A stretch of 64,000 bases of DNA, taken from assembly GCA_035513215.1 (NCBI GenBank), contig DATKCK010000015.1:27682-91681 (forward strand). The letters are read 5' to 3'. The stretch is from Gammaproteobacteria bacterium (GTDB lineage: Bacteria > Pseudomonadota > Gammaproteobacteria > Steroidobacterales > Rariloculaceae). Shown piece by piece: positions 1 through 64,000 of this stretch. Every line of letters starts with the position of its first letter. Position 1 is the stretch's first letter. The notes beneath the pieces are model-generated. The model was not told the origin of the DNA, made no database searches, and saw only the letters and a program-made list of their open reading frames with translations. Position numbers and translations under genes: made by a program.

Positions 1-2
1 CC

Positions 3-569
3 ACCAGCATCGGCCGCGTGACCGAGCAGAAGCTGGCACTGCTGCGCCAGGAGGTCGGCCGCACGGCGACCGCTCTCGATCGCGTGCTCGCGGTGCTCGA
101 TCCCGGCGTCCTGATACTGCTCGGCAGCGGGGACTCCGAGTACGAGCGCTTCCTCAAGCAGGCCATGCTGCGGCATCCGAACTTTCTCTTTCTCGAAGGG
201 TACTCGGACCGCCTGGCCGAGGCGCTGTACGCGGCCGGTGACGTCTTTCTGATGCCAAGCGTCTTCGAACCTTGCGGCATCAGCCAGATGCTGGCCATGG
301 GCGCGGGTCAGCCCTGCGTTGCCCACGCCGTCGGTGGCTTGCGCGATACGGTGACGAAGGCCAACGGCTTTCCGTTCGGCGGCGCGACGCCGCGACAGCA
401 GGCCCAGAATTTCGTTCGCCAGGTCGCCGCGGCCGTCAACACGAGGCTCGGCCGGCCCGAGAGATGGCTCGCCCTGACGAATGCCGCCCGGGGCGAGAGA
501 TTCACGTGGGATGCCAGCGCCGGCCGCTACCTGAGCGAGGTCTATGCCTTCGATAGCGTCACCGGCTGA
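3..569 (+). CDS. glgA: Glycogen synthase, C-terminal part (5' truncated by window edge)
   Basis: GT-B motifs LLGSGD, FLMPSVFEPCGISQM, AVGGLRDTV; frame open to the window edge; first gene of a glg cluster. Confidence 0.85.
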   Translation, partial: TSIGRVTEQKLALLRQEVGRTATALDRVLAVLDPGVLILLGSGDSEYERFLKQAMLRHPNFLFLEGYSDRLAEALYAAGDVFLMPSVFEPCGISQMLAMGAGQPCVAHAVGGLRDTVTKANGFPFGGATPRQQAQNFVRQVAAAVNTRLGRPERWLALTNAARGERFTWDASAGRYLSEVYAFDSVTG

Positions 570-2781
570 CAGCGAGCTCAACGCTGCCGCTTTGCTCGCA
601 AGGGGCGCGCACGCCGATCCTTTCGCGTTCCTCGGCCCGCACAGCGTCGGCGGCAAGCTTCGGATTCGCAGCTTTCAGCCGCAGGCCGATACAGTCGCGG
701 TTATCGGCGAGGACGGCACACCGCTCGCTGCCATGGCGCGGATAGGGCCGGGCGGGCTGTTCGCCGCGGATCTCGAGAACGGGCAGGCCGTCGCCGAACA
801 CTATCGGTTACGCCTCGGCACGAGCGGCGGAGAAGCTCGCGACGTCGAGGACCCGTACCGCTTTTCTTCCGCGCTCGGTGAGTTCGATCTGCACCTGATC
901 GGCGAAGGCTCGCATCATCTCCTTTATGATCGCCTCGGCGCGCATCGAATGCGGCATCGGGGGGTCGACGGTGTCCAGTTTGCCGTCTGGGCCCCGAACG
1001 CGGGCCGGGTCAGCGTCGTCGGCGATTTCAACGACTGGGACGGCCGGCGCCACTCGATGCGGCGCCACCCGTCGGTCGGGATCTGGGATATCTTCGTTCC
1101 CGGTGTTGCGCCCGGATCGAGGTACAAGTTCGAGTTGCTCGATGCGGCCGGGGCGCTGCTGCCGCTGAAGGCCGACCCCTTCGCTCGCTTCTCCGAGCAA
1201 GCGCCGGGCAATGCATCGATCGTCTTCGAAAGCGCGTACGAATGGCGCGACGGCGAGTGGCGCGCGGGCGGCACGGCGAGCCTCGGCTTCGACCGGCCCG
1301 TCAGCATCTACGAGGTGCACCTCGGGAGCTGGCGGCGCAAGGTCGAGGAGGGCGGACGGTGGCTCAGCTACGCCGAGCTCGCGGCCGAGCTCATTCCGTA
1401 TGTCCTTGACATGGGCTTCACGCACATCGAGCTCCTGCCGGTCAGCGAGCATCCGTTCGGCGGCTCGTGGGGCTATCAGCCCGTGGGGCTCTTTGCGCCG
1501 ACGTCGCGCTTCGGCTCACCGGACGATTTCCGCCGATTCGTCGACGAGTGCCATCGCAACGGGATCGGCGTCGTCCTCGACTGGGTCGGTGCTCACTTTC
1601 CCGGCGACGAGCACGGACTCGGACGTTTCGACGGCTCCGCGCTCTACGAGCATGAGGATCCGAGGCGCGGCGTGCACACCGACTGGCATACGCTGGTTTT
1701 CAACTACGGTCGCGCGGAAGTCGCGAATTACCTGATCGCCAATGCGCTCTACTGGATCCAGGAATTCCACGTCGACGCGCTCAGGCTCGATGCCGTGGCG
1801 TCGATGCTCTACCTCGACTACTCGCGCCGGGACGGCGAGTGGGTGCCGAATGAGCACGGCGGCAACGAGAATCTCGAGGCGATCGCATTTCTGCGCCGGC
1901 TCAACACGCTCGTTCATGCGGCCGGCGGGCTGACGATCGCCGAAGAGTCGACCGCCTGGCCCGCCGTAACCCGGCCGGTCGAGCACGCGGGACTCGGTTT
2001 CAGCTACAAGTGGAATATGGGCTGGATGAACGATACCTTGCGCTACGTCGCTGAAGATCCCGTCCATCGCAAATATCATCACGACCGGATGACGTTCAGC
2101 ATGGTCTACGCGTTCAACGAGAACTTCGTGCTGCCGCTATCGCACGACGAGGTCGTTCACGGCAAGCGCTCGATCATCGGGCGCATGCCGGGCGACGACT
2201 GGCAGCGGTTTGCCAATCTGCGCTGCTACTTCGGCTTCATGTTTGCCCACCCGGGAAAGAAGCTCCTGTTCATGGGCAGCGAGCTCGCGCAGCCGGACGA
2301 ATGGCATCACGACCACTCGCTCGACTGGCATCTGCTCGACCTGCCGATGCATGCCGGCGTTCAGAGGCTGGTCCGGGATCTGAACCGGCTCTATGCGGCG
2401 ACGGCGCCGCTTCACGAGATCGACTACGAGCCGGCGGGGTTCCGCTGGCTCAATTGCGACGACCGGGCAAGCAGCGTGTTCTCGCTCGCGCGACTCGATC
2501 GCAGCGGCCGGGTGCTCGTCGCGGTCAGCAATTTCACGCCGGTGGTCCGCGAGGAATACGCGCTCGGCGTTCCCGCTCCCGGAAAGTACATCGAGGTGCT
2601 CAACACCGACGCCGTCGAGTACGGCGGAGCGGGCGTCGGCAATCTCGGCGGAGTCGATGCCCGCAACGAGCCGCGGGATTGGCTCCCGGCAACGATGCGC
2701 TTACGATTGCCACCGCTGGCGACGGTATTTTTTTCTCAAGCCAATGAGTCCTCAATGATCGCGGAGTGCAGACACGGATGA
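544..2781 (+). CDS. glgB: 1,4-alpha-glucan branching enzyme
   Basis: GH13 motifs WGYQP, RLDAVASMLY, IAEEST, LSHDEVVHGK, HPGKKLLFMG. Confidence 0.97.
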   Translation: MPSIASPADSELNAAALLARGAHADPFAFLGPHSVGGKLRIRSFQPQADTVAVIGEDGTPLAAMARIGPGGLFAADLENGQAVAEHYRLRLGTSGGEARDVEDPYRFSSALGEFDLHLIGEGSHHLLYDRLGAHRMRHRGVDGVQFAVWAPNAGRVSVVGDFNDWDGRRHSMRRHPSVGIWDIFVPGVAPGSRYKFELLDAAGALLPLKADPFARFSEQAPGNASIVFESAYEWRDGEWRAGGTASLGFDRPVSIYEVHLGSWRRKVEEGGRWLSYAELAAELIPYVLDMGFTHIELLPVSEHPFGGSWGYQPVGLFAPTSRFGSPDDFRRFVDECHRNGIGVVLDWVGAHFPGDEHGLGRFDGSALYEHEDPRRGVHTDWHTLVFNYGRAEVANYLIANALYWIQEFHVDALRLDAVASMLYLDYSRRDGEWVPNEHGGNENLEAIAFLRRLNTLVHAAGGLTIAEESTAWPAVTRPVEHAGLGFSYKWNMGWMNDTLRYVAEDPVHRKYHHDRMTFSMVYAFNENFVLPLSHDEVVHGKRSIIGRMPGDDWQRFANLRCYFGFMFAHPGKKLLFMGSELAQPDEWHHDHSLDWHLLDLPMHAGVQRLVRDLNRLYAATAPLHEIDYEPAGFRWLNCDDRASSVFSLARLDRSGRVLVAVSNFTPVVREEYALGVPAPGKYIEVLNTDAVEYGGAGVGNLGGVDARNEPRDWLPATMRLRLPPLATVFFSQANESSMIAECRHG

Positions 2782-5270
2782 CTGCGACTGGCGAAAGCAG
2801 CGCGGTGAGAAGCCGGATCCTGACGGCACCGCCGTTGCCGATGGACACGGATGCCATCGTGCGGGACTTCACGCACTATTTTCGGCATACGCTCGGGCGC
2901 ACCGTTTTGGCGCACGATTCGCCTTTCGTCTATCGCGCGCTCGTGCTCACGCTGCGGGATCGCCTCGTAGAGCGGCTCAACCGCACCATGCTCGACGTCG
3001 ACACGCGGGGCAGCCGGCAGGCCTGCTATCTGTCGCTCGAGTATCTGATGGGGAGGCTGTTGCGCAACGCCGTCCTGAATCTCGGGCTCGAGGAGGCCTG
3101 TACGCAGGCCTTCGACCGTCTCGGGCTCTCGTACGCGGACGTGCTCGAGTCCGAGCACGATACCGGGCTCGGCAACGGCGGCCTCGGCCGCCTGGCGGCG
3201 TGCTTCCTCGATAGCTGCGCGACGCTGCAATTGCCCGTCATCGGTTACGGCCTGCGCTACCGCTATGGCATGTTCCGGCAGCTGATCGAGAATGGCCGCC
3301 AGGTCGAGGAGCCGGACAACTGGCTCGACGACGGATTTCCGTGGGAAATCGGGCGCATCGAGCTGACCCAGCGGGTCCGGTTCGGAGGGCGAACCGAGCA
3401 GTATGTGGACAGCACCGGCGCGCCGCGTTACCGCTGGGTCGATACTCACGACGTGCTGGCCGTGCCGTTCGACGTGCCGATCCCGGGCTACAGAAACGAC
3501 TGCGTCAACATGCTAAGGCTCTGGCGGGCCAAGGCGACCGATGCGTTCGATCTCGACGAGTTCAACGCCGGGAGCTACGCCGATTCGGTGGCGGCCAAGA
3601 CGGCGGCCGAGAACATCACGATGGTGCTCTATCCGAACGCGAGCAGCGAGAGCGGGCGGGAGCTCAGGCTGCGGCAGCAGTATTTTCTCGCCTCGGCGAG
3701 CCTGCAGGACCGCATCCGCCACTGGACCGAGAGCCGCGGCCGCGACTTCGCGGGCTTCGAGGATCAGTTCTGCTTTCAGCTCAACGACACGCATCCGGCA
3801 ATCGCCGTGGCCGAGCTCATGCGCATTCTCCTCGACGACTACGGGCTGCCCTGGGAGCGGGCCTTCGAAATCACGCAGAAGACGATGGCGTACACGAATC
3901 ATACGCTTCTGCCGGAGGCGCTCGAGACCTGGCCCGTCGCTACGCTCGAGCGCCTGCTGCCGCGCCTTTTGGGCATCATCGCCGAGATCAACGCGCAATT
4001 CCTGACCGAGGTCCGCAAGCGCTGGCCCGGCGACGAGGAGAAATTGCGCGCGATGTCGCTGATCGGTGAGGGGCCGGTGCCGCAAGTCCGCATGGCCTAT
4101 CTCGCGATCGTCGGCAGCTTCTCGGTCAACGGTGTCGCCGAGCTTCACTCGAAGCTGTTGCGCGAGGGCCTGTTTCGCGATTTCGCGCAGTTCGAGCCTG
4201 CGAAGTTCAATTCCAAGACCAACGGCGTGACACCGCGCCGCTGGCTCGCGGCCTGCAATCCCGCGCTTGCGGCCCTGATCACGGAGACGATTGGCGAAGG
4301 CTGGGTAACGGATCTCGGGCGCCTCGGCGAGCTCGCGGGGCATGCCGACGATCCCGGGTTCCGCGCACGCTGGCGCCAGGTCAAACACGCGAACAAGCAG
4401 CAGCTTTGCCGGTTCATCGAATCGCGCACGGGTATCGCGCTCGATCCGGGCATGCTGTTCGACGTTCAGGTCAAGCGCATCCACGAATACAAGCGCCAAG
4501 CGCTGAACGTCCTCCACGCGATCAACCTCTACGATCGAATCAAGCGCCGCGACGCGCCGGACTTCGTGCCACGGGCCATCGTGATCGGCGGCAAGGCGGC
4601 GCCGGGCTATCACATGGCGAAAGAGATCATCAAGTTCGCCAGTAACGTGGCGGCCGTCATCAACTCGGATCCGGATACGCGGGGCAGGCTGCGCTGCGTC
4701 TTTGTGCCCGACTACAACGTGTCGGCGATGGAGCTGATCTGTCCGGCAGCCGACCTCTCCTCGCAGATCTCGACGGCCGGCAAGGAGGCGTCCGGAACGG
4801 GCAACATGAAGCTGATGATGAACGGGGCGGTCACGATCGGCACGCTCGACGGCGCCAATGTCGAGATTCTCGAAGCCGTCGGTAGGCAAAATTTCTTCCA
4901 GTTCGGCCTGACGGTCGAAGAGATCGAGTCGATGCGCGGAAGCTACGACCCGGAATCGATCATCGCAGCCGATGAGGACCTCGCGCGCGTCTTCCATCTG
5001 ATAGTAAGCGCGACATTCAACGCGTCGGAGCCTGGTATCTTCGACGGCGTCGTCGGCGCGATGCGCGAGCGCCACGATCCCTGGATGACGGTCGCCGATG
5101 CCCCCGCGTTCTTTGCCGCGCACGAAGCCGCGGCCGCGAAGTTCAGAGACGTCGAGGACTGGACTCGCATGAGCATTCTGAATACGGCCGCATCGGGCCG
5201 GTTTTCCTCGGACCGGACGATAAGAGCGTACAACGAGGAAATATGGCGGCTGGAGCCGCTCGGTCCTTGA
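2778..5270 (+). CDS. glgP: Glycogen/starch phosphorylase
   Basis: GLGNGGLGRLAACFLDS, QLNDTHP, KRIHEYKRQ, PLP-lysine motif EASGTGNMK; ATG 2778 overlaps the glgB stop (ATGA); ORF track starts at GTG 2766. Confidence 0.97.
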   Translation: MTATGESSAVRSRILTAPPLPMDTDAIVRDFTHYFRHTLGRTVLAHDSPFVYRALVLTLRDRLVERLNRTMLDVDTRGSRQACYLSLEYLMGRLLRNAVLNLGLEEACTQAFDRLGLSYADVLESEHDTGLGNGGLGRLAACFLDSCATLQLPVIGYGLRYRYGMFRQLIENGRQVEEPDNWLDDGFPWEIGRIELTQRVRFGGRTEQYVDSTGAPRYRWVDTHDVLAVPFDVPIPGYRNDCVNMLRLWRAKATDAFDLDEFNAGSYADSVAAKTAAENITMVLYPNASSESGRELRLRQQYFLASASLQDRIRHWTESRGRDFAGFEDQFCFQLNDTHPAIAVAELMRILLDDYGLPWERAFEITQKTMAYTNHTLLPEALETWPVATLERLLPRLLGIIAEINAQFLTEVRKRWPGDEEKLRAMSLIGEGPVPQVRMAYLAIVGSFSVNGVAELHSKLLREGLFRDFAQFEPAKFNSKTNGVTPRRWLAACNPALAALITETIGEGWVTDLGRLGELAGHADDPGFRARWRQVKHANKQQLCRFIESRTGIALDPGMLFDVQVKRIHEYKRQALNVLHAINLYDRIKRRDAPDFVPRAIVIGGKAAPGYHMAKEIIKFASNVAAVINSDPDTRGRLRCVFVPDYNVSAMELICPAADLSSQISTAGKEASGTGNMKLMMNGAVTIGTLDGANVEILEAVGRQNFFQFGLTVEEIESMRGSYDPESIIAADEDLARVFHLIVSATFNASEPGIFDGVVGAMRERHDPWMTVADAPAFFAAHEAAAAKFRDVEDWTRMSILNTAASGRFSSDRTIRAYNEEIWRLEPLGP

Positions 5271-7339
5271 TCGAACCGGGCTCCCCGGACCCGCTCGGGG
5301 CGCGGGTTCTCGATGGCGGAACCAACTTCGCCGTGTACGCGGACGGCGCATCGCGCGTGGAGCTTTGTCTCCTCGATGCGGCGGGACAGGAAACGCGGCG
5401 CTACGACCTGCCGGCCGAGACCGGCGGCACCTGGCACGGATTCGTTCCGGGGATCGCCGCCGGGCAGCGCTACGGCTTCCGCGCCCACGGACCCTATGAA
5501 CCCGAGGCGGGCCTGCGCTTCAATCCGAGTAAGCTGCTCGTCGATCCGTACGCCCGCGCGCTGTCGGGGCAGCTCGTCTGGTGCGACGCCCTGTTCGATT
5601 ACGATCCCGAAGCTTCCCGGGAGCGTCTCGTTCCGAGCAAGGAGGACAGCGCCCGCTTCGTGCCGAAGGCCGTCGTCACAGCGCCGCCGGCCGCGCGCGC
5701 GACACGGTGCCGCGTACCGTGGAGCGATACGCTGATCTACGAGCTGAACGTGCGCGGTCTGACAATGCGCCATCCCGCCGTCGGCATCGCCGATCGCGGG
5801 CGGTTCGGCGCGCTCGCGAGCCGGCCGCTGCTCGAGCATTTCCGGGCGCTCGGCATCACGTCGGTCGAGCTGCTGCCGATCCAGGCATTCGTCGACGAGA
5901 ACCTCCTGCGTCTGAAGGGCCTCAGAAATTTCTGGGGCTACAACACGCTGGCCTACTTTGCGCCCGAGCCACGATACCTCGGCCGCGACGGCGCCGCGGG
6001 CCTGAAGCGGGTCATCGACCGGCTGCACGGCGCCAACATCGAGGTGCTGCTCGACGTCGTCTACAATCACACCGCCGAGGGCGGACGGCTCGGACCGACA
6101 CTGAGCTTCCGCGGGCTCGCCAATGCCTCTTACTATCGTCTCGTCGACGGCAACCTCGGTGAGTATGTCAACGATACCGGTTGCGGCAACACGATCGATG
6201 GCGACGAGCCGATTGTCCGCCGCCTGATCGTCGACAACCTGAGCTACTGGGTGACGGAGTTCGGGATCGACGGGTTTCGATTCGATCTCGCGAGCGTTCT
6301 CGGCCGCACGCGCGAAGGTTTCGTCGCTCGGCACCCGCTCTTCGCCGAGATCCGCGATGCGCCTGCGCTCAAGGACGTCAAGCTCATCGCAGAGCCGTGG
6401 GACCTCGGTCCGGGCGGATACCGGCTCGGCGGCTTCCCGCTGCAATGGGCCGAATGGAACGATCAGTATCGCGATACCGTGCGGCGCTTCTGGTGCCGCG
6501 AACCCGGGCAGGCGCCGAGTCTTGCGCGCCGCGTTCACGGGTCCTCGGATATCTTCGAGCCGAGTGGTCGAGGGCCCGCGGCCAGCATCAACTTCGTGGC
6601 CAGCCACGACGGATTCACGACAGCCGATCTCGTCACCTACGCCGAGCGCCACAATGAAGCGAATGGCGAGGACAACTGCGACGGCCATCGGCACAATTTC
6701 AGCGAGAATCACGGTATCGAGGGCGCTACCGACAATCCCGTCGTCCTTGCCGTCAGGCGGCGGCACCGGCTCAATCTGCTAGCGACGCTGCTGTTCTCGC
6801 AGGGCACGCCGATGCTGCTCGCGGGCGATGAGCTCGGCAACTCGCAGTCGGGCAACAACAACGCTTACGCGCAGGACAACGAGATCGGCTGGCTCGACTG
6901 GTCAGCGCTGACGGCCGATCCCGGATTCTTTGCCGAGGTCTGCGAGCTCGCCCGGGTTCGGCGCGAGCTCGCGCTGCTGCGCCAGTCCGAGTACCGGCAC
7001 GGCGAGCCGTCGGCAGCCACGGGCCGCCCCAACTTCGAGTGGTTCGATGCCGAAAGCGGCACGATCGCCGAGGCGGAATGGCCCTGGATCACGGCGCTCG
7101 GCGCGCTCGTGTCGTTGCCGGATGAGATGACGAAGGCAGAAGATCGCGTGCTCGCCGTAGCGCTCCTGTTCAACGCGAGCGAGACCGACTACGAGTTCTC
7201 GCTGCCGCCGATCGCGGGCAGAGGCGAATGGGTCTGCCGCTATTCGAGCGCCGGCGGCAGGCCAAAGGCGATATCAGGCAACCGCTTCCGCGTCGCCGGC
7301 TTCAGCCTCGCGTGCCTTGGTTATCAGTCGTTGACCTGA
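5267..7339 (+). CDS. glgX: Glycogen debranching enzyme (isoamylase)
   Basis: [44 protein letters not shown]; TTG 5267 overlaps the glgP stop (TTGA). Confidence 0.95.
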
Positions 7340-7728
7340 TCGGTACGGCGCCGGAACAGCTCCTCGCCGCTGTCGCGCGTGACCGAGTTGCTGTTGACGA
7401 CGTGCGGATCCTTGCGCGCGCGCGTTGCCTCGACGGTCACGACGTCACCGATCTTGAGCGTGTCGTGCCGCCAGCCCTGGCGCATCAGCACGTTGGCGCT
7501 GACGAGCTCGATGTTCCAGTCGACGGGCGTGTCGTCCTCCATGGCGGGGTCGGGACCCGTGACGTAGAAACGCGCGTGCGGATTCGACCACTCGATGTCC
7601 GTCACCGTCCCCGTGAACGTGACCTCCTGGTTGCGATCGAACTGGGCCGCGTATGAATGGTGAGCATTGGCGGCTGCAGCCCCGAGCACGCAAACGGCAG
7701 TGGCTAGAAGAGTCAACAGGGATTTCAT
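7324..7728 (-). CDS. DUF6152-like exported protein
   Basis: Signal peptide followed by AHHSYAAQFD...GTV..IEWSNPH pattern; AAGGAG Shine-Dalgarno upstream of ATG 7728. Confidence 0.75.
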   Translation of the reverse strand: MKSLLTLLATAVCVLGAAAANAHHSYAAQFDRNQEVTFTGTVTDIEWSNPHARFYVTGPDPAMEDDTPVDWNIELVSANVLMRQGWRHDTLKIGDVVTVEATRARKDPHVVNSNSVTRDSGEELFRRRTDQVND

Positions 7729-7759
7729 TGGATACTCCTTGTACATTCCTGGTCCGTTC

Positions 7760-8608
7760 CTAGTCGTAGTACTCGACCGACTGCTCGTTCTCGATGCAGA
7801 CGAACTCGATCAGGCTCGTGTCGACCATGATCTGCTGATTGACCCTGACGGTGAAGGGCTCCGTGTACGCGACGGGATCCTCGATCGTGACGTCGATCTC
7901 GAGCCTGCCGAAGGTCGGCCGCCGAAAGCGCTCGGTGATCGTCCCCTGGCTCGTGAACGGGCTGCCGTTGACGTCGAGCCAGCCGTCATCCTTCATGTGA
8001 GTCGTGACGACGACAAGCTCGTCGCCTTCCCAGTGCCCCGTCGAGTAGCCGTACCACCAGGGCAGCGGATTGTTGTCGGGACTCGGACGGCCGTCGAGGT
8101 GAATCTGGCGGATCCCGCCGTTGCCCTCGTAGAGCATGACGATCTGGTCCTCGGTCTGGATCATCTCGCGCGGCTGCGGATGCAGATGGAACTGCAGGTG
8201 GCCCATCGGCAGGCAGTGCGCGTCGGGATTGTCCTGCATGTTCCGGGCCATGCGTTGCTCTTTGGTCTCGCGTCCCCACTCCGTAAACGGCGCGCCGCCT
8301 TCGATATTGCGGGCGACATCTCCGAAGGTGGCAACGGGTGGGGAGTCGGATGGAGTCTGCTCGGCATTGGCATCAAGGCCCTGCCCCGGTGGTCCGCCGC
8401 GGCCGCCGAAGTTGAAACGCGCCGCCCAGACCCCGGTGAAGTCGATGTGCCCGTCCGCCGTGCGCGGCGGCGGCGCATCCATGTCGACCTCGCCATCGGG
8501 CGTGCGCGGCACGTCGCGCGTCGGCCAGGCGGGCCATTGCGCGCCGGCGGGCCAGGCTATGGCCAAAAGCAAAGCGGCCAGGCCGATTGCGCGAAAGATC
8601 CGAGTCAT
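7760..8608 (-). CDS. Exported hypothetical protein (DFTGVW...CLPMG...GYSTGHWEGDELVV...TERFRR...DP..YTEP type, a typical DUF6152 neighbour)
   Basis: Signal peptide MTRIFRAIGLAALLLAIAWPAGA; coding-like codon usage; co-oriented with DUF6152; start chosen at ATG 8608. Confidence 0.75.
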   Translation of the reverse strand: MTRIFRAIGLAALLLAIAWPAGAQWPAWPTRDVPRTPDGEVDMDAPPPRTADGHIDFTGVWAARFNFGGRGGPPGQGLDANAEQTPSDSPPVATFGDVARNIEGGAPFTEWGRETKEQRMARNMQDNPDAHCLPMGHLQFHLHPQPREMIQTEDQIVMLYEGNGGIRQIHLDGRPSPDNNPLPWWYGYSTGHWEGDELVVVTTHMKDDGWLDVNGSPFTSQGTITERFRRPTFGRLEIDVTIEDPVAYTEPFTVRVNQQIMVDTSLIEFVCIENEQSVEYYD

Positions 8609-8701
8609 AGCCCCCCCGTCCAAAGTCTTATCGGCGAAAAAATACAGGAATTGGCTTTTCAGAGCCATAAACGAAAGAAAATTTCAGGCTCGCGCGGACG
8701 A

Positions 8702-10804
8702 TCAGTCCGGCAGGGCGAAGACCCAGATCGCTGCGCCGCGGTTCGGCGGGCTCTGAAGCTCCGGCACGAGCGGCACAAAGCTGCCGGCATGGAAGCCGCC
8801 CTGACCGACCGGGATCGCGACGAACTGGCGCCCGTTGACGCTGTAGCTGATCGGGCTCGAGCTCGAGACGTCGTTGAGACGGGTCTCCCAGAGCAGGTCA
8901 CCGTTCTTTGCATCGTGGGCGCGAAACGCGCGATCGAGGGACGCGGCGAACACGAGTCCGCCGGCCGTTGCGAGCACGCCCGCTGTTTGCGGCGCGCGCT
9001 GCCGAGCCACCCAGACGTTCTCGCCCGTGGCGAGGTCGATGGCCTGGAGCCGGCCGAACAAGCCGTCGCTGTCGGGACGCGGGCGTATGCCCCAGTTGAC
9101 GCCGGACGAAAGCGCGCCGCGGCCTCCGCCGGGCACCGGGAAGACGTCCATGCAGGCTTCGTTCAGCGGCACGTAGAGAACACCGCTTTGCTGGTCGAAC
9201 GAGGCCGGCTGAAAGTTCTTCGCGCCCGCGCCGTGAGGACAGACGAGCGCCACGCGTCCGGCGCCGGGCAGCACGTCGCGATTGATCGTCTTGGCGCCGG
9301 TTCGCGTGTCGATCTCCGCGACGATGTTCTGCAGTCCCAGATCGATCGCGAACAGAAACTCGCCGGTCCCGGCGTCGACGCCCTCGTAGATGCCGATTTT
9401 TCCGGCCGTCAGCGAAACGCGCCGCTCGCGGCCGCCGATCTCGAGATCGACGATCTGCCGCTCGAACGCCCAGTCGAGATCCCACTGATCGTTCGGAAAG
9501 TGCTGAAACGCCCAGACGAGCTCGCCCGTCGCGGGCTCGATCGCGAGCGTCGCGTTCGTGTAGAGCGCGTCGTTCGTCGTGGCCGGGTCGTCGTCGGGAA
9601 CGAGCAACGGGCCCGTGTCGTAGGTGTTGCCGGTGCCGAAGTAGGCAAGGCCCGTTAGCGGATCGTAGCTGCCCGCCGTCCAGACCGATGCGCCGGTGCG
9701 CTCGTCCCAGGCTAAGCCGTTCCAGCTATCGCCGCCCGGCTCTCCCGGCTTCGGTATCGTTCCGACGCGCCAGCGGATCTCGCCCGTCGCCGCGTCGAGG
9801 CCGACGATCTGCGGGCCGCCGCGCTTGCCGCCGACGCCGGTCGCCGTCGTGCCGATCATGACCATGCCTTCGGCGACCAGCGGGCCGCCGTTCATCGTCT
9901 CGTTCTGCGAGAAGTCGGCGACACGAGTATCCCAGACGGGCTCGCCCGTCTGAACGTCGAGCGCGACGACGTGAGTATCCGAGGTGCCGATGAAGATCCG
10001 TTCGCCGTGCAGGGCGAGGGCACGCTTGTGGAACGGCGAGGCGCCGCTCTCGAGCCGGTGCCGATACTCCCAGAGCAGGTCGCCGGTCGCGGCATCGAGC
10101 GCCTGGACGATATCGCCGTAGCCGTAAACGAACATCGTGCCGTCGCGAACGAGCGGCACGTTCTCGTTCGAGCCCGCCGGCATCGTCCAGCTCCAGACGA
10201 GCCTCAAATCCTCGACGTTGCCGGCGTCGATCTCGTCGAGCGGACTGAAGCCGTGGGCGTCGTAGCTTCGGCGCCAGGTCAGCCAGTCGCCGGCGGGCGG
10301 GTCGATGATCGCGGCGTCGGTGACGGGCCTGAAGTCGTCGAGCGGGCTCGGCAGGTCGACGGCGGGATTGGCCGTGTAGGGCGAGAACGCCATGAAGCTG
10401 AATCCGCCGGCCGGCACCATCATGCTCGCGAGCGCCGCCGGGCCCGAGGGCAACGGCGATTCGCCGGGGACGATGCTGTTCTCCCTCAGCATGAACGCGA
10501 CGAGGTTGGCGTAGTCGGCCGGCGCGAGCGAACCGGGGCTTTGCTGGGGCATCGTCGTTTGCGTCACATCGAAGAGCACGACGGCGCTTTTGCCCCCGTA
10601 CTTCTGCATGAACTGCGGGCCCTTCAGCGAGGAACCGAGCGGGCCGTCGTCGAGGTTGGCACCGTGGCAGGCGACGCAGGCACTGGCATAGAGCGCGGCG
10701 CCGGCCTCGGCCTGTGCGATCGTGAACGACAGCGCCGTTTCCTGCGCCTTCGCCTGCCCGAGCAGCACGCCGATCGATGCCAGAGCCAGCGAGCCTCTGA
10801 TCAG
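8702..10804 (-). CDS. PQQ-dependent dehydrogenase-like beta-propeller with N-terminal cytochrome c domain
   Basis: CVACHG heme motif; [18 protein letters not shown]...NV..L...W; repeated Trp-docking blades; PNDQWDLD; LATAGGLVF. Start uncertain: CTG 10804 or ATG 10927. Confidence 0.85.
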
Positions 10805-11558
10805 CTTCGCAAGCGGTAACCCGTCTTGAAAATCCAGGCGATGACGGCCAGGCACGCTCCGAGGAAGAGGCAGGTCATGGCGATGCTGACCGGAACGCTG
10901 ACATCGGAATTTTCGTAGAAGCTCCATCGGAATCCACTGATGAGATAGACCACGGGGTTGAACAGCGTAATCTTCTGCCAGATCTCGGGCAGCATGGAGA
11001 TAGAGTAGAAGGTGCCGCCGAGAAAGGCCAGCGGCGTGACGATCAGGAGCGGCACGACCTGTAGCTGCTCGAAGCTGTCGGCCCAGATGCCGATGATGAA
11101 GCCGAGCATCGCGAAGGCGATGCCGGTCAGGAATAGGAAGAACAGCATCAGGAACGGATGGGCGATCTCGAACGACACAAAAAGCTTGGCCGTGAACAGA
11201 ATGATCAGGCCGAGCAGGATCGCCTTGCTGGCCGCCGCGCCGACGTAACCGAGAACGATCTCGACATGCGAGACCGGCGCGGACAGCACTTCGTAAATGG
11301 TGCCGATGAATCGCGGGAAGTAAATGCCGAATGAGGCGTTCGACAATGCCTGGGTCAGCAGGGACAGCATGATCAGTCCGGGCACGATGAAGGCGCCGTA
11401 ATCGATGCCTTCGACCGACTGTATGCGCGAGCCGATTGCGGCCCCGAACACGACGAAGTAGAGGCTCGTCGATAGCACCGGCGAGAGGACGCTCTGACCG
11501 AGTGTGCGCCAGGTGCGCGCCATCTCGTAGAAGTAAATCGCTTTGACGGCGTACCAGT

Positions 11559-11562
<4 letters not shown>
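10801..11562 (-). CDS. ABC-2 type transporter permease (YadH-like)
   Basis: Six hydrophobic segments, [31 protein letters not shown]; ATGA overlap with the ATPase. Confidence 0.9.
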
Positions 11563-12485
<923 letters not shown>

Positions 12486-12599
12486 CAGGGAGATTCATCG
12501 TGTGCGAGAAGAGCGCCCATCATAGTGATCGGTTGGCGAGTAACAAGCTCTGAGAGACATACGGCTCGAAAGTTCATTCGGACGCTTCAGCAAAGAGGC

Positions 12600-13556
12600 T
12601 CAGCTCGCCCCGCGCCGGTCGAGGCGGTCGACGAGCTCGGGCACGGCCGTGAAGAGATCGGCGACGAGCACGATGTCCGCTGCGGCGCAGATCGGCGCCT
12701 GCGCGTCCTTGTTGATCGCAACGATCGTCCCGGCATCCCTGATTCCCGTCAGATGCTGAATCGCGCCCGAGACGCCGATGCCGAGATAAAGCCCGGGCGC
12801 GACGATCTTGCCGGTCTGCCCGACCTGCAGCTCGTTCGGCATCCAGCCCGAGTCGACCGCCGCGCGCGATGCGCCGACGGCCGCGCCGAGGCGCGCTGCG
12901 AGCCCTTCGATCAGCGCCACGCCCGCCGGGCCGCCGAGCCCGCGGCCGCCGACGACGACGGTCGAGGCCGTCTGCAGATCGGGCCCCGTCCGGTGGTCGC
13001 CGCGCCGCTCGACGAATCGCGTGTGCGCCGGCAGCTCGACGTCGAGCGTAAGCGCCTCGATCGGAGCGTCCGCCTCGTCTGCGGGCGCGGAGAACGCGGT
13101 CGGCCGAACCGTCGCGAAGACGGTCCTCTCGGGGTCCGCTTCCACGGTAACGATAGCGTTGCCGGCGTAGACGGGCCGGCGAAACCGGTAGGGGCCGTCG
13201 ATCGCGACGATGTCGCTCAGCGCGCCGGCGCCGCGAAGCGCCGCGGCGCGCGGAATCAGGTCCTTGCCGAAGGTCGTTGCCGGCGCCAGCACGTGCGTGT
13301 ACTCGCTCGCGAGCTCCGCGACCTGCGAAGCCCAGACGGCCGCGAGGCAGGGAGAATTCTCGACACGGGCAAGCAGCCGCACGCGGCCGACGCCGCCGAT
13401 GCGGGCGGCCGATCTCGCCACGCTCTCGCCACCCGCCGCCAGCACGGCGACATCGACACCCTGAGGCGCCAGCGCCCGAAGCGCCCCGATCACATTGAGC
13501 GTCGCGGGCGCAAGCTCGGCATCGTCGTGCTCGGCGATGACGAGAACGCGGGTCAT
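12600..13556 (-). CDS. etfA: Electron transfer flavoprotein alpha subunit
   Basis: GASRAAVD, QVGQTGKIV, GVSGAIQH, AINKD. Confidence 0.95.
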   Translation of the reverse strand: MTRVLVIAEHDDAELAPATLNVIGALRALAPQGVDVAVLAAGGESVARSAARIGGVGRVRLLARVENSPCLAAVWASQVAELASEYTHVLAPATTFGKDLIPRAAALRGAGALSDIVAIDGPYRFRRPVYAGNAIVTVEADPERTVFATVRPTAFSAPADEADAPIEALTLDVELPAHTRFVERRGDHRTGPDLQTASTVVVGGRGLGGPAGVALIEGLAARLGAAVGASRAAVDSGWMPNELQVGQTGKIVAPGLYLGIGVSGAIQHLTGIRDAGTIVAINKDAQAPICAAADIVLVADLFTAVPELVDRLDRRGAS

Positions 13557-14305
13557 GGGATCAGCCCGCGCTCGTCGAGGATCGCGACGAGCTCATCGAC
13601 GGACTCGACGCGAATCCCGGCGGTGCGTGAAGGCGGCGGTGTCGTCTCGATCACGCGAAATTGCGATTCCGGCTCGATGCCGAGGCCTGTCAGCGTCAGC
13701 GTCTCTATCGGCAGCTTCTTGGCCTTCAGCAGCTGCGGCAGCTTGACGTAACGCGGCTCGTTCAGCCTGAGATCCGCCGTGACGACGGCCGGCAGATCGA
13801 GCTCGAGCACCTCGATGCCCTGGTCGATCTCGCGCGCCACCGTCACGGTCGACTCGCCGAGTCGGATCTCGGAAGCGAAGGTCGCCTGGGGCCGGCCCCA
13901 GAGTCCGGCCAGTATCTGGCCGGTCTGGTTGTTGTCGGAGTCGATAGCCTGCTTGCCGAGCAGGATCAGGAACGGTTGCTCGCGTTCGGCCACGGCGAGC
14001 AGGCTGCGGGCGACCGTCAGCGGCTCGAGCGCGCCCTCGGCCTCGATCCGGATCGCGCGGTCGGCGCCCATCGCCAGCGCCTGGCGAAGCTGCTGCTCGA
14101 CCTCGGCCGGCCCGAGCGAGACCGCAACGACCTCGTCGGCGCGCGAGGCTTCGCGGATCCTGAGCGCCTCCTCGAGAGCGATCTCGCAGAATGGGTTCAA
14201 GCTCATCTTGACGCCGTCGGTGACGACGCCGCTGCCGTCGGGACGCAGGTGCACGCGAACGCCGTGATCGATGACGCGTTTCAGGCCGACGAGAATTCGA
14301 CGCAT
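13553..14305 (-). CDS. etfB: Electron transfer flavoprotein beta subunit
   Basis: KRVID, NPFCEIALEEA, ALAMGAD, GKQAID...QTG, LNEPRY. Confidence 0.95.
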   Translation of the reverse strand: MRRILVGLKRVIDHGVRVHLRPDGSGVVTDGVKMSLNPFCEIALEEALRIREASRADEVVAVSLGPAEVEQQLRQALAMGADRAIRIEAEGALEPLTVARSLLAVAEREQPFLILLGKQAIDSDNNQTGQILAGLWGRPQATFASEIRLGESTVTVAREIDQGIEVLELDLPAVVTADLRLNEPRYVKLPQLLKAKKLPIETLTLTGLGIEPESQFRVIETTPPPSRTAGIRVESVDELVAILDERGLIP

Positions 14306-14312
14306 ACCGCTG

Positions 14313-16493
14313 CTAGGGCCGGGCGAGACGGGCTTTGAACTCCTTGCGGCGCTCGATCAGCAGGTGCTCGGTATATCCGTTCGGTTGTCGGCGGCCCGCG
14401 AACACGAGATCGAGCGCGGCCGTGAATGCAATGCTCGAATCGTAGTCGGGCGCGATGTTGCGGTACGCTGGATCGCCCGCGTTTTGCGCGTCGACGACTT
14501 TGGCCATGCGCTTCAGCGCGTCGGTGACCTCGGCCTCGTCGAGCAGGCCGTGATGCAGCCAGTTGGCGATATGCTGCGACGAGATGCGAAGCGTCGCGCG
14601 GTCTTCCATGAGCCCGACGTTGTTGATGTCGGGAACCGTCGAGCAGCCGACTCCCTGTTCGACCCAGCGGACGACGTAGCCGAGGATTCCCTGGGCGTTG
14701 TTGTCGAGCTCGCGGCGGATCTCGTCTGCCCCGAGCTTCCGGTCGAGCAGGAGCGGCGGCGTCAGAATGTCGGCGAGGCTCGCGCGCGCACGCTGCTCGA
14801 GCTCATGCTGCCTTGCGCCGACGTCGACGCGATGGTAATGAACGGCGTGCAGCGTCGCGGCCGTCGGCGACGGAACCCAGGCGCAGCTCGCTCCGGCCCG
14901 CGGGTGCCCGATCTTGGCATCGAGCATCTGCGCCATCTCGGCCGGCATGGCCCACATCCCCTTGCCGATCTGCGCGTGGCCCGGCAGCCCGGTCGCGAGC
15001 CCGACGTCGACGTTCCAGTCCTCGTAAGCCAGCATCCACGGCGCGGATTTGATCTCGGGCTTCGGGATCATCGGAGCGGCTTCCATGTGCGTGTGGATCT
15101 CGTCGCCGGTGCGGTCGAGGAAGCCCGTGTTGATGAAGATGACGCGCTCGCTCGCGGCCCGGATGCACTCGGCCAGGTTGACGGTCGTTCGTCGCTCCTC
15201 GTCCATGATGCCGATTTTGAGCGTGTTTTTCGGCAGCCCGAATGCCGCCTCGACGAGCGCGAAGAGCTCGACCGAGAGCGCGACCTCCTCGGGGCCGTGC
15301 TGCTTCGGCTTGACGGCGTAGATGCTGCCGGTCCGGCTGTTGCGATAGCGGCCCGTGCCGTTGAGATCGTGCATCGCCGCGAGCGTCGTGATGACGCAGT
15401 CGAGAAACGTTTCGGGGATAGGCTCGCCTTTCGCAGTCGTCACGGCATCGGTTTCGACGTGGGCGCCGATGTGCCGCACGAGCAGCAGGCTTCGGCCCGG
15501 CAGGACGAGCTCGCTACCCGTGGCGGCGGTGAAGATCCGATCCGGCTCGAGGCGGCGCTCGATCGTGTTCCCGCCCTTCTCGAATCGCGTCGTCAGCACG
15601 CCGCGCATGATGCCGTTCCAGTTGGCGTAGACGAGAGTCTTGTCTTCTGCGTCGACGGCGGCGACGGAATCCTCGCAATCGATGATCGTCGTCACCGCGC
15701 TCTCGAGCACGACATCGCGGACGCCGGCCGCATGCTGCCGGCCTATCGGATGCTCGGGATCGATCTCGAGCTCGATGTGCAGGCCGTGATGTCGCAAAAG
15801 GACGGCCTCGAGGCGCGTCGGCTCGCCGCGAAAGCCCACGAATGCGGCCGGATCTGCGAGCGTCGTCGGCGGTCCATCGCGCCGTGACAGCTCGAGCACC
15901 GAGCCCGCGATCCCGAACCCGCTGACACTCGACCAGGCGCCGTCGGCCAGCGGCACCGCCTCCTCGAGAAAATCGTTGGTCCAGGCGATGACCTTGTCGC
16001 CGCGCACGGGGTCGTAGCCGCCGCCGGCCTTCGTGTCGCCGGATTGCGGGATGACGTCGGTTCCATAGAGCGCGTCGTAGAGGCTGCCCCAGCGCGCATT
16101 GGCGGCGTTGAGTGCATAGCGCGCCTTGTCGACGGGCACCACGAGTTGAGGCCCGGCGAGCGTTGCGATCTCGGGATCGATATTGCCGGTCGTGACTTCA
16201 AACGGCTCGCCCTCGGGAACGAGATAGCCGATCGACTCGAGGAATTCGCGGTAGGCGACACCGTCGAGCGGCGAACCTGCGCGGGCTTTGAGCCACTGAT
16301 CGATTCGAGCCTGGATCTCGTCGCGCTTTGCGAGCAGGGCCTTGTTCCTTGGGCCGAGCGCGGTGACGATGTCGGCAAGCGTCTTCCAGACGGTATCTGC
16401 GCCGATGCCGGTCCCCGGCGCGATGTCTTCCCGGACGAGCTCATCCAGCTCGCGGGCCACCCTGAGCCCGCCGACGTCGACGTATTCGGTCAT
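14313..16493 (-). CDS. glcB: Malate synthase G
   Basis: [65 protein letters not shown]. Confidence 0.97.
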
Positions 16494-16504
16494 TCGGCAG
16501 CGGC

Positions 16505-16597
16505 CTAGAGAAGACCGCCGATATCGATGCCGAGCGAGAGCGCGGCGGCTACCGGCATGCCGATGAGCAGGCTCCTGAGCATGGCACGTCTTTGCAT
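16505..16597 (-). CDS. Candidate 30-aa small protein [30 protein letters not shown]
   Basis: Translated by hand (below ORF-track cutoff); GGGAG about 11 nt upstream; fills the gap between AKR and glcB; twin-Arg plus hydrophobic helix. Confidence 0.5.
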
Positions 16598-16625
16598 GAT
16601 CGGTTTCACTCCCGTAAGAGATAAC

Positions 16626-17540
16626 TCAGAGGGCGTCGATGAAGTCGCGCATCCTCCGTCTTGCTGCTTCGTCGGGCAGCGGGCCCAATGCCGCCTGCGC
16701 GTTCTCCCTCATGTGCTCCGGGTCGCTGGTCTCGGTGAGCACGCAGGTCAGGTGCGGGTTCGCGAGTATATACTTCAGCGAAAACTGCGCCCAGCTCGCG
16801 CAGTCGAAAGCCTCCGTCCAGGCAGGCAGCGACTCGTTCTCGAGCCGGTCGAAATAGGCGCCGTTCATGAAGGGTCGATTGACGATCACGCCGATGCCGC
16901 GGTCGGCGAGCATCGGCAGGAAGCGGGATTCGGACTCGCGCTCCGTGATCGAGTAGTTGATCTGCACAAAGTCCGGCGTTTCGCGCGCGAGGAACGCTTC
17001 GAGCGCGTCATAAAGCCCCGCTTCGGCGACCGTGACGCCGATGTACCTGGCGCGGCCGCTGTCCTTGAACGACCGCAGTGACGGCCAATGCGTATCGACG
17101 TCGGTCAGGCTGAAGATCTGCGCGAGATCGATCGGGTCGCGGCCGTAGTTTTCGAGCGCCGCCTCGAGCTGAGCTATACCGGCTTCGCGGCCCGTCTGGT
17201 CGATCTTGGTCGTGACGAAGAGCGCCCCGCGCAGATCCGACGCGTTGATGACCTCGCCGAAGGCGGCATCGTTAGCCGCGTTTCTCGGCCACGTGTCGAC
17301 GACCGCGCCGCCGTTCGCGACCAGCTCACGCAGGACTGCCGCGAGCGGCGCGGGACCGTTGACGGCGATCTCCTGGACGACCTTGCTCGAGCCGAGCCCG
17401 ATGACGGGCAGCGACTCGCCGGTGCCGGGAATCGCGCGCCTCGGCATCGCCGCCTGCGCCATGACCGACGACGTCCCGGCGACGCCGAGCGCTCCGGCGA
17501 GCGCGAGGATCTGTCTTCGATCGATTCTGATTCCGTCCAT
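16626..17540 (-). CDS. Aldo/keto reductase with twin-arginine-like leader
   Basis: RRQIL leader; LPVIGLGS, VVDT, LFVTTK, GRARYIGVT, VQINYS, WAQFSLKYIL. Confidence 0.85.
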   Translation of the reverse strand: MDGIRIDRRQILALAGALGVAGTSSVMAQAAMPRRAIPGTGESLPVIGLGSSKVVQEIAVNGPAPLAAVLRELVANGGAVVDTWPRNAANDAAFGEVINASDLRGALFVTTKIDQTGREAGIAQLEAALENYGRDPIDLAQIFSLTDVDTHWPSLRSFKDSGRARYIGVTVAEAGLYDALEAFLARETPDFVQINYSITERESESRFLPMLADRGIGVIVNRPFMNGAYFDRLENESLPAWTEAFDCASWAQFSLKYILANPHLTCVLTETSDPEHMRENAQAALGPLPDEAARRRMRDFIDAL

Positions 17541-17628
17541 GGGCGAAGCTTATCACCTCGACCACGGCGCGCGGCTAGCCGGGCATCGGGGGGAGGGGGG
17601 AGAAACGGCCCGGCCGGCCGCGCGAGCC

Positions 17629-17799
17629 TCAGTGAACCGACGGTGAGCAGGGAACGATGGCGAGCAGCTTGCCGAGCGCCTCGGCGCTCGCGTCGCTGTG
17701 AAGCCATTCGGCCACTTCGGGACGCCAGGCGCGCATGTTGAGCTCGATGAGCTCGAGATAGGCGTGGATGGCGGCTTCGTTCAGGTAATGCGGTTCCAT
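17629..17799 (-). CDS. Candidate 56-aa hypothetical protein ([25 protein letters not shown]...)
   Basis: Non-overlapping 3' part of track ORF 17629..18066; globular-looking composition; no family recognised. Confidence 0.4.
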
Positions 17800-17941
17800 G
17801 ACCCCGATATGCGGGCGGCGGCAACGTAACTCAAGGGCGGGCCGATGTCGCGAGCGCGAGCGGCCGTCCCCCGCCGCTTGGGCGAGCGGCGCCGTTATCA
17901 TAGACTTCAGGCACGACGCTGCCGCAAACGGGGGAAACCAG

Positions 17942-18439
17942 ATGCTCGAGCTCAATATCAACGGCCGCAACTTCGAGGTCGGCGATGACGTTGATCCGGC
18001 GACGCCGCTTCTGTGGGTGCTCAGGGACACGCTCGGTCTCGTCGGCACGAAGTACGGCTGCGGCATCGGTCAGTGCAGCGCCTGCACGGTGCACGTCAAC
18101 GGCGCGCCGCTCCAGTCCTGCCAGCTCCCGCTCGAAAGCGCCGTCGGGCAGCGCATCACGACGATCGAGGGCCTGGCAGAGGACGGGCAGCTGACGGCCG
18201 TTCAGCAGGCCTGGATCGAGGAGGACGTCGCGCAGTGCGGATACTGCCAGGCCGGGCAAATCATGCGCGCGACGGCGCTGCTCGAGCAGAACCCGTCGCC
18301 GAGCGACGCCGACATCGACTCGTACATGTCGGCGAACATCTGCCGGTGCGGCACCTACAACCGCATACGCCGGGCGATTCACAGGGCCGCGGAGCGCCTT
18401 GCCGCCAACGGCCGCCAGAACACGAGGGGGGTTGCGTAA
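17942..18439 (+). CDS. (2Fe-2S)-binding small subunit of IorA/CoxS family
   Basis: [32 protein letters not shown]; start ATG 17942. Confidence 0.95.
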
Positions 18440-20742
18440 TGAGCCGCCAGGTCAACGATTTCGAGCACGACGCTTACGTTCCCGAGTGCATTCAGGAAAT
18501 CCGGGCCGAGCGCCGAAGTGCGATGGCGCTGAGCCGCCGCGGCTTCATCAAGGTCACGGGGCTAGCCGGCGGCGGCCTCGCGCTCGGCATCGGGCTTGGC
18601 ACCCCGCGTGCGGCCAGCGCGCAGGCCGGCGCGTCCGTCTTCGACGCGAATCCGTTCGTTCAGGTGCGCCCCGACAACACCGTCGTGATCTTCTCGAAGA
18701 ACCCCGACGTCGGTCAGGGTGTCAAGACCGCGATGCCGATGATCGTGGCCGAGGAGCTCGACGTCGACTGGAGTCAGGTCGTCGTCGAGCAGGCAGACAT
18801 CGACGCGGCCCGCTACGGTCAGCAGGTCGCGGGCGGCTCGACTTCGATTCCGAGTAACTGGATGACACTCCGGCAAGCCGGCGCAACGGCGCGGGCAATG
18901 CTTGTCTCGGCGGCGGCGATCGAGCTCGGCGTCGATGCCGCCGATCTTTCGACCGGCTCCGGCTTCGTGATACACGCGGCTTCGGACCGCCGCGTCGCCT
19001 ACGGCGATCTGGCCGGGCGGGCTTCGACGCTGCCCGTGCCGGACGCCGGGATGCTTACGCTGAAGCCCCGCTCCGAGTGGAAGCTGCTCGGGCGGCGCGT
19101 CACGGGCGTCGACAACGAGAAGATCGTGACGGGCCAGCCGCTTTTCGGCATCGACCAGCGCCTGCCGGGCCTGCTCTACGCGACTCTGGTCAAGGCGCCC
19201 AAGATCGGCGCGAGACCGGTCAGCGCGAATCTCGATCACGTCAGGTCGCTGCCCGGCGTGCACGACGCGTTCGTTGTCGAGGGCGCCGGCAATCCGATCG
19301 ACTTCGGAGTCGGCGTCGCCGCGCTGCCCGGCGTCGCGATCGTCGCGACTTCGACCTGGGCCGCTTTCAGAGCCGCCGACGAGCTCGCGGTGACGTGGGA
19401 CGAGAGCGCGGCCGCGAGCGACAGCTGGTCGGCAGCCGTTGCCGAGGCCGGCCGGCTCGCCGGCGAGAACGGCGCCCAGTCGCTCGCCGACAAAGGCGAC
19501 GTCGATCGGGCCATCGCCGACGCGAGCGCGACCGCCGAGGGCTTTTATACCTACCAGTTCGCCTCGCACGCTGACCTCGAGCCGCAAAACTGCACGGCCT
19601 GGTTCAAGGGCGATTCGATCGAGCTCTGGGCGCCGACGCAGACGCCGACGATGGCCGTACCGGCCGTCGCCGAGCTGCTCGGTTTGCCTGCCGAAAGCGT
19701 GACCTTGCATCAGCTTCGCGGCGGCGGCGGCTTCGGCCGCCGGCTCGCGAACGACAGCGTCTGCGAGGTCGCCCTGATCTCGCGGCGGGTCGGGCGTCCG
19801 GTCAAGGCGCAATGGTCGCGCGAGGACGACATGGGCTTCGACTACTACCGGCCTGGCGGATTCCATTCGTTCAAGGCCGCGATCGACGGCGCCGGCAGGC
19901 TCGCGGCCTGGCAGGATCACTTCATCACCTTCGGCCGCAACGGTCTGCCGATCAGCGCGGCCAATCTGAGCGCCAGCGAGTTTCCGGTCAACGCGCTGCC
20001 GAATGCGCGCATCACGCAAACGCTGATCGAATCGGGCATGCCGTCCGGTCCCTGGCGCGCGCCGGGCTCGAACGCGCTCGCGTTTGCGATCCAGTGTTTC
20101 CTGCACGAGTGCTCGGTCGCGGCCGGCCGCGATCACCTCGAGTTCCTGCTCGAGGTTTTCGATGGCCTTCCGGCCCCAGGCGCCGGGGGCGGTGGCCGCG
20201 GCGGCCGCGGCGGATTCGGCGGTGGCCTGAACCGCGAGCGCGCGCTGGCCGTCACGCGGCTTGCGGCCGAGGAGGGCGGCTGGGGCCGGCAGCTCCCGGC
20301 GGGCCGCGGGCTCGGCCTCGCGTTTCACTTCAGCCACCAGGGACACTTCGCCGAGGTGGCCGAGGTCAGCGTCGATTCGAATCGCAAGCTGACCGTGCAC
20401 AAGGTGACGGTCGCCGGCGATATCGGTCCCATCGTCAACATGAGCGGCGCCGAGAACCAGGCCCAGGGTTCGGTCGTTGATGCGCTGAGCACGCTGATGG
20501 GGCTCGAGATCACGTTCGAGGGTGGCCGCGTCGAGCAGAAGAACTTCGATCGCTACCCGATCCTGCGCATAAGCCAGGCGCCCGAGGTCGCCGTGCACTT
20601 CATCCAATCGGACAACGATCCGACCGGCATCGGCGAGCCGGCCTTCCCGCCGGCGGCGCCGGCGATCTGCAATGCGATCTACGCCGCGACCGGCCACCGC
20701 GTGCGGACGATGCCGCTCACCAAGGAAGGCTACACGATCTAG
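18439..20742 (+). CDS. Molybdopterin-binding large subunit, IorB / xanthine dehydrogenase family, Tat signal
   Basis: SRRGFIK Tat motif; GQGVKT, AGGSTS, GGGFGRR, WRAPG, GIGEP; ATG overlaps the upstream TAA. Confidence 0.93.
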   Translation: MSRQVNDFEHDAYVPECIQEIRAERRSAMALSRRGFIKVTGLAGGGLALGIGLGTPRAASAQAGASVFDANPFVQVRPDNTVVIFSKNPDVGQGVKTAMPMIVAEELDVDWSQVVVEQADIDAARYGQQVAGGSTSIPSNWMTLRQAGATARAMLVSAAAIELGVDAADLSTGSGFVIHAASDRRVAYGDLAGRASTLPVPDAGMLTLKPRSEWKLLGRRVTGVDNEKIVTGQPLFGIDQRLPGLLYATLVKAPKIGARPVSANLDHVRSLPGVHDAFVVEGAGNPIDFGVGVAALPGVAIVATSTWAAFRAADELAVTWDESAAASDSWSAAVAEAGRLAGENGAQSLADKGDVDRAIADASATAEGFYTYQFASHADLEPQNCTAWFKGDSIELWAPTQTPTMAVPAVAELLGLPAESVTLHQLRGGGGFGRRLANDSVCEVALISRRVGRPVKAQWSREDDMGFDYYRPGGFHSFKAAIDGAGRLAAWQDHFITFGRNGLPISAANLSASEFPVNALPNARITQTLIESGMPSGPWRAPGSNALAFAIQCFLHECSVAAGRDHLEFLLEVFDGLPAPGAGGGGRGGRGGFGGGLNRERALAVTRLAAEEGGWGRQLPAGRGLGLAFHFSHQGHFAEVAEVSVDSNRKLTVHKVTVAGDIGPIVNMSGAENQAQGSVVDALSTLMGLEITFEGGRVEQKNFDRYPILRISQAPEVAVHFIQSDNDPTGIGEPAFPPAAPAICNAIYAATGHRVRTMPLTKEGYTI

Positions 20743-20775
20743 CCTCTGCGCCCCCGGCCTCGCACGAACGGGTGC

Positions 20776-21696
20776 CTAATCGGGCTTGACGATGAGGAGG
20801 TCGCAAGGGAGGAAGTCGAGGACCCGCTCGGCAGTGCTGCCGAGCGCGAGGCGCCTCAGCGCGCCGCGCGACACCGCGCCGATCACCACGAGATCGGCGC
20901 CGAGCTCCTCGACGGCGCCGACGAGCACCTCGCGAGTCTCGCCGTCCATCAGATGGGCGTTCTCGGGCGCGATGTCGTGCTTCGCAGTCAGCTCGTCCAT
21001 TGCCGACTGATGCTCGGATCTGAGCGCGGCGACGGCGTCGTTGATCGGCTCCGTAATCGGAAACGACATCGCGTCGGTCGAAACGGCATAAGCGGGCGCC
21101 GGGTCAAACACGTGAACGACGTCGAGCTTGGCCCCCACGGCCGCGCGTATCTTCTCGGCCGTGTCGAGAATCTTGTGGTCGAGCTTCGCCGGCTTGTCGC
21201 GCTCGTGCAGCGGATCGACCGCGGCGAGCACTGCCGTGATCGCCGGATCGTCGTGCGGCTTGACGAGCCAGAGCAAGGTCCTGCATTCGCGAATCAGGTT
21301 CCAGTCGGTGTTACTGAACACGGAACGCCGAATGGCCGAATGGAAATGTGTATCTTTCACGACCAGGGTCGGATTGGCGCTTTCGATCTTGCGCAGGATG
21401 CCTTCGTGCAGGGGATGGTCCCAGACCGCATCGACGCTGACGCTCAAGCCTTCGTCTCGCAGCGGGACGGCCAGCTTTTCCAGTCGGTTGACGTGGCGCT
21501 GCATCAGGCCTGAGCGCGCCTTCTCGAGCGTCTTGGAATCGAAGAATCGCTCGCCTGCAAGGTATTGATCATACTCGCAGATGAAGAGATCGAGACCGAG
21601 ACCGAGCTTGCCGGCGATCCATGCGGCTCGCGCGAGCGCCGGTTGCTCCTTGGTTGTCGGGTCGATAACGACCAGAATCGATGGCTTGGTGTTCAT
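20776..21696 (-). CDS. uspE: Tandem universal stress protein (UspE-like)
   Basis: ILVVIDP..., LVVKDTH, FSNTDWNLIR, VLAAVDP, LVVIGAVSRG...LGSTAERVL...CDLLIVKP; start ATG 21696. Confidence 0.88.
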   Translation of the reverse strand: MNTKPSILVVIDPTTKEQPALARAAWIAGKLGLGLDLFICEYDQYLAGERFFDSKTLEKARSGLMQRHVNRLEKLAVPLRDEGLSVSVDAVWDHPLHEGILRKIESANPTLVVKDTHFHSAIRRSVFSNTDWNLIRECRTLLWLVKPHDDPAITAVLAAVDPLHERDKPAKLDHKILDTAEKIRAAVGAKLDVVHVFDPAPAYAVSTDAMSFPITEPINDAVAALRSEHQSAMDELTAKHDIAPENAHLMDGETREVLVGAVEELGADLVVIGAVSRGALRRLALGSTAERVLDFLPCDLLIVKPD

Positions 21697-21766
21697 TCGC
21701 GGGTTCTCGTGAATATCGAGCAGCCTGCCATGAGGCGAGAAACGGTCGATACTAGGGATCTTACGT

Positions 21767-22921
21767 ATGCCTGAGCCGTCCGCAAATTCGAACACCGCTG
21801 CTCCGGCCGCCGATCCGGCTGCCGGGCCGACCGAGTTCGACGCGTTCATGGCGGCCGCCGTCGACGCGATCGTTGTCATCGAGGCAACCGGCGAGATCGT
21901 CGCCTTCAGCCGTTCGGCCGAGAAGATGTTCGGGTATGCCGCGGCCGAGGTCGTCGGCAAGCAAGTCAGCCTGCTGATGCCGGAACCGTACCGGTCGGCT
22001 CACCCGACGTACATGGAGCACTACCGCGCGACGGGCGTGCCCCACATCATCGGCTCGGGGCGGGAAGTCGAGGCGGTTCGCAGCGACGGCGGCGTTTTCC
22101 CCGTCTGGTTGTCCGTCGGCGAATCGAAGACGGACTCACGGCATCGCTTCGTCGGTATCATCAGGGATCTGACGGAGCAACATGCGGCGGAGTTCGAGCG
22201 ACACGCTCTGGAGACGCGGCTCGAGCAGGTGTCGCGTCTGAGCCTGCTGGGCGAGATGGCAGCCGGTATCGCGCACGAGATCAATCAGCCGCTGACGGCG
22301 ATCGCGAATTATTCCGACGCCGCCCACAGGTTTCTCGAGCGCGGAGATGCCGACGCCGACATGCTGCGTTCCGCCTGTGACGGCATCGCCGAGCAGGTGC
22401 ATCGCGCCGGAGATGTCATCACGAATCTCCGTGACTTCGTGCGCAGGCGCAAGATCGAGAGGAAGAATATCGATCTCCGGAAGCTGATCGACGGAGTCAT
22501 GGTGCTGATCGAAGCCGATGCCGCGCATGAGGGCGTCGCTGTCGAGAAGGACTTCGCCGACGCGCTGCCCGAGATCTCGGGAAACGCCGTGCAGTTGCAG
22601 CAAGTCCTGCTCAACCTGACGCGCAATGCCGTCGATGCGATGAGAGGCGGCCTGCGGCGGCAGAAGAGTCTGAACATCGCGACCGGGAGAAGCGGCGACG
22701 GCAAGGCCGAGATACGCGTTTCCGACCGGGGTCCCGGAGTGTCCGCCAGCCTCGAGGAGGCCATATTCCATCCGTTCTTCACGACGAAGCCGGATGGGCT
22801 CGGCGTGGGTCTTGCCATCAGCCGCTCGATCGTGGACGCTCATGGTGGCGAGCTCAGATACGAGCCCAGGGATGGCGGAGGCGCCACCTTCGTCATCTCA
22901 CTGCCGGCGCTTACGGAATGA
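21767..22921 (+). CDS. fixL: Heme-PAS sensor histidine kinase, FixL-like
   Basis: PAS LMPEPYRSAHPTY...HIIGSGREV matches the FixL heme pocket pattern; H-box AHEINQPL; N-box QQVLLNLTRNA; G-boxes DRGPG, GLGVGLAI. Confidence 0.8.
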   Translation: MPEPSANSNTAAPAADPAAGPTEFDAFMAAAVDAIVVIEATGEIVAFSRSAEKMFGYAAAEVVGKQVSLLMPEPYRSAHPTYMEHYRATGVPHIIGSGREVEAVRSDGGVFPVWLSVGESKTDSRHRFVGIIRDLTEQHAAEFERHALETRLEQVSRLSLLGEMAAGIAHEINQPLTAIANYSDAAHRFLERGDADADMLRSACDGIAEQVHRAGDVITNLRDFVRRRKIERKNIDLRKLIDGVMVLIEADAAHEGVAVEKDFADALPEISGNAVQLQQVLLNLTRNAVDAMRGGLRRQKSLNIATGRSGDGKAEIRVSDRGPGVSASLEEAIFHPFFTTKPDGLGVGLAISRSIVDAHGGELRYEPRDGGGATFVISLPALTE

Positions 22922-23538
22922 ATCAGGCGAGCGAAAAGGAGCAGGGCATCGTCTATGTCGTCGACGACGATCGTGGCGTGCGCGACTCACTCAACCTGCT
23001 GCTCGGATCCGCCGGGATCGTCAGCGAGGCGTTCGAATCGGCCGCAGCGTTTCTTGCCGGTTTCCGGCCCGATCGAATCGGCTGCCTCGTGGCCGACATC
23101 CGAATGCCGGGCATGAGCGGGCTCGAGCTTCAGCAGGAGCTCAACGCGCGCAAGGTCGAGATTCCGATCGTCTTCATCACCGGTCACGGCGACGTGCCGA
23201 TGGCCGTCAACGCCATGAAAGCCGGCGCCGTGGATTTCCTGACCAAGCCGTTCCGCAATCGGGACCTCCTGGATCGAATCGAGGCTGCGCTCGGCAGCGC
23301 CAGGGCCGGGTTTCAGGACCATGAGAAGCTGCGCGAGGCGCGTGCCCGATACGCTGCGCTGACGCCGCGCGAGGCCGAGGTCATGGAGCTCGTCGTCAGC
23401 GGTCTCGCCAACAAGGTCATCGCGATGGATCTTGGCGTCAGTCAGCGTACGGTCGAGCTGCACCGCGCGCGTGTCATGCAGAAGATGGGCGTCCGGTCGC
23501 TGGCCGAGCTCGTGCGGCTGGCCGAGTCGCTGAAGTAG
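22918..23538 (+). CDS. fixJ: Response regulator REC-LuxR HTH, FixJ-like
   Basis: VVDDD, DIRMPGMSG, ITGHGDVPMAV.AMK.GA.DFL.KP, LTPRE...NKVIA...RTVE.HRARVM.K; ATGA overlap with the kinase. Confidence 0.85.
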   Translation: MNQASEKEQGIVYVVDDDRGVRDSLNLLLGSAGIVSEAFESAAAFLAGFRPDRIGCLVADIRMPGMSGLELQQELNARKVEIPIVFITGHGDVPMAVNAMKAGAVDFLTKPFRNRDLLDRIEAALGSARAGFQDHEKLREARARYAALTPREAEVMELVVSGLANKVIAMDLGVSQRTVELHRARVMQKMGVRSLAELVRLAESLK

Positions 23539-23543
23539 CCGCC

Positions 23544-23948
23544 TCAGTTCTGCATCTGCTCGACGAAGTCGGTGATCGCCGCGATACGGCGGCGGGCGGC
23601 CTCGTTGGCGGATTCCGCATTGTCTTCCATCTCGGTGAAGGCTTCGCCCCAGACGGGCATGAGACGGTCGCCGTGCGCGGCCGGCAGATCCCGCCCGTCG
23701 ATGTATTGCATCACGGCGTCGCGCGGGAATCTGCCGTCGGACCGTTCGCGCAGCGTGCGCAGATTGGGAACCGTGATGACCATAGCCGCCGCGACCGGGC
23801 CGTCACCCTCGCCCTGCGGCCCGTGGCAGGACGCGCAATAGCGCGCGAACAGCCTCGCGCCTTCCGCATCCTGCTGACCCAATGCGGTACAGGCCGCCGC
23901 GAGCATGACCGCCAGAATTGCCAACGCCGGCATCGTTCGTTGCGCCAT
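23544..23948 (-). CDS. Exported monoheme cytochrome c
   Basis: Signal peptide, CASCHG, GDGPVA, MPVWG distal Met. Confidence 0.88.
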   Translation of the reverse strand: MAQRTMPALAILAVMLAAACTALGQQDAEGARLFARYCASCHGPQGEGDGPVAAAMVITVPNLRTLRERSDGRFPRDAVMQYIDGRDLPAAHGDRLMPVWGEAFTEMEDNAESANEAARRRIAAITDFVEQMQN

Positions 23949-24004
23949 GTTTTCAAATACCTCCGCGACTTGTTACCGTTGCCCTTTGACAGAGGAAGCT
24001 TAAA

Positions 24005-24340
24005 GTGAACCTGGCCGATCAACAATGCATACCCTGTCGAGGCGGCGTGCCGCCGCTTTCGTCCGATCGCGCGAACCAGCTCCTCGCCGAGCTGGCAGAC
24101 GGCTGGCAGCTCAATGACGCGGGACACCTCTCGCGCGAGTTCAAGTTCAAGAACTTCGTCGAGGCTTTGGCATTCGCCAATCGAATCGGGGACATCGCCG
24201 AGGAGCAGGCGCATCACCCGGACCTCTATGTCGCCTGGGGCCGGTGCCGCGTCGAGATCTGGACGCACAAGATCGACGGCCTGACCGAGAGCGACTTCTA
24301 CCTGGCCGCGAAGGTCAGTCGCGCGTCGGGAGAACGTTAG
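24005..24340 (+). CDS. phhB: Pterin-4a-carbinolamine dehydratase
   Basis: C.PC.GG, F.FKNF, AE...HHPDL, IWTHKIDGLTESDF.LAAK. Confidence 0.92.
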   Translation: MNLADQQCIPCRGGVPPLSSDRANQLLAELADGWQLNDAGHLSREFKFKNFVEALAFANRIGDIAEEQAHHPDLYVAWGRCRVEIWTHKIDGLTESDFYLAAKVSRASGER

Positions 24341-24381
24341 GGTCAGACCCCATTTCCCTCATGGGAAATGGGGTCTGACCC
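24340..24381. repeat. REP-like palindrome copy 1 (19-bp perfect stem, 4-nt loop)
   Basis: GGGTCAGACCCCATTTCCC-TCAT-GGGAAATGGGGTCTGACCC between convergent genes. Confidence 0.9.
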
Positions 24382-24419
24382 CGTCTTCGACCCGTCTTCG
24401 GCCCCCAACGCCCCAGCGC

Positions 24420-26045
24420 TCACGTCAGGTAGGCATAGATCATCGCAATCACGCCAAGGACGCTGGCGAGCAGGATGCTGTGCTTGAAGGTGAACCGGAA
24501 GAGGTCGCCTTCCTGAGAGCGCGACATGCCCGTCGCGGCGACGGCGACGGCGAGGCTCTGCAAGCTGATCATCTTGCCCATGACGCCGCCGGCCGAGTTC
24601 GACGCGGCCATGACGTTGGGATCGAGGCCGAGCTCATTGGCCGTGACGACCTGCAGGTTGCCGAAGAGCGCATTCGCCGACGTGTCGCTGCCGGTCAGGA
24701 ATACGCCGAGCCAGCCGAGGATCGCGCTGAAGAATGGAAACATGACGCCCGTGGTGGCAAAGGCCAGGCCAAGCGTCACCGTGGCGCCGGAGTAGTTCAT
24801 CAGGAAGGCCAGCCCGACGATGGCGCCGATCGTGAGCAGCGAGAACGCGAGCTGCCTGAGCACGGAGCCGAGCAGTCTGACGTAGCGCGTGAGCGGGAAG
24901 CGCAGCACGATCGCACCGCAGATCGTCGCGAGCGCGCAGGCAGTACCGGCGGCCGAGAGCCAGTTGATGTTGTAAGTCGCGGGATAGGGTGCCGCGACGT
25001 CGACGGCCGGCGGTATGCGCGTGACGACCTCGTGCAGCCCGGGCCACGGAACGGCGATCAGCCCGAGATCGGCTTGGGTCCACTGGAACAGGTTGCCGTT
25101 CAGGACGCCGCTGCCCCAGAGCAGCACGAAAATGACGAGGAAGATATAGGGCGACCACGCCGTGACGACGGGCCCGAAGCCGTGGCGCTTGATCTCGATG
25201 ACGGCCGTCGATTCGCCTTCCATGTGGAACTCGTCGGACGGTTGCCAGACCTTGAACAGAATCACGAGCCCGATGATGGCCGTCAGCGCCGCGACGATGT
25301 CGACGAGCTGCGGGCCGACCGCGGCCGACATGAAAAGCTGCATGCCGGCGAAGCAGACGCCGCAGACGATCGCGGCCGGGATCACGCCCTTGAGTGCCTT
25401 GAAGCCGCCCATGACCATGACGAGATAGGCCGGGATGAACACCGAGACCGGCGCGCAGAACCGGCCGACCCACGTGCTCAGCGTCAGCTCGTCGAGCCCG
25501 GTGACCTCCGCGAGGGTCGTGACCGGAATGCCGATCGAGCCGAAGGCGACAGGTGCGGTATTGGCGAGCAGGCAGATACCGGCGGCGAAGAACGGGGAAA
25601 ACCCGAGACCGGTCATCATGGCGGCCGCAACGGCGACAGGCGTCCCGAAGCCGGCCGCCCCCTCGATGAATGCGCCGAGCGCAAATGCGATCAGCATCGC
25701 CTGCAGGCGGCGGTCCGTCGTGAGTCCGCCGATCGAATCCTTGATGATTTCGAACTGGCCTGTCTCGACGGTCAGGCGGTAGAGCACGACGGCCCAGAAA
25801 ACGATCCAGCCGATAGGGAACCAGCCGAAGGCGGCGCCCAGCGCTGCCGAGCTCACGGCCGTTTCGGCCGGCATGCCGTATACGCCGATTGCGATCACGA
25901 AGCCAACGGCAAGCCCGGTCAGTGCCGAGATCCAGGCCGGCTTGCGCAGGACACCGATCATCAGCAGCAGAACCAGTATCGGCATTGCCGCCGCGAGCGT
26001 GGACCAGCCGAGACTGTCCGCAATCGGTGTATAGACTTGTTCCAT
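24420..26045 (-). CDS. L-lactate/glycolate permease (LctP/GlcA family)
   Basis: Polytopic membrane protein; FIEGAAGFGTP, ANTAPVAFGSIG, FLTGSDTSANALFG, GKMISLQS. Confidence 0.92.
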   Translation of the reverse strand: MEQVYTPIADSLGWSTLAAAMPILVLLLMIGVLRKPAWISALTGLAVGFVIAIGVYGMPAETAVSSAALGAAFGWFPIGWIVFWAVVLYRLTVETGQFEIIKDSIGGLTTDRRLQAMLIAFALGAFIEGAAGFGTPVAVAAAMMTGLGFSPFFAAGICLLANTAPVAFGSIGIPVTTLAEVTGLDELTLSTWVGRFCAPVSVFIPAYLVMVMGGFKALKGVIPAAIVCGVCFAGMQLFMSAAVGPQLVDIVAALTAIIGLVILFKVWQPSDEFHMEGESTAVIEIKRHGFGPVVTAWSPYIFLVIFVLLWGSGVLNGNLFQWTQADLGLIAVPWPGLHEVVTRIPPAVDVAAPYPATYNINWLSAAGTACALATICGAIVLRFPLTRYVRLLGSVLRQLAFSLLTIGAIVGLAFLMNYSGATVTLGLAFATTGVMFPFFSAILGWLGVFLTGSDTSANALFGNLQVVTANELGLDPNVMAASNSAGGVMGKMISLQSLAVAVAATGMSRSQEGDLFRFTFKHSILLASVLGVIAMIYAYLT

Positions 26046-26096
26046 GAAGAATCTCCGTTCTTGTTGTTATCGAGCCCGGCGCCCGAAGGCGGCGGC

Positions 26097-26747
26097 CTAG
26101 AAAGCCGCGCTGTAATCGATCATGTCGTCGAAGTAGCCCGTAACCGTCAGCGTCACCGTCACGGGGTGATCCTCGAGGTTGACCCAGTACCAGCCGTGCT
26201 CGCCCGAGAACGGTGCGACGAGGGACCCGTGCCCGCCCGAAGAACCGCGCTGGTCCTCCTGGTAGCGAACCCAGAAATCTTCTCCGAATTCAGGTGTATG
26301 TCCATGAAAATCCGAGTAAATGACACCCTCATCAACGCTCCAGGAATAGGCGATCATCTGATTCTCACGCAGCACGGCCTTGACCTCGGTCTCGGCGCCC
26401 GGCTCGAGCTCCACCGTCATCGTGCGCGTTTGCGGCGCGGCGTCGCCCGGCTGATGCACGTTCGGGTTCGGCAGCGGCACGGGGTCGCCGAAGTCCGGAA
26501 TCTCGACCTCCCTGAGCGTTTCGTTGCCGCCGACGACGTCGGTGATCTGGATCGTCTGGGTCGGTGCCGTGCTCATGCCGGTGATGCCGAGCAGCCCGCC
26601 GATGCCGGTCGGGTCGCGGCCGTACTCGGCCGGCCAGATGACGATCACGAGCACGATGAGTGCCGCCAACAGCGCGGCAACGGTGCCGATCAGTATGCTT
26701 TTCCCGCTCGGCGGCTCAAAGCGACCTGGCGCCGATGATCCCGACAT
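26097..26747 (-). CDS. Membrane-anchored hypothetical protein (PAEYG.DPTG.G family)
   Basis: One N-terminal TM helix, WPAEYGRDPTGIGGLLG, C-terminal DFHGH and GEHGWYW. Confidence 0.75.
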   Translation of the reverse strand: MSGSSAPGRFEPPSGKSILIGTVAALLAALIVLVIVIWPAEYGRDPTGIGGLLGITGMSTAPTQTIQITDVVGGNETLREVEIPDFGDPVPLPNPNVHQPGDAAPQTRTMTVELEPGAETEVKAVLRENQMIAYSWSVDEGVIYSDFHGHTPEFGEDFWVRYQEDQRGSSGGHGSLVAPFSGEHGWYWVNLEDHPVTVTLTVTGYFDDMIDYSAAF

Positions 26748-26813
26748 GGTTCGAGTCTCCCCCGGATTGAGCCCCGACAGTGTACCTGAAACGTGCGCGC
26801 CCCGGCGGTCTCG

Positions 26814-27539
26814 CTAGAGGTTGGCGGCGGCGACGGCGAGCCCGGCGAGAAGCGCGCCCGCGAGCGGACCGACGACGGGAACGGCGGCATAGTCCCAGCC
26901 CGAGTTGCCCTTGCCCGCGATCGGCAGGATCGCATGCATGATGCGGGGCCCGAGATCGCGCGCGGGATTGATCGCGTAACCCGTGGGCCCCCCGAGCGAG
27001 AGCCCGATGCCCCAGACGAGCAGGCCGACGAGCAGGGGCCCGAAGCCCGGCATCAGGCCGTCCGGGGCGAGGCGGCCCGAGAAGATCACCGAGGCCACGA
27101 AGACCAGCACGAAAGTCCCGATGACCTCACTGAGCAGGTTCATCGGGATATGCCGAATGGCCGGCGCCGTGCAAAAGCAGCCCCGCTTGGCGGCCCAGTC
27201 CTCGGTTTCGCGCCAGTGCGGCATGTAGTGGAGCCAGACGAGGAGGGCGCCGAGCATTGCGCCGAGCATCTGCGCCGAGATGTAGAGCGGCGCCTGGCTC
27301 CAGTCGCCGGTTGCGATGCTGACGCCGACGGTAATGGCCGGGTTGATGTGCGCGTCGCTGCCCAGCACGAGCGCCACGAGCACGCCGCAGATCACGGCAA
27401 AGCCCCAGCCCGTCGTGACGACCATCCAGCCCGAGCCTTCGCCGTAGGACTTCTTCAGCAGGACGCAGGCGACGACGCCGTTGCCGAGCAGAATCAGCAC
27501 GAGCGTGCCGAACATTTCCCCCAGGAATTCCGGATTCAT
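26814..27539 (-). CDS. glpF: Glycerol uptake facilitator (MIP family)
   Basis: AHINPA and [15 protein letters not shown] motifs; ATG 27539 overlaps the glpK stop. Confidence 0.93.
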
Positions 27540-29035
27540 TCGATCCAACCTCGCGACTTGTCTACTGCGCGCCGCCAGCTCGCAAGGAGCCGGGCGCGCC
27601 GATCGGAATTCATGCCGGGCTCGATGCGCCGATCCATGGCCCAGTGCTCGCGCAAGGCGTCGGTATCGCGCCAGTAGCCGACCTCGAGACCCGCGGCATA
27701 GGCGGCCCCGAGCGCCGTCGTCTCGGCCACCTTCGGGATCACGACGGGCACGCCGAGCACATCGGCCTGAAACTGCATCAGGAGATCGTTCGCGACCATG
27801 CCGCCATCGACGCGAAGCTCGGTCAGCGCAATCCCGGAGTCCTCGGCCATGGCGGCGGCGACCTCCTGAGTCTGAAACGCCGTCGCCTCGAGGGCCGCAC
27901 GCGCGATGTGGCCCTTGTTCGCGTATCGGGTCAGGCCCGCGATGATGCCGCGCGCGCTCGAATCCCAGTGCGGCGCATAGAGCCCGGAGAACGCGGGCAC
28001 GAAATAGACGTCGCCGTTGTCGTCGACCTGACGCGCAAGCGTCTCGATATCGCGGCTCTTCTCGATGAGGCCGAGATTGTCCCTGAGCCATTGCACGAGC
28101 GCGCCCGTGATCGCGACCGACCCCTCGAGCGCGTAATGCGCGGGGGCCTCGCCGAAGCGGTAGGCGACGGTCGTCAGGAGGCCGGCGCTCGATTGCACGG
28201 CGTCCCGGCCCGTGTTGAGCAGCAGGAAGCAGCCCGTGCCATAGGTGTTTTTCGCCTCGCCGGGCTCGAAGCAGGTCTGGCCGACGAGCGCGGCCTGCTG
28301 GTCGCCGAGAACGCCCGCGATCGGGATGCCGGCGAGCGGCTCGACCGACGCTTCACCATAGCTCGCGCTCGACGGCAGGATCTCGGGCAGCACGGATGCC
28401 GGAATGCCGATCGCATCGAGCAGGTCCGGATCGAAGGCGAGCGTTTCGAGATCCATCAGTTGCGTCCGGCTCGCATTGGTGACGTCCGTGGCGTGCCGGC
28501 CGCCGTCGGGCCCGCCGGTCAGATTAAAGATGAGCCAGCTGTCGATCGTGCCGAAGGCGAGCTCGCCGGCTTCGGCCCTGGCTCTTGCGCCCGGCACGTT
28601 GTCGAGCAGCCACCGGAGCTTGAGCCCGCTGAAGTAGCTCGCGAGCGGCAGTCCCGTCTTCGCTCGAAACCGGTCCTGGCCGCCGGCGGCGGCAAACTCC
28701 CTGACGAGAGGCTCGACTCGCGTGTCCTGCCAGACCAGCGCGTTGTGGAGCGGCTCGCCGGTCCTGCGGTCCCAGAGCACCGTCGTCTCGCGCTGATTCG
28801 TGATGCCGATCGCGGCGATGTCCTTCGACGTGACCCCGGCCTGATCGAACGCGTGGCCTGCGACCTCGAGCGTGTTGCGCCAGATTTCGTTGGCGTCGTG
28901 CTCGACCCAGCCCGGTTTCGGGAAGATCTGCTCGTGCTCTTTCTGGCCGACGGCGACGCTCGTGCCATCGGCATCGAAAAGAATGAGCCGGGTGCTCGTC
29001 GTGCCCTGGTCGATCGCGGCGATGTATCGCGTCAT
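27536..29035 (-). CDS. glpK: Glycerol kinase
   Basis: [60 protein letters not shown]; start ATG 29035. Confidence 0.97.
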
Positions 29036-29087
29036 GTCGGTTCTTTTTCTTTCCGATTCTAGCAACAGAAGGCGAGAATACGCACCC

Positions 29088-29801
29088 ATGAACGATAATG
29101 AATGGACGACCGGCGCTGGACCCGGTACAAACTGGGAGCTCGCGATATTTGACTGCGACGGCGTGCTCGTCGACACCGAGGCGCTGACGCATCGCGTGCT
29201 GATCGACGCGCTGGCCGGGCTCGGCATCGATCTCGACCTCGAACGCGCGTTCGGCCTGTTCATGGGCAATACACCGCGGCAGAACATCGACGTCATCGAG
29301 GGGCTTCTCGGCGGTCCCCTGCCGGAAGGCTTCTTCGAGCAATGGCGCGAGCAGCTCTACGGGCGCTTTCGCTCGGAGCCCGTTCGCCCGGTTGCCGGCG
29401 TGGAGGCCGTGCTCGATCGTCTAACGATGCCGGTTTGCGTCGTCTCGAACGGGCCGTTTCGCAAGATGCAGACCTCGCTCGGCGTAAGCGGCCTGCTCGA
29501 TCGGTTTCGGGAGCGGCTCTATTCGTCCGAGTCGGGCCTGCCCGGCAAGCCGGCGCCGGACCTGTTCCTGGCCGCGGCGCATGACTTCGGCGCCGCGCCC
29601 GCACGAACCTTCGTCGTTGAGGACTCGCCGCAAGGCGTCGCCGGGGCCGTCGCCGCCGGCATGACGGTGTTCGGCTACGCCGGTGCTGACCACGTCGAAG
29701 CGGCCGAGCTCGAGGCGGCCGGCGCGATCGTGTTTTCCGACATGAGTGAGCTGCCGGGCCTGATCGAACGAGGCGTTTCGACCGTCGCGATCAGCCGGTA
29801 A
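29088..29801 (+). CDS. HAD-superfamily hydrolase
   Basis: [33 protein letters not shown]. Confidence 0.9.
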
Positions 29802-29891
29802 TCGGAACTTTCCGGCCGATTTCAAGCGACCTCTGAAAAGCGTATAGTCGGGACAGTCGGGTTTCAGACCCGCGCGGGAGGAACGGTTCTC

Positions 29892-31259
29892 ATGAAGCGC
29901 ATCGCGCACCTGGTAGCAGTGGTTATCGCTGTCGTGCCGGGCGCGGCGGGCGCCCAGAGCTGGTCCGAGCTCCACACGCTGACGTTCATTCCGGCCGGTC
30001 TTGCGCGTTCGACCGCAGCTGAGCCCGTGGGCAGCGCTGGGGGCGTGTCGGGCGAGCCGTCCGATGAATCGCCGGACCCGTCGCCCGAGCGCGTCATTGC
30101 GAGGATTCAGGCGGCAGGCGCCGCCATCGAAGCGGAACGCGCGGCCAATGGCGAGAATTCCATCGAGCTGGTCCCGCTGTTCGAATCTCTTGCTGACATT
30201 TACCTCGAAGTCAGCGGCTACGGTGACGCGATCGCGGCCCTCGAGCAGGCGCAGCAGGTCATCCGCCGCCATCACGGGCTGTATTCGCTCGATCAGGCGA
30301 GGCCGATCGAGCGGATCATCGAGATCGAGATGAGCCTCAGGCCGAGCGAGGAGTCGATCGAGCTCGAGTCCTATCTGCGCGAGCTGGTCCAGCGCAATCC
30401 GGGCGATCCGCGCAACCCCGAGATTCTGACGAAAATGGCGGGGCGGCAAATGGAAGTCGCCCGCCACGTGCTGATCCACGGTGTGCCGCCCCAGTTCAGC
30501 CTCAACGTCAACGTGGGGGTCGGGCCGAGCTTGCCTGGTGTCTCCTCGCGCCGGACGACGCGCTCGGTGGCAGCCTCGATGCTGCGGCAGGCGCGCTTCA
30601 ACTACGGCTCGGCGATACTAACGGCAATGTTCGACGATCAGGCCAGCCTGTCGCAGCTATTCGAGCTCGAAGACAGCATCATAGACAGCTATTACTTCGA
30701 ACTGATGAACCCCGGCTTGAACGACGGCGGCTCCTCGTATTGGGGGAATGCCGGACGCCTGTACTCGGGGGCGATCAGAGCGCTCGGGGCGAGGCTCAGG
30801 AACATCAGGAACTATTCCGGCGCGCCGGAGGCCGTAGCCGCGGCGCTGATCGAGACGGCCGACTGGCATCTGATGTTCGGGTCTTTCGGGCGTGCCATGG
30901 GTATCTACGAGCAAGCGCTCGCTGATATTCGGGCCGAGGGCGCCGGCGAAGAACGGATTACCGCCATGTTCTCGCCCGAGCAGCCCGTGCCCTTGCCCGC
31001 AGTCGCATCGAACGCCAACGTTTTCCATGCGCTCCGCGACGTGCAGGGTTACTTCGATGTCGAGATCGAGATCAATCGCTTCGGCGGCGTCCGCGATGTG
31101 ACGATCACCGGACGGTCGCCGAATGCCTCCGATTCCATCGAGCGGCGCCTGAGGAAGTTCGTCTACCAGAGCCGTTTCAGACCGCGTTACGTCGACGGCG
31201 AATGGCTGACGACAGATCGCTTCGCGATGCGTTACGAGTTCGGTTATTCGAGCTCCTAG
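29892..31259 (+). CDS. Exported helical-repeat (TPR-like) protein with C-terminal TonB_C-like domain
   Basis: Signal peptide; A-x3-L..A helical repeats; C-terminal GYFDVEIEINRFGGVRDV...SRFRPRYVDG. Confidence 0.65.
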   Translation: MKRIAHLVAVVIAVVPGAAGAQSWSELHTLTFIPAGLARSTAAEPVGSAGGVSGEPSDESPDPSPERVIARIQAAGAAIEAERAANGENSIELVPLFESLADIYLEVSGYGDAIAALEQAQQVIRRHHGLYSLDQARPIERIIEIEMSLRPSEESIELESYLRELVQRNPGDPRNPEILTKMAGRQMEVARHVLIHGVPPQFSLNVNVGVGPSLPGVSSRRTTRSVAASMLRQARFNYGSAILTAMFDDQASLSQLFELEDSIIDSYYFELMNPGLNDGGSSYWGNAGRLYSGAIRALGARLRNIRNYSGAPEAVAAALIETADWHLMFGSFGRAMGIYEQALADIRAEGAGEERITAMFSPEQPVPLPAVASNANVFHALRDVQGYFDVEIEINRFGGVRDVTITGRSPNASDSIERRLRKFVYQSRFRPRYVDGEWLTTDRFAMRYEFGYSSS

Positions 31260-31344
31260 GCGCGCCCGCAGCACAGGCGGGGCGACCGAGGCGGCACCTG
31301 ACCGGGCCGGCCCCGAGGCCACGCCACCGCACCGGACCCATGCA

Positions 31345-31373
31345 ATTGACAATCAATCTCATTCGTATATGCT
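31345..31373 (+). promoter_or_regulatory. Sigma70-like promoter of bfd (TTGACA 31346-31351, TATGCT 31368-31373) overlapped by a Fur-box-like site (31345-31363)
   Basis: Reverse complement AATGAGATTGATTGTCAAT matches AATGATAATCATTATCATT at 14 of 19 positions by hand count; AT-rich island upstream of an iron gene. Confidence 0.65.
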
Positions 31374-31379
31374 GGGCCC

Positions 31380-31586
31380 ATGTACATTTGCATCTGCAAC
31401 GGTCACCGGGACAGCGACATCCGCGCCAAGGCAGCCGAGGGCTTGCGCTGTGCGCGGGAGATCTACCGCCATCTCGGGAAACCGGCCCGCTGTGGCCGTT
31501 GCCTGGATCTCGCCGCCCGGGTCGTCGACGAGGTCCACGAGTCGCTGGCAGGCGCTCAGTCGCCGGCAGGCGAGCTTTGTAGCTGA
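31380..31586 (+). CDS. bfd: Bacterioferritin-associated ferredoxin
   Basis: MYICICN...CGRC 2Fe-2S Cys pattern, 68 aa, adjacent to bfr. Confidence 0.9.
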   Translation: MYICICNGHRDSDIRAKAAEGLRCAREIYRHLGKPARCGRCLDLAARVVDEVHESLAGAQSPAGELCS

Positions 31587-32035
31587 ACGTAGTTCTCGAT
31601 CCCCATCCGCTCGATCAGATCGAACTGAGCTTCGAGGAAGTCGATGTGCTCCTCCTCGCTGTCGAGTATCGACCGGAGCAGCTCGCGCGACACGTAGTCG
31701 GCTTCCCGCTCGCAAATCGCAATGCCTTCCCTGAGCGCTGGCAGGGCCTCCTGCTCGAGCTTCAGGTCGCATTCGAGGATCTCGCGCACGTCCTCGCCGA
31801 TCAGAAGCTTGCCGAGATCCTGTAGATTCGGCAGCCCGTCGAGGAACAGAATGCGCTCGACGAGCTCGTCGGCGTGCTTCATCTCGTCGATCGATTCCTT
31901 GTACTCGAACTCGCCGAGCCGGTCGATGCCCCAGTGCCTGAGCATGCGCGAATGGAGCAGATACTGATTGATCGCAATCAGCTCGTTGTAGAGGGCGCGA
32001 TTGAGCGTCTCGATGACGGCCGGACTGCCTTTCAT
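31556..32035 (-). CDS. bfr: Bacterioferritin
   Basis: MKG...ELIAINQY.LH, ESIDEMKHAD (heme Met), LDGLPNLQ, EEEHIDFLE; ATG 32035 overlaps the upstream stop (ATGA). Confidence 0.96.
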   Translation of the reverse strand: MKGSPAVIETLNRALYNELIAINQYLLHSRMLRHWGIDRLGEFEYKESIDEMKHADELVERILFLDGLPNLQDLGKLLIGEDVREILECDLKLEQEALPALREGIAICEREADYVSRELLRSILDSEEEHIDFLEAQFDLIERMGIENYVQLQSSPAGD

Positions 32036-33534
32036 TGGGAATCCTCGAGCAGTTGTTCGATCAGGGCGACGGTGCTTTCGTGAACGCGTCCCTCGCCCCC
32101 CGTGAAGCCGAAGCCGCCGGCCAGGCCGCGCGCCGTGTCGAGCGGCGTGAAACCGTCTGCGTCGGCCAACGTCGGATCCGCGCCGCGCTCGACGAGTGCC
32201 GCGACGACCATGTCGTAGCCCTGGAGGGCCGCGCCGTGCAGCGCCGTCCGTCCGCCGCGGTCGGTGGCGTTGATGTCCAGACCCTGCGCAAGCATGATGT
32301 CGATCGTCTCGATGATGTCGTCCTCGCTTTTGAAGCGGCCGGTCGTGTCCTGTTCCGCATTGCCGACGCCCGCCGCGACCATCAACGCGTCGACGTCGTT
32401 GCGCGTCGTCAGGCTGGCGTCGGCGCCATGCTCGAGCAGCAATTCGATTGCCGCAACGTCGGCGGATTTCGCGGCCCGAATCAACGCCGTCGTCCCGGCC
32501 GTCAGCACAGTGTCGTTGCCGCGATCGAGCTTGGCGCGATAGGGTGCTTGGCGCGTTAGCTGCGCGTTCGGGTCGGCTCCGTTCTCGAGCGCGAGCCGCA
32601 TCACGTCGAGCGCCGAATGCTCGTTTGGCAACACGTCCGGCGCCGGGCGGTTCGACATCGGCATCGTGTTGAAGTCGGCCGCCGCGTACAGTGCGCCGCG
32701 GCCGGTGTAATCGTAGAGATTGGGGTCGGTGCCGGCTTCGAGCACGGCGATGGCGGTGTCGTAATAGCCGTTGATCAGGGCCAGGACGACGGCGCTGATC
32801 GCTTCGGCCGTCGTCTGGTTCACGTTGGCGCCGGCTTCCGCGAGAGCGGTCACGCAGGCCGTGCAGCCCTCCCGCGCCGCGTAGAGCAGTGCCGAAAATC
32901 CGCCGGGAGGCAGCCACTTGTCGCGCGGCTCGTCCGATCGCTGCCGCTCCCATTCCTTGAGGTCCGAGATCGCGTTGACGTCGGCGCCTGCCGCGATGAG
33001 CCGCTCGACCATGGCGGCATGGCCTTCGGCGGCAGCCCACATCAGGGCAGTCTGTCCGTGCCAGTCCTCGCGCGCATTGACGTCGGCGCCGTGTGCGAGC
33101 AACACGTCGGCCGCGGCGACGACGCCGGTCTGCGCGATGGTCATCAGCACGGTCTCGCCTTCGCGGCCGACCACGTTCGCATCGGCGCCGGCATCGAGCA
33201 GGCGCTCGATCATGCCGGCGCTGCCGTTCAGGGCCGCGAGGTAGAGCGGCGTCACGCCGTAGCGGTTCGCGGCCGTGGCATCGGCACCGGCCTCGAGCAG
33301 GCGCTCGGCGAGCTCGATGTCGTCGAAGCGCACGGCCCAGTGCAGCGCCGTCGTGCCGTCGGCTTCGGTTGCCGTGACGTCGGCCTCGTCGGCAATCAGG
33401 CCAAGGGCCTGGGCGCGGTCACCGTCCTTCGCGGCCGCGATCAGCGGAGCGATGTCGGCGGCCGAGGCGAGGCCGCAGGAAAGAAGGAGCAGGACTGCGC
33501 CGGCGCCGAGCCGTCCCGTCAGCGAGAAGCCCAT
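32032..33534 (-). CDS. Exported ankyrin-repeat protein
   Basis: Signal peptide; repeated G.TALHWA / G.TPLYLAA / GQTALMWAA...LL..GADVN units. Confidence 0.9.
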   Translation of the reverse strand: MGFSLTGRLGAGAVLLLLSCGLASAADIAPLIAAAKDGDRAQALGLIADEADVTATEADGTTALHWAVRFDDIELAERLLEAGADATAANRYGVTPLYLAALNGSAGMIERLLDAGADANVVGREGETVLMTIAQTGVVAAADVLLAHGADVNAREDWHGQTALMWAAAEGHAAMVERLIAAGADVNAISDLKEWERQRSDEPRDKWLPPGGFSALLYAAREGCTACVTALAEAGANVNQTTAEAISAVVLALINGYYDTAIAVLEAGTDPNLYDYTGRGALYAAADFNTMPMSNRPAPDVLPNEHSALDVMRLALENGADPNAQLTRQAPYRAKLDRGNDTVLTAGTTALIRAAKSADVAAIELLLEHGADASLTTRNDVDALMVAAGVGNAEQDTTGRFKSEDDIIETIDIMLAQGLDINATDRGGRTALHGAALQGYDMVVAALVERGADPTLADADGFTPLDTARGLAGGFGFTGGEGRVHESTVALIEQLLEDSQ

Positions 33535-33535
33535 A

Positions 33536-34858
33536 TCAGACGCCGGCGATCGTGCCCGTGCTGTCGCCGAGCGTCTCGATCGGAACGTCGGCCTTGTGCA
33601 GCATCGTCAGGATCAGGTTCGTCATCGGCGTGTGATCGACTTCCTTGATATGTTGACCGCCGGCGTGGCGCCCGCGCGCGCCGCCGACGAGGACGTTCGG
33701 CAGCGGAAAGTGATCGTGCGCATTGGAGTTGCTCATGTTGCTGCCGTAGAGCAGCAGGCTCGAGTCGAGCAGGCTGCCGTCGCCGTCCGGCGTCGAATCG
33801 AGCTTCTCGAGGAAGCGCGAGAACAGGCTCACGTGATAGCCTTGAACGCGCGCATTCCAGTCGAGCTTCTCGGGACGATTGGCATGGTGCGAGACGGCGT
33901 GATGGCCCTCCGAGACGCCGACCTGCGGGTAGGTCCGGTTGCTGATCTCGCGCGCCATCATGAACGTGAAGACACGCGTGATGTCGGCTTCGTAAGCGAG
34001 CTTGATCAGGTCGAACATCATGTCGACATGCTCTTCGTAGACGAAGGGTATGCCGGCCGGCGCTTCGGGGATCGCGAGATCGGGATTGTGCGTGAGCTGG
34101 TCTTCCGCGCGCTCGAGCCGGCGCTCGATCTCGCGGACGCTGTCGAGGTAGAGGTCGAGCTTGGCCTGATCGTGCGCGCCGAGCGTTGCCTTCAGGTCCG
34201 TCGCCTGCCCGCCTAGCGTATCGAGAATGCTGCGGTCTTCGTTCTGCCGGCGCATCCTGGCCTCGACGCTGCCGCCCGCGCCGAACATGCGCTCGAAGAC
34301 CTTGCGTGGATTGATCTCCATCGGCATCGGCGTCGTCGGTGTGCGCCAGGACAGCGTATTCATATATATGCAGCCGAAATCGCGGTCGCAGGCGCCGATC
34401 AGGCCCGAATGGTCCTCGGTGGCGAGCTCCATCGACGGCAGGATCGTATCCTGGCCGATGTACTGTGCCGCAATCTGGTCGGCCGTCACGCCGGCGTAGG
34501 CATCGACGCCCTGCGTCGGTTTCGGCCTGACGCCGCTGAGCCAGGTCGTCGGGCTCAGGCTGTGAACGGCGGTCGAGTCCGCCGCGCGATGGTGCAGGCC
34601 GCTGACGATGCTGAGCCTGTCGCGATAAGGCTCGAGCAGCGCAAGGATATCCTTGAATTCGAAACCGCGGCCCGTGGTGTCGGGTGTCCAGCGGTTCATG
34701 ATCGCGCCGTGCGGGAAATAGATGAATCCGAGTCTCGGTCCCGGTGCCTGAACCTGGCCGAAAGCGGGGACCATCGCATCGAGCAGGGGCAGTGCGAGCG
34801 TCGCGCCGGCGCCGCGGAGGAACGTTCGTCGGGGCAGGTGCTTCTTGGCGATGAACAT
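33536..34858 (-). CDS. DUF1552-like protein with Tat signal
   Basis: LPRRTFLRGAGATLALPLLDAM; RLGFIYFPHG; TADQIAA; LSWRTPT..P.E.NPR.VFERMFG; D.TRV.T; HH..SHH; start ATG 34858. Confidence 0.85.
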   Translation of the reverse strand: MFIAKKHLPRRTFLRGAGATLALPLLDAMVPAFGQVQAPGPRLGFIYFPHGAIMNRWTPDTTGRGFEFKDILALLEPYRDRLSIVSGLHHRAADSTAVHSLSPTTWLSGVRPKPTQGVDAYAGVTADQIAAQYIGQDTILPSMELATEDHSGLIGACDRDFGCIYMNTLSWRTPTTPMPMEINPRKVFERMFGAGGSVEARMRRQNEDRSILDTLGGQATDLKATLGAHDQAKLDLYLDSVREIERRLERAEDQLTHNPDLAIPEAPAGIPFVYEEHVDMMFDLIKLAYEADITRVFTFMMAREISNRTYPQVGVSEGHHAVSHHANRPEKLDWNARVQGYHVSLFSRFLEKLDSTPDGDGSLLDSSLLLYGSNMSNSNAHDHFPLPNVLVGGARGRHAGGQHIKEVDHTPMTNLILTMLHKADVPIETLGDSTGTIAGV

Positions 34859-35140
34859 TGCGATGAGGCCTCCCGATCGCTTCGACACGGTGCCGTTTGC
34901 GCGTCACCGGATCGTGCAAAATGACAGTCGACAATTAAACCAAATCGCCCCTGTATCAGCAATGGATTCAGTCTAAAATGCGTACGATTCGCATGCGCAT
35001 TTGCGCGTGCTCGCCGCGCGGGAACGTCAACTTGCGGCGCGTCAGGGCTTGATCTGACAATAACAGGACTGCGAGGGGGGGATACGGGTTGAGACGCGCG
35101 ATTCGATGCGCGACAGAGCCGATTCGCGATGGGAGATCTC

Positions 35141-37027
35141 ATGTTGAAGGGAAATGCACTGGCGCTGAGCCTGATCCTGCTCGCGCCGCTGACGGCGCCG
35201 GCGCAGCAAAGCGAAGGCGAGCTGATCTATCAGGCCCTGTGCGCGGCCTGCCACAACGAGCCGCCCGACGAGACAACGCCACGCATCGATGCGCTGCGGC
35301 AGCTCGATGCCAACACGATCGTCGACTCGCTGGCCTCCGGCACGATGCGCCTGCAGGGTCAGGCGATGAATCCAGAGCAGCGCGTTCAGGTCGCCGAGTA
35401 CATCGCCGGCGCGCCGATCGCGGCGCGCGTTACCCGGTTCGACCGCGGGCAATGCGAACGAGCGCCGGGTCTTCCCGACCTGACGGCCGGCACAATCTGG
35501 AACGGCTGGGGTCCCGACGCGTCGAACTCGCGCTACCAGGCGGCGGCTGGCATCGTGCCGGGCGACGTGGCGAAGCTCGAGCTCAAATGGGCGTTCGGCA
35601 TCCCGAATACGCAGCAGTCGCGCTCGCAGCCGGCCGTCGTCGGTGGCCGGCTCTTCATGGGCAGCCAGTCGGGCGCCGTCTATGCGCTCGATGCCGAGAC
35701 CGGATGCCTCTTCTGGACGTTCGATGCCGAGACCTGGGTCAGAACGGCGATCTCGGTCGGTCCGGGTCCCGGCGGTTATGCAATCTATTTCACCGATGCG
35801 GCGGCGAAGGCTTACGCGGTCGATGCGCAGACCGGGCAGCTCATCTGGTCGCGCCAGATCGACGATCACCCGGGGCGTCGCGGCACGGGCTCGCCGACAC
35901 TTTACGACGGCGTGCTCTATGTCCCGGTCTCGGGTGTCTCCGAGGAGACGGCCGCCTCGAATCCCGACTACGAATGCTGCACGTTTCGCGGCAGCCTGAC
36001 GGCGCTCGACGCCGTGACAGGCGAGGTCATCTGGAAGACCTACACCGTCCCCGAGCCCGAGCGCCGCGGTACGAGCACGACCGGCAAGCCGCTCTGGGGA
36101 CCCTCGGGGTCGCCGATCTGGAGCGCGCCGACGATCGATGAGAAACGCGGATTGATCTATGCGGCGACCGGCAACGGCTATGCCGACCCGCCCGTCGAAA
36201 CCTCCGATGCCATCCTCGCTTTCTCGATGGCGACGGGCGAAATCGCCTGGATCAACCAGGTCATGGGTCCCGACACCTGGATCATGGGCTGCGGCGGCGA
36301 TGCGCCGGTCGGCGGACGAGGCGGTCGCGGCCGCGGCGGCCCGCCGGGCGCAGGCGGGGGTGGCGGCGGCCCGGGAGGCGTGGCTCAGGCGCCAAACCCC
36401 AACTGTCCCGACGACGTCGGGCCCGATTTCGATTTCTCGGCCTCGCCGATCCTGACGACGCTCGCCGACGGCACCGACGTCCTGATCGCGACGCAAAAGG
36501 CGGGGCTTGGTTTTGCGCTCGATCCGGACGACGAAGGGCGCACGCTCTGGACCTATCGCTGGGGGCAGGGCAGTCCCGTCGGCGGCGTCTGGGGCGCGAC
36601 GACGGACGGCGAGCGTGCCTACTTCGCCGTGGCCGATCAGTTCACCGAGAACCCGGGCGGCGTGCATGGCGTCGATATCGCCACGGGCGAGCGCATCTGG
36701 TTCTCCGAGCCCGCGGCTCCTCTTTGCGGAGGCGGGCAGGGCTGCAGCTCGGCGCAATCGGCCGCGCTGACGTCGATTCCCGGCGTCGTCTTCGCGGGCG
36801 CCGCCGATGGCGGCATTCGCGCGCACGCTGCGTCGACCGGCCGCGTCATCTGGTCATTCGACACGAACGGCGACTTCGATACCGTCAACGGGATTCCCGC
36901 GAGCGGCGGCTCGATGGATGGGCCCGGACCCGTCGTCTCGGGCGGCATGCTCTATGTCACGTCGGGCAACGGCGGGATCGTGGGGACGCCGGGGAATGTG
37001 TTGCTGGCGTTCGGAGTTGAGGAGTAA
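35141..37027 (+). CDS. Quinohemoprotein, polyvinyl-alcohol-dehydrogenase-like (cytochrome c plus PQQ beta-propeller)
   Basis: Signal peptide; CAACH; WNGWG....NSRYQ; L.LKWAF; ECCTFRGS; GPDFDF; GGSMDGPGP; GGAG SD before ATG 35141. Confidence 0.88.
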   Translation: MLKGNALALSLILLAPLTAPAQQSEGELIYQALCAACHNEPPDETTPRIDALRQLDANTIVDSLASGTMRLQGQAMNPEQRVQVAEYIAGAPIAARVTRFDRGQCERAPGLPDLTAGTIWNGWGPDASNSRYQAAAGIVPGDVAKLELKWAFGIPNTQQSRSQPAVVGGRLFMGSQSGAVYALDAETGCLFWTFDAETWVRTAISVGPGPGGYAIYFTDAAAKAYAVDAQTGQLIWSRQIDDHPGRRGTGSPTLYDGVLYVPVSGVSEETAASNPDYECCTFRGSLTALDAVTGEVIWKTYTVPEPERRGTSTTGKPLWGPSGSPIWSAPTIDEKRGLIYAATGNGYADPPVETSDAILAFSMATGEIAWINQVMGPDTWIMGCGGDAPVGGRGGRGRGGPPGAGGGGGGPGGVAQAPNPNCPDDVGPDFDFSASPILTTLADGTDVLIATQKAGLGFALDPDDEGRTLWTYRWGQGSPVGGVWGATTDGERAYFAVADQFTENPGGVHGVDIATGERIWFSEPAAPLCGGGQGCSSAQSAALTSIPGVVFAGAADGGIRAHAASTGRVIWSFDTNGDFDTVNGIPASGGSMDGPGPVVSGGMLYVTSGNGGIVGTPGNVLLAFGVEE

Positions 37028-37108
37028 AAGGCCCGTCACCGGATTCCCCTGGCTGGACCTTGTAAGGCAGACTTCGCGGAAGCAGACAACAAACGCGTCC
37101 GAAGCCGA

Positions 37109-39325
37109 CTACAGGCAGCTATTCAACCCGTCGATCCAGCTCTCGAGCAGCGCGACCCCGGCGCTATCGACGAGGCTCGATGCCAGGGGCGGCATGCCGT
37201 TCACGTCGCGGCGGCTCATGCGCCCGACGAGGACGGATTGCCCCGCGTTGCCGGGCGCGATGATCCTGGCCGCGCCGCCGAGTCCGAGATCGCCGTTCTG
37301 CGGCGGCGCGTCGCAGGCGTTCGTCTGGGCTAGCGTCGCCCGGAATCTGAGATCGAGATCGCTCGGCGCGGGCCCGTTGGGCCTGTGACATTGCGCGCAG
37401 TTCGTGTGCAGGTAGGAGCGCGCGCGATCGGCTAACGATTCCGCGGAATCGAACGGATCGACGAGACTATCGAGCGTCGACGGATCGCCGACGAGGCCGT
37501 CGAGCACGAAGACGTCGTCGAGCGTTGCGAGCTGATTGGCGGTGCGTCCGGTGCTCGGATAGGTCGCATTGCCGTTGAGCTGAAGCGTTTCGAGGCCGAG
37601 CGTGTTCCCGGCCGCCGCCGTATGGCAGACATTGCACTGCGCCGTGCTCGGAAAGATCCAGTCCTGGCCCTGGACGTTCTCGACGGCGCCGCCCTCGGCG
37701 AGAACGCCGTCACCGAGCTGATCGTCCCACTGGTAACTGTAGCCGGTCCAGACACCGTCCGGATGGTGCATCAGGACTCTCGTCTCGATCAGGTCGCCAC
37801 CGAGATGAAACTGCTTGACGAGGATGGAGCCCGGCGGAAAGGTGAAGTCGCCGTCCGCCTCCAGCTCGATGTCGGTGCCGTTCGGAATCGCGAGCCAGCG
37901 GGTCTTGTCGGCGCCGTCGGACCAGAACGGCGCCGTCACGGTATACGGAATCAGGCCGCTGCCCGGCTGGCTCGCATCCGTGGCGGCCATGCATCCCGTA
38001 TCGGACAGCAGAGCAGGCACGGGGCTCGGATTCGATCCGAAGGGGCCTGGCACGATCTTGTAGAGACCGCCGCCGCCGATGTCGACGAGATAGAGCTCGT
38101 TGTCGTTGCCCTGGCCGAACGACGCGATCGCGAGACTCGTGTCGATCAGAAGCTCGTCGGTCAGCCCACCCGCGCCGTCGTCGACGAGCCGCCAGAACCG
38201 ACCGCTGCCGAAGTCGGCGAAGAGATAGCTGCCAGCGAGCCCGGGCAGCGCAGCGCCGCGATAGACGTAGCCGCCCGTTACCGAGACGCCTTCGCTGCGC
38301 GGGTACTCGTGCACGGGATCGATGAGGTTCGTCGCCGTCGCGCAGCTTGCGGCCGACGAGCCGAAATCGTGGGCGCCTTCGCGGCAGTCCCAGCCGTAAT
38401 TGCCGCCGAGCTCGATCAGATCGATCTCCTCGAAGCTGCCCTGCCCGACGTCGCCCGCCCAGAGATCGCCGGTCGCCGTGTCGAACGTCCAACGCCAGGG
38501 GTTGCGCAGGCCCCAGGCGAAGATCTCGGGACAGTTGTTAGTCAGCATGTCGGGGTCGGCAGGGCAGGCCGCGCCGCCGGCAAACGGATTGTCGGGCGGG
38601 ATCGCGTAGGGCGTGCCGCCGTCGACATCGATGCGCAGCATAGCGCCGAGCAGATTTCGCGTTTCCTGCGCGCGGCTATTCGGGTCGCCGCTCGACCCGC
38701 CGTCGCCGAAGCCGATGTAGAGGTGCCCGTCGGGACCGAAAGCGATGTTGCCGCCGTTGTGATTCGAGAAATCCTGCTCGAGCCTCAGAATGTCCTCGCG
38801 GCTCCCCGCATTGAGCGTCTCACCGCCGGCATTGACGTCGAATCGCGCAATGATCGAGGTCAGGGGAGAGCCCGAGTCGGTCCACGACAGGAAGACTTCG
38901 CCGTTCACCTCGAAGTCCGGGTGAAACCCCATGCCGAGAAGACCGCCTTCGCCGCTAGCGCTGAAATTGGTAATCGCATTGAGATCGATGAAATCTGGCA
39001 GAAAGCTCGTCGTGTCCGGGTCGTCGGCGAAGACGCGAACGCGCCCGCCTTTCTCGAGCACGAACCAGCGGTTCGAGTCGCCCGGCGCCTGAAGCATGGC
39101 CAGCGGCTGACTGAAGCTCAAGCTTTCGAACTCGCGCTCGATCTCGACGTCGATGCTGCCGGTCTCACGGTCAGGCGCGACGCAGGTCAGATTGCTCGGC
39201 CGGGCATCGAGCCCGAACTGACCCGACGGGGGCGGCGGCACAGGCGGCTCGGGCGTCGGGTTATCCGACGAGCCGCCGCAGCCGGCGACGGCGATTGCGA
39301 AGCTCAAGGGAATGTAAATACGCAT
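37109..39325 (-). CDS. Lipoprotein: glucose/sorbosone dehydrogenase-type propeller fused to a diheme cytochrome c domain (SO2930-like)
   Basis: Lipobox VAGC; EGGLLGMGFHP, NHNGG.I.FGPDG.LY...GDGG, WGLRNPWR, NYGW; C-terminal SDGA.K.R, ETR, CNVCH and CAQCH, MPPL. Confidence 0.85.
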   Translation of the reverse strand: MRIYIPLSFAIAVAGCGGSSDNPTPEPPVPPPPSGQFGLDARPSNLTCVAPDRETGSIDVEIEREFESLSFSQPLAMLQAPGDSNRWFVLEKGGRVRVFADDPDTTSFLPDFIDLNAITNFSASGEGGLLGMGFHPDFEVNGEVFLSWTDSGSPLTSIIARFDVNAGGETLNAGSREDILRLEQDFSNHNGGNIAFGPDGHLYIGFGDGGSSGDPNSRAQETRNLLGAMLRIDVDGGTPYAIPPDNPFAGGAACPADPDMLTNNCPEIFAWGLRNPWRWTFDTATGDLWAGDVGQGSFEEIDLIELGGNYGWDCREGAHDFGSSAASCATATNLIDPVHEYPRSEGVSVTGGYVYRGAALPGLAGSYLFADFGSGRFWRLVDDGAGGLTDELLIDTSLAIASFGQGNDNELYLVDIGGGGLYKIVPGPFGSNPSPVPALLSDTGCMAATDASQPGSGLIPYTVTAPFWSDGADKTRWLAIPNGTDIELEADGDFTFPPGSILVKQFHLGGDLIETRVLMHHPDGVWTGYSYQWDDQLGDGVLAEGGAVENVQGQDWIFPSTAQCNVCHTAAAGNTLGLETLQLNGNATYPSTGRTANQLATLDDVFVLDGLVGDPSTLDSLVDPFDSAESLADRARSYLHTNCAQCHRPNGPAPSDLDLRFRATLAQTNACDAPPQNGDLGLGGAARIIAPGNAGQSVLVGRMSRRDVNGMPPLASSLVDSAGVALLESWIDGLNSCL

Positions 39326-39411
39326 GGAACGCGGCGCAGTGAGACGTCGATTCATCCTGACAGATTCGTGGGCCCGTTCAAGCGGGATTTCGGTCGCAAT
39401 TCACCGACAGA

Positions 39412-40386
39412 TCAGCGTGCCGAAGCGTGTTCCTCGCGGAACCGTCTTTGGCTCCAGAAGTACTGCGCCGGGCATCTGCGTATCGCGTTCTCGAGAATCG
39501 ACACCATTCGTTTCGTATCTTGAACGACATCATCCGTCGGAAAATCCTCGAGAGCCGGCTCGAACTCGATTATGTAACCGGACTCGTCGGATCTTCGACG
39601 AAAGTGGAGCGGCACGACTTCCGCCCCGCTGAGTCGCGCCAGTCGCGCTGTCGCCGTGCTCATCAGAACCGGGGCACCGAAGAATTCGATTCGGGCGGCC
39701 GACTGCTCGGAGAAGGATTCGTCTGCGGCAAACCAGACGGCGCCATTGTTCCTGAGGCTTCTGACGATCGCCCTGACCGCGCCTTTCGGGTAAGTCTCGT
39801 CAGCGTAGCGCTCGCGGCGTCTGCGTTGGATTTCGTTCAGGAGCCGGCTGCGGCGCTTGTTGTAGACAAGTGTGTATCTCGGCACGTAGTCCTTGATGAC
39901 TGGCCCGCAGATCTCGAAGGGCGTGAAGTGACCGGCGGCGAGAATCACGCCTTTGCCCTTCGCCAGAGCACGTTCGAGGTGCTCGATGCCTTCGACCTCG
40001 ACCAGTGTGCGCAGACGCTTCCCGGAAGCGAACCAGGCCATCGCGATCTCGGCAACGACGGCACCCATGTTGGCAGCGAAGTCCGCAGCGATCTCGTCGC
40101 GCTCGCGACTCGAGAGCTCGGGAAAGCAGAGCTCGAGGTTGCTCCGAACGAGCTTCATCCGGCTGCGCGACCTGGCCCCCAATTGTCTCCCGAGCCACTT
40201 GTGCAGCGCGATCGATTGGCGCCAGGGCAGGCACGCGACGATTCTGAGCCATGCGATGAACAGCCAGACGCGCCAATAGCGCGGCCCCCAGAACTTCCAC
40301 AGCGATACGGCGACGTCCGAGGAGTCCGATCGCGCGTCGCCGCCGAAAAAACCGGAAGAGCGTCGCTGACGGGGCCTGGATCTCAC
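39412..40386 (-). CDS. lpxL: Lipid A late acyltransferase (LpxL/HtrB family)
   Basis: N-terminal TM, NLELCFPE, GVIL..GHF..FE, FFG, Y.W..RRF. Confidence 0.8.
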   Translation of the reverse strand: MRSRPRQRRSSGFFGGDARSDSSDVAVSLWKFWGPRYWRVWLFIAWLRIVACLPWRQSIALHKWLGRQLGARSRSRMKLVRSNLELCFPELSSRERDEIAADFAANMGAVVAEIAMAWFASGKRLRTLVEVEGIEHLERALAKGKGVILAAGHFTPFEICGPVIKDYVPRYTLVYNKRRSRLLNEIQRRRRERYADETYPKGAVRAIVRSLRNNGAVWFAADESFSEQSAARIEFFGAPVLMSTATARLARLSGAEVVPLHFRRRSDESGYIIEFEPALEDFPTDDVVQDTKRMVSILENAIRRCPAQYFWSQRRFREEHASAR

Positions 40387-40767
40387 TCAGCCTTTCCTCT
40401 GCAGCTCATCCCGCGTATCGAACCATGGGATGCGCTCGGAATGGAAGACGTGCGTTTCGGGGGAGAACGCCTCCGGCTCGTCGAAGACGTTGAGATAGAT
40501 GTCGATCTCGTTCGCCCGCTTTTCCGTTTCGTAGGCGATCGGCGTGCCGCAGCGGTCGCAGAAGGATCGACGGACGCCGGGCGAGGACTCGAAGACGGAC
40601 GGTTCCCGGCGAAAGACGACGTCGCCCCTGGCGAAGTTGACGAAGCAGGCGACGGGCGAGCCCGTGTGCCGCCGGCAGCTCGCGCAGTGGCAATAGGCGA
40701 CCCAGCTCGGCGTACCGTTCGCTTCGAATTCGATGTTGCCGCAAAGGCAATGGCCGTGAGCCGTCAT
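40387..40767 (-). CDS. GFA / CENP-V family Zn protein
   Basis: GHCLCG, CHC.SCRR.TG, RSFCDRCGT, P..H; start ATG 40767. Confidence 0.9.
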   Translation of the reverse strand: MTAHGHCLCGNIEFEANGTPSWVAYCHCASCRRHTGSPVACFVNFARGDVVFRREPSVFESSPGVRRSFCDRCGTPIAYETEKRANEIDIYLNVFDEPEAFSPETHVFHSERIPWFDTRDELQRKG

Positions 40768-40884
40768 GCTGCTCCCGCTTTCCCATCGAGTCTCGACAGC
40801 ATACGTTTCAGCGCCACCTGCCGGTAGCTCTGCTCGATCAGCGCTTCGACGAGCTTCCAATCCAGCGGCCCGTCCGCCCACAAG
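40764..40884 (-). pseudogene. 3' remnant of an MmcQ/YjbR-family gene
   Basis: Hand translation LWADGPLDWKLVEALIEQSYRQVALKRMLSRLDG resembles the YjbR C-terminus; stop overlaps the GFA start (ATGA); upstream sequence is abruptly AT-rich. Confidence 0.6.
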
Positions 40885-40949
40885 CTAGAAATTACTTTAT
40901 CTTGTACTTTCAATAGCGTATCGCTATCTCTTCTCATCGATTCGAAGAA

Positions 40950-41816
40950 TCAGCGGCTGCTCATGCCCCAGCGCTCGACGGTGCGCCGCTCGATCGTCTT
41001 GAAGATCACGTTCTCGACGACGAGGCCGAACAGGATGACGGTCAGAAGGCCCGCGAATACGTCGGCGATCAGAAGCTGATTCTTGCGCTCGAAGACGAAC
41101 CAGCCGAGCCCGCCCGATCCGCCCTGGGCGCCGAAGACGAGCTCCGCGGCGATCAGCGTGCGCCAGGCGAAAGCCCAGCCGATCTTGAGGCCGGTCAGAA
41201 TGCTCGGGAATGCGCCCGGGATCAGAATCTTGAGGATATAGGCGCCGTGCGAGAGGCCGTAGTTCTGACCGACCATCCGCAGCGTGGGGCTCACGCTCTT
41301 GAAGCCCGAGAACGTATTCAGTGCCACGGCCCAGAGCACGGCATGGATCAGCACGAAGATGATGGCGCCCTCGCCGAGCCCGAACCAGAGCAGGGCGAGC
41401 GGCAGCAGCGCGATCGACGGCAGCGGATTGAACATGGCCGTCAGCGTCTCGAGCAGGTCCGCGCCGATGCGCGTCGCCGTCGCAAGCGCCGTCAGAGCTC
41501 CCGCGAGCGCGAGCCCCGCCAGATAGCCGATCAGCAGTATCGGAATCGTGTAGCCGGCCGCGGCCGGCAGCTCGCCGGACGCGAAAGCGCTGAAGGCCGA
41601 CGCGAGCGTGTCGAGGAAGGTCGGCAGCACGAGCTCGTTGTCGATGCGTCGGCCGTAGATCTCCCAGATCGCGGCGAGAACGACGAGGACCAGGCTTTTG
41701 CGCAGCCAGCCCATCGACCAGATCGATCGCCAGAGCGATCGCGGGCGCTCGACGACGTCGATGCGGTCCCGGTCGACTTCGTAAATGCGGTCGTCCCGCG
41801 CAGGCATCTCAGACAT
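40950..41816 (-). CDS. ABC transporter permease, SsuC/TauC/NrtB type
   Basis: PLPSIALLPL..LWFG, P.A.PSI.TGLKIGWAFAWR.LIAAE. Confidence 0.92.
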   Translation of the reverse strand: MSEMPARDDRIYEVDRDRIDVVERPRSLWRSIWSMGWLRKSLVLVVLAAIWEIYGRRIDNELVLPTFLDTLASAFSAFASGELPAAAGYTIPILLIGYLAGLALAGALTALATATRIGADLLETLTAMFNPLPSIALLPLALLWFGLGEGAIIFVLIHAVLWAVALNTFSGFKSVSPTLRMVGQNYGLSHGAYILKILIPGAFPSILTGLKIGWAFAWRTLIAAELVFGAQGGSGGLGWFVFERKNQLLIADVFAGLLTVILFGLVVENVIFKTIERRTVERWGMSSR

Positions 41817-42630
41817 TCTCGCGAGCCTCGGATCGTTCGCGATCGAACAGCAGGCTGTGGATGCGTTCCGATAGCAAGCGCCCCGAAGCGTCGACCTCGT
41901 CCGTGCCGTTGCAGCCGATCTCGGCCTTGGCCTGACCCGGGTGCGGCGACAAGAGCAGGATGCGCGTGCCGATCCGGATCGCTTCCGGGATCGAGTGGGT
42001 GACGAAGATCACGGTGAAGCGCGTGTCCTCACAGAGCCTCAATAGCTCCGACTGCATCTTGTCGCGAGTCAGCGCATCGAGGGCCGCAAACGGCTCGTCC
42101 ATCAGCAAGACTTCGGGCTCGGCCGCCATAGCCCGCGCGATCGCGACGCGCTGCTTCATGCCGCCCGAGAGCATGTGCGGATAGTTCCGGGCGAACTGGG
42201 TCAGCCCAACCTTGTCGATGAAATGGTGGGCGCGTGCCTCGGCGGCCCGGCGATCGAGCTTGCGGCCGGCAACGAGCGCAAAGCAGATGTTGTCGAGCAC
42301 GGTCTTCCAGGGTAAAAGCTGATCGAACTCCTGAAACACGAACGCGCGGTCCGGCCCCGGCTTCGTGATTGGCCGGCCGTTGAGCAGAAGCTCGCCTTCG
42401 GTCGGCTCGAGGAATCCGCCGATCGCTTTGAGCAAGGTCGATTTGCCGCAGCCCGAGGGACCGAGCAGCACGAATCGGTCGCCGCGCAGCACATCGAAGC
42501 TGACGCGATAGGTCGCCGTCGTGATCGTGGTTTCGCTGCGGTATTGCAGCGTCACGCTGCGTGCCGCGACGAGCGCAGACGCAGGCGTCGAATCGGGCAG
42601 CGGACTCGGGCTCGCGGGCACAGCCACCAC
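41809..42630 (-). CDS. ABC transporter ATP-binding protein, SsuB/TauB type
   Basis: GPSGCGKST, LLPWKTV, LSGGMKQR, LLMDEPFAALD, VTH. Confidence 0.95.
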   Translation of the reverse strand: MVAVPASPSPLPDSTPASALVAARSVTLQYRSETTITTATYRVSFDVLRGDRFVLLGPSGCGKSTLLKAIGGFLEPTEGELLLNGRPITKPGPDRAFVFQEFDQLLPWKTVLDNICFALVAGRKLDRRAAEARAHHFIDKVGLTQFARNYPHMLSGGMKQRVAIARAMAAEPEVLLMDEPFAALDALTRDKMQSELLRLCEDTRFTVIFVTHSIPEAIRIGTRILLLSPHPGQAKAEIGCNGTDEVDASGRLLSERIHSLLFDRERSEARENV

Positions 42631-43641
42631 CTAGCTGCCGGAGCTGTCGTGAATCTCGGGGAAGAAGAGGTCGCGCCAGGATGCCGGCAGGTTATCGATC
42701 GAGCCGATCGAGTGCATGAATTCGGCGTAGCGCATCGTGTTCTGCGGCGTCGTCGTGAACTCGATCTCGGGATCGGCAAGGAGCGCCGCGAGCTCGTCGC
42801 GGCTCAAGCCCGCGTCGCCGCGCGCCTCGATGAGAACGTCCGCTGCGGCGAGGCTATCCGCCTCGATCATCCCCATCGCTTCCTCGAGCGCTGCCAGCAC
42901 GGCCGCGTAAGCCTCGGGATTGCTTTCGCGATAGGCTCGCGTCGTCGACAGCATCGTGAACGTCGTCGCGCCGCCCATGACGTCGTTCGAGTTCTGGATC
43001 GTGCGGACGCCGGGATCGCGCCGCTCGCGCTGATGGAACGGCGGCGAAGTGTAGTGCGCGGTGATGTCGCTCGATTGCACCAGCATCGCGATGACGCCGT
43101 CCGGATGCGTCATCGAGACCGTGTAAGAGTCGAAGCGCGTTGCTTCATCGGCGCCGTAGCGCCCGGCCGCATACATCTGCATGATGATCGCGGGTATCGA
43201 CACCTTGATGGCCGTGACGGCGATCTTGTCGCCTTCACCGACGTCGTCGATCGACTCGAGATGCGGCGCGCGCGTATTGAGGTACATCGGCAGGGCCGAC
43301 ACGGCGGCTACGCCTCTGACGTCGAGCGAGTTTCGAGTGCGGTCCCAGAGCGTGATGAAGCCCGGCGGGCCCGCGATGATGAAATCGACCGAGCGCGATA
43401 TCAGGGCGTCGTTCATGACGGACGGGCCGCCGAGATCGAGCCACTCGACCGTGAGGCCGTCGAGCCCGGCCTCGGCCGCATGCTGCTCGATCAGCCCGTG
43501 CTCGCGCATCATCAGCAGCGGCAGGAAGCCGACGCCGCCGGCACCCGTCGGGATGCGAACGACGAGCGGGTCGCCCGAGCCGCCGCAGCCTGCGAGCAGC
43601 ACGCAGAGCGCGGCGAGACTTGCGCGCCGGATGCCTTTCAT
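42631..43641 (-). CDS. ABC substrate-binding lipoprotein, SsuA/NMT1 type
   Basis: Lipobox LAGC; directly upstream of ATPase and permease; MTHPD. Confidence 0.85.
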   Translation of the reverse strand: MKGIRRASLAALCVLLAGCGGSGDPLVVRIPTGAGGVGFLPLLMMREHGLIEQHAAEAGLDGLTVEWLDLGGPSVMNDALISRSVDFIIAGPPGFITLWDRTRNSLDVRGVAAVSALPMYLNTRAPHLESIDDVGEGDKIAVTAIKVSIPAIIMQMYAAGRYGADEATRFDSYTVSMTHPDGVIAMLVQSSDITAHYTSPPFHQRERRDPGVRTIQNSNDVMGGATTFTMLSTTRAYRESNPEAYAAVLAALEEAMGMIEADSLAAADVLIEARGDAGLSRDELAALLADPEIEFTTTPQNTMRYAEFMHSIGSIDNLPASWRDLFFPEIHDSSGS

Positions 43642-45008
43642 CGCGAGTCTCCGGCAGCGCGCCCGGCCGCTGTGCCGGGGCGCGAGTCTCTCGCGATCCG
43701 TCCCGCATTGTCGAGCGCGTCGATGCGCCAGCAGGCATCGATCAGCGCGTCGACCTGCGCCTGCGGCAGCGCGAGCACGGCCTGGTCGCGGAATTTCGCC
43801 TCGAGTTGCTCGTTGCTGAGCGGTCGATGGATATTGCCGAGCGATTGCTCGACGAAAAGCGAATGCACCGTGCCGTCCTCGAGCCGCACCTTGATGTCGA
43901 CCTGATCCTCGGTCACGGACTCGTCGGCGGCGACGCTGACGCGATTGCGCAGCCGCGCGAGCACCGGATCGGCGATGGCGTCCTCGGTGAACTCCTGGAT
44001 GCCGCCCTTGCCGCGGGCGAGTCCGATCGCCGCCGCGTGATAGATCGAGTACTTGCTCTGAAGCGCGCGATCGAGCTCGCGCTTGTTGCAGAGGTCGAGG
44101 ACGAGCGGCGCGACCTTGAGCTCGATCGATTCGATCCGCATCGGATCAGGCCGGTCGCGCTCGCGGATCCGGCTGCAGCCGTCGATCGTCGGGTGAACGA
44201 CGAGACCGCAGGCGTATGGCTTGTACGCGTTGCCGCGCAGCGCGAACTCGGTGCCTAGCCCTGAGCCGATCCTGTCGAGGTCATAATCCCGCGCCGTGAC
44301 CGGGGCGAAGCCGCGCGGGCCTTCGAGCGCCTGCTCGCCGGCCGTGAAATCGGCCGCCGCGAAGCGCGCCGCGGTCAGGCCGTTCTGTGCCGCGCGTCCC
44401 GGCTGAAACGACTTCGCCATCGAGCCGAACATCTCGCGGATGCCGGCGGCCTGCGTTGCCGCGAGGCCGAAGGCCCAGATCATCTGCCGCGTCGAAAGGC
44501 CGAGCAGCTTGCCAATCGCGGCCGCCGCGCCGAAAACGCCGGTCGTCGACGTGATGTGCCAGCCGGCTTTGTAGTGCGCGGGATAGACGGCGTCGCCGAT
44601 CCGCGATTCGACCTCGAATCCAAGTATGAAGGCGTGGACGAAATCGCGGCCGGACACAGGGTGCGCGCTCGCATAGGCGAAGAGCGCCGATGCGACCGGC
44701 ACGCTCGGATGAATGTAGTTCTGCGGCAGCGTGTCGTCGTATTCGTGCACGTGCGATCCGATGCCGTTCAGAAGCGCAGCGTTGAGCTCGTCGAACATCT
44801 CGCTTCTGCCGAGCACGCAGGCTTCCGGCTGACCGCTGAACGGCGCAAGCACCTCGATGGCCGTGTCGAGCGCGGGCTCGACACTCCCGCCCAGAGCACA
44901 GCCGAGATAGTTCAGGATCGCGCGCTTCGCCTCGGTCTGGACATCGGCCGGAATCGACTCGAGGTCCGATTGTGTGACGAAATCCGCGAGCTGTCGGGTC
45001 GGCGACAT
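43638..45008 (-). CDS. MmgE/PrpD family protein
   Basis: HVHEYDD, HPSVPV, GWH.T.T.G.FGAA, FGSMAKS, KPYACG...HP; start ATG 45008. Confidence 0.9.
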   Translation of the reverse strand: MSPTRQLADFVTQSDLESIPADVQTEAKRAILNYLGCALGGSVEPALDTAIEVLAPFSGQPEACVLGRSEMFDELNAALLNGIGSHVHEYDDTLPQNYIHPSVPVASALFAYASAHPVSGRDFVHAFILGFEVESRIGDAVYPAHYKAGWHITSTTGVFGAAAAIGKLLGLSTRQMIWAFGLAATQAAGIREMFGSMAKSFQPGRAAQNGLTAARFAAADFTAGEQALEGPRGFAPVTARDYDLDRIGSGLGTEFALRGNAYKPYACGLVVHPTIDGCSRIRERDRPDPMRIESIELKVAPLVLDLCNKRELDRALQSKYSIYHAAAIGLARGKGGIQEFTEDAIADPVLARLRNRVSVAADESVTEDQVDIKVRLEDGTVHSLFVEQSLGNIHRPLSNEQLEAKFRDQAVLALPQAQVDALIDACWRIDALDNAGRIARDSRPGTAAGRAAGDSR

Positions 45009-45016
45009 GGCGGACA

Positions 45017-46126
45017 CTACGGCGCGTACCGGACGCAGTAGATCGGCGGCAGGGTGTGGCTGACGCACTGCCAGTGAGCGCCCTGATCGTCGCTGACGAA
45101 GAGATTGCCCGTCGTGCTGCCGAAGGCGATCGAGTTGCCACTTGCGTCGATATCCATGCCGTGACGATAGACGAGATCATAGGAATGCTCCTGCGGCAGG
45201 CCGTCGGTCAGCTTCTCAAAGCTCTTGCCGCCGTCGCGCGTGCGCGTGGCGACGAGTCTACCGTCGACGGGATAGCGAAACTCGTCCTTGACGCCCGGCA
45301 CGAACCAGGCCGAATCGGGATCCTCGGGATGCACGACAACGGCGAAGCCGAAGACCGAGGGATCGACGTCGGTGATCTCGTCGCAGGTGCGACCCGAGTC
45401 GCGGCTCACGAAGATGCCGTTGTGATGCTGCATCCAGACCGCGTCCGGCGCCTCACGGCACTGCACGGCCCGGTGCACGTCCTGCCCGTTCGGCTCCTTC
45501 GCGAACTCCGGCGGCGAGTACTCGGCGCGCAGCCCCACGCCCTCGACGCTCCAGGTCTCGCCATGATCGTAGCTCGCCCAGACGCCGCCGCAGGAAACGC
45601 CGATGCGAATCGTCGCGGAGTCTCTCGGATCGACCATGATCGAATGAATGCCGGGATAGTCGGCGCCGCCGCCCATCCACTGCTTGCGGCCTTCGTGCCG
45701 CCAGAGCGACTCGACGAGCTGCCAGGTGTCGCCGTTATCGCTCGAATGAAACAGTCCGCCCGGAATCGTGCCGCACCAGAGCTCGCCGGGCCGATCGGGG
45801 CCGCCCGTCTCGAGCGACCAGACGGTCTTCAGATCCCAGGGGACCGGGGTTTGCCGGATCGGGTCGATGTCTTCGACGTCGTCGGGCTTGCCGGGATAAA
45901 CCGGAACCGGCCGCTCTTCGAACGTCTCGGCGCCGTCGGTGCTGCGTTTGATCTTGACGCCGAAGTGACCTTGCGCTTGCGCCGCGGTCACGGCGCCGTC
46001 GGCCCCGGGCAGCAGCATCGAGACAGGGTCGCCGAGCAGCGCCGCCTTCGTGATTTCCCAGCCGGAGCGCTTCCGGTCGATCGCGAAGAGTCCCTTGCGG
46101 GTGCCCGCATAAATCCGTCCTGTCAT
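45017..46126 (-). CDS. Asp-box (BNR) beta-propeller protein (exo-alpha-sialidase-like fold), no signal peptide
   Basis: Repeated S-x-D-x-G-x-T-W boxes: STDGAETF, SSDNGDTW, SYDHGETW, SRDSGRT, TRDGGKSF, SDDQGAHW. Confidence 0.85.
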   Translation of the reverse strand: MTGRIYAGTRKGLFAIDRKRSGWEITKAALLGDPVSMLLPGADGAVTAAQAQGHFGVKIKRSTDGAETFEERPVPVYPGKPDDVEDIDPIRQTPVPWDLKTVWSLETGGPDRPGELWCGTIPGGLFHSSDNGDTWQLVESLWRHEGRKQWMGGGADYPGIHSIMVDPRDSATIRIGVSCGGVWASYDHGETWSVEGVGLRAEYSPPEFAKEPNGQDVHRAVQCREAPDAVWMQHHNGIFVSRDSGRTCDEITDVDPSVFGFAVVVHPEDPDSAWFVPGVKDEFRYPVDGRLVATRTRDGGKSFEKLTDGLPQEHSYDLVYRHGMDIDASGNSIAFGSTTGNLFVSDDQGAHWQCVSHTLPPIYCVRYAP

Positions 46127-46131
46127 TGGTT

Positions 46132-46410
46132 CTATCCCCCGGAGAGCGCCTGAAACACGTGGACGCGACTGCCCGGCAGCAAGGGATCGCTCAGGCCCAG
46201 GCGATCCCTGATGTTACGGCCGTCGATCGTGACCTTGACGTGGTGCCTGACACCGCCCTGATCGTCCAGTATGTAACCGCGGACGTCGGGCCAACGGCCG
46301 AAGTAGCTCTCGAGACATTCGGCGAGCGTCGCGGCTTCGAGCGACTCGGTCGGACACGCGACGTGGCGGCGGAGATTCGGAGTGAACTCGATCGTGGGCA
46401 CGCCGGTCAT
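46132..46410 (-). CDS. MoaD/ThiS family ubiquitin-like protein
   Basis: 92 aa beta-grasp pattern ending ALSGG; ATG 46410 overlaps the upstream stop. Confidence 0.9.
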   Translation of the reverse strand: MTGVPTIEFTPNLRRHVACPTESLEAATLAECLESYFGRWPDVRGYILDDQGGVRHHVKVTIDGRNIRDRLGLSDPLLPGSRVHVFQALSGG

Positions 46411-47318
46411 CCGTTGGCTGCCGCGAGAATGCCGTAGGGCGTTCGCTCGAACCGGCGGCAGTTCGTGAGTGGGACCAGTGCCGTCGAGACGAACGCGTAT
46501 TGTCCGTTCAAGGCGGCATGGCTGATGCCGTCGGTAAAGACCATCCAGGCCGACATCGACGGAAATCGGATCTCCTGATAATCCGAGCGATCGTCCCGGA
46601 ACGACGGCGTCTCCTTCATATAGTTGTGTATGCGCCGCATCGAGCGGTCGTAGGGGCTCGAATCGATGACGCGAAGCAGCGGATAGACCTTGCTCGCGCC
46701 GGCGATGAGGCCGCTCAAAAGGCGATCCATCGGGCGCTTTTCGACCGGCACCTTGCGCTTGCCGCCTTTCGCGGCCGTCCAGAGCGGAGGGTGCCGCTGC
46801 ATGATCTGCTCGAAGCTGCCCTTCGTGCCCCAGACGCGGTCGCGCGTGGGATGCACGTTGACGAAGAATCTGAGGATTCGCGCGCCGTCGGTCGCGCCGT
46901 AAGCGCCGGCATCGATGTGAACGAGCTCGTTGCTCGATCGGGCTTCGAGATTGCGTCCCTGTTCCTCCACCGGCCGAAAGCTCGTCGTGCCGAAAGTCGA
47001 GCCCAGCACGAAATCGGGGACGGTCCGGCGCCAGAATTCGGCGACGCGCTTGCCATGGGCTCGGAGGAGGTTCTCGACCCGGATTTTCGTCTCGGCGTCT
47101 GCCTCGAAGCGTGGTACCGAGTCCGATTCCGGGTGATAGCTCAGGTTCTTGGCCTTCAGTGCCGCATCGAGCCCGCTTCTGAGCCATTCGAGGTCGCGCT
47201 CGGTCGGAAGCGCGATCGGGCATTTCGGGAAGTAAACGACCTCGCCGCCTTCGAGCGCGTCCTCGATCTCGTCGCTCGTCGAATCGGTGAAATCCCGGAG
47301 AGGGTATGCGTCGGTCAT
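46407..47318 (-). CDS. Kdo hydroxylase family (KdoO-like) dioxygenase
   Basis: LE.G.V.YFP, KNLSY, TSFRPVE, HID metal motif, RILRFFVN..P...RVW, S.YD..M..IHN.MK, WMVFTD..SHA. Confidence 0.8.
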   Translation of the reverse strand: MTDAYPLRDFTDSTSDEIEDALEGGEVVYFPKCPIALPTERDLEWLRSGLDAALKAKNLSYHPESDSVPRFEADAETKIRVENLLRAHGKRVAEFWRRTVPDFVLGSTFGTTSFRPVEEQGRNLEARSSNELVHIDAGAYGATDGARILRFFVNVHPTRDRVWGTKGSFEQIMQRHPPLWTAAKGGKRKVPVEKRPMDRLLSGLIAGASKVYPLLRVIDSSPYDRSMRRIHNYMKETPSFRDDRSDYQEIRFPSMSAWMVFTDGISHAALNGQYAFVSTALVPLTNCRRFERTPYGILAAANG

Positions 47319-48394
47319 ACTTTAATATCGCGCTCCTGAAACGCCTTGTCGAGCTTTTCGACGACATCGACGACCGCGATCCGATCCATCACGTCCGGCG
47401 CGCGCACGCGGCGGCCCCAGCGTATTTCGCCGACCTCGCAACCGAGCTCGTCGTGCACGGCTTCCGGATATTTATCGACAACGAGGTGCTGGCTCGCCCA
47501 GGGCCCGGTCCGGAAGCGGTTCGAGCTGGCATAAAGCCCGACGACGGGCGTGCCGACGGCGGTTGCCATGTGCGCGGGGCCGGAATCGGGGCAGAGCAGG
47601 ACGCTGGCGCGTTGGATCAGGCAGAGCAGTTGCTTCAGCGTCGTCTGGCCGATCAGGTTTTCCACGGGGCACGACGCGAGCCGGGATATTTCGACGCCGT
47701 AGCTTCGCTCGAGCTCGGTCGTTCCGCCGGTCAGCAGAATGCGCGCGCCGAAGCGCGTATGCGCATAGTCGGCGGTGGCCGCGTATCGCTCGGCGCGCCA
47801 GTTGCGAAAGTTGCGAAAGCGCTGGCCCGTGCAGGGGCTGATGACGAGGCATGGGCTCCCGGCACCGATCGTGCGCGCCGCGAATTCGCGATCGCTGTCG
47901 GCAACGGGAATGTCCCATCGCGGACGGCCGGGCTCAATTCCGAGCGCCTCGACGAACTCGAACAGGCCATCCATGACGTGCCGCTCGGCCCGCGCGGGAA
48001 TGTGCGCGTTACAGAACCAGTACTGGCCGTCTCTCGCGCGCGCGCGGTCGAAGCCGAAGCGCAGGGGGGACTGGACGCAGAGGCTGGCAAGATTCGCGCG
48101 CTGCGACGCGTGCATGTGAAGGAGAACGGGAAAGCGGCGATTCGCGATCTGCCGCCGCAGCGTGGGATAGCCGCGCCAGCCGAGTGACTTGTCGAGCACG
48201 GCGAAGCGCACGCACTCCATGCCCTGCATCAGCGAGTGCTCGACCCGGCCGATGATCCACGTGATCTCGGTATCGGGCCAGGCATCCTGGATCGCGCGCA
48301 CGACGGGTACCGTGTGGCAGGTATCCCCGATGGCCGAGAGCCTTACGATGCAGAGGCGCCCGGGCGGCTCGGTGAGCGGCAGCCGCGTGCGCAC
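47315..48394 (-). CDS. Glycosyltransferase family 9 (LPS heptosyltransferase-like)
   Basis: IVRLSAIGD, LIGQTTLKQL, CPDSGPAHMA, GTPVVGLY; start chosen at GTG 48394. Confidence 0.9.
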   Translation of the reverse strand: MRTRLPLTEPPGRLCIVRLSAIGDTCHTVPVVRAIQDAWPDTEITWIIGRVEHSLMQGMECVRFAVLDKSLGWRGYPTLRRQIANRRFPVLLHMHASQRANLASLCVQSPLRFGFDRARARDGQYWFCNAHIPARAERHVMDGLFEFVEALGIEPGRPRWDIPVADSDREFAARTIGAGSPCLVISPCTGQRFRNFRNWRAERYAATADYAHTRFGARILLTGGTTELERSYGVEISRLASCPVENLIGQTTLKQLLCLIQRASVLLCPDSGPAHMATAVGTPVVGLYASSNRFRTGPWASQHLVVDKYPEAVHDELGCEVGEIRWGRRVRAPDVMDRIAVVDVVEKLDKAFQERDIKV

Positions 48395-48413
48395 GAGCCC
48401 GTTGCCGCGATGC

Positions 48414-48809
48414 TCAGTCGAAGGTTTCGCCTTCGAAGCCCCAGCCATAGCCATCCGAGGGTCGGAGCAGGCTTTGCATGCGCAGCCGGTGCAGCTCGGG
48501 ATTGCGAGAAGGATTGCCGGTGATGATGACGTGATCGCCGGCCCTGAGCGACTCGCGCGTGACGCCCTGGCCCGAGAGCTGGCCGGCGCCGCCCCATTCG
48601 ATACCCCAGCGGACCATCTCCCCGTTCTCGTTCTCGGCCAGCAGGTCGACCGAGGCATGCGGGTTGCGAAAATGAAAAGCAACGAGCGTCCCTTCGATTC
48701 TGACTTCCTTCGACTCGTCATAGGTGGCCGTGAAGGAGTGGTGGGCCTCGGCGCCGATCGCGAGGATCAGTCCAAAGGCTGCTGCCACCAGCATGCGCGT
48801 GCGCTTCAT
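48414..48809 (-). CDS. DUF6152-like exported protein, second copy
   Basis: Signal peptide then AHHSFTATYD...EGTLV.F.FRNPH; GGAGG SD before ATG 48809. Confidence 0.75.
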   Translation of the reverse strand: MKRTRMLVAAAFGLILAIGAEAHHSFTATYDESKEVRIEGTLVAFHFRNPHASVDLLAENENGEMVRWGIEWGGAGQLSGQGVTRESLRAGDHVIITGNPSRNPELHRLRMQSLLRPSDGYGWGFEGETFD

Positions 48810-48843
48810 CGTATCCCTCCAGTAGTGCTCCGTTGCGCCCATT

Positions 48844-49761
48844 TTAGCGTCTTTGCTGCGCGCTTGGCTGAACGCCGGCTGAAAGCATGCGCCGGGCGAT
48901 CGAAACGAAAGCGAGCGCGGTCGCCGGCATGACTGCGGCGTAGATCAGGGCGGAAATCGCGAATTCCGGCACATCGAGAATCACGTAGGCGATCGCAAGG
49001 CCAAGCGCCAGGTTCTGCACGCCGACCTCGAACGTAATGGTCACCACCTGCTCGACGGGCAAGCGAAACAGCTTCGCGGCGCCGAAGCCGAGCGCCATTG
49101 TCAGGACGTTCATGACGATGACGAGAAGGCCTGCGGCCGCGAAGTTGTCGACGATCTCCTCGATGCTGGCGACGACGCCGAGCAGAAGCACGAGAATCAT
49201 GAGCCAGAGCACGGCCTTACGAATTGGCTCGACGGCCCGCTCGGCGAGAGCGGGAAAGAAATGGCGAAACAGCATGCCGAGTGCCAGTGGAATCAGAGTG
49301 AAGCCCATGAGATTGAGCAGCATGTTCTGCGCCGACATCGTGACGACTTGACCCGGCTCGGCGAAAACCCGGAGCGCGAGCTCGATGAGGAAGGGAATCG
49401 TGAACACCGTGATGACGCTCGTCAGCGCCGACAGCGTCACGCAGAGCGGCACGTCGGCGCGCGCGGCAAACGTGTAGGCATTCGCCGTGACGCCGCTTGG
49501 GCAGGCGGCGAGGATGACGAGCCCGACGGCGATGGCGGGCGGCGCGTCGAATGCGAGCGCCAGCAAGAATGCCGTCAGGGGTAGGCCGACGAGCTGTGCC
49601 ACGAGCCCGACCGTCACCGCCTTGGGGAACACGATGACTCGTTTGAAATCCACGAGTGTCAGCGAGAGCCCGAGGCCGGCCATGACGAGCCGAAGCACCC
49701 AGGGCACGATCTCCGAGTTGACGAACTCGGCCTGGCCGCTGAAGCGTGCGATCCATTCCAT
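48844..49761 (-). CDS. Bile acid:sodium symporter family transporter
   Basis: M..LGLSL, Q...LP, ACPSG..AN, E.GVQN. Confidence 0.9.
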   Translation of the reverse strand: MEWIARFSGQAEFVNSEIVPWVLRLVMAGLGLSLTLVDFKRVIVFPKAVTVGLVAQLVGLPLTAFLLALAFDAPPAIAVGLVILAACPSGVTANAYTFAARADVPLCVTLSALTSVITVFTIPFLIELALRVFAEPGQVVTMSAQNMLLNLMGFTLIPLALGMLFRHFFPALAERAVEPIRKAVLWLMILVLLLGVVASIEEIVDNFAAAGLLVIVMNVLTMALGFGAAKLFRLPVEQVVTITFEVGVQNLALGLAIAYVILDVPEFAISALIYAAVMPATALAFVSIARRMLSAGVQPSAQQRR

Positions 49762-49762
49762 C

Positions 49763-51319
49763 TCAGCGCGCCCCTTGCATGGCTTCGATATGCGCCCGGG
49801 GCAGCGGCGCCGTGAAGCGCGACACGAGCACGGTCACGATCACCGAGAAGGCGGCGCCGAAAGTCGCGGCCGAGTAGGGATTGGTCGCATAAAAGTCGAA
49901 CCATTCGCCGAAATCGGCCAGGGCCGTGCCCCCGAGCCACCCGCCCGACAGGATCTCGCCGCGAATCAGGACGAAGACGACGGCCCCGGCCCAGAAGCCG
50001 GTGACGGCGCCGGCGCGCGTGACGCCCCACCAGACCGAGCCGACGACGAGCGGACCCATCAGCGCGGCGACGAAGCCGCCGACGCCGATCCACATCAGCA
50101 GCACGACGTTCATCTCCATCGTCAGCCAGCCGAGGATCGCGGCGCCGACGATCGTGAAGGCGGTCATCGCGCGGCTGATCGCAAGCACGTTGCGGTCCAG
50201 CTTTTCCTGGCTGATCTCAGGATGCAGCCGCGGCGCGATGCTGCGGCGATAGATGTCGTTGGCGAAGACCTGTGAGGTCGAGATCACGAGCCCGTCGGCC
50301 GTCGACATGATGGCCGAGAGCACGCCGACGCCGAGCAGCGCGGCGATCCAGGTTGGAAACAGATTGATGAAAAGCTCGGGCAGCGCGCTGTTGGCTCCGC
50401 CCGCGGCGGCCGCGAGATCGTCGCCGAGCACGACGCGCGCCGTCATGCCACCGAGTGTGATCGCCGGCAGCACGATTCCGAAGGTGAATGCCATCGCGAT
50501 GAAGCGGTTGCGGGATGTCTCGTCCCTGAGCGCCCAGAGCTTGTTGCCGATATGCGGCAAGAGCCCCAGCGGAATGTGGGCGATCGTGACGGTGACTGCG
50601 GCCCAGAGCGATGCCGTCGTGTTGTTGGCCGGGTTGAAGGTCGCGAGCAGGGCCGGGTCCTCGGCTCTCAAGCCTTCGATCAGATTGTCGAAGCCGCCGG
50701 TGCCGATGCCGAGAAAGAAGATGACGGCGATGGCAATGGCGAGCCCGACCATCAGTAACCCCTGCACGCCGTCGGTCAGGATGTCGGCATGAGCGCCGCC
50801 GAGCGTGATATAGGCGAGCAGTACGACGGTCGTGATGACGAGCGCCCAGAGCTCATCGAGCCCGAGCATGCGCTCGAACATGACGAGGCCCGAAACGAGC
50901 TGGCTGGCGAGGTAAAAGAGCAGAATCAGCGAAAACACGGCGGCCGAGAGGCGGATGCCTTCCGACTTGAAGCGCTCGCCCAGAAACTCCGGTATCGAGC
51001 GCGCGCCGGCCGCGTTGCCGTAACGGCCGATCGTCCGCTGGCAGATCAGGACGCCGATATAGATGCCGAGCGGGTAGCAAAACGCGATCCACAGCGTCGA
51101 CATGCCGAACTGGTAGGTCAGGCCCGGCAGGCCGAGGAATGTGGCACCGCTCGCAGCCGTCGAGGCGAAGGCCAGCGCCAGCACGAGGGGACCGTAGGCC
51201 TGCCTGGCCGTGGCGAAATCGTCGGCACCGCGGACGCGGCGGCTGCCGAGGTAGCCGAAGCAAAGCATGCCGGCGATGTAGACGACCAGGAATGTCCACG
51301 ACCAGGTGTAGAGATCCAT
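49763..51319 (-). CDS. Sodium:solute symporter (PanF/PutP-like)
   Basis: About 13 TM helices; DFATA, SGATFLG.PG, SIPEFLGERF, GG..A...TD..QG, AIMSTAD. Confidence 0.9.
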   Translation of the reverse strand: MDLYTWSWTFLVVYIAGMLCFGYLGSRRVRGADDFATARQAYGPLVLALAFASTAASGATFLGLPGLTYQFGMSTLWIAFCYPLGIYIGVLICQRTIGRYGNAAGARSIPEFLGERFKSEGIRLSAAVFSLILLFYLASQLVSGLVMFERMLGLDELWALVITTVVLLAYITLGGAHADILTDGVQGLLMVGLAIAIAVIFFLGIGTGGFDNLIEGLRAEDPALLATFNPANNTTASLWAAVTVTIAHIPLGLLPHIGNKLWALRDETSRNRFIAMAFTFGIVLPAITLGGMTARVVLGDDLAAAAGGANSALPELFINLFPTWIAALLGVGVLSAIMSTADGLVISTSQVFANDIYRRSIAPRLHPEISQEKLDRNVLAISRAMTAFTIVGAAILGWLTMEMNVVLLMWIGVGGFVAALMGPLVVGSVWWGVTRAGAVTGFWAGAVVFVLIRGEILSGGWLGGTALADFGEWFDFYATNPYSAATFGAAFSVIVTVLVSRFTAPLPRAHIEAMQGAR

Positions 51320-51498
51320 GCGCTCGCTCCCCCCGAGAAAGCGCGCGTATCATGCCTCGTGATCGGCCGGGCCGAAAGGGCTTATGGGATTCTGCCCACA
51401 ATCCATATTGGGAGATTTTGTGGGAATTTCCGGATTGCGTTTACAGACGGACTCATGTATCGTCCCGATTCGATTGATGCCGGGGGGCAAGCCAGAGA

Positions 51499-52965
51499 AT
51501 GCAGTCCGAGGCGAACTCCCTGCTGCGGGATATCGAGACCTTCTGTCGACGTGCCAAAATGGCGGAGTCGACGTTCGGCCGCGTGGCCGTCAATGACGGA
51601 AAATTGTGCAGCCGGCTCAGAAGCGGCCGCAGAATAACACTCGAGACCGCGGCCAGGATCAGGCGATACATAACGGAATTTAGTCCCGATGGAACGGACG
51701 GCGCCGAGACGGCTCCCGGCGCCGGGCCATCGGAAGCTAAGGGGAGTTCGATGGCTGCCAAACCCGTGTCGGCGAAGAAGAAAACGAAGAAAAAGCCCGC
51801 CGGCAAGACGGGCAAGGCTGCGGGCGCGGGAAAGCCCGGCCTTTCCGACGATCGGCCGTTCCGCTTCTACGATAACCGCCAGAAGTATCTCGCATTCGTC
51901 AACACGACGAACGAGAAGCGCAAGGTTGCCGAGCGGGCGGCGAAGGAGCTCACGCTGCTCAGGCCGACGCCGCCGGCGCTCAAGATTTTCGATGCCGGCG
52001 TCGGCGACGGCACCGTGCTGAGCCATCTGATGCGCGCGATGCACCAGCGCTTCCCGACGATGCCCTTCCTCGTCGTTGGCAAGGAAATCAGCATCGAGGA
52101 CGTTCGGCTGACGCTCGAGAAGCTGCCGGACCGGTTCATGGAGCACCCGGCGAGCTGTATCGTCATCACGAATCTCTACTACGCCGAGGCGCCGTGGCTC
52201 AGGCCCCGCAGCGTCAAGAGCGCGGCGGCGCTGAACTGGCGGCAAGTGGCGCTCGAAGGCACGTCTTCGTTCTCGTTCGGCGAGCAGCTCGCGGCGCTCG
52301 ACAACTTTCTCGTCGACGGCTGGCAGGTGCGGGCGAGCGAGAAGACCGGCAACCCGATGTACGTGCGCCCGTCCGTGCTCGTGCTCTACCGCAAGGATCA
52401 CGCTTTCCTGATGGATAGCGTCATCCCGAAGCAGGGCAACTTCGCGGCCAATTACGATCTCGCGCTCGCCTCGCAGCCGTGGCGTGCGCGCATGAGCGCC
52501 GAGTTCAAGGTGCAAAAGGTGCTGGCGCCGATCGCACGCTCGCTCGCTCCCTCGGGACGCATGCTCGTCGTCCAGTCCTGCGGTGAGGATCCGGCGCTCG
52601 AGCTGGTCAGGAAGGTCTGGCCCGACGAGGATCCGTTCAGGGTAAACCGTCACGAGCTCGTTCGCGTGCTCAAGAGGGAGCTCGGGCACGACGCGCGCAA
52701 CTTCAATTTCGTCACGGGCTCCGATTCCAAAGCCATATTCCGCTACGAGATGCATACGCTGCCGAGCGAGGTTCAGCAAAGCATCGGGACATCGACGCTG
52801 TTCGCCGCCTGGAACGACGCAATCTACGTCAATCAGATCGAGGACGAGCGGCTCGAGCCCGTGCTCGCGAACAACGACTATCTGGCGCATACGGCGCAGG
52901 TGCTCAAGAAGCACAAGGGCCTGTGGTTCAACGACGAGAGCTTCGTCGTCTCGCGCAAGCAGTAG
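51499..52965 (+). CDS. Hypothetical fusion: N-terminal HTH-like domain, Lys-rich linker, class I SAM-dependent methyltransferase-like domain
   Basis: N-terminal LRDIETFC....MAESTFGR.AVNDGKL..RLRSGR resembles Cro/CI-like HTH; IFDAGVGDGT glycine motif I followed by GKEIS acidic motif. Confidence 0.75.
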   Translation: MQSEANSLLRDIETFCRRAKMAESTFGRVAVNDGKLCSRLRSGRRITLETAARIRRYITEFSPDGTDGAETAPGAGPSEAKGSSMAAKPVSAKKKTKKKPAGKTGKAAGAGKPGLSDDRPFRFYDNRQKYLAFVNTTNEKRKVAERAAKELTLLRPTPPALKIFDAGVGDGTVLSHLMRAMHQRFPTMPFLVVGKEISIEDVRLTLEKLPDRFMEHPASCIVITNLYYAEAPWLRPRSVKSAAALNWRQVALEGTSSFSFGEQLAALDNFLVDGWQVRASEKTGNPMYVRPSVLVLYRKDHAFLMDSVIPKQGNFAANYDLALASQPWRARMSAEFKVQKVLAPIARSLAPSGRMLVVQSCGEDPALELVRKVWPDEDPFRVNRHELVRVLKRELGHDARNFNFVTGSDSKAIFRYEMHTLPSEVQQSIGTSTLFAAWNDAIYVNQIEDERLEPVLANNDYLAHTAQVLKKHKGLWFNDESFVVSRKQ

Positions 52966-52997
52966 ACCGGCACGGGAAAGATTGAGTGGAAGCGGCG

Positions 52998-53915
52998 ATG
53001 AAAGAGATCCAAGGGCTTAGCGGCAATGATCTGGTGGCGGCGATACAGCGCTTCGCCGCCGATTACTCGATCGAGGCGACGACGCATGACGAGGCCAGGT
53101 TCGACGAGATCGCCGGTGAGCTCAAACCCGGCACGCGCGTTTACGTCGCACACGTCCCGGGCACTCCGATCGACGACGTCGTTGGTCTGGCGCTGCGCTT
53201 CAAGGACGCCGGCTTCACCGCCGTGCCGCATATCATTGCGCGCAAGCTCTCGAGCCGTGAGCAGCTCGAGGGCGCGCTCGCAAAGCTCAGCGAGGGAGGC
53301 GTCGATCAGGCGCTTTGCATCGCAGGCGATATCGCCGTCGAGAACAACGCCTTCGACAGCAGTCTCGAGGCTTTGCAGACCGGCCTTTTCGGTGAGTACG
53401 GGTTCAAGGAGATCGGCGTTGCCGCGCATCCGGAAGGCAGCGCCGCAATCGGCGAGGCGAGGGTAGCCGAGGCGCTCGCGGGCAAGGTCGAGTTCGCGAA
53501 GACGGCCCCGTTCAGGCTCCGCTTCGTCACGCAGTTCGGCTTCGATGCCCAGGCGTTCATCGACTGGGAGGCCGAGACGAGCGCGCGCGGGATCGATCTG
53601 CCGATCCATGTCGGCCTGGCGGGACCGGCGTCGCTGAAGCAGCTTGCCAGATTCGCGGTCGTCTGCGGCGTGGGCGCCTCGGCCCGTATGCTGAAGACCC
53701 GGACGGCGGCGACGGCCAATCTGCTGAAGAGCAAGGCGCCCGACGATCTCGTGGTCGATTTCGCGCGGCACCAGGCCGCCAATCCCGACACGCGTATCGA
53801 GAGCCCGCATATCTTCGCCTTCGGCGGCGTCGCAAAGTCCGCGCGCTGGATCAATGCCGTGCGCGACGGTCGCTTGAAGCTGAACAAGCGCGAGGACGGA
53901 TTCGACGTTGCCTGA
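52998..53915 (+). CDS. metF: Methylenetetrahydrofolate reductase (divergent clade)
   Basis: SIE, VPHI.AR, AGD, AAHPEG, FVTQFGF, GLAGPA, HIFAFGG; start ATG 52998. Confidence 0.85.
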
Positions 53916-53962
53916 CCTTATTTCGGGAACGAGTTGAGAGAAAGCAAATAACAGGTGTAACA

Positions 53963-55114
53963 ATGAGCAAGTCATATCTATTCACGTCCGAATCCGTCTC
54001 CGAAGGTCATCCGGACAAAATGGCCGATCAGGTGTCCGATGCGATCCTCGATGCGATCATCGCGCAGGACAAATCGAGCCGCGTTGCCTGTGAGACGCTG
54101 ACCAAGACGGGCCTCGTCATGGTGGCGGGCGAGATCACGACCAACTCCCAGATCGAGGTCGAGGCGATCGTCCGCAAGGTCGTGCTCGACATCGGCTACG
54201 ACCACTCGGACAAGGGTTTCGACGGCAACACCTGCGCAGTGCTGAACGGTCTCGGCAAGCAGTCCGGCGACATCGCGCGCGGCGTCGATCGCAAGGCGCC
54301 GGAAGAGCAGGGTGCGGGCGACCAGGGGCTCATGTTCGGCTACGCAACCAACGAGACGCCGACCCTGATGCCGGCGCCGATCATCTATTCGCATCAGCTG
54401 CTCGAGAAGCACGCCAAGCTCCGTAAGTCCGGCAAGCTCGACTTCGCGCGCCCGGACGCCAAAAGCCAGCTGACCTTCCGCTACGAGGACAACAAGCCCG
54501 TCGGCATCGAGGCCGTCGTGCTGTCGACGCAGCACTCGCCCGATATTTCGCAGAAGGACCTCAAGGAAGCGATCATGGAGCTCGTGATCAAGCCCGTTCT
54601 GCCGAAGAAGTGGATCACGAAGCGCACCAGGTACCATATCAATCCGACCGGCCGGTTCGTCATCGGCGGTCCGATGGGCGACTGCGGCCTGACGGGACGT
54701 AAGATCATCGTCGATACCTACGGCGGCATGGCCCGTCACGGCGGCGGTGCGTTCTCGGGCAAGGACCCGTCCAAGGTCGACCGCTCGGCGACCTATGCCG
54801 CGCGTTACGTCGCGAAGAACGTCGTTGCGGCCGGTCTCGCCGATCGCTGCGAGGTCCAGGTCTCCTACGCCATCGGTGTCGCGAAGCCGACCTCGGTCAC
54901 GATCGAGACTTTCGGTACCAACAAGGTGGCCGAGTCGAAGATCGTCAGGGCCGTCAACGACAACTTCGACCTTCGCCCCTACGGCATCGTCAAGATGCTC
55001 GATCTGCTGAAGCCCATCTATCAGAAGACGGCTGCCTACGGTCACTTCGGCCGCAAGGAGTTCAGTTGGGAGAAGACGGACAAGGCCGCGGCGCTGAAGG
55101 CGGCGTGTAACTAA
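53963..55114 (+). CDS. metK: S-adenosylmethionine synthetase
   Basis: [43 protein letters not shown]. Confidence 0.98.
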
Positions 55115-55133
55115 GGAAGATCGAGGCAAAACG

Positions 55134-55172
55134 GGGTCAGACCCCATTTCCTGCGGAAATGGGGTCTGACCC
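55134..55172. repeat. REP-like palindrome copy 2 (18-bp stem, 3-nt loop)
   Basis: GGGTCAGACCCCATTTCC-TGC-GGAAATGGGGTCTGACCC between metK and the kinase. Confidence 0.9.
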
Positions 55173-55203
55173 TGACTGACACGCTGACTGATACGGGAAA
55201 ACA

Positions 55204-56136
55204 ATGACAGCGCTAATCTGCGGCTCCGCCGCCTACGACAACATTATGGTGTTCGAGGATTCGTTCAAGAATCACATCCTGCCGGACAAGATTCATATTC
55301 TGAACGTTGCCTTTCTCGTCCCTCGATTGCGCCGTGAGTTCGGCGGGTGCGCCACGAACATCGCCTATAACATGAAGCTCCTTGGCGCGGACCCTTTGCC
55401 GATGGCTACCGTCGGCCAGGATTTCGGGCCGTACGCGGATTGGCTGGGCGAGAAGGGCATACGTCAGGACCATATCCGAGTGCTCGACGACGTCTTCACG
55501 GCTCAGGCCTTCATCACGACCGACCTCGACGACAATCAGATCACGGCGTTTCATCCGGGCGCGATGAACTTCGCGGAGACCAACAAGGTGAGCGATGCCG
55601 CGGGCGTTTCCATCGGCATGGTATCTCCCGACGGCCGCGCCGGCATGATCGAGCATGCAGAGCAGTTCGCCGAGGCCGGCATCCCGTTCATATTCGATCC
55701 GGGTCAGGGTCTGCCGATGTTCGACGGCGACGATCTCAAGCGCTTCATCGAGCAGTGCACCTGGGTGACGGTAAACGATTACGAATGGCAGCTGCTCAAG
55801 GATCGCACGGGCTGGGACGCCGCGGATGTCACGGCGCGGACGCAAGCGCTAATAGTTACTCGTGGCGGTGAAGGATCGCTGATTCACACCAGGGATGGTG
55901 TGCACGATATCCCGGCGGCGCGACCGAAAGCCGTCGAGGATCCGACCGGTTGCGGCGACGCGTATCGCGCCGGTCTCTTGCACGGGCTCCTCAAAGACAT
56001 GGACTGGGAGACGACGGGCCGTATCGCAAGCCTCATGGGCTCGATAAAGATCGAGCAGCATGGAACGCAGAATCATTCATTCACACGAGACGAATTCAAG
56101 AAGCGGTTCAAGGCCGCCTTCAATCGATCGATTTAA
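55204..56136 (+). CDS. PfkB-family kinase, probable adenosine kinase
   Basis: [37 protein letters not shown]; sits between metK and ahcY. Confidence 0.88.
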
Positions 56137-56155
56137 AGCGAGGAGCACTCAAGTT

Positions 56156-57577
56156 ATGGCAACGAAGAAGAAGCCGGCCGGCAAGAAGAAGGCCGACTAT
56201 TTCGTAAAGGACATCAAGCTCGCGCCCGAGGGCCGCAAGGAAATCGAGCTTGCGGAGGCGGAGATGCCGGGCCTCATGGCGACGCGAGAAGAGTACGGAC
56301 CGTCCAAGCCGCTCAAGGGCGCCCGCATCACGGGTTCCCGGCACATGACGATCCAGACGGCCGTGCTGATCGAGACCCTCGAGGCGCTCGGCGCGAAGAT
56401 CCGCTGGGCGAGCTGCAATATTTATTCCACTCAGGACCAGGCGGCTGCGGCGATCGCGGCGAACGGCACGCCGGTCTTCGCCTACAAGGGCGAGTCGCTG
56501 ACCGAGTACTGGGGCTTCATCGACCGGACTCTGGACTGGGGTAACAGCACCGGGCCGAACATGATTCTCGACGATGGCGGCGATGCGACGCTGTTCGTCC
56601 ATCTCGCGACGCAGGCGCTCAAGAACCCGAAGGTTCTCGACAAGAAGCCGGGCAACGAGGAAGAGAAGATCCTTTACGCTCAGCTCAAGAAGTCGCTTGA
56701 AGCCGACCGCAAGCGCTTCGAAGGCATGGCGGCCGAGATCCGCGGCGTCTCCGAGGAGACGACGACGGGTGTGCATCGGCTCTATCAAATGGAGAAGAAG
56801 GGTCAGTTGCTGTTCCCGGCGATCAACGTCAACGACTCGGTGACCAAGTCCAAGTTCGATAATCTCTACGGCTGCCGCCACTCGCTCGTCGATGCGATCA
56901 ATCGCGCGACCGACGTCATGCTGGCCGGTAAGATCTGCGTCGTCGCGGGTTACGGCGACGTCGGCAAGGGCTCGGCGCAGTCGCTCCGCGCGCAGTCGGC
57001 GCGCGTCGTCGTGACCGAGGTCGACCCGATCTGCGCGCTGCAGGCCGCGATGGAAGGCTACGACGTCATGACGATGGAAGACGCCTGCAAGATAGGCGAC
57101 CTGTTCGTCACGACCACGGGTTGCGTGGACGTCATCACGGAAAAGCACATGCTGCAGATGAAGGACAAGGCGATAGTCTGCAACATCGGCCACTTCGACA
57201 ACGAAATCCAGATCGACAAGATGCGCAAGTACAAGTGGCGCAACATCAAGCCGCAGGTCGATCAGATCTTCACGACGAAGGACAAGAGCATCATCCTGCT
57301 GGCCGAGGGCCGCCTAGTGAATCTCGGCTGCGCCACGGGACATCCGAGCTTCGTCATGTCGTCGAGCTTCACGAACCAGACGCTGGCGCAGATCGAGCTC
57401 TTCACCAAGAACTATCCGCTCGGCGTACACGTGCTGCCGAAACACCTCGACGAGAAGGTCGCGGCACTGCACCTCGACAAGGTCGGCGTCAAGCTGACGA
57501 AGCTGACGAAGCAGCAGGCCGACTATCTCGGCGTGCCGGTCAACGGTCCGTTCAAGCCCGACCACTACCGCTACTAG
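56156..57577 (+). CDS. ahcY: S-adenosylhomocysteine hydrolase
   Basis: [73 protein letters not shown]; start ATG 56156. Confidence 0.98.
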
Positions 57578-57608
57578 GAACAAAGGGCCGACAAGATGGC
57601 GACAAGAT

Positions 57609-57635
57609 GGGGTCAGACCCTCCGGGTCTGACCCC
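57609..57635. repeat. REP-like palindrome copy 3 (12-bp stem, 3-nt loop)
   Basis: GGGGTCAGACCC-TCC-GGGTCTGACCCC between ahcY and fhs. Confidence 0.85.
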
Positions 57636-57667
57636 GACGACGCCACCGACCACCCCTGGAGACTTCC

Positions 57668-59350
57668 ATGGACGCTGATATCACTATTGCGCGCAATACG
57701 AAGCTCGAGAGGATCACCGATCTCGCGAAGGCCAAGCTCGGCATCGACCCGGACGACCTCGAGCCGTACGGCCATTTCAAGGCCAAGGTCTCGAAGAAGC
57801 TCATCGATTCGCTGAAGGACAAGCCGGACGGCAAGCTCGTGCTCGTCACGGCCATCACGCCGACGCCGGCGGGCGAAGGCAAGACGACGACGACGATAGG
57901 GCTCGCCGACGCGCTGAACAGCATCGGCAAGAAGACCATGGTCTGCGTGCGCGAGCCGTCGCTCGGTCCCTGTTTCGGCATGAAGGGCGGCGGGGCCGGC
58001 GGCGGTTACGCCCAGGTCGCACCGATGGACGACATCAATCTGCACTTTACTGGCGATTTTCATGCCATCAGTGCCGCCCACAATCTGCTCTCTGCCCTTG
58101 TCGACAACCATATTTATCATGGCAACGAGCTCGGTTTCGACGTGCGCCGGCCGACGTGGCGCCGTGTCGTCGATATGAACGACCGGGCCCTGCGCAACGT
58201 CGTCATCGGCCTCGGCGGGCTCGCGGGCGGCGTGCCGCGCGAGAGCGGCTACGACATCACGGTCGCATCCGAGATCATGGCCATTCTCTGCCTGTCGACC
58301 TCACTCGACGACATGAAGGAGCGCTTCAGCAGGATCATCGTCGGCTACAACCGCAACCGCGAGGCGATTGTCGCGGGCGATCTGAACGCCCAGGGCGCGA
58401 TGACTGTGCTGATGCGCGACGCCATCAACCCGAATCTCGTGCAAACGCTCGAGCATACGCCGACCTTCGTTCACGGCGGCCCGTTCGCGAATATCGCTCA
58501 CGGGTGCAATTCGGCGCTCGCGACCAAGACGGCGCTCAAGCTCGCCGACTACGTAATCACCGAGGCCGGCTTCGGCGCGGATCTCGGCGCCGAGAAGTTC
58601 CTCGACATCAAGTGCCGACTGACGGGCCTCAGGCCGTCCGCGGTCGTGCTCGTCGCGACGATCCGGGCGCTAAAATACTCGGGCGGCGTCGAGCTCGCCG
58701 ATCTCAGCAAGGAAAACGTCGAGGCGCTGATCGGCGGATGCACGAACCTCGATCGTCACGTCGGCAATATCCGCAGCAATTTCGGCCTGCCTGTCGTGGT
58801 GGCGGTCAATCGATTCCACAGCGATACCGAAGCCGAGATCGACGCTCTGATCAAGCACATGGCCGAGCAGGGCGTCGAAGCCGTGATGGCCGAACATTTT
58901 GCGAAAGGCGGCGCCGAGGGCGCGGTCGAGCTCGCCGAGGTTGTCGCGAGAACGGCAGACGGGAACGCCAAGCCTGATCTCAGCTTCACCTACGAGGACA
59001 GCGACGGGCTGTGGCAGAAGATCGAGAAGATCGCGAAGAAGATTTATCACGCGAGCGAAGTCACGACGAGCGCGGCGGTTCGCACGAAGATCAAGAACTT
59101 CGAGAAGGAGGGCTACGGCCACTTCCCGGTCTGCATCGCAAAGACGCAGTATTCGTTCTCGACCGACCCGAAGCTGCGCGGCGCGCCGACCGGGCACACC
59201 TTCGACGTTCGCGACGTCTACCTGTCGGCCGGCGCCGGCTTCATGGTTGCTCTGTCGGGTGACATCATGACGATGCCGGGCCTTCCCAAGGTGCCGGCCG
59301 CGGACCAGATCGACATCGATTCGAACGGTGACATCGTCGGCCTGTCATAG
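57668..59350 (+). CDS. fhs: Formate-tetrahydrofolate ligase
   Basis: [57 protein letters not shown]. Confidence 0.98.
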
Positions 59351-59401
59351 GCCGAGACCCCCCGTCGGCCGTGAGGCCGAACCGTCGCTCTACAAAAATG
59401 A

Positions 59402-59422
59402 GCGGCCCCGTTTCGGGGCCGC
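59402..59422. terminator. Intrinsic terminator between convergent fhs and NmrA-like genes
   Basis: GCGGCCCCG-TTT-CGGGGCCGC 9-bp stem; AAAAA at about 59394 gives a U-tract on the minus strand. Confidence 0.7.
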
Positions 59423-59467
59423 GATAACAAGAACGAAAGCTGGAAGCCGACTATGACGTCGGGTAGA

Positions 59468-60421
59468 TCAGTTCAAGGCCGGCAGGATCGTGTCTTTGTG
59501 CCTGGCCACGAACTGTTCGTACGTCAGCAGTTCGGGATTCAGCTTGCGCGTCGTGTCGACGCTGCGCGCCTCGAGGACCTCTTGCTCGAAGTCGCGATAA
59601 ACCTGGAACATATTGCCGAGCTCGTCGGCGCCGGGAAAACCGAAACCGCGGTAGGCATCGGCGTCGACGGCGTTGTAGACGATCGGTCCGACGCCGAGCA
59701 CCTTCGACAGGGTCTCGCCCATCTGCTCGATCGTCAGCGCTTCGCCGTAAATACCAACCGTCTTGCCGATATATTCCTGACCGGCCTTGAAGACGCCATA
59801 GGCGACTTTGCCGATATCCTCGGCAGCGATGCCGACGAGCTTGGCATCGCCCATGGGAAATGCCCAGCTCAGCTCGCCGTCCTCGCCCTTCTTTGGCGCC
59901 AGGCCGAACAGGTACAAGTTGTCCCAGTAGAACGACGTGACGAGACGGGTAACGGGTAAGCCGGAAAAGTATGCGTCCGCCTCGGCCTTCGCGTCGAAGT
60001 GCGGTACGCGGTATTTTTCTTGCAGCATCGGCATGCGCTTGTCGTCCGGCGCCATGAGCTTGCGTGTATCCTCGAGCGTCGACCAGACGACATGCTTCAC
60101 ACCCGCCGCTTTGGCCGCTTCGGCGATGTTTTTCGCCTGTGCCTTCTCCTTTTCGCCGGAGAAGTGCTCCCAGAAATTCGTCACGGCGTAGACGCCATAC
60201 GCCCCGGCAAACGCCTTCTTCAAGCTCTCGACGTCGTCGATGTCGGCTTTGACAACCTCTGCACCTTTGCTCGCGAGCCCCTTCGCCTTGTCCTTCGACG
60301 GATCACGCGTGATTGCCCGGCAAGCGAACCCGCCGGGCGCGTCGGCAAGGATGGCGCGACACAGCCCGCCGCCCTGCGAGCCAGTCGAGCCCAATACTGC
60401 AATGGTTTTCTTATCAGCCAT
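59468..60421 (-). CDS. NmrA/HSCARG family NAD(P)-binding protein
   Basis: GSTGSQGG Rossmann motif, VTNFWE, VPHFDAK, DIGK. Confidence 0.9.
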   Translation of the reverse strand: MADKKTIAVLGSTGSQGGGLCRAILADAPGGFACRAITRDPSKDKAKGLASKGAEVVKADIDDVESLKKAFAGAYGVYAVTNFWEHFSGEKEKAQAKNIAEAAKAAGVKHVVWSTLEDTRKLMAPDDKRMPMLQEKYRVPHFDAKAEADAYFSGLPVTRLVTSFYWDNLYLFGLAPKKGEDGELSWAFPMGDAKLVGIAAEDIGKVAYGVFKAGQEYIGKTVGIYGEALTIEQMGETLSKVLGVGPIVYNAVDADAYRGFGFPGADELGNMFQVYRDFEQEVLEARSVDTTRKLNPELLTYEQFVARHKDTILPALN

Positions 60422-60568
60422 GATGTTTTCCTTATCAAGACATGTCAGGGAAACGATGTATTAGACCATAAGCGGCGCCGGCCGGCACACCCGGCCGCTC
60501 TTGCGGGCACGGAAAATGCACGAGCCGGCGCATGGCCGGCTCGTCGTTGCTCCCGGGATCGTCGGGTA

Positions 60569-61693
60569 TCAGCCTGCGCCTATTTCCTTGCGCACGACTG
60601 CCGCCCCTTCGGCGAGATTCTTGAGCTTCATCTTTGCAACCATTCGGGACAGCGGCTTGAGTCCGCAGTCGGTGCTCAGAGTCACCTTTTCGGCCGGCAC
60701 ATGCTTGAGGACCTGGCGGGTCCGCTCGGCAATGACGTCGGGCGGATCGATCATGTTGGAGCGAATGTCCAATACGCCGACCTGCACACCCTGGTTATCG
60801 GGCAGGTTGGCAAGAAAGTCCACACCGTCCATCTCGCGGTTGGCGTAGTCGAGGACGAACTCGTCAACACCCTCCGTACCGAAGAAATGGGGGAGGACGG
60901 TCTGGTAGCCCTGCGGGAACGACGCGCTGAGAATGTCGTTACCCCAGGCGTTGCCGAAGCAGAAGTGCCATCCGATCTTGGCGTCGACGCCGTCGCACAT
61001 CATCTCGATGCTCTTGCGGACCCACTTGTAATCGTTCTCGTCGCCCGTGAACAGCGGCAGCCAGGAGCCGAGATCCTCTATCTGGAGGTACTTGGCGCCC
61101 GCAGCCACGAGTGCCTTCATCTCCTTGTTGAAAATCGGGCACAGCGCGAACGTGAGATCTTTGGCGCTCTTGTAGTGCGAGCTCTCATTAAAATAGACAT
61201 GCCAGGCAAGATTGGCCGGGCCCGCGCCGATCGAGACCTTGACCGGGACACTGGCCGCCTTGTTGGCGATTTCGTACAGATCGACCCAGCGTATCGCGTC
61301 CGGGCCGCTGTCGACCGGGCCGATGTTGATGACACCGCCCCAGTCGTCCATGATGGCCTTGCCCTGGCTTGCGTCGGCTCCGACATAGGACGGGTGCGGA
61401 TTGCGTGAGGGGTCAAAGCCCGGAATGCGCTCGTAGAGATACCAGCAGAACGACCCGATGACGCCGACGTAGTCGTCGTACCACATGTTGCCGTCGGTCA
61501 CGATATCGAGGCCGGCCTGCTCCTGATCGCGGATGACCGTAGTCACGGCATCCTGGAAGGTCTCCTCGTAATTGTGCTCCTTGAAGGCAACCCGGATGTC
61601 GCGCCCGAGCAGCTGTTGCGTGAACCATGCGGGTCGCGGGTACGATCCGACCATGGTCGTGGGCAGTATCGTATCTACGATTTTCTTTGGCAT
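60569..61693 (-). CDS. Cobalamin-independent methionine synthase II family, catalytic domain only (half-size MetE-like)
   Basis: TTMVGSYPRP, QEQAGLDIVTDG, LQIED, Zn ligands HFC and TDCG. Confidence 0.85.
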   Translation of the reverse strand: MPKKIVDTILPTTMVGSYPRPAWFTQQLLGRDIRVAFKEHNYEETFQDAVTTVIRDQEQAGLDIVTDGNMWYDDYVGVIGSFCWYLYERIPGFDPSRNPHPSYVGADASQGKAIMDDWGGVINIGPVDSGPDAIRWVDLYEIANKAASVPVKVSIGAGPANLAWHVYFNESSHYKSAKDLTFALCPIFNKEMKALVAAGAKYLQIEDLGSWLPLFTGDENDYKWVRKSIEMMCDGVDAKIGWHFCFGNAWGNDILSASFPQGYQTVLPHFFGTEGVDEFVLDYANREMDGVDFLANLPDNQGVQVGVLDIRSNMIDPPDVIAERTRQVLKHVPAEKVTLSTDCGLKPLSRMVAKMKLKNLAEGAAVVRKEIGAG

Positions 61694-61762
61694 TCTCGAA
61701 TTCTCCCTGATTCTTCTTGTGCCTTGAGCCGGCCGCGGCCGGAGAGGCCGGAGTATAGCTAA

Positions 61763-61814
61763 AAATGGGGTCAGACCCCATTCAGGTTAATCTGAATGGG
61801 GTCTGACCCCATTT
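61763..61814. repeat. REP-like palindrome copy 4 (23-bp stem, 6-nt loop)
   Basis: AAATGGGGTCAGACCCCATTCAG-GTTAAT-CTGAATGGGGTCTGACCCCATTT. Confidence 0.9.
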
Positions 61815-63289
61815 CAAGGATTCATCAGGAACGGCGGCGGGTAATGGCGGCCGCCGCGCTCGAGCGTGATCCAGCGCAGCTCCGTGAACGTGTCGATGCC
61901 GGGCTTGCCGCCGTGTCGGCCGACACCGCTCGCGCCGATGCCGCCGAAGGGCACGTGCGGCTCGTCATTGATCGAGCTGTCGTTGATATGCGCCATTCCG
62001 GTTCTGAGGCGCTGCGCGATCGAGAAGCCGCGCTCCTCGTTGCGGGTGATGATGCCGGCCGAGAGCCCGTAATCGCTGTCGTTGGCGATCTCGACGGCCT
62101 CGTCATCGCTTCCGGCCCTCAGGATCGGCGCGACCGGGCCGAAAGTCTCCTCGCGGAAGATGCGCATCTGCCGCGTGACGTTGCCGAGCACCGTCGGCTC
62201 GAAGAAGAGCCCGTCGCTTTTGCCGCCGCACAGAATCTCGGCGCCGGCCGCGACGGCGTCGTCCACCTGCTCGCGAATCTTGCCGAGCTGCGTGGCATTG
62301 ATGACCGGCCCGATGCAGTTCGCCATCTCGCGCGGGTTGCCGACCTTGAGCTTCCTCGTGTTCGCGACGAGCTTCTCGGTGAACTCGTCGGCGATCGCCT
62401 GGGCGACGATGATGCGCTCGACTGACATGCAGATCTGGCCCTGATGCATGAACGCGCCGAAAGTCGCAGCATTGACGGCGTGCTCGATATCGGCATCGTC
62501 GAGCACGATCAGCGCGTCCTTGCCGCCGAGCTCGACGCAGCACTTCTTCAGTAGTCCGCCGGCCTGGGCGGCAATCTTGCGGCCGACTGCCGTCGATCCC
62601 GTGAAGCTGATCCCGTGAACGGCTGGATTGGATATGAGCTCGTCACCGACCTCGGCGACGTTGTCGCGCGAGCAGGTAACGACGTTGAAGACGCCCGGCG
62701 GCACGCCGGCCTCCTCGAGAATCTCGGCAAAGAGCAGGCCGCCCGCGACGGGGGTCTCCTCCGACGGCTTGAGCACGACGCAGTTGCCGACCGCGAGCGC
62801 GGGCGCGAAGCCGCGCGACGAGAGAATCATCGGGAAGTTCCAGGGCGATATGACGGCCACGACGCCGAGCGGAACCCGCATCACGAGGCTGATCTTGCCG
62901 TGCTCGCTCGGCAGGATCTCGCCGTTCACCTGATAGGCGGCGGCCGCCGCCGCCCGAAAGACGCCCGAGGCATAACCGGTCTCGAACATGCTTTTGCCGA
63001 CCCACGAGCCACCCTCGTCGATCAGGACCTCCTGGATTTCCTTCGCCCGCGCTTCGAGCACGTCTCCGGCCCTGTGCAGTATCCGCGCGCGCTGCGCGTG
63101 ACTCATGCCCGACCACGCGGGAAATGCCGCCTGAGCGGCCTCGATCGCCGCACGCGCATCGGCACGCGTCGCATCGGCGACCTCGCGAAACACGTCGCCG
63201 TTCGCCGGGTTCATGACGGGGAATTTCCCGCCACCGGAAGCTTCGGACCAGCCGCCGTTAATGTAGAGATCGCCGCTTGCGCTTGTCAT
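61814..63289 (-). CDS. Aldehyde dehydrogenase (aromatic-aldehyde-like)
   Basis: ISPWNFP, LKPSEETP, FTGST, ELGGKD, GQICMS, EETFGP, HIND; start ATG 63289. Confidence 0.93.
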   Translation of the reverse strand: MTSASGDLYINGGWSEASGGGKFPVMNPANGDVFREVADATRADARAAIEAAQAAFPAWSGMSHAQRARILHRAGDVLEARAKEIQEVLIDEGGSWVGKSMFETGYASGVFRAAAAAAYQVNGEILPSEHGKISLVMRVPLGVVAVISPWNFPMILSSRGFAPALAVGNCVVLKPSEETPVAGGLLFAEILEEAGVPPGVFNVVTCSRDNVAEVGDELISNPAVHGISFTGSTAVGRKIAAQAGGLLKKCCVELGGKDALIVLDDADIEHAVNAATFGAFMHQGQICMSVERIIVAQAIADEFTEKLVANTRKLKVGNPREMANCIGPVINATQLGKIREQVDDAVAAGAEILCGGKSDGLFFEPTVLGNVTRQMRIFREETFGPVAPILRAGSDDEAVEIANDSDYGLSAGIITRNEERGFSIAQRLRTGMAHINDSSINDEPHVPFGGIGASGVGRHGGKPGIDTFTELRWITLERGGRHYPPPFLMNP

Positions 63290-63418
63290 TATCGTTTCCT
63301 CACCAGTTTCTTCGGAGAAGCTTTCGGATGCATGGGAGTTTGGGCGGTTAGTATAGTCAAGCCTTTCGAAGCCTGTCATGCTCGGACGGCCCGCTCCGAC
63401 ACCCGACATCGCGACGAC

Positions 63419-64000
63419 ATGGAACGCGTATTGCGACGCACGATATGGATTTGCCTGGCAACCGCGCTCGCCGGCTGCGGCTCGATTCCGACCCGGACAC
63501 CGCCGGCGGAACCCGCGGCGTTACCGGCCGCGACGAGCGGCACGCTGCACAGCGTCGCGCGGGAGGTCGCCGCCGGGCTCGATGACGGCGAGTCGGCGTT
63601 CTGGCTGCTCGACCGGGCCGACTTTTCCTTCGAGGTCAGACTCGCGCTCGCCGATCAGGCCGCCGATTCGCTCGATATCCAGTACTTCATCTGGGAGAAG
63701 GATCCGACGAGCCGCCTGTTTTCCCACCGCGTCGTTCAGGCGGCCGACCGCGGCGTGCGCGTCCGCATTCTGCTCGACGATCTGACGCTCAATGGCCAGG
63801 ATGGCGAATTCCTGGCGCTCGATTCGCACCCGAACATCAGCGTCCGCTCGTTCAACCCGTGGCGGTCGCGCCGGAACATCGGCCGCGTCGGCGAGTACCT
63901 GCTCAACATCGACCGGCTCAATCACCGCATGCACAACAAGACCATTATCGCCGACCGGCATTTCGCGATTCTCGGCGGCCGCAACATCGGCGACCGCTAC
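63419..64000 (+). CDS. Phospholipase D family lipoprotein (ClsC/YmdC-like), 3' truncated by window edge
   Basis: Hand translation (not in ORF track): lipobox LAGC, SLDIQYFIW, AADRGVRVRILLDD, HKD motif RMHNKTIIAD, GGRNIGD.Y. Confidence 0.9.
   Translation, partial: MERVLRRTIWICLATALAGCGSIPTRTPPAEPAALPAATSGTLHSVAREVAAGLDDGESAFWLLDRADFSFEVRLALADQAADSLDIQYFIWEKDPTSRLFSHRVVQAADRGVRVRILLDDLTLNGQDGEFLALDSHPNISVRSFNPWRSRRNIGRVGEYLLNIDRLNHRMHNKTIIADRHFAILGGRNIGDRY

What the first reader, a model, noticed from the sequence alone, without database searches (positions are those of the whole stretch)
45017..46410. Stand-alone ubiquitin-like protein paired with a cytoplasmic Asp-box beta-propeller, with no E1, JAB or Moco/thiamine genes nearby
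Seen: a 92-aa MoaD/ThiS protein with a free C-terminal GG, 5 nt upstream of a 369-aa six-Asp-box propeller that lacks a signal peptide. No moaE, moeB, thiF, thiG, cysM or JAB gene occurs in the 64 kb. Established: such Ubls act as sulfur carriers or protein modifiers and need E1-type activation. Inference: the tightly linked pair may be an uncharacterised Ubl system in which the propeller is the receptor or catalytic partner rather than a sialidase. I recall this gene pair from other bacteria but no function for it.
Basis: partly seen in the sequence, partly recalled or inferred. Interest (0 to 1): 0.65.

Follow-up and report, generated by a model that had tools for sequence, protein, structure and literature searches.

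The report
Gly-Gly carrier protein plus propeller pair
A small ubiquitin-like protein ending in Gly-Gly and the seven-bladed propeller protein encoded right after it form a fixed two-gene unit found in many bacteria (in Pseudomonas aeruginosa, the genes I infer to be PA1355 and PA1356); no study of its function turned up, and it is most likely a sulfur-carrier protein with a new kind of partner enzyme, not a sialidase.

Summary
Window 46132-46410(-) encodes a 92-aa ThiS/MoaD-fold protein ending in SGG-stop. Five nt downstream, 45017-46126(-) encodes a 369-aa cytoplasmic propeller with six Asp-boxes. No E1, MoaE, ThiG, CysM-type or JAB gene lies on the contig.

The pair is an autonomous cassette:
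- The carrier is adjacent in 80/80 related genome loci from six phyla, and 79/79 intact copies end in LSGG.
- There is no third conserved gene (78 different neighbourhoods).
- The link survives a gene-order flip in paralogous subgroups: carrier downstream in 70/72 metagenome loci.
- In five of those loci a MoeZ-type E1-rhodanese gene abuts the pair. One is a self-contained propeller-carrier-E1 operon.

The propeller is not a sialidase. It has seven blades. Its nearest structure is the uncharacterised 3B7F, followed by GH74, Ycf48 and sortilin. It has a conserved His/Asp/Lys/Arg set at predicted top-face positions and no conserved Cys.

This genome has its own moaACDE operon, one MoeB-type E1 and no thiG, so the carrier is neither MoaD nor ThiS.

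Best reading (about 50%): a thiocarboxylate carrier, activated in trans by MoeB, that serves a new propeller-type partner enzyme whose substrate is unknown. No paper on it was found. It is a new variant of a known kind and has been flagged many times in this scan.

The parts
46132..46410 (-). Gene for a 92-aa ThiS/MoaD-fold ubiquitin-like carrier ending ...QALSGG-stop
   Evidence: Translation. Pfam ThiS 25.3 bits, above the cut-off. The profile's best solved relatives are SAMP1 (E 3e-4) and CysO (E 0.04). Residues D49, R55, H57, Q87, L89, S90, G91 and G92 are invariant in 80 orthologues.
45017..46126 (-). Gene for a 369-aa cytoplasmic seven-bladed propeller with six Asp-boxes, the carrier's fixed partner
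   Evidence: Translation. The AF2 model has pLDDT 95 and pTM 0.93. The nearest structure is 3B7F at TM 0.89. Invariant residues include T9, K11, H54, H161, D216, H218, Q233, H235, R284 and R321.
46124..46140 (-). Junction: the Gly-Gly codons (GGG GGA), the TAG stop, a 5-nt spacer and the propeller ATG. The G-rich Gly codons lie 8 nt before the ATG, where a Shine-Dalgarno would sit.
   Evidence: Sequence read. The spacer is 1-5 nt in most of the 80 related loci.
46407..46410 (-). ATGA overlap between the stop of the upstream KdoO-like gene and the carrier's ATG. This neighbour is specific to the lineage and is not part of the system.
   Evidence: KdoO and GT9 lie upstream only in L001 and L002. 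No terminator-like site lies between GT9 and PrpD on the minus strand.

Best explanation
The pair is a sulfur-carrier protein with a dedicated partner enzyme of a new, propeller type.

Inferred mechanism:
1. The genome's housekeeping MoeB-type E1 (contig C84) adenylates the carrier's C-terminal Gly-Gly.
2. A persulfide donor converts the adenylate to a thiocarboxylate.
3. The flexible QALSGG tail docks on the top face of the seven-bladed propeller. There conserved K11, R284 and R321 would hold the (thio)carboxylate, and H54, D216, H161, H218 and H235 (possibly with a metal) would do the chemistry.
4. Sulfur passes to a common, still unknown cytoplasmic substrate.

Shown here: the two genes, the invariant free GG, the invariant linkage, the seven-bladed non-sialidase fold, the conserved polar set, an E1 available in trans, and an E1-rhodanese gene next to the pair in some relatives.

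Inferred: thiocarboxylation, tail docking, catalysis and the substrate.
For: - The carrier is adjacent in 80/80 genome loci from Pseudomonadota, Verrucomicrobiota, Planctomycetota, Nitrospirota, Cyanobacteriota and Rhodothermota. Of these, 79/79 intact copies end in LSGG-stop.
- There is no third conserved gene. The 98 loci give 78 distinct neighbourhoods, and a Pfam tally of 145 nearest neighbours shows no recurrent partner.
- In paralogous subgroups (31-42% identity) the order is reversed but the carrier is still adjacent: 12 of 16 class-sample loci and 70 of 72 metagenome loci with room for it.
- A MoeZ-type E1 (ThiF plus rhodanese) directly follows the carrier in L168, L171, L172 and L174, and is divergent from the pair in L119. 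L168 is a closed three-gene operon, propeller-carrier-E1.
- The own genome has a separate moaA-C-D-E operon, one MoeB-type E1, no ThiG and no JAB. BLASTP finds no similarity between the carrier and the genome's own MoaD.
- H54, D216 and R284 are kept in 81/83 carrier-linked propellers. The two exceptions have a divergent AIAGG carrier. All five distant carrier-less relatives have changed H54 and/or D216.
- 22 of 24 propeller-bearing genomes in the class sample have MoaE, against 107 of 177 without the propeller (p = 0.0025).
- Established knowledge: MoaD-MoaE, ThiS-ThiG and CysO-CysM all insert the GG tail into the partner's active site, and E1s such as MoeZ or TtuC serve several carriers in trans.
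Against: - There are no biochemical data of any kind.
- No Cys is conserved in the propeller (C118 and C364 are Ala or Ser in close and distant relatives), so it has no persulfide relay of its own.
- No sulfur- or cofactor-pathway gene recurs next to the pair.
- No E1 lies within 8 kb in L001-L102, and only 5 of the 80 metagenome loci have one nearby.
- In an AF2 model of a read-through fusion the tail residues 89-92 have pLDDT below 50. The test is unfair, because the GG is peptide-bonded there and no PAE or coordinates are returned.
- One called protein (P0269) fuses carrier and propeller with the GG internal. Both would need processing.
- A Ser/Thr-kinase-propeller fusion (P0196) suggests that at least one subgroup uses the propeller as a binding domain.
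Confidence: 0.5

Rival explanations
1. The carrier and propeller form a non-covalent complex. The carrier would be a regulatory or structural subunit, plug or adaptor whose C-terminal QALSGG peptide is simply bound by the propeller. Other Asp-box propellers bind C-terminal peptides in this way. No adenylation or sulfur would be involved.
For: - After 3B7F and GH74, the nearest structures include Ycf48 crystallised with the D1 C-terminal peptide, sortilin with the neurotensin C-terminus, and DAIP with a thermolysin C-terminal fragment.
- No sulfur-pathway gene recurs nearby.
- A kinase-propeller fusion (P0196) fits a binding domain.
- The pTM of 0.80 for the fusion model is about what I estimate for a docked pair. 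This is my own rough arithmetic.
Against: - The chain stops exactly after GG in 79/79 orthologues and in the distant subgroups. This is the hallmark of C-terminal activation.
- MoeZ-type E1-rhodanese genes abut the pair in two lineages, once as a closed three-gene operon.
- The conserved His/Asp set looks catalytic or metal-binding rather than a peptide groove.
Confidence: 0.2
2. The carrier is a protein modifier of the SAMP, TtuB or Urm1 type. It would be conjugated to lysines, possibly together with cysteine persulfidation under stress. The propeller would be its main target, its receptor or an E3-like specificity factor.
For: - The carrier's best family and structure matches are SAMP1 (NCBIfam 40.5 bits; PDB 2l52 and 3po0 at E 3e-4).
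- K11 is invariant in the propeller.
- Neighbours are weakly enriched for VOC, YciI, AHSA1 and Cupin stress-type proteins. ahpCF lies nearby in Mitsuaria.
- An ECF42-like promoter motif lies upstream in 4 of 80 loci.
- Urm1 conjugates without an E2 or E3 (PMC9574740, abstract listed).
Against: - The genome has no JAB or JAMM deconjugase.
- No Cys is conserved in the propeller, unlike Urm1 targets.
- The SAMP1 score is below the family cut-off.
- The stress-gene enrichment is weak (5 of 145).
Confidence: 0.15
3. The propeller is a hydrolase that acts on the carrier's C-terminus. It would trim extensions, cleave carrier fusions or conjugates, or hydrolyse the thiocarboxylate or adenylate. That is a DUB-like or recycling role in place of a JAMM enzyme.
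For: - A called carrier-linker-propeller fusion with an internal GG exists (P0269).
- An earlier scan note reports an ...SGGES end.
- No JAB gene is present.
- A His/Asp-rich conserved site could be hydrolytic.
Against: - 79/79 orthologues and nearly all distant copies already end in GG and need no trimming.
- The fusion is a singleton cluster.
- No protease-like fold match was found.
Confidence: 0.08
4. The propeller is an ordinary sialidase or glycoside hydrolase, as annotated, and the small gene is a coincidental MoaD/ThiS paralogue that serves Moco or thiamine synthesis.
For: - Databases call the orthologues exo-alpha-sialidase.
- 3B7F was deposited as a putative glycosyl hydrolase.
- Asp-boxes are present.
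Against: - The propeller has seven blades, not six, no FRIP motif, no signal peptide, and no invariant Tyr or Glu.
- The best sialidase hit for the profile is E 0.06 over about 50 residues. No sialidase is in the Foldseek top 50.
- GH74 enzymes need two tandem propellers.
- The linkage holds in 80/80 loci plus 70/72.
- The genome has its own moaD-moaE and no thiG.
Confidence: 0.03

Closest known systems
CysO-CysM with MoeZ (Mycobacterium tuberculosis cysteine synthesis), and CysO with BexX (2-thiosugar pathway)
   Same: Both have a roughly 90-aa ThiS/MoaD-fold carrier with a free GG, encoded next to its acceptor enzyme. An E1-rhodanese (MoeZ) usually encoded elsewhere activates it. The CysO structure 3dwg is a weak profile hit (E 0.04). 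MoeZ-type genes abut the pair in some relatives.
   Different: The partner here is a seven-bladed Asp-box propeller, not a PLP enzyme (CysM) or a ThiG-like TIM barrel (BexX). There is no Mec/JAMM gene. The substrate is unknown.
MoaD-MoaE (molybdopterin synthase) and ThiS-ThiG
   Same: A carrier gene is adjacent to its partner enzyme, the GG tail is expected to enter the partner's active site, and the E1 (MoeB) acts in trans.
   Different: This genome has a separate canonical moaA-C-D-E operon and no thiG. BLASTP finds no similarity between the carrier and the genome's own MoaD. The partner's fold is unrelated.
SAMP1, TtuB and Urm1 (dual sulfur carriers and protein modifiers)
   Same: These give the best family and structure matches for the carrier. 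All have a free GG end and possible stress links.
   Different: The score is below the SAMP1 cut-off. There is no JAMM, no TtuA/Ncs6-type partner, and no evidence of conjugation.
PDB 3B7F (Reut_B4987, Ralstonia eutropha JMP134; structural-genomics entry titled 'putative glycosyl hydrolase with BNR repeats')
   Same: It belongs to the same superfamily and has the same fold: profile E 1.4e-70 and TM 0.89. It shares H54, H161, D216, H218, Q233, H235, R284 and R321.
   Different: It belongs to a paralogous subgroup (about 31-35% identity) with the changes K58T, W117Y, C118A, H234N, N236C and H322Q. In that subgroup the carrier gene lies downstream. No function has been published.
Ycf48/HCF136, sortilin Vps10 domain, DAIP and GH74 xyloglucanases (Asp-box propellers)
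   Same: They share Asp-box beta-propeller architecture (TMq 0.31-0.66). Several of them bind C-terminal peptides.
   Different: Family scores are far below the cut-offs (Ycf48 19.5 against 326). Most are extracytoplasmic. GH74 enzymes have two propellers and sortilin has ten blades. None has a Ubl partner.
Bacterial exo-alpha-sialidases (GH33)
   Same: Asp-box repeats and the database name.
   Different: Sialidases have six blades, a FRIP motif, an Arg triad with a Tyr/Glu nucleophile, and are usually secreted. None of these features was found here.

Membership tests
ThiS/MoaD sulfur-carrier family (PF02597) | Beta-grasp domain matching the family model above its cut-off | tested here: met
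   25.3 bits against a cut-off of 22.5. A genome-wide search finds it as one of only two ThiS-family hits.
ThiS/MoaD sulfur-carrier family (PF02597) | Free C-terminal Gly-Gly | tested here: met
   The protein ends ...SGG followed by TAG. The end is invariant in 79/79 orthologues.
ThiS/MoaD sulfur-carrier family (PF02597) | Adenylation and thiocarboxylation by a ThiF/MoeB-type E1 | not testable with these tools
   Indirect evidence only. One MoeB-type E1 is present in the genome. MoeZ-type E1-rhodanese genes abut the pair in five related loci.
MoaD proper (molybdopterin synthase small subunit) | Partner MoaE, and being the genome's Moco carrier | tested here: not met
   The canonical moaD-moaE genes lie on C64. 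BLASTP finds no similarity to that MoaD. The TIGR01687 score is 27.4 against a cut-off of 49.5.
ThiS proper | Partner ThiG in the genome | tested here: not met
   The genome has no ThiG.
SAMP1 (NCBIfam NF041918) | Score above the equivalog cut-off | tested here: not met
   40.5 bits against a cut-off of 60.
Exo-alpha-sialidase (GH33) | Six-bladed propeller | tested here: not met
   The AF2 model (pLDDT 95) has 29 strands, which I assign to seven four-stranded blades. No sialidase is among the top 50 Foldseek hits.
Exo-alpha-sialidase (GH33) | FRIP motif, Arg triad, nucleophilic Tyr/Glu and acid/base Asp | tested here: not met
   The sequence has no (F/Y)RIP. No Tyr or Glu is invariant. The best sialidase profile hit is E 0.06 over about 50 residues. 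Three invariant Arg exist (R147, R284, R321), but R147 is lost in paralogues. Without model coordinates, superposition on a sialidase site was not possible.
GH74 xyloglucanase | Two tandem seven-bladed propellers forming the catalytic cleft | tested here: not met
   The protein is a single 369-aa propeller. It covers only about a third of GH74 chains (TMt 0.20-0.36).
F510_1955 family glycosylhydrolase (NCBIfam NF045728) | Score above the cut-off | tested here: not met
   54.7 bits against a cut-off of 175.
Ycf48/HCF136 photosystem II assembly factor | Score above the cut-off, and a photosynthetic context | tested here: not met
   19.5 bits against a cut-off of 326. TMq is about 0.5.
3B7F-type cytoplasmic Asp-box propeller superfamily (unnamed, carrier-linked) | Full-length homology, plus the conserved set T9, K11, H54, H161, D216, H218, Q233, H235, R284, R321, plus an adjacent GG carrier | tested here: met
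   Profile E 1.4e-70 and TM 0.89 to 3B7F. All ten residues are present. The carrier is adjacent.

The most novel reading that the evidence does not exclude
The propeller is a new class of thiocarboxylate-dependent enzyme. It would have a His-lined, possibly metal-bearing hub (H54, H161, H218, H235 with D216), and the carrier would hand it sulfide.

One version makes an unknown thiol metabolite or a metal-sulfide centre. Another version, in some subgroups, would sulfurate the molybdenum cofactor of xanthine-oxidase-family enzymes. Hints for the second version:
- YqeC follows carrier-less paralogues.
- A carrier-propeller fusion lies behind coxS/L/M-like genes.
- Xanthine-oxidase-family enzymes are found in 13/24 propeller-bearing genomes against 49/177 others (p = 0.016).
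- MoaE is found in 22/24 against 107/177.

Alternatively, the pair is a bacterial Urm1-like stress system.
Probability: 0.2. Interest if true: 0.85.

Novelty: new variant of a known kind. Interest (0 to 1): 0.6.

Why it matters
Sulfur-carrier proteins are the ancestors of ubiquitin. Every partner enzyme characterised so far (MoaE, ThiG, CysM, BexX, TtuA, TfuA/YcaO) defined a pathway.

This carrier's partner is a propeller, a fold not known to work with such carriers. The cassette is strongly conserved: 53-84% identity across phyla, at least 7,980 clusters at 90% identity, and 337 clusters at 50% identity with E <= 1e-30. It occurs in tractable bacteria such as P. aeruginosa (PA1355/PA1356 by my numbering), Ralstonia and Cupriavidus metallidurans. 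A crystal structure of a paralogue already exists.

Working out the function would add a pathway to bacterial sulfur trafficking or Ubl biology. It would also correct a widespread 'exo-alpha-sialidase' misannotation. That label may already underlie a published statement that PA1356 promotes colonisation and biofilm formation (PMC11538994).

Tried and rejected
- **Third conserved gene.** ORF clustering of 80 loci, de-replication into 78 contexts and a Pfam tally of 145 nearest neighbours found none. The top family was VOC/glyoxalase with only 5 hits.
- **E1 near the pair in genome loci.** tblastn with the own MoeB found none in L001-L102. It was found only in 5 metagenome loci.
- **Complex prediction.** No multimer tool is offered, so I folded a read-through fusion from L061 (carrier, 64-aa non-coding linker, propeller). 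pTM was 0.80 and the carrier core was confident, but the tail had pLDDT below 50. No PAE or coordinates are returned, so the result is inconclusive.
- **Natural fusions.** A region-restricted search with the carrier found none. Apparent propeller-carrier fusions were shadow-frame ORFs. One real called fusion (P0269) is a singleton.
- **Covariation.** Mutual information between tail position -6 and propeller columns over 63 pairs gave no clear signal.
- **ECF42-type promoter.** This was a lead from earlier notes. The motif occurs in 4 of 80 upstream regions and not in this window.
- **Link to xanthine-oxidase-family Mo enzymes.** The enrichment is weak (p = 0.016), the link is not obligate (11 of 24 genomes lack them), and the genes are adjacent in only 1 of about 180 loci.
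- **Local neighbours GT9, KdoO and MmgE/PrpD as partners.** They are shared only with the two closest relatives.
- **Literature.** Four searches and three papers gave no functional study.
- **Model coordinates.** They are not available in the Python box. Placement of conserved residues on the top face therefore rests on strand topology only.
Full report
**What is in the window**

On the minus strand, 46132-46410 encodes a 92-aa protein ending ...FQALSGG followed by TAG. It passes Pfam ThiS (25.3 bits, cut-off 22.5). Its best NCBIfam hit is SAMP1 at 40.5 bits, below that model's cut-off of 60.

Five nucleotides later, 45017-46126 encodes a 369-aa protein. Pfam matches are Sortilin-Vps10 and BNR. 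NCBIfam F510_1955 glycosylhydrolase scores 54.7 bits against a cut-off of 175. Reading the sequence gives six Asp-boxes and no signal-peptide-like N-terminus. The Gly-Gly codons GGGGGA lie 8 nt before the propeller's ATG, where a ribosome-binding site would sit.

The pair sits inside a tightly packed co-directional string:
- GT9 heptosyltransferase, 47315-48721
- KdoO-like gene, 46407-47318, whose stop overlaps the carrier's ATG (ATGA)
- carrier
- propeller
- MmgE/PrpD family gene. The ORF runs 43638-45068, and its likely start at 45008 lies 8 nt after the propeller's stop.
- a 336-aa ORF with no Pfam match (42631-43641) and two further untested ORFs that look like ABC-transporter components

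No terminator-like site lies between these genes on the minus strand.

The window is C15:27682-91681 of a 3.52-Mb, 114-contig, 98%-complete assembly. Family searches over the whole assembly gave:
- ThiF family only on C84 and C59
- MoaE only on C64
- no ThiG
- no Prok-JAB or JAB
- six PALP hits, none on C15

The claims hold for the whole contig, not only the window.

C64 carries a canonical moaA-moaC-moaD-moaE operon. Its MoaD is 80 aa and ends ...PPVAGG. C84 carries a 291-aa MoeB-type E1 without a rhodanese domain, downstream of ORFs I read as prfA and prmC without testing them. The window's carrier is the only other ThiS-family hit in the genome. BLASTP finds no similarity between it and the genome's MoaD. 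It is therefore neither the Moco carrier nor a thiamine carrier.

**The pair is an autonomous, conserved cassette**

A scan of one genome per species returned 80 loci with a propeller 53-84% identical to the window's. They come from Gammaproteobacteria, Burkholderiales, Verrucomicrobiota, Planctomycetota, Nitrospirota, Cyanobacteriota and Rhodothermota.

All 80 have the carrier immediately upstream. One copy, L067, is frameshifted. The other 79 all end in (A/S/L)LSGG-stop. The spacer to the propeller's ATG is mostly 1-5 nt.

Nothing else is conserved around the pair:
- ORF clustering finds no third family.
- 98 loci fall into 78 unrelated neighbourhoods.
- A Pfam tally of the 145 nearest neighbour proteins has no recurrent partner. 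VOC/glyoxalase scores 5, GNAT 3, Cupin 3, and YCII and AHSA1 2 each.
- The window's own neighbours (GT9, KdoO, PrpD) are shared only with its two closest relatives.

A FastTree of the propellers is largely phylum-coherent, with a few nested outliers. Inheritance is therefore mostly vertical, with strong constraint.

The family is sizeable. At least 7,980 clusters at 90% identity matched. Among 50%-identity representatives, 337 matched at E <= 1e-30. In an even sample of 201 genera of the same class, 24 carry a homologue.

**The link is older than the gene order**

In the class sample, the more distant homologues (31-42% identity) mostly carry a carrier ending QALSGG directly downstream of the propeller. 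In two cases the carrier is divergent and ends AIAGG.

A metagenome scan seeded with that subgroup gave 80 more loci. The carrier (...ALSGG) lies directly downstream in 70 of the 72 loci with room for it.

A few very distant members lack an adjacent carrier. L089 and L092 have a YqeC gene instead. L103 (Fuscovulum) and L104 (Streptomyces) have neither.

**Evidence for E1-dependent chemistry**

In five of the metagenome loci a ThiF-family gene abuts the pair. It directly follows the carrier on the same strand in L168, L171, L172 and L174, and is divergent from the propeller in L119. The two full-length copies contain ThiF plus a C-terminal rhodanese domain, which is the MoeZ/Uba4 architecture that makes thiocarboxylates. 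L168 is a closed three-gene operon, propeller-carrier-E1, followed by a convergent gene.

This adjacency, the strict stop after GG, and the established habit of MoeB, MoeZ or TtuC of serving several carriers in trans together make thiocarboxylation the most economical reading. They also explain why no E1 is needed nearby.

In the class sample, 22 of 24 propeller-bearing genomes have MoaE, and so a Moco pathway with its E1. The figure for the rest is 107 of 177 (p = 0.0025). The two exceptions have Mo-hydroxylases.

**What the propeller is and is not**

AlphaFold2 with a 108-sequence alignment gives pLDDT 95 and pTM 0.93. From the strand list I assign seven four-stranded blades. The N-terminal strands close the last blade, and the Asp-boxes sit in the C-D turns.

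The family profile hits one solved structure strongly: 3B7F (Reut_B4987 of Ralstonia eutropha JMP134), a 2007 structural-genomics entry titled putative glycosyl hydrolase with BNR repeats. The profile E-value is 1.4e-70. Foldseek puts it first at TM 0.89. Next come GH74 xyloglucanases, with TMq up to 0.66 while covering only about a third of those two-propeller chains, then DAIP, Ycf48 and sortilin. No sialidase is in the top 50.

The best sialidase sequence hit is E 0.06 over about 50 residues. There is no FRIP motif and no invariant Tyr or Glu. The database name exo-alpha-sialidase is not supported.

**The conserved site**

Orthologues keep T9, K11, H54, K58, R147, H161, Q215, D216, H218, Q233, H234, H235, N236, D281, R284, R321 and H322.

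Across 83 carrier-linked propellers of all subgroups, the core is T9, K11, H161, H218, Q233, H235 and R321 (about 100%), plus H54, D216 and R284 (81 of 83). The two exceptions are the loci with the divergent AIAGG carrier. All five distant carrier-less members have replaced H54 and/or D216.

By strand topology these residues lie at the start of the innermost strands or in the D-A and B-C loops. That is the top face around the central channel, where propeller enzymes usually work.

C118 and C364 are not conserved; they are Ala or Ser in Pseudomonas, Ralstonia and the paralogues. The propeller therefore has no conserved cysteine for a persulfide relay.

**Mechanism proposed**

I put this at about 50%. 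MoeB on C84 adenylates the carrier's terminal glycine, and a persulfide donor converts it to the thiocarboxylate. The QALSGG tail enters the propeller's top-face site. There the cationic residues K11, R284 and R321 bind the (thio)carboxylate, and the His/Asp set, possibly with a metal, transfers sulfur to a common cytoplasmic substrate.

Only the anatomy and the comparative pattern are shown. The chemistry is inferred by analogy with MoaD-MoaE, ThiS-ThiG and CysO-CysM.

The rivals are:
- a purely non-covalent tail-binding complex (about 20%)
- a SAMP/Urm1-like modifier system (about 15%)
- a hydrolase acting on the carrier's C-terminus (about 8%)
- the annotated glycosidase reading (about 3%)

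**Other leads**

*P. aeruginosa.* The record pZYPA1927 carries the pair between YciI/VOC genes and a YbaK gene, near PmpM and an ECF-type sigma factor. Because PA1357 is the YbaK-domain protein (PMC11987610), I infer that the pair is PA1355/PA1356.

*Literature.* No functional study was found. One transcriptome paper describes PA1356 as promoting colonisation, adhesion and biofilm formation, which may come from the sialidase label (PMC11538994).

*Fusions.*
- P0269 is a carrier-linker-propeller fusion with an internal AISGG. It is a singleton on a 1.49-Mb contig, directly behind coxS/L/M-like Mo-hydroxylase genes and a DUF1326 gene.
- P0196 is a Ser/Thr kinase fused to a propeller of the W54/C216 variant.

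*Mo-hydroxylase hint.* These fusions, the YqeC neighbours, and a modest enrichment of xanthine-oxidase-family enzymes (13 of 24 against 49 of 177, p = 0.016) hint at a link to Mo-hydroxylase maturation in some subgroups. The link is not obligate: 11 of 24 genomes lack such enzymes, and only 1 of about 180 loci has one nearby.

**Relation to earlier notes of this scan**

The same pair has been flagged in about 147 other genomes, with similar conclusions. I tested three of their leads:
- Presence in P. aeruginosa: confirmed.
- A MoeZ-type E1 next to the pair in some lineages: confirmed independently.
- An ECF42-type promoter: found in only 4 of 80 upstream regions, and not in this window.

**Limits**

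- No multimer prediction, PAE or coordinates were available. The read-through-fusion model was inconclusive: pTM 0.80, carrier core pLDDT 87-97, tail below 50.
- The co-occurrence tests are small and are not corrected for phylogeny or genome size.

**Verdict**

The feature is a real, widely conserved, uncharacterised sulfur-carrier-type cassette with a propeller partner. It is a new variant of a known kind. Interest is 0.6. This window adds no special twist beyond a lineage-specific position behind LPS-core genes.

Noticed in passing
L082 (own genome C59:40279-42165; outside the window): An operon of Multiubiquitin (PF14452), DUF6791-ThiF (an E1-like fusion) and DUF6527 proteins. On the opposite strand lie two ORFs that look like an Xre-type regulator and an ImmA/IrrE-type peptidase by eye; I did not test them. 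By recall this resembles the bacterial ubiquitination-like (Bub/Bil-type) operons; that resemblance was not tested. It is the genome's only other E1.
   Followed up: partly
L093:5038-5964: Three tandem copies of the carrier's C-terminal half follow the propeller. One is full length and two are partial duplicates starting at ...YPGIRFRMVDEQ. All three end in QALSGG.
   Followed up: no
L100:3923-4654: A decayed remnant. The propeller is truncated, has an internal TAA, and its end is fused in frame to the carrier's last approximately 30 residues (...IVQALNGGR). This looks like a pseudogenised pair.
   Followed up: no
L089:4902-5837 and L092:1986-2807: Carrier-less distant propeller paralogues (H54 to I/V, D216 to N, H235 to Y) are followed by a YqeC gene. 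From recall, YqeC is the accessory protein linked to selenium-dependent molybdenum hydroxylases.
   Followed up: partly
L186:1272-7362: A called carrier-linker-propeller fusion (P0269, internal ...AISGG) lies directly downstream of coxS/L/M-like molybdenum hydroxylase genes, an 81-aa gene and a DUF1326 gene. It is on a 1.49-Mb contig.
   Followed up: partly
P0196 (704 aa; metagenome protein): A Ser/Thr protein kinase domain is fused to a propeller of this superfamily (W54/C216 variant), with no obvious membrane segment between the two. This suggests a cytoplasmic sensor or binding role in that subgroup.
   Followed up: no
window 19486-20145 (+): A xanthine-oxidase-family molybdenum hydroxylase large subunit (MoCoBD_1, 109 bits, 915-aa open frame) lies about 25 kb from the pair. 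The genome has six such matches.
   Followed up: no
window 46407-48721 (-): A GT9 heptosyltransferase and a KdoO-like Kdo hydroxylase (Pfam 200 bits, but NCBIfam KdoO 133 bits against a cut-off of 300) are translationally coupled to each other and to the carrier gene. The arrangement is shared only with L001 and L002.
   Followed up: partly
L067:7727-8041: The carrier gene of a Verrucomicrobiaceae MAG is frameshifted. It is the only broken copy among 80, and could be a sequencing error or a pseudogene.
   Followed up: no
L102 (NZ_CP133752.1, P. aeruginosa 'plasmid' pZYPA1927): This record carries genes that appear to be chromosomal in PAO1, judging from PA1357 = YbaK and my recall that PmpM is PA1361. 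It may be a chromosomal fragment rather than a plasmid.
   Followed up: no
window 48414-49761 (-): A DUF6152 protein (142 aa) and an SBF-family sodium/bile-acid-type symporter lie just upstream of the GT9 gene.
   Followed up: no
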